DNA of 14,638 nt, taken from the NCBI GenBank assembly GCA_034722055.1, contig JAYENL010000033.1:1-14638 (forward strand). The letters are read 5' to 3'. The notes under the pieces are model-generated. The model was not told the DNA's origin. It saw nothing but the letters and a program-made list of their open reading frames with translations, and ran no database searches. The position numbers and the translations under genes were made by a program. Each line of letters starts with the position of its first letter. Positions within the stretch are counted from its first letter, which is position 1. Below, piece by piece: positions 1 to 14,638 of the stretch. The stretch is from Armatimonadota bacterium. Lineage in GTDB: Bacteria > Armatimonadota > Zipacnadia > Zipacnadales > UBA5352.

Positions 1-177
1 CGGTCAGGAGCGGTAGCAACTGACCGCGCAGGTTCCACCCCGGCCCACTCGTTAAGTAGCGCAGGCGCCCCCGCCTGCGCCGGCTTTAGACCGTGGGCAA
101 AGCTACGTGCCGGGCCGGGGTGGAACCTGAGGCCTGCTCGCTACGCTCATAGGCCTCACCGGGCGCTGCGCGCCCGG
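1..177. repeat. Cluster of nested and tandem palindromes, REP/REPIN-like
   Basis: Perfect 18-bp inverted repeat CAGGTTCCACCCCGGCCC (29-46) / GGGCCGGGGTGGAACCTG (112-129) encloses GTAG (56-59) plus the hairpin CGCAGGCG-cccc-CGCCTGCG (60-79). Further hairpins at 1-26, 128-158 (TGAGGCCT...AGGCCTCA) and 159-177 (CCGGGCGC-tgc-GCGCCCGG). Confidence 0.65.
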
Positions 178-282
178 CGGCCCCTCCACCAGGCGCCCCC
201 TCATCTCCAGCGCAACCAAGCCCCGAGTGTGCTGGTCGTTAACATACGCTGAATTGCGCAAGTCAGCACCACCGTGGGGCCG

Positions 283-1023
283 TCACCGCCAGTGGCTGAG
301 GTCGCGGTCGAGCATGCCTTCGAGCGCGGCGATGTCCTCGGCGTAGACCTCGCGCAGCTCGGCGCGGAAGGCCGGGTCCAACGCCGCCGGGTCAGCCCTC
401 TCCGCGTCCGGATTCACCTCCTCGCCCACCAGGTCGATCTTCACGTTCGGGTCAACGCCCAGGAACGAGAAGTAGCGCTGCAGGTAGGCCGCATTGTCCG
501 CGGCGAGGTCATCGTACAGCGTCACCAGCACCCTCTCGGGTGAGACGAGTTCATGGACGCGCCTGAGGTGCCGGGCGTAGAAGCCCGGCTCGATCCACGT
601 GCGGAACCAGGCGTGGCCGTGGTGGTGGAGGACCTTCTGGAAGGGGATGCCGACGCCCGCCTCAGGGTCGAAGCCGTACTTGCCGCGCTTGAGGTGGATG
701 TGGGCCCAGCTCAGGTAGGCGCGGACGACCGGGTTGCGCAGGGTCATGGTCAGGCGCACGCCGGGCAGGTCGCGGGCGATGCGCTCCAGCGCCGGATGGT
801 AGCACATGTAGGAGTTGCTGAACTCGCCGACGGCCGGCTCGCCCGCGTGACCGCCGAAGTACGTGCGCTGGTACCAGTCCACACCCCGATGGTAGTGAAC
901 GGTGAAGAAGTTGACGTTGTCCGGGGCATCGGGGACGTAGACCTGCGGGTGCTCCTTCAGGCACCGCCACAGCCAGCTTGATGCACACTTGGCGGCGCCG
1001 ATATGCAGGAAGTTGGGGAGCAT
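283..1023 (-). CDS. Sulfotransferase family protein (PAPS-dependent)
   Basis: N-terminal PNFLHIGAAKCASSWL (5'-PSB loop), FF...Y.RGVDWY segment, GEFSNSY, and LRNPVVRAY 3'-phosphate-binding motif. Typical C-terminal YAEDIAALEGMLDRDLSHW. AGGAGG RBS upstream of the ATG. Confidence 0.9.
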   Translation of the reverse strand: MLPNFLHIGAAKCASSWLWRCLKEHPQVYVPDAPDNVNFFTVHYHRGVDWYQRTYFGGHAGEPAVGEFSNSYMCYHPALERIARDLPGVRLTMTLRNPVVRAYLSWAHIHLKRGKYGFDPEAGVGIPFQKVLHHHGHAWFRTWIEPGFYARHLRRVHELVSPERVLVTLYDDLAADNAAYLQRYFSFLGVDPNVKIDLVGEEVNPDAERADPAALDPAFRAELREVYAEDIAALEGMLDRDLSHWR

Positions 1024-1050
1024 GGCGACCCTCCTGGGCTAGCGCCTCAG

Positions 1051-1182
1051 TCACCTGCCGCGGACGGCGGCGGGCGGGATGCCGTCGAGTGCGGATGAGG
1101 CATCGATTGTGACGGCAGTCGGCTCGCCGAGGGTGGGGAGGCCGGCGAGCATCATGAGCGTGAGAGCCAGCGGGCGCACCAC
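1051..1182 (-). pseudogene. 43-aa remnant resembling the N-terminus of a secreted protein
   Basis: GTG start 7 nt after GGGAG. Translation MVRPLALTLMMLAGLPTLGEPTAVTIDASSALDGIPPAAVRGR*: signal-peptide-like stretch plus a VTIDAS segment like glycoside hydrolase N-termini, then an early stop. Confidence 0.35.
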
Positions 1183-1186
1183 GCCA

Positions 1187-1951
1187 TCACTCCCGCGGCG
1201 CGCAGGCGCGACAGATCATCGCGGCGAAGCGCCCGGCGCCGAAGCCGTTGTCGATGTTGACCACCGCCACGCCGGAGGCGCAGGAGTTGAGCATCCCCAG
1301 CAGCGCCGCCAGACCCTCGAAGGCCGCGCCGTAGCCGACGCTGGTGGGCACCGCGATGACCGGCGCGTCCATGAGCCCGCCTACGACCGAGGCCAGCGCG
1401 CCCTCCATCCCCGCTACCACCACGATGGCTGAGGCGCGGCTGAGCTGCTGGTGGTGCTCCAGGAGGCGGTGGATACCCGCCACGCCCACGTCGTAGATGC
1501 GCTCGACGGGGCAGGCGGCCAGCGCTACGGTCACCGCCGCCTCCTCCCCCACCGGGATGTCCGAGGTGCCGGCGGTCACCACCGCCACCGGCCGCCGGCC
1601 AGCGACCGGCTCCGGCATCTCTCCCACGCGAATGATACGGGCCTCGTCGTGATACTCCGCCGCGGGAAGGTCCTGGCGGACGGCCTCGAAGTGCTCGGGG
1701 CCGGCGCGGCTGGCGATGACCAGCTCGGAGCGGTCGGAGAGGGCGCTGAGGATGCGCGCCACCTGCTGAGGGCTCTTGCCCTCTGCGAGGACGACCTCCG
1801 GGAAGCCGCTGCGGAGGGCCCGATGGTGATCGACCTTCGCGAACCCGAGGTCCTCGAAGGGCAGCGAGCGAAGGCGCTCGCAGGCCTCCTCGGGATGCAC
1901 GTCGCCGGAGCGCACCTGCTCCATGAGCCGGCGGATCTGATCGCGGTCCAT
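1187..1951 (-). CDS. larB: Nickel pincer cofactor biosynthesis protein LarB (PurE/AIR carboxylase-like)
   Basis: Hallmark motifs LPFEDLGFAKVDHHRALRSGFPEVV, AGTSDIPVGEEA, DVGVAGIHRLL, AGMEGALASVVGGL, PTSVGYGA and NSCASGVAVVNIDNGFGAG. Start placed at ATG 1951 (MDRDQIRRLM). Confidence 0.95.
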   Translation of the reverse strand: MDRDQIRRLMEQVRSGDVHPEEACERLRSLPFEDLGFAKVDHHRALRSGFPEVVLAEGKSPQQVARILSALSDRSELVIASRAGPEHFEAVRQDLPAAEYHDEARIIRVGEMPEPVAGRRPVAVVTAGTSDIPVGEEAAVTVALAACPVERIYDVGVAGIHRLLEHHQQLSRASAIVVVAGMEGALASVVGGLMDAPVIAVPTSVGYGAAFEGLAALLGMLNSCASGVAVVNIDNGFGAGRFAAMICRACAPRE

Positions 1952-2171
1952 CGTCCCCAGCCTTCGAGGGCGCGGCACGCGCAGTCAGGTCGCCCGAGCC
2001 GCGCCCGGAATCTCACTGCGCGCAAGAGTTCGCGGCGGGCGAGGGGAAGCCCTCCCGGGCGACGTCTGTACGACACGGCGCGCGGGCGAGGGCGCCCGGA
2101 GGCGCTTCTGCGCCTCTTCCCACGGCCACAGCCCCGCCTGCGGCCCAGAAAGGCTGGTATGCCATGCTGGG

Positions 2172-2193
2172 AAGCCGGCGCCCCCGCCGGCTT
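2172..2193. terminator. GC-rich hairpin downstream of the radical SAM gene (terminator or REP-like)
   Basis: AAGCCGGCG-cccc-CGCCGGCTT, 9-bp stem about 20 nt after the radical SAM stop. No strong U-tract. Confidence 0.4.
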
Positions 2194-2212
2194 GTGGCGC
2201 GAAGCGTGGAGT

Positions 2213-3613
2213 CTACGCCCGCTCGGGGACCGGCTCCGGCTCGGGCCGAGGTGATCCGCGGCCCAGAGACATGACGCCCTCCATGAGCGGGACAACGAGG
2301 CCGAGCATCCGGGCGCGAATGACGGCGTCCCAGAGGCGCTCGGCCTTCTTCCACGCGCCCGTGTAGGCGAGGTGCCGCAGGCGGCCGGTGAGCGTGGGCT
2401 TGGCGGCGGCGCCGCGGAGGATCGAACCCCAGCGGTAGAAGTCGCGGTAGGCGCGCCAGTAGCCCTCCTCGAGCTGGGCGGGGGTCATGCGGGCTGGGCG
2501 GAAGACCGCGTGGCGGGTGTCGTAGAGGTCCCAGTCGTGGGTAGTGATGCGGCCCTGCTCGCTGAGCCGGGCATGAAGCGGCGTGCCGGGATAGGGGGTG
2601 AGGATATGGAAGGTGGCGGTCTCCACGCCCTGGGTGACGGCCCACTCCACAGTGCGGTCGAAGACCTCGGGGTCGTCGGCGTCCATGCCGAGGACGAAGC
2701 TGGCGTTGACCATGACGCCGAGGTCCTGCAGGCGGCGGATGGCCTCACCGTAGTCGCGGCGCAGGTTGTGGTGTTTGCCCTGTGCGCGGAGGTTCTCCTC
2801 AGCGAGGGTCTCGAAGCCGATGAAGAGGCTGCGCATGCCGGCGGCGGCCGCGCGCTCCATCAGCCAGGGGGTCAGGGCGGCCTGGACGGTGCCGCCGGCG
2901 GACCAGACGCGGCCCATCCCCCGCATTCCCGCGAACAGCTCGCCGGCGAAGCGGGGATTCCCGAAGAGGTGGTCGTCGAGGAAGTAGAGGTGGCGGCCGG
3001 GGAGGCTCCGGATCTCGGCGAGGGCATCATCCACGGCGCGGGTGTAGAAGGATGCCCCGCCGCGGAAGAAGGAGGTCTTGTAGCAGAAGTCGCAGGCGTG
3101 CGGGCAGCCGCGGGAGACCACGATGGAGTTGGGCACCAGGTAGAGATGGCGCTTGATGAGCTCGCGGCGGGGGTGGGGCGCGCCGATGAGCGTGCGCTCG
3201 CGGGAGCGGTAGGCGCGGCCGGGCCGGCCGGCGCGGAGGTCGCGCAGGAACTTCGGCCAGGTGTCCTCCCCGGGCCCCAGGAAGATGGTATCGGCGTGGC
3301 GCGACGCCTCCTGGGGCAGCGACGTGACGTGCACGCCGCCCAGGCACACGTGCGCGCCGCGGGCGCGATAGTGATCGGCGATCTGGTAGGCGCGCTTCGC
3401 GGACGTGATGTAAACCTCGATCGCGACCAGGTCGGGATCGTCGGACAGGTCCAGCCTCTCCACGTGCTCGTCCTGGATGGTCACCTCGTCGGACTCGTCG
3501 AGGTAGGCCGCCAGCGTGGCCAGGCCCAGCGGCGGGAACAGGGAGTACTTGACGGGCCGGAACAGCGGGCTGGTGGCCTCAGTGAGGGCGGGCAGGATCA
3601 TCTTCACCTTCAT
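2213..3613 (-). CDS. B12-binding domain radical SAM protein (466 aa)
   Basis: True start MKVKMILPAL at ATG 3613 with a GGAGG RBS. N-terminal PPLGLATLAA and GGVHVT...PQEA...GPGE cobalamin-binding-type domain. SRGCPHACDFC CxxxCxxC motif, FLDDHLFG, LFIGFET and TPYPGTPL. Confidence 0.92.
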   Translation of the reverse strand: MKVKMILPALTEATSPLFRPVKYSLFPPLGLATLAAYLDESDEVTIQDEHVERLDLSDDPDLVAIEVYITSAKRAYQIADHYRARGAHVCLGGVHVTSLPQEASRHADTIFLGPGEDTWPKFLRDLRAGRPGRAYRSRERTLIGAPHPRRELIKRHLYLVPNSIVVSRGCPHACDFCYKTSFFRGGASFYTRAVDDALAEIRSLPGRHLYFLDDHLFGNPRFAGELFAGMRGMGRVWSAGGTVQAALTPWLMERAAAAGMRSLFIGFETLAEENLRAQGKHHNLRRDYGEAIRRLQDLGVMVNASFVLGMDADDPEVFDRTVEWAVTQGVETATFHILTPYPGTPLHARLSEQGRITTHDWDLYDTRHAVFRPARMTPAQLEEGYWRAYRDFYRWGSILRGAAAKPTLTGRLRHLAYTGAWKKAERLWDAVIRARMLGLVVPLMEGVMSLGRGSPRPEPEPVPERA

Positions 3614-3760
3614 CGCAAAGCCTCCTGGCGGGACTGGTGTGTGACGCGCCCTGATTCTCGCGCGCGGCGGGCCTGCAGGCGACCCACTGAGTCCGCCATG
3701 TTGGGCACGCGACTCCCTCACAAACCGGAGGCGCGTGCGCTGGAGTACGCACGTGGGTGC

Positions 3761-3789
3761 TTGACCGCAGGGGCGTCCGGGGTCATGCT
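3761..3789 (+). promoter_or_regulatory. Putative sigma70-type promoter for the RR-HK fusion gene
   Basis: TTGACC (3761-3766), 17-nt spacer, CATGCT (3784-3789), about 30 nt upstream of ATG 3821. Overlapped by a TGACC/GGTCA inverted repeat. Confidence 0.4.
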
Positions 3790-3820
3790 TGAGGCACATT
3801 ACGCGCGGGAGGGTCGGCTG

Positions 3821-6508
3821 ATGCTGACGGTGGTGGTCGTGGAGGACAACGAGAAGCTGCGCCCGGCGCTGGTGGATGGGCTGGGCAACACCGGCCAGGT
3901 GCAGGTGGTGGGCGCCTGCGAGTCGGGGGAGGAGGCGCTGGAGCTGTGCCTGGAACGGGAGCCGGACGCCGTCCTGATGGACGTGCAGCTTGAGGGGGAG
4001 ATGAACGGGATCGAGGCGGCGGTCGCGGTCCGCCGGGAGTTCCCGCGCCAGCCGGTGGTCTTCTACTCCATCCAGGATGACGACGCCTACTACCGGGCCT
4101 TCCGGCGCTCGGGGATCCTCAGCCACTACGCCTACGTGCGCAAGTCCAGCTACCTGCTGCCGGGGATGATCGTGCCGCTGCTGAGGGATGCCGTGGAGGG
4201 GAAGAGCTTCATCGAGCCGGAGATCGAGCAGCGGGTGCAGGAGGTGCGCGTCAAGGACGATCAGTCGCCGATGGCGCTGCTGGAGCCGAACGAGCAGGCC
4301 GTGGTGCGGATGCTGTGCATGGGGATGACCAACGAGCAGATCGCCGCCCGCATGGGCTTCCGGGACAAGCGCACCATCAGCCGCACCAACGGCCGCATCT
4401 ACGCGGCATGGGGGCTCTCGGAGACGGCCACCGACGAGAAGGTGGCGCGCACGCGGGCGGTGCTGATCAACGCCGAGCGCCGGACGGGAGGAGTGTGGCT
4501 GGCGGGCGGGGCGCTGCTGTCGGGGAGCATGTTCTTCATGCTGCAGGCGGCGGTGGCGTGGCGGGGGATGACGGGGATCGTGGCGGCGCTGGAGCTGCAG
4601 TGGCCGATGGGCTGGTTCATCGGCGCGGTGCTGCCGGTGGCCTGGTACGTGGCGATCCTGTGGCATGCGGGCTTCTGGGACCGCGACCCGTCGCCGCTGC
4701 GCCGGCGCCACGTGGGGTGGCTGATTGCGGTGCTGGCGCTGATGGCGGCCGTGCTGGTGCTGGGGTGGAAGGCCATGATCTACCCGTGGGATCTGCAGGT
4801 GGAGGGGCCGGCTCCGTTCGCGGAGCCGTCCGTGGCCGGGGTGCCGCTGCTGGCCATGGGCTATCCGGTGCTGATCGTGCTGGCGCTGGCACTGGCGCTG
4901 GACGTGTTGTGGCACCCGGCGCCCTCGGCCCGGCCGATGGTCTCGGTGGCCCGGCGGCGGGCGCGGGCGTGGCTGGCGGCGGCCTCGATCTCGCTGCTGG
5001 TGGTCAGCGTGCTGGTCGGCGCCATCATGCTGGGCGTGGCCATCGGGCGCCGGCCCATCGTCCCGAACGAGTGGGCCAGGCCCCTGGGGATGCCGGCCCT
5101 GGACGCCGCGCCGCCCATCGTGTGGGCGGACGTGGTGGTGACGGGGCTGGTGATGATGGCCGTGCTCTTCCTGGGCCAGGCCATCGTCTCCTACGAGATC
5201 TTCACCGGCAAGAGCCTCCCCCGCGGGGGCCTGAAGCGGCACTGGTACGCGGCGATCCTGCTGGCGGCCGCCTACGCCACGGTGGCGGGCTGGAGCGTGT
5301 CGGTGGAGCACGCGCCCTTCTACGGGCTGCTGCTGGCCACGCTGCTGATCACGGCCTTCTTCGCGCTCTTCAACTGGCGCTCGTACGTGGAGCACGACCG
5401 CCACATCCGCCGCCTGCGGCCCTTCGTGGCCAGTCCCCGGGTCTACGATGCCCTGTTGGGCGAGGCTGCGCCGGAGGTGGACGCCGGCGCGCCCTTCCAG
5501 GCGCTGTGCGCGGAGGTGCTGGGGGCCAGGTCGGCGGCTCTGGTGGCGGTGGGGCCGCTGGCGCAGCTCGCCGACCCCCCGCTGACGTGGCCCGAGGGCG
5601 CTGAGGCCCCGGAGAGCGTCGCCGGGATCACCGACCGTGCGCGCTCGCCGGAGCAGATGTCGCTGGCCATCGAGCCGGAGCGCTACGAGGGCGCTATGGT
5701 GGCGGTGCCGCTGTGGAGCGAGCGGGGGCTGATCGGGCTGCTGCTGCTGGGGGAGAAGGCCGGTGGCGGGCTGTACACGCAGGAGGAGGTGGAGATCGCG
5801 CGCTCGGTGGGCGAGCGGCTGATCGACACCGTGGCCGTGGCGCGGATGTCGTCCCGGCTGATGGCGCTGCAGCGGCGGCGGCTGGCGGAGGACCAGGTGG
5901 TGGATCGGCGCACCCGGCGGGTGCTGCATGACGAGGTGCTGCCCAAGCTTCACGCCACGATGCTGTCGCTGAGCTTCGCAGAGGAGGGCGGAGACGAGGA
6001 GGTGGTGGAGCGGCTGGCGGAGGTCCACTCCCAGGTCTCGGAGCTGCTGCACGAGATCCCCGTCTCGGACACCGAGGAGCTGGCGCGGGAGGGGCTGGTG
6101 GCGACACTCCGACGGGTGGTGGAGGACGAGTTCGCGGATGACTTCGAGGGCATCGAGTGGCGCATCGACGCCGAGGCCGAGCGCCGCGGCAGGGAGCTGT
6201 CGGACGTCCGGGCGGAGGTGCTGCTCTACGCCGCCCGGGAGGCGGTGCGCAATGCCGCACGCCATGGCCGCGGAGAGGACCCCGAGCGGCCGCTTCACCT
6301 CAGCATCGAGCTGGCAGCCTCGGGGGGCCTGGCGCTGACGATCGAGGACGACGGTGTCGGCTGTGCCGACGCGGCGCGAGCCGACGGCGGGCACGGCATC
6401 GCGCTGCACAGCACCATGATGGCGGTGGTGGGCGGGGAGTGGGCGATGGAGAGCGCGGACGGGCGATACACGCGGGTGACGCTATCGCTGCCCGGGGGCG
6501 GCTGGTAG
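3821..6508 (+). CDS. Fused NarL/LuxR-type response regulator (REC + HTH) and multi-TM sensor histidine kinase (GAF-like, HisKA_3-like, HATPase_c), 895 aa
   Basis: GGGAGGG RBS then MLTVVVVEDN; phosphoacceptor DAVLMDVQL; HTH LEPNEQAVVRMLCMGMTNEQIAARMG. About 8 hydrophobic helices follow, then VPLWSERGLIGLLLLGEK...YTQEE (GAF-like), H-box RVLHDEVLP, N-box EAVRNAARHG, G1 IEDDGVG and G2 GHGIAL. No stop between the RR and HK parts. Confidence 0.85.
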   Translation: MLTVVVVEDNEKLRPALVDGLGNTGQVQVVGACESGEEALELCLEREPDAVLMDVQLEGEMNGIEAAVAVRREFPRQPVVFYSIQDDDAYYRAFRRSGILSHYAYVRKSSYLLPGMIVPLLRDAVEGKSFIEPEIEQRVQEVRVKDDQSPMALLEPNEQAVVRMLCMGMTNEQIAARMGFRDKRTISRTNGRIYAAWGLSETATDEKVARTRAVLINAERRTGGVWLAGGALLSGSMFFMLQAAVAWRGMTGIVAALELQWPMGWFIGAVLPVAWYVAILWHAGFWDRDPSPLRRRHVGWLIAVLALMAAVLVLGWKAMIYPWDLQVEGPAPFAEPSVAGVPLLAMGYPVLIVLALALALDVLWHPAPSARPMVSVARRRARAWLAAASISLLVVSVLVGAIMLGVAIGRRPIVPNEWARPLGMPALDAAPPIVWADVVVTGLVMMAVLFLGQAIVSYEIFTGKSLPRGGLKRHWYAAILLAAAYATVAGWSVSVEHAPFYGLLLATLLITAFFALFNWRSYVEHDRHIRRLRPFVASPRVYDALLGEAAPEVDAGAPFQALCAEVLGARSAALVAVGPLAQLADPPLTWPEGAEAPESVAGITDRARSPEQMSLAIEPERYEGAMVAVPLWSERGLIGLLLLGEKAGGGLYTQEEVEIARSVGERLIDTVAVARMSSRLMALQRRRLAEDQVVDRRTRRVLHDEVLPKLHATMLSLSFAEEGGDEEVVERLAEVHSQVSELLHEIPVSDTEELAREGLVATLRRVVEDEFADDFEGIEWRIDAEAERRGRELSDVRAEVLLYAAREAVRNAARHGRGEDPERPLHLSIELAASGGLALTIEDDGVGCADAARADGGHGIALHSTMMAVVGGEWAMESADGRYTRVTLSLPGGGW

Positions 6509-6543
6509 CGGTGCGGTCGGCTGATGAGGGGTGCGTACGCAGA

Positions 6544-6569
6544 GGCGCCCGGCTGAGTAGCCGGGCGCC
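6544..6569. terminator. Hairpin between convergent HK and csp genes, probable bidirectional terminator
   Basis: GGCGCCCGGCT-gagt-AGCCGGGCGCC, perfect 11-bp stem between stops at 6508 (+) and 6592 (-). Confidence 0.6.
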
Positions 6570-6591
6570 CGTGTTCGCTGAGTGGGCAGCT

Positions 6592-6828
6592 CTACCACAG
6601 GTCGGGCGAGTCAACTGCCGACTCGGCCTCGGTCACGACGACGTTCGCCGCTCGCGGGCCCTTGGGATCCTCCTCAACGTCGAACTCGACCTTCGCGCCC
6701 TCGGCGAGGCTCTTGTAGCCCTCGCCCTCGATGGCGGAGTAATGCACGAACGCATCCTCGCCATCCTCGCGCTCGATAAAGCCGAAGCCCTTCGCGTCGT
6801 CGAACCACTTCACTGTTCCGGTCGCCAT
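6592..6828 (-). CDS. cspA: Cold-shock protein (CspA family), 78 aa
   Basis: [18 protein letters not shown] (RNP1), DAFVHYSAI (RNP2), GYKSLAEG and [16 protein letters not shown] before ATG 6828. Paralogue identity uncertain. Confidence 0.95.
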
Positions 6829-6945
6829 GCGTCTTGCCTCCAATGTCGGATCTTCGCAGCATCCCTGCTCGTCCGCCAGAAGACAAGTCCGCCAGCGCCC
6901 GAACAACGATCCTCCGCGCGGCCTATGCCGCGTTTCACTGCAAGC

Positions 6946-6974
6946 AGCTTACCACAAGACGTCGAGTGATGCAA
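6946..6974 (-). promoter_or_regulatory. Putative sigma70 promoter of csp, with a long 5' UTR
   Basis: Minus strand TTGCAT (6974-6969), 17-nt spacer ending TG-G, then TAAGCT (6951-6946). Implies a ~110-nt leader, typical of csp mRNAs. Confidence 0.6.
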
Positions 6975-7120
6975 GGTACCATCTGAGCGGGGTGGTCGCC
7001 GGCGCCGCACATGACACGTGGACTCATTCCCGGCAGGGGTCGGTACTGCCTGGCGGTCAGATCGCCCGGCACCAGCAGCGACCCGGCATGGATGTTGCCG
7101 TCTCCTGTCACCCGCACCGC

Positions 7121-8068
7121 CTATGGCTCTTCGCTGGCCGGCTGGCGCCCCCAGATCCAGACCTCCCGCAGCCCCGGGACCGGGCCCGCCCGCCGCATAT
7201 TCAGCCGCACGTAACGGGCCTCTCGACCGCCCAGTGCCAGGAGCAGATGTCCGGGCAGGTCGTACGGCCCCAGGCGCGGATCATCAATGGTCCCGGCCTC
7301 CTGCCAGGAGCCCTCCTCCGCAGTGGTACTGACCTCGGCGGTGATCCTCTCCCAGCGGTGCCTCTCCCTCTCCTGGTCATCGGTGGCCAGAGTGATGCTC
7401 TCCAGCACAAAGGGCCGGGTGAGGTCGAAGGTGATGCGTATGTCGTCCGTGCCGTAGTGCCACTTGACCGTTGTGTCGCTGCGATAGGCCTCTATCCCAT
7501 CGGTCAGCACACCGGAGGCCCCCGACTGCCGCTGGGGCGAACCCTCCGGGGCGTCCTCAGCGCGGAAGAATATCGGACCCTCAGTCACGCCGGTCACCTG
7601 ATCTTTGAAGCCCGCGTGCGGGTAGTCGGGGAACCTGCCGTAGGTGTAGCTGCCCGGCACGTGGGCGATACGCGCCGTCGGTCCTCCGTTGCCGGTCAGG
7701 CACAGGGGAGCCGGCATCTCGATCCTCTGCACCAGCCGCGGATCGACCCGTCCGGCCTCCATGGCGTGCTCGATCAGCACCTCGATCAACGCCTCGCGCG
7801 CGGCATCAGTGCGGGCGGCATCCGAGGGGTCGGATCGGACGTGTTCGACCCAGCGCTCGACCTCCTCCTCGCCCGCCGCCTCCCTGACCATGCCCAGCAG
7901 GCGGAAGTCCTCCGCGCCCTCGCGGAAAGCCTGACTGCGCACGCTCTCCACCAGGTGCCCATCGCGCGTGTCGTAGACGAAGGCGTAGTCGGATCTGACC
8001 GTGGCCTCGCCATCGGAGGTCACCTTGCGCCAGCCCCGGTCATCCCAGACCGAGCCGCCCTCCCAACA
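7121..8068 (-). pseudogene. 5'-truncated DUF4091-like (glycoside hydrolase-associated) protein with a C-terminal beta-sandwich/discoidin-like domain
   Basis: YD...LVESVRSQAFREGAEDFRLL resembles the DUF4091 S.R....REG.ED motif. LTDG...W...ITFDL...ARYVRL...LREVWIWG resembles the F5/8 type C fold. The first ~48 codons of the 8212 ORF lie in lower-GC DNA and look non-native. Confidence 0.55.
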
Positions 8069-8282
8069 AGTCCCGACCGAGATGGGCCGCCTGATACACT
8101 GCTCCCGGGTTTTGCTCATCTTGTAGGACCCGCACGATGCCCAAGTAGACAGCTCCAAGTTCTTCGTGGACATCCGAAAGACCCTCGAACAATAGTTGCT
8201 GCCGTCGGTCAAGCTTCATGACCTGTCCGTGCTCATCAACTTCTTCACCGATTTCTTTGTCATCTGTCTGATTGGACACCAC
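8040..8282 (-). pseudogene. 3'-truncated island gene, N-terminus resembling predicted pPIWI-associating/HEPN-like nuclease proteins
   Basis: ELGAVYLGIVRVLQDEQNPGAVYQAAHLGRDLL fits a remembered Y.G....L....NP.....AAH..REL pattern. The ORF then runs into high-GC DNA (GGRLGLG*) and stops. Family assignment is tentative. Confidence 0.4.
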
Positions 8283-8588
8283 ACTAACTCACCCCACCAA
8301 CCGTCCGTACGCAACTTCATCGCATTCCCAATTCGCTGCTGTCTCTACTTGCCTGACCAGTAAGCCCTGACGAAACTAAGCCGTTTCAAAGCCTCCATTC
8401 ATCTGCATTGTCGCCGTGTCCGTATGGGTTGCAGAGGACACTCGTTCCTCCCATCTTGCTGAAGCCCTGTGCCTCGTCCTGCTTGATCTGCGGTTCCGCT
8501 TCGCCCATGTCTTCTCCACCCTCTACCGGCACCGAACACCAGACGACCTTTCATACATCCGTTTTCGCCTCTCAGACCAGTATCTCAC

Positions 8589-9590
8589 TCAAGCCTGCGA
8601 CTCCCCCAACCGGAGTTGTCTCACCTGTGGCAGTTGCACGGGCTCGTCCCGCGTCTCATCTTTCAGCTCCTCGTACACTGACTCAGCCATATGCTCGCCG
8701 CCCTCCCCTAGGAATCGAAGTGCGGAGCCCACTACGTAATTCCTCCGTTTTTCGAAGGCCATCCACTTACGACCCAATTTCTCGGCAGCTGCTCCCGTCG
8801 TGTTCGAACCTGCAAAAATGTCTATCACTAAGTCGTCCCGATCGGTCAAGAACTTAATGAAGAACTCAGGTAGATCCTGTGGAAAGCGGGCGGGATGGCG
8901 CTTCAGACCTATTTCTCGACAAAGACGCAGGTACTGAGAATTGCTTTCCGTGTTCGGTATCTCCAATAGATTCGGCGGGATGGCTCCCCCTTTGTCCTCG
9001 CGAAAGCGATCACTGATATCGTGACCGGATGGACGTTTTTTGGGCGAGTAATAGTCATCTCCCTTCTTCAAGAGTTGCTTCATTCTCTCGGAGTATGGTT
9101 TGAGCACATTGCGCACATCTGCCTTTGGGAAATCAGTCTTTGAGAGCCACCATACTGTGTTGACCGCATCTTTCGCACGGATCTTCCGCTTGTTTACCCA
9201 CTCGATCGGCGATGGCAGTTTTGACGGGTTATACCAGAAGAACTCCTCCGCAAGCCTGAAATCCTGCTCATCACACAACCGGATAAGCAGTCGGTAGTTG
9301 TATAGTGACCTGACCGGCCTGCCCTTACGATAGGCTCCACCCAAATCTATAACAAAGCTGCCCTCATCCTTTATCACCCGTCGCACTTCAGAGGTAAAGT
9401 TGAGCAGCCAATCTACATAGTTGTCTTGATCTTTGTTGCCATATTCCTTTTCTCTCTGCAGGGCAAAGGGCGGCGACGTTAGCACGAGGTCCACAGAGTC
9501 ATCATCCAGTGACCTGAGCAGCGCCAACGCATCTCCCACATACGCTTCCCCGTGTGCAGTTTGGTACAATGGCATCGGTAGACTATCCAT
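8589..9590 (-). CDS. Beta-class amino DNA methyltransferase, close homologue of M.PvuII (N4-cytosine), 333 aa
   Basis: Motif IV TSPPFALQR precedes motif I DIFAGSNTTG. Segments recalled from M.PvuII are near-identical: NPSKLPSPIEWVNKRKIR.KDAVNTVWW.SKT, RPSGHDI, GG.IPPNLL and HPARFP..LPEFFI. ATG 9590 overlaps the upstream TGA (TGATG), with a GAGGAG RBS. Confidence 0.93.
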   Translation of the reverse strand: MDSLPMPLYQTAHGEAYVGDALALLRSLDDDSVDLVLTSPPFALQREKEYGNKDQDNYVDWLLNFTSEVRRVIKDEGSFVIDLGGAYRKGRPVRSLYNYRLLIRLCDEQDFRLAEEFFWYNPSKLPSPIEWVNKRKIRAKDAVNTVWWLSKTDFPKADVRNVLKPYSERMKQLLKKGDDYYSPKKRPSGHDISDRFREDKGGAIPPNLLEIPNTESNSQYLRLCREIGLKRHPARFPQDLPEFFIKFLTDRDDLVIDIFAGSNTTGAAAEKLGRKWMAFEKRRNYVVGSALRFLGEGGEHMAESVYEELKDETRDEPVQLPQVRQLRLGESQA

Positions 9591-11077
9591 CAATACTCCT
9601 CCACATTCCAGATCCAGCTTGTCATGATTTTCCAGAGTACAGTCACCGCAAAATAGACCTCCGGATCTTTTTCCCTCAAGCGCTCAATCTCACCAATATA
9701 CTCATCCTTGTCCTGTGTGCCAACCACATAAGCCACCCACTGCCGGGCATCATCATCAACTAATAGATCGATCATGTCATCAATCTCGAACTCCCCGGCA
9801 TTGCTCAGAGCCCACGCAATCCCAGGCCGCAACCTGTCGGGGGCCTCTGGGAACCGCTCGATGACCTCTGGCGTGAAATGCTCGCATACCTTGCCTAGAG
9901 CCCTGCAAGCCTCTACTCTTATACGATCCTCGACAGATGCGAAACTCTTGATCAAGGCCTCGATCGCCAGTTTGCTCCTCAGTTCTCCCAAGGCCCAAGC
10001 AGCTCCGGCACGTATGTCGGGGTGTTGTTCATCATCGACGAAAACGTCTATCAGCATTCTGCACGATCTATCACTCTCAATTTCTCCCAGGACAATTACC
10101 GCTTCAAGTCTATTCTGAAGGTAATCGTCACGCAGGCACTTCGCAATGAAATCATACCCCAACGCCTCTCCGCGCCGCGCCAGGCCCCCAGCCGCCTCCA
10201 AACGTACGTAAATGTGTTCTCCCTCGTCAGTCACCTTGGCAGCCAATGCATCAGTCACGTCACCCGACCGAATGGTACCCAGTGCCTTCACGCCTGTGTA
10301 CCTGTCAGTCAGAGATGGACTCTCGAGTGCCCTTATGTAGTCAGACCCTGTAGCAGATTCTTCACATTCAAATCCTTTCACGACAGGCACTACTGAAGCC
10401 AGGATCTGGTTTCTGTCCACCTCTTCGCCTTCCACTACCAGCGCCGACAGCTCCCTATCCTTCTTTTGCCTTTGCAGCGTGATGGTCCGTCCGTCGGATG
10501 CTCTTTCGTATTGGATTCGCTTCTCATCAACATTGGTTATGGTTCCCGCGGCGCTGGCTTTGCTGGTAGGCCAGATAATCCGTATCTCGAATCCTTCTTG
10601 CGCACCCTTTGGACGGCTGACGACCGCACTTCCCTCCTCTGCAGCCTTCCGAAGCGCCTCAACTCTCACATACTGTACAGGTCCAGCAGTCGTCCAAGCG
10701 ACCGGTTCCTCCCCATCCTTCTCACACGCGACCAGTCCAACGAAGTCTTCATCAGCCAGTCCGTAATCCCAGCCGCGCTCAGGGTCCGCCTCAGAATGAG
10801 ACATGGATATCTCTAGCTTGGTCTTCGCTCTGCTCTCCACACATCGCCCACAGGCTACACACAGGATGTCTGGAACTCTGATCCGCTTGATCTTGATGTT
10901 CTTCCAGATCTTGAAGCTGGTGGATCCTCGCTCCAGCTCTATGGGTTGATGTCCTTGTCCCTCCAAATCTGAGAGGACCGCGCGTGTACCCGTAGCACCC
11001 ATCGAGATCTTCTCAAGGAAGCTGGTATCCGACTTGAATGACCTTCTAATAGTACTTACCTCCTCTTCACCATACAA
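9590..11077 (-). CDS. HEAT-repeat protein with N-terminal putative PD-(D/E)xK nuclease domain; candidate restriction/defence effector
   Basis: N-terminal G..G...V...L...G helix and VPDILCVACGRCVESRAK. C-terminal repeats VRLEAAGGLAR, NRLEAVIVLGEI, IRAGAAWALGEL, IRVEACRALGKV and LRPGIAWALSNA. Coupled to the MTase. Start is TTG 11077 or ATT 11050. Confidence 0.8.
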   Translation of the reverse strand: MYGEEEVSTIRRSFKSDTSFLEKISMGATGTRAVLSDLEGQGHQPIELERGSTSFKIWKNIKIKRIRVPDILCVACGRCVESRAKTKLEISMSHSEADPERGWDYGLADEDFVGLVACEKDGEEPVAWTTAGPVQYVRVEALRKAAEEGSAVVSRPKGAQEGFEIRIIWPTSKASAAGTITNVDEKRIQYERASDGRTITLQRQKKDRELSALVVEGEEVDRNQILASVVPVVKGFECEESATGSDYIRALESPSLTDRYTGVKALGTIRSGDVTDALAAKVTDEGEHIYVRLEAAGGLARRGEALGYDFIAKCLRDDYLQNRLEAVIVLGEIESDRSCRMLIDVFVDDEQHPDIRAGAAWALGELRSKLAIEALIKSFASVEDRIRVEACRALGKVCEHFTPEVIERFPEAPDRLRPGIAWALSNAGEFEIDDMIDLLVDDDARQWVAYVVGTQDKDEYIGEIERLREKDPEVYFAVTVLWKIMTSWIWNVEEY

Positions 11078-11768
11078 AGGAACCAGCGCACCGACCTCAC
11101 GTCGTCTCCAGTATTTGTTTCTTGCATCATATTATGCCCAGTGACCATAGAGATTTAGTTTGATTCATGATTAAAAAGATTTCCGCAATCACAGAGAACG
11201 GTGAGAACACGTAGAGGTCAAGTCGCGTTTTGGCCAGACGCTTATCATACGGAGAAGCACGGATCCCCCCTACCGTCTCGTTCCCGGGTCCCCGGTCTCT
11301 CTTCTCCGCCTCGACAGTCGATACCTTCACAGGCGGCGCTTGGGAAGCTGCGCGCCCACAGCAGAGGCCGGAGCGGCCTCGCCGGAAGGGGAATCTGCAG
11401 ATCACTGGTGAGGCAGGAGACTGAGTCCGATGCGCAGGCGCTCCGCAGTTGACTCCGCGAAGAACTGATCGCCATCTTCGCCGGGAAGGACCAGGTCCGG
11501 CTGGCCTACTCGACTGTGGCCTGGTCGCGCGTTGCCATCCGCGAACGCAATCGCGTCTGTCCAACTCAACTCGGCTCGTGCCCGGACGCCGCTGCCCGTC
11601 TACAGAAGAATCCGACCCTGGCCGAGCGAACCTCGCGCCGAGACTGCGTACGTGATCCGGGATGGGAGGGCCGACTGGAGGCGCGGGAACGGCACGGCGA
11701 TGGGCGGTGCGTGCCGATGGCCGCGGCTGCTGGACAAGGTCGTGGCGCCCGTGAACCGGGGACCTCCT

Positions 11769-11900
11769 ATGCGCGTGTCGGCCCCCATGATCGCTACAGC
11801 ACTCCCGGTGGCCGCGCGATGCTTCGGACGCCAGGAGGTGACGCTGCTGAATCCGAGCTTCGAGGACGTCGATAGGGCGACCGTGGACCGACCGGCTACG
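11769..11900 (+). pseudogene. Possible remnant of a secreted carbohydrate-binding protein N-terminus
   Basis: MRVSAPMIATALPVAARCFGRQEVTLLNPSFEDVD: decayed signal-like segment plus LLNPSFE, typical of the start of CBM4/9-like domains. Sequence becomes uninformative afterwards. Confidence 0.3.
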
Positions 11901-11955
11901 CGACAATGCTGCCAGGTGCGCCGCATGCCACCGCCGATGGAGAGGGAGAGCTGCC

Positions 11956-12363
11956 ATGGCCCGCATCCTGTGCGTTGATGATGAGCCGAACGTCCTTGCC
12001 GGGCTCAACCGCGCCCTGAGCCGTGAGGGGCACGAGGTGCTGACGGCTTCGAGCGAGGAGGAGGCGCTCGAGGCGGCCGCGCAGCATCGCCCCGACCTGA
12101 TGATCCTCGATGTCATGATGCCGGAGGGGACGGAGGGCTTCCACGTGGTGTGGAAGCTGCGGCAGATGGAGGAGGAAGGCGTGGCCCAGACCCCCGTCAT
12201 CATGGCCACGGGCATCCACGATAAGACCGAGCTGCGCTTCCGTCCCGACGAGTCGCTGGGGCCCGTCAACCCGGCGGAGTTCCTGCCGATCCAGGCGTGG
12301 CTTGACAAGCCCTACAGCAACGAGGAGCTCTACAGCGCGGTGGAGCGAGTGCTCGGCGGGTAA
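11956..12363 (+). CDS. Single-domain response regulator (receiver)
   Basis: MARILCVDDE, PDLMILDVMMP (phospho-Asp), PVIMATG and WLDKP. GGGAGAG RBS. Confidence 0.92.
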   Translation: MARILCVDDEPNVLAGLNRALSREGHEVLTASSEEEALEAAAQHRPDLMILDVMMPEGTEGFHVVWKLRQMEEEGVAQTPVIMATGIHDKTELRFRPDESLGPVNPAEFLPIQAWLDKPYSNEELYSAVERVLGG

Positions 12364-12562
12364 CGGGGGTGCATCGACTGGGGAGAGCATCTGGTTCCCC
12401 GCGTTCCTCTTCAGCCCATACACGAGGGGGAGATACCGGGGGGCGCCGACGCCGTTCGGTATGCGCCGCGCGGACGCTTTTCCATGCCGTCGAAAGGGGA
12501 TTGTGGCCCGCGCGGAGAAGCTCGCTCTCGCCAGCGTACCTCGCCACGGGAGCGCAGTGACG

Positions 12563-14482
12563 ATGGCACGACGTGTGGGGCTCTACGCGGTGGGCGTCAC
12601 CATCGGCCTGGCAAGCGGCCTTTTGACAGCCTGGCTGTGCCATCCCTCCATGCCCGCCGGGCTGATCAGTCAGCGGCTCTACGAGGGCGAGCTGGCCCTC
12701 TACGATTACCGCATGGCCTACGCCCCCTTCCCGGGCCGCAGCCCCGATATCGTCCTGGTCACCATCGACGAGGAGTCCTTCTCACAGCCGGAGCTGAGCG
12801 GTTGGCCATGGCCGCGCAGACACCACGCCACGGTGATCGGCACGCTGGCCGCAGGCGGGGCCAAGCTGATCGGCATCGACATGATCCTCTCCGGCACCAG
12901 CTCCGACGAGACGCCGCCGGAGGACGTAGACCCCTTCTTCTGGGAGCCGCCGCTGTCAGAGGATGACAGGAGGCTGGTGAAGGCGCTGGAGGAGGCGGGC
13001 AACGTCGTGCTGGCCATGGAGGTGGTCTCGGAGGCTGTGGCGGGGGATGAGACGGCCGGCGAGCTGATCGTCGCGAACTTCCCCCACCCCGACTTCGAGG
13101 ACGCCGCGCTGGGGCTGGCCGCCGCCAACCTCTCGAAGGACATCGATGGAACCGCTCGCCGATACCTCACCTCCGTCACACATCAGGATGAGCAGTTCCC
13201 CACGCTGGGCGTGGCCGTGGCGGCGCTGTCGAGGGGAGTGGAGCCCACTGCGCTCGCGGAGCGGGTGCTCGCCGCCGCGCACTCCTCACACCCGGCGCTG
13301 CCCGACAGGGACTATCTGGTCAACTACCGCGGCCCCATCGGCCGGGGCTTCGAGCGCATCCCATACTACCGCCTGCTCGATGACGACTTCGAGCCGGAGG
13401 TCGCAGGCAAGATCGTGCTCATCGGCGCGTCCGCCCGCGCCCTGCAGGACCTCTACGACACGCCGGTGTCCATGCGGGGGGTGCCGGGCACCTCACAGGG
13501 CTACGCGGAGATGGCCGGCGTCGAGATCATCGCGAACGCGGCTGACACCGTCCTCAGGGGTCGCTACGTGCTGCCCGTACCCGTGTGGCAGACGGTGCTG
13601 GTAACCCTGGCGCTGTCGCTGCTGATGGCCGCAGCGACCGTCTGGCTGCGCCCGCTGAAGGCCCTGCCGCTGGCGTTGCTGCCGCTCATGGCGCTGGCGG
13701 TCGTGCTGACCTTCGAGGTCATGTGGAGGCGCGGGATGTGGGTGCCGCTGATGCCGGTGGCGCTGGGCCTGACGCTGACCTACGTCCTGGAGACCGTGCA
13801 TCTGGAGCTGACCGCCGAGCGTGAGGAGAGGCGCATCCGGCAGGCGTGGTCGATGCGCGTCTCGCCGGAGGTGCTAAGGGTCATCCTCAGCAATCCGGGG
13901 ATGACCAAGGTGGGGGGCAGCCACGTGGAGGGGACGGTGTTCTTCTCCGACCTGCGCGACTTCACGAGCTTCTGTCATAGCTGTCCGCCGGAGGACGTCG
14001 TGGAGCAGGTCAACACATACCTGACCGCGTGCACGGAGATCATCCGGAACCACGGGGGGACTGTGCACAAGTTCATCGGCGACGGCGTCATGGCCGTGTT
14101 CGGCGACCCCGTGCCGCAGGAGGATCACGCCGATCGGGCGCTGGCCGCCAGCGTGGAGATCCAGCGCCGCATGGCCCAGCTGCGGGAAGCGGCCGGGGAG
14201 GGGGACTGGCCCATGCACGTGCGCATCGGCCTGCACAGCGGCGAGCTGGTCGCCGGCGACATCGGCTCGGAGAACATGCTGGAGTACACGGTGATGGGCG
14301 ACACCGTGAGCATCGCCTCACGACTTGAGGCCCTCAACAAGGAGCTCGGCACGCAGATACTCATGAGCGAGGACACCGCCGCGCTGCTGGACAGCGCGAC
14401 GGCGGTGCGGACTCTGGGCGAGGTGGAGGTGCGGGGCCGGCCGGAGCCGCTGGAGGTCTACACGGTCGAAGCCGAGCCATGA
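12563..14482 (+). CDS. CHASE2-domain class III adenylate/guanylate cyclase, 639 aa
   Basis: N-terminal TM, then CHASE2 motifs IVLVTIDEES, WPWPR..HA, DIDGTARR, GKIVLIGA and GVEIIANA, three TM helices, and cyclase motifs FFSDLRDFT, HKFIGDGVMAVFG, RIGLHSG and EYTVMGDTVSIASRLE. Start ATG 12563 or GTG 12557 after GGGAG. Confidence 0.93.
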   Translation: MARRVGLYAVGVTIGLASGLLTAWLCHPSMPAGLISQRLYEGELALYDYRMAYAPFPGRSPDIVLVTIDEESFSQPELSGWPWPRRHHATVIGTLAAGGAKLIGIDMILSGTSSDETPPEDVDPFFWEPPLSEDDRRLVKALEEAGNVVLAMEVVSEAVAGDETAGELIVANFPHPDFEDAALGLAAANLSKDIDGTARRYLTSVTHQDEQFPTLGVAVAALSRGVEPTALAERVLAAAHSSHPALPDRDYLVNYRGPIGRGFERIPYYRLLDDDFEPEVAGKIVLIGASARALQDLYDTPVSMRGVPGTSQGYAEMAGVEIIANAADTVLRGRYVLPVPVWQTVLVTLALSLLMAAATVWLRPLKALPLALLPLMALAVVLTFEVMWRRGMWVPLMPVALGLTLTYVLETVHLELTAEREERRIRQAWSMRVSPEVLRVILSNPGMTKVGGSHVEGTVFFSDLRDFTSFCHSCPPEDVVEQVNTYLTACTEIIRNHGGTVHKFIGDGVMAVFGDPVPQEDHADRALAASVEIQRRMAQLREAAGEGDWPMHVRIGLHSGELVAGDIGSENMLEYTVMGDTVSIASRLEALNKELGTQILMSEDTAALLDSATAVRTLGEVEVRGRPEPLEVYTVEAEP

Positions 14483-14500
14483 AATGCCTTACGCCTCGCC

Positions 14501-14541
14501 GGCTCCTTAAGCCGCCCCTCTGGGGCGCTGGCGGCGGAGCC
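14501..14541 (+). terminator. Interrupted hairpin downstream of the cyclase (terminator or REP-like)
   Basis: GGCTCC (14501-14506)/GGAGCC (14536-14541) and GCCGCC (14511-14516)/GGCGGC (14530-14535) arms, about 20 nt after the stop. Confidence 0.35.
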
Positions 14542-14638
14542 TGCAACGCAAATGTCTATAGGGCTATCCGGTTGACTCAGGTTGATGTTGAATTGGTGAG
14601 TTGGCGGGGCAGATCGCGCCGCCTCGGAGCTGGTCGCC

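Follow-up and report, generated by a model that had tools for sequence, protein, structure and literature searches.

A HEAT-repeat protein and an M.PvuII-clade methyltransferase as a predicted restriction–modification pair for CAGCTG

In the stretch of DNA analysed here (14,638 nt, called the window), a gene for an M.PvuII-like methyltransferase (MTase) directly follows a gene for a HEAT-repeat protein. Inspection of the ORFs bore out the first-pass annotation in that the window contains neither a C gene nor an R.PvuII gene. What, then, does the HEAT-repeat protein do beside such an MTase? It had been proposed to be a restriction-type nuclease guarded by the MTase at CAGCTG, a prediction now supported by the fold model, the linkage of the two genes, relatives that occupy the pvuIIR slot, and the avoidance of CAGCTG. 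We consider it likely that the pair is a Type II restriction–modification (R–M) system that acts on CAGCTG and whose endonuclease belongs to an undescribed family. The M.PvuII-clade MTase would write m4C on the CAGCTG sites of the host, and the HEAT-repeat protein, the predicted endonuclease, would cut unmethylated CAGCTG on incoming DNA.

The operon and its start region

The nuclease and MTase genes form one co-oriented operon, with R before M and without a C gene (Table 1). The shared orientation, the TGATG overlap, and the lower-GC island had all been described correctly. The GC content per 100 nt is 45–62 % in the island (approximately 52 % overall) and approximately 68–70 % outside, and no flanking repeats beyond chance level were found around the island. 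The contigs of runs X1 and X2 cover the stretch with zero differences; both runs come from one study, possibly the source. At the edge of the island, an 80-aa ORF fragment (8040–8282, minus strand) with no library match overlaps the start of a GH123-like/carbohydrate-binding ORF (7121–8212, minus strand) that seemingly lacks its N-terminus. Insertion of the cassette may have cut these two genes. The other neighbours (283–1023, 1187–1978, 6592–6906, and 11956–14482) are ordinary, as judged by inspection, and comprise sulfotransferase-like, LarB-like, cold-shock protein, response regulator, and CHASE2/adenylate cyclase-like genes. A TTGGCA-17-TATATT element (9723–9695, minus strand) is located in the nuclease gene and precedes the MTase start by 105 nt; the scan that found it was at chance level, and the element could conceivably give M a head start.

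Table 1. Features of the cassette in window coordinates.
Feature	Position	Strand	Remarks
Start region of the nuclease gene	11048..11130	-	No ATG/GTG at the start position of the family; codon 8 is AGT
Predicted restriction endonuclease gene	9590..11077	-	495 aa from TTG 11077; family members ~488 aa
M.PvuII-clade N4-cytosine DNA methyltransferase gene	8589..9590	-	333 aa from ATG
TGATG stop/start overlap of the nuclease and MTase genes	9588..9592	-	Probable translational coupling
Low-GC island with the cassette	8100..11250 (approx.)		GC profile
Predicted PD-(D/E)xK nuclease core, residues 11–170	10568..11047	-	Model and motif P69-D70, E81-x-R83-x-K85
Small all-β domain, residues 171–235	10373..10567	-	AF2 model; basic in the family, median net +4
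HEAT (alphaRep/PBS-lyase-like) repeats and C-terminal helical part, residues 244–495	9593..10348	-	Five clear repeats

The residue numbers given in the first-pass annotation, which count from TTG 11077, stand, but this codon is not the usual start of the family: it lies seven codons upstream of it. In most relatives inspected, an ATG, GTG, or TTG start lies no more than a few codons from codon 8 of the window gene. Because codon 8 is itself no usual start codon, translation must use either TTG 11077, for which no SD was seen, or ATT 11050, which is positioned 8 nt behind GGAGG (11063–11059). A 24-codon ORF (ATG 11130 to TAA 11056) stops across this SD. There is no indel in the start region in the contigs of runs X1, X2, and X4, all from the one study that is possibly the source. 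The odd start may point to lower nuclease output or early decay of the window copy.

Predicted fold and active site

The nuclease domain matched no nuclease model in Pfam, NCBIfam, PADLOC 2.0, or PHROGs. Pfam (HEAT_2, E 2e-17), NCBIfam, and PADLOC gave generic HEAT matches only, the latter two at residues 225–458, and PHROGs gave nothing; the PADLOC lookup suggested in the first pass therefore returned nothing over the nuclease domain. The AF2 model of the full-length protein (pLDDT 90, pTM 0.84) consists of an α/β domain (17–170), a β domain (171–235), five helical hairpins (244–408), and further helices to residue 492. Together with the HEAT_2 match, the hairpins agree with the five or more HEAT-like repeats read earlier from the sequence. 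The N-domain folded alone has a pLDDT of 83. Foldseek with this model found nothing at E ≤ 0.001; above that threshold the leading rows were Hjc/Hje (probability up to 0.97), followed by SfiI, DpnI, and MspI. VIA against 48,161 chains gave NhoI (7.8), I-Ssp6803I (7.4), Hjc (7.3), MspI (7.3), D212 (7.0), and PvuII (6.0); five other rows lie within 1 Z of NhoI and tie with it. Each of these scores is modest, and it is their combination with the motif that supports a predicted PD-(D/E)xK core at the N-terminus, the fold proposed for it at the outset. The β domain has a weak likeness to the RNA polymerase beta barrel-sandwich hybrid (TM 0.36–0.39), which is a lead only. An unnamed 157-aa cluster of 116 members in the ESM Atlas matches residues 12–164 by predicted structure and is a possible stand-alone relative of the core.

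P69, D70, E81, R83, and K85 are present at the positions first assigned to them. D70, E81, R83, and K85 are invariant in all 109 aligned relatives, and P69 is conserved in at least 90 %. We also built a diverse alignment of 81 rows (two seeds plus the 79 members of 465–535 aa among 144 new representatives listed from a profile search with residues 11–170), with 24–46 % identity to the window nuclease. D70, E81, K85, K64, R67, S93, D111, E164, W58, and W169 are invariant in all 81, and C76 is not conserved. At position 83, 74 of these members have Arg and 7 have Lys. Since Lys there gives E-x-K, the canonical Lys position is likely that of R83 rather than K85. The predicted metal ligands are D70 and E81; K85 and R83, the latter replaced by Lys in some members, would be placed at the phosphate.

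The nuclease and β domains are basic in the 109 relatives, and the HEAT and C-terminal parts are acidic (median net −6 and −4, respectively). This split would suit a molecule that touches DNA with its front and uses its back as a scaffold. The nuclease would act as a homodimer that cuts within the palindrome, and the basic β domain would add backbone contacts. The cut would probably be blunt, like that of the β-branch enzymes among the fold neighbors. There is about an even chance, for this step alone, that the acidic HEAT and C-terminal helices form a constitutive scaffold, for a dimer or a clamp, rather than a sensor.

The MTase is indeed very like M.PvuII, as had been noted (PDB 1boo, E 1e-129; 62.8 % identity to pPvu1 M.PvuII), and it matches PADLOC MTase_II with E 8e-151. 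Its motifs are TSPPF, NPSKLPSPIEWVNKRK, and DIFAGS; SPPF precedes FxGxG and the protein is orthologous to M.PvuII, both as in the beta-class m4C MTase family. In a quick IQ-TREE phylogeny, M.PvuII and all 77 HEAT-linked MTases sampled form one clade (SH-aLRT 100). The N4 class of M.PvuII was taken from the PDB title, and the modification placed in CAGCTG by an M.PvuII-type enzyme we take to be m4C. By its clade, the window MTase would methylate CAGCTG in this way. One CAGCTG site is located inside the MTase gene itself, at 8786. The same genome has a second M.PvuII-like MTase (51 %; G000:C305:17120-18040), which falls outside the M.PvuII clade and follows a PIN-like gene near a contig end.

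Family, partner exchange, and target site

A query with residues 8–240 gave 1,280 clusters (E ≤ 0.001); the 120 best, those listed, are mostly 484–496 aa. A profile of residues 11–170 gave 377 representatives at 50 % clustering. The build of approximately 490 aa is kept from 24 % to 66 % identity; the short matches inspected are cut or frameshifted-looking pieces. The subfamily of the window nuclease (A) was examined at 82 loci, drawn from 9 of one search and the best 80 of 202 of another. The MTase is directly downstream in 76 of them, across an N gap in one, and five end at a contig edge. The expected linkage to M.PvuII-like MTases was thus found in 77 of 77 informative loci, without a C gene. 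The MTase starts at most ~40 nt from the nuclease end in 76 of the 82 loci. Neither a third conserved gene nor a conserved C gene was found around these 82 loci, the largest neighbor cluster covering 5. The named hosts include archaea, Chloroflexota, Nitrospirota, Verrucomicrobiota, Bacteroidota, and others. In the order of our host, 3 of 41 genomes yielded the nuclease, and each of the three also has the MTase.

A second search, with subfamily B, gave 930 clusters that overlap the first set, and the best 80 of 143 loci were classified. An unrelated 587-aa MTase with FxGxG...DPPF accompanies the nuclease in 57 loci, 54 of them with a C gene. In 15 loci an M.PvuII-like MTase is divergent from a C–nuclease operon. 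This is the layout of pPvu1, with the HEAT nuclease in the R slot. Five loci are dual, with the HEAT gene, the MTase, and a convergent R.PvuII-like gene; two loci have no partner and one has a C gene only. Several subfamily-B genes are frameshifted. This second kind of HEAT nuclease came to light in Sphingomonas gilva (L160:5042-8597; 32 % identical, profile probability 100), which also has a whole PvuII system. The 587-aa MTase, the usual partner of subfamily B (L179–L258 and the S. gilva locus L160), has CxxC motifs, gives MTase_II and PglXI as best PADLOC matches, and likely protects the same site, CAGCTG. In the dual gut loci (L246, L248, L249, L250, and L253), one MTase is flanked by the HEAT nuclease and the R.PvuII-like gene, which is intact in four and interrupted in L248. 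The L248 cassette follows a serine-recombinase-like gene. The five loci form one clade and hence represent one event. Their layout resembles the C-less convergent PvuII-like systems of Lachnospiraceae described in the accessible text of Liang and Blumenthal 2013 (PMC3850674).

The trees show repeated exchange of partners. In a FastTree of 68 MTases, R.PvuII-linked and HEAT-B-linked enzymes interleave, and the starred branches force at least four changes. When 25 rows, chosen with the 68-row tree already in view, were put to an AU test, a single R.PvuII clade was rejected (p 0.0004); in this smaller set the starred branches force only two changes. In the nuclease tree, subfamily B switches MTase type at least four times. 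On this sequence evidence, the HEAT nuclease family is likely a non-orthologous, interchangeable alternative to R.PvuII. Swapping between two unrelated MTases argues against a fixed nuclease–MTase complex, and the earlier suggestion that the HEAT solenoid binds the MTase found no support.

The same loci bear on whether the HEAT protein is catalytically dead and serves to regulate or target an orphan MTase. The Arg that 74 of 81 members have at the canonical Lys position, the translational coupling, and the odd start codon of the window copy would all suit such a role. However, both acidic metal-ligand positions are invariant, and the family pairs with two unrelated MTases in gene arrangements that vary and are often divergent. 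M.PvuII-clade MTases also work without it: among the loci nearest to M.PvuII (best 80 of 553), the partner is R.PvuII in 75, and 71 of those 75 have a C gene. We regard a dead partner as extremely improbable.

CAGCTG, the PvuII-type site in the accessible text of PMC4081073, is the most avoided of the 64 palindromes in the genome of the host (O/E 0.044). It is also the most avoided palindrome in the subfamily-A cassettes (4 observed/68 expected) and their flanks (18/187). The corresponding values are 38/262 at R.PvuII loci and 67/259, second to CCTAGG, at subfamily-B loci with the 587-aa MTase. The genome-wide CAGCTG/CAGCTC median is 0.12 for subfamily A (20 of the 82 loci, hand-picked for spread), 0.14 for B with the 587-aa MTase (n=16), 0.29 for B with M.PvuII-like MTase (n=5), and 0.61 for R.PvuII (n=9), versus 0.99 for a control phylum (n=60, unscreened for carriers). 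Host relatives that yielded no cassette have a median of 0.093 (n=38) compared with 0.017 in carriers (n=3), and two subfamily-A carriers do not avoid CAGCTG. The MTase clade and the avoidance agree on CAGCTG, but avoidance is lineage-wide in this order and says nothing direct about the nuclease. These avoiding relatives, the two non-avoiding carriers, and the site in the MTase gene mean that the data support the target of the family and not the activity of the window copy. GTCGAC is avoided as strongly in the same genome (O/E 0.05) and in many relatives too, which points to a SalI-type system, present or past.

The nuclease might instead nick, cut at a distance from its site, recognize a degenerate site, or depend on modification, with the MTase protecting indirectly. 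The degenerate site CMGCKG was considered and rejected: O/E is 0.96 for CAGCGG and 0.93 for CCGCGG in the own genome, and the loci have 587 CAGCGG sites versus 562 expected. The tie of NhoI in VIA also speaks against this option, and a methyl-directed enzyme would have no need of a linked MTase. We judge it highly improbable.

A nuclease gated by its HEAT solenoid deserves more weight. Unmethylated CAGCTG would be recognized, and binding of a phage protein, for example a DNA mimic or another anti-restriction factor, would switch on or sustain activity, making the enzyme a backup to plain PvuII-type enzymes. The long build retained at all identities seen is in line with this, as are HEAT and C-terminal residues conserved at 87–97 % (K264, E294, E325, E332, R356, W361, W447, and W488) the sharing of one MTase with an intact R.PvuII-like gene in four of the five gut loci, and the coexistence with the whole PvuII system in S. 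gilva. Against it, the nuclease is a plain substitute in the C-controlled R slot at the 15 loci; avoidance is at least that of R.PvuII carriers, as a constitutive cutter predicts; conservation is lower in the HEAT part than in the nuclease (0.40 vs. 0.56, 81-row alignment); and the five dual loci count as one event. We consider gating unlikely, and keep it in view mainly because the long build was never shed in the sequences seen and because of the coexistence with R.PvuII. Only slightly better is the chance of a widespread, so far unrecognized class of restriction enzyme in which HEAT solenoids sense or resist phage counter-defence and gate a CAGCTG nuclease, within a mix-and-match kit of two unrelated nucleases, two unrelated methyltransferases, and optional C control for one six-base site.

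With an ungated Type II enzyme as the preferred reading, the HEAT nucleases are a real and conserved family, apparently undescribed, and would add a new kind of endonuclease to a type of system that is already known. In archaea and many bacterial phyla, more than 1,200 sequence clusters carry only the annotation "HEAT repeat protein", so that the model sets tested would read the neighboring MTases as orphans. If this is correct, PvuII would have a family of natural neo- or isoschizomers with a new restriction-enzyme architecture, and the best-studied C-regulated system would offer a clear example of non-orthologous swapping that occurred repeatedly. It may help to explain the deep CAGCTG avoidance in lineages such as that of the host. 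Three questions become testable: why one site retains two unrelated nucleases as well as two unrelated methylases, what role the E-x-R-x-K active site has, and by what route an operon with R before M and no C gene gains a foothold in a new host.

Comparison with known systems

As the first reading supposed, no characterized restriction endonuclease of this architecture was met in the libraries and literature searched, where the family is undescribed; the supplements to the table of enzymes in PMC2441816, or REBASE, may list a member by ORF name. R.PvuII has 157 aa, whereas the HEAT-repeat nuclease has ~490 aa with an added β domain and HEAT repeats. The two show no sequence similarity (hhalign probability 0.2 %, E 0.35), and PF09225 (R.PvuII), which does find true members, has no match to the window nuclease at E ≤ 1. 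In the PvuII system of pPvu1 (R.PvuII, C.PvuII, and M.PvuII), C is upstream of R and M is divergent; the window pair has neither feature. The accessible text of Liang and Blumenthal 2013 sorts PvuII R–M systems into three classes (PMC3850674), and that of PMC3459991 describes PvuII as also blocked by an m6A MTase.

The MTaX1–HNH systems on Thiothrix and Roseivivax plasmids (L095 and L097) likewise join an MTase 55–59 % identical to M.PvuII with a neighboring nuclease that is unrelated to R.PvuII. They differ in their HNH chemistry and in their MTases, which fall outside the M.PvuII/HEAT clade and have another conserved segment; their nucleases are a third partner type for the M.PvuII-like MTase group. 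A HEAT-like helical domain in a restriction-related system is also found in CnuC of Type III-A CoCoNuT. According to the accessible text of PMC11090510, CnuC differs in being derived from Type IV McrBC, with the PD-(D/E)xK domain lost; that text has no mention of PvuII and no link from it to CoCoNuT.

Closest in predicted core fold and PD...E-x-K-type active site are archaeal Hjc/Hje and the β-branch Type IIP PD-(D/E)xK enzymes, listed in the accessible text of PMC4081073 as EcoRV, MspI, HincII, BglI, NaeI, and PvuII. The motif of the window nuclease reads E-x-R-x-K, unlike the E-x-K of the β-branch enzymes, and its subunit is ~55 kDa by length compared with 18–42 kDa for Type IIP enzymes in that text, the main part of which has 0 occurrences of "HEAT repeat" or "armadillo". 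Separate, adjacent MTase and nuclease genes, and a predicted known fold with conserved catalytic residues, would place the window pair in Type II (IIP).
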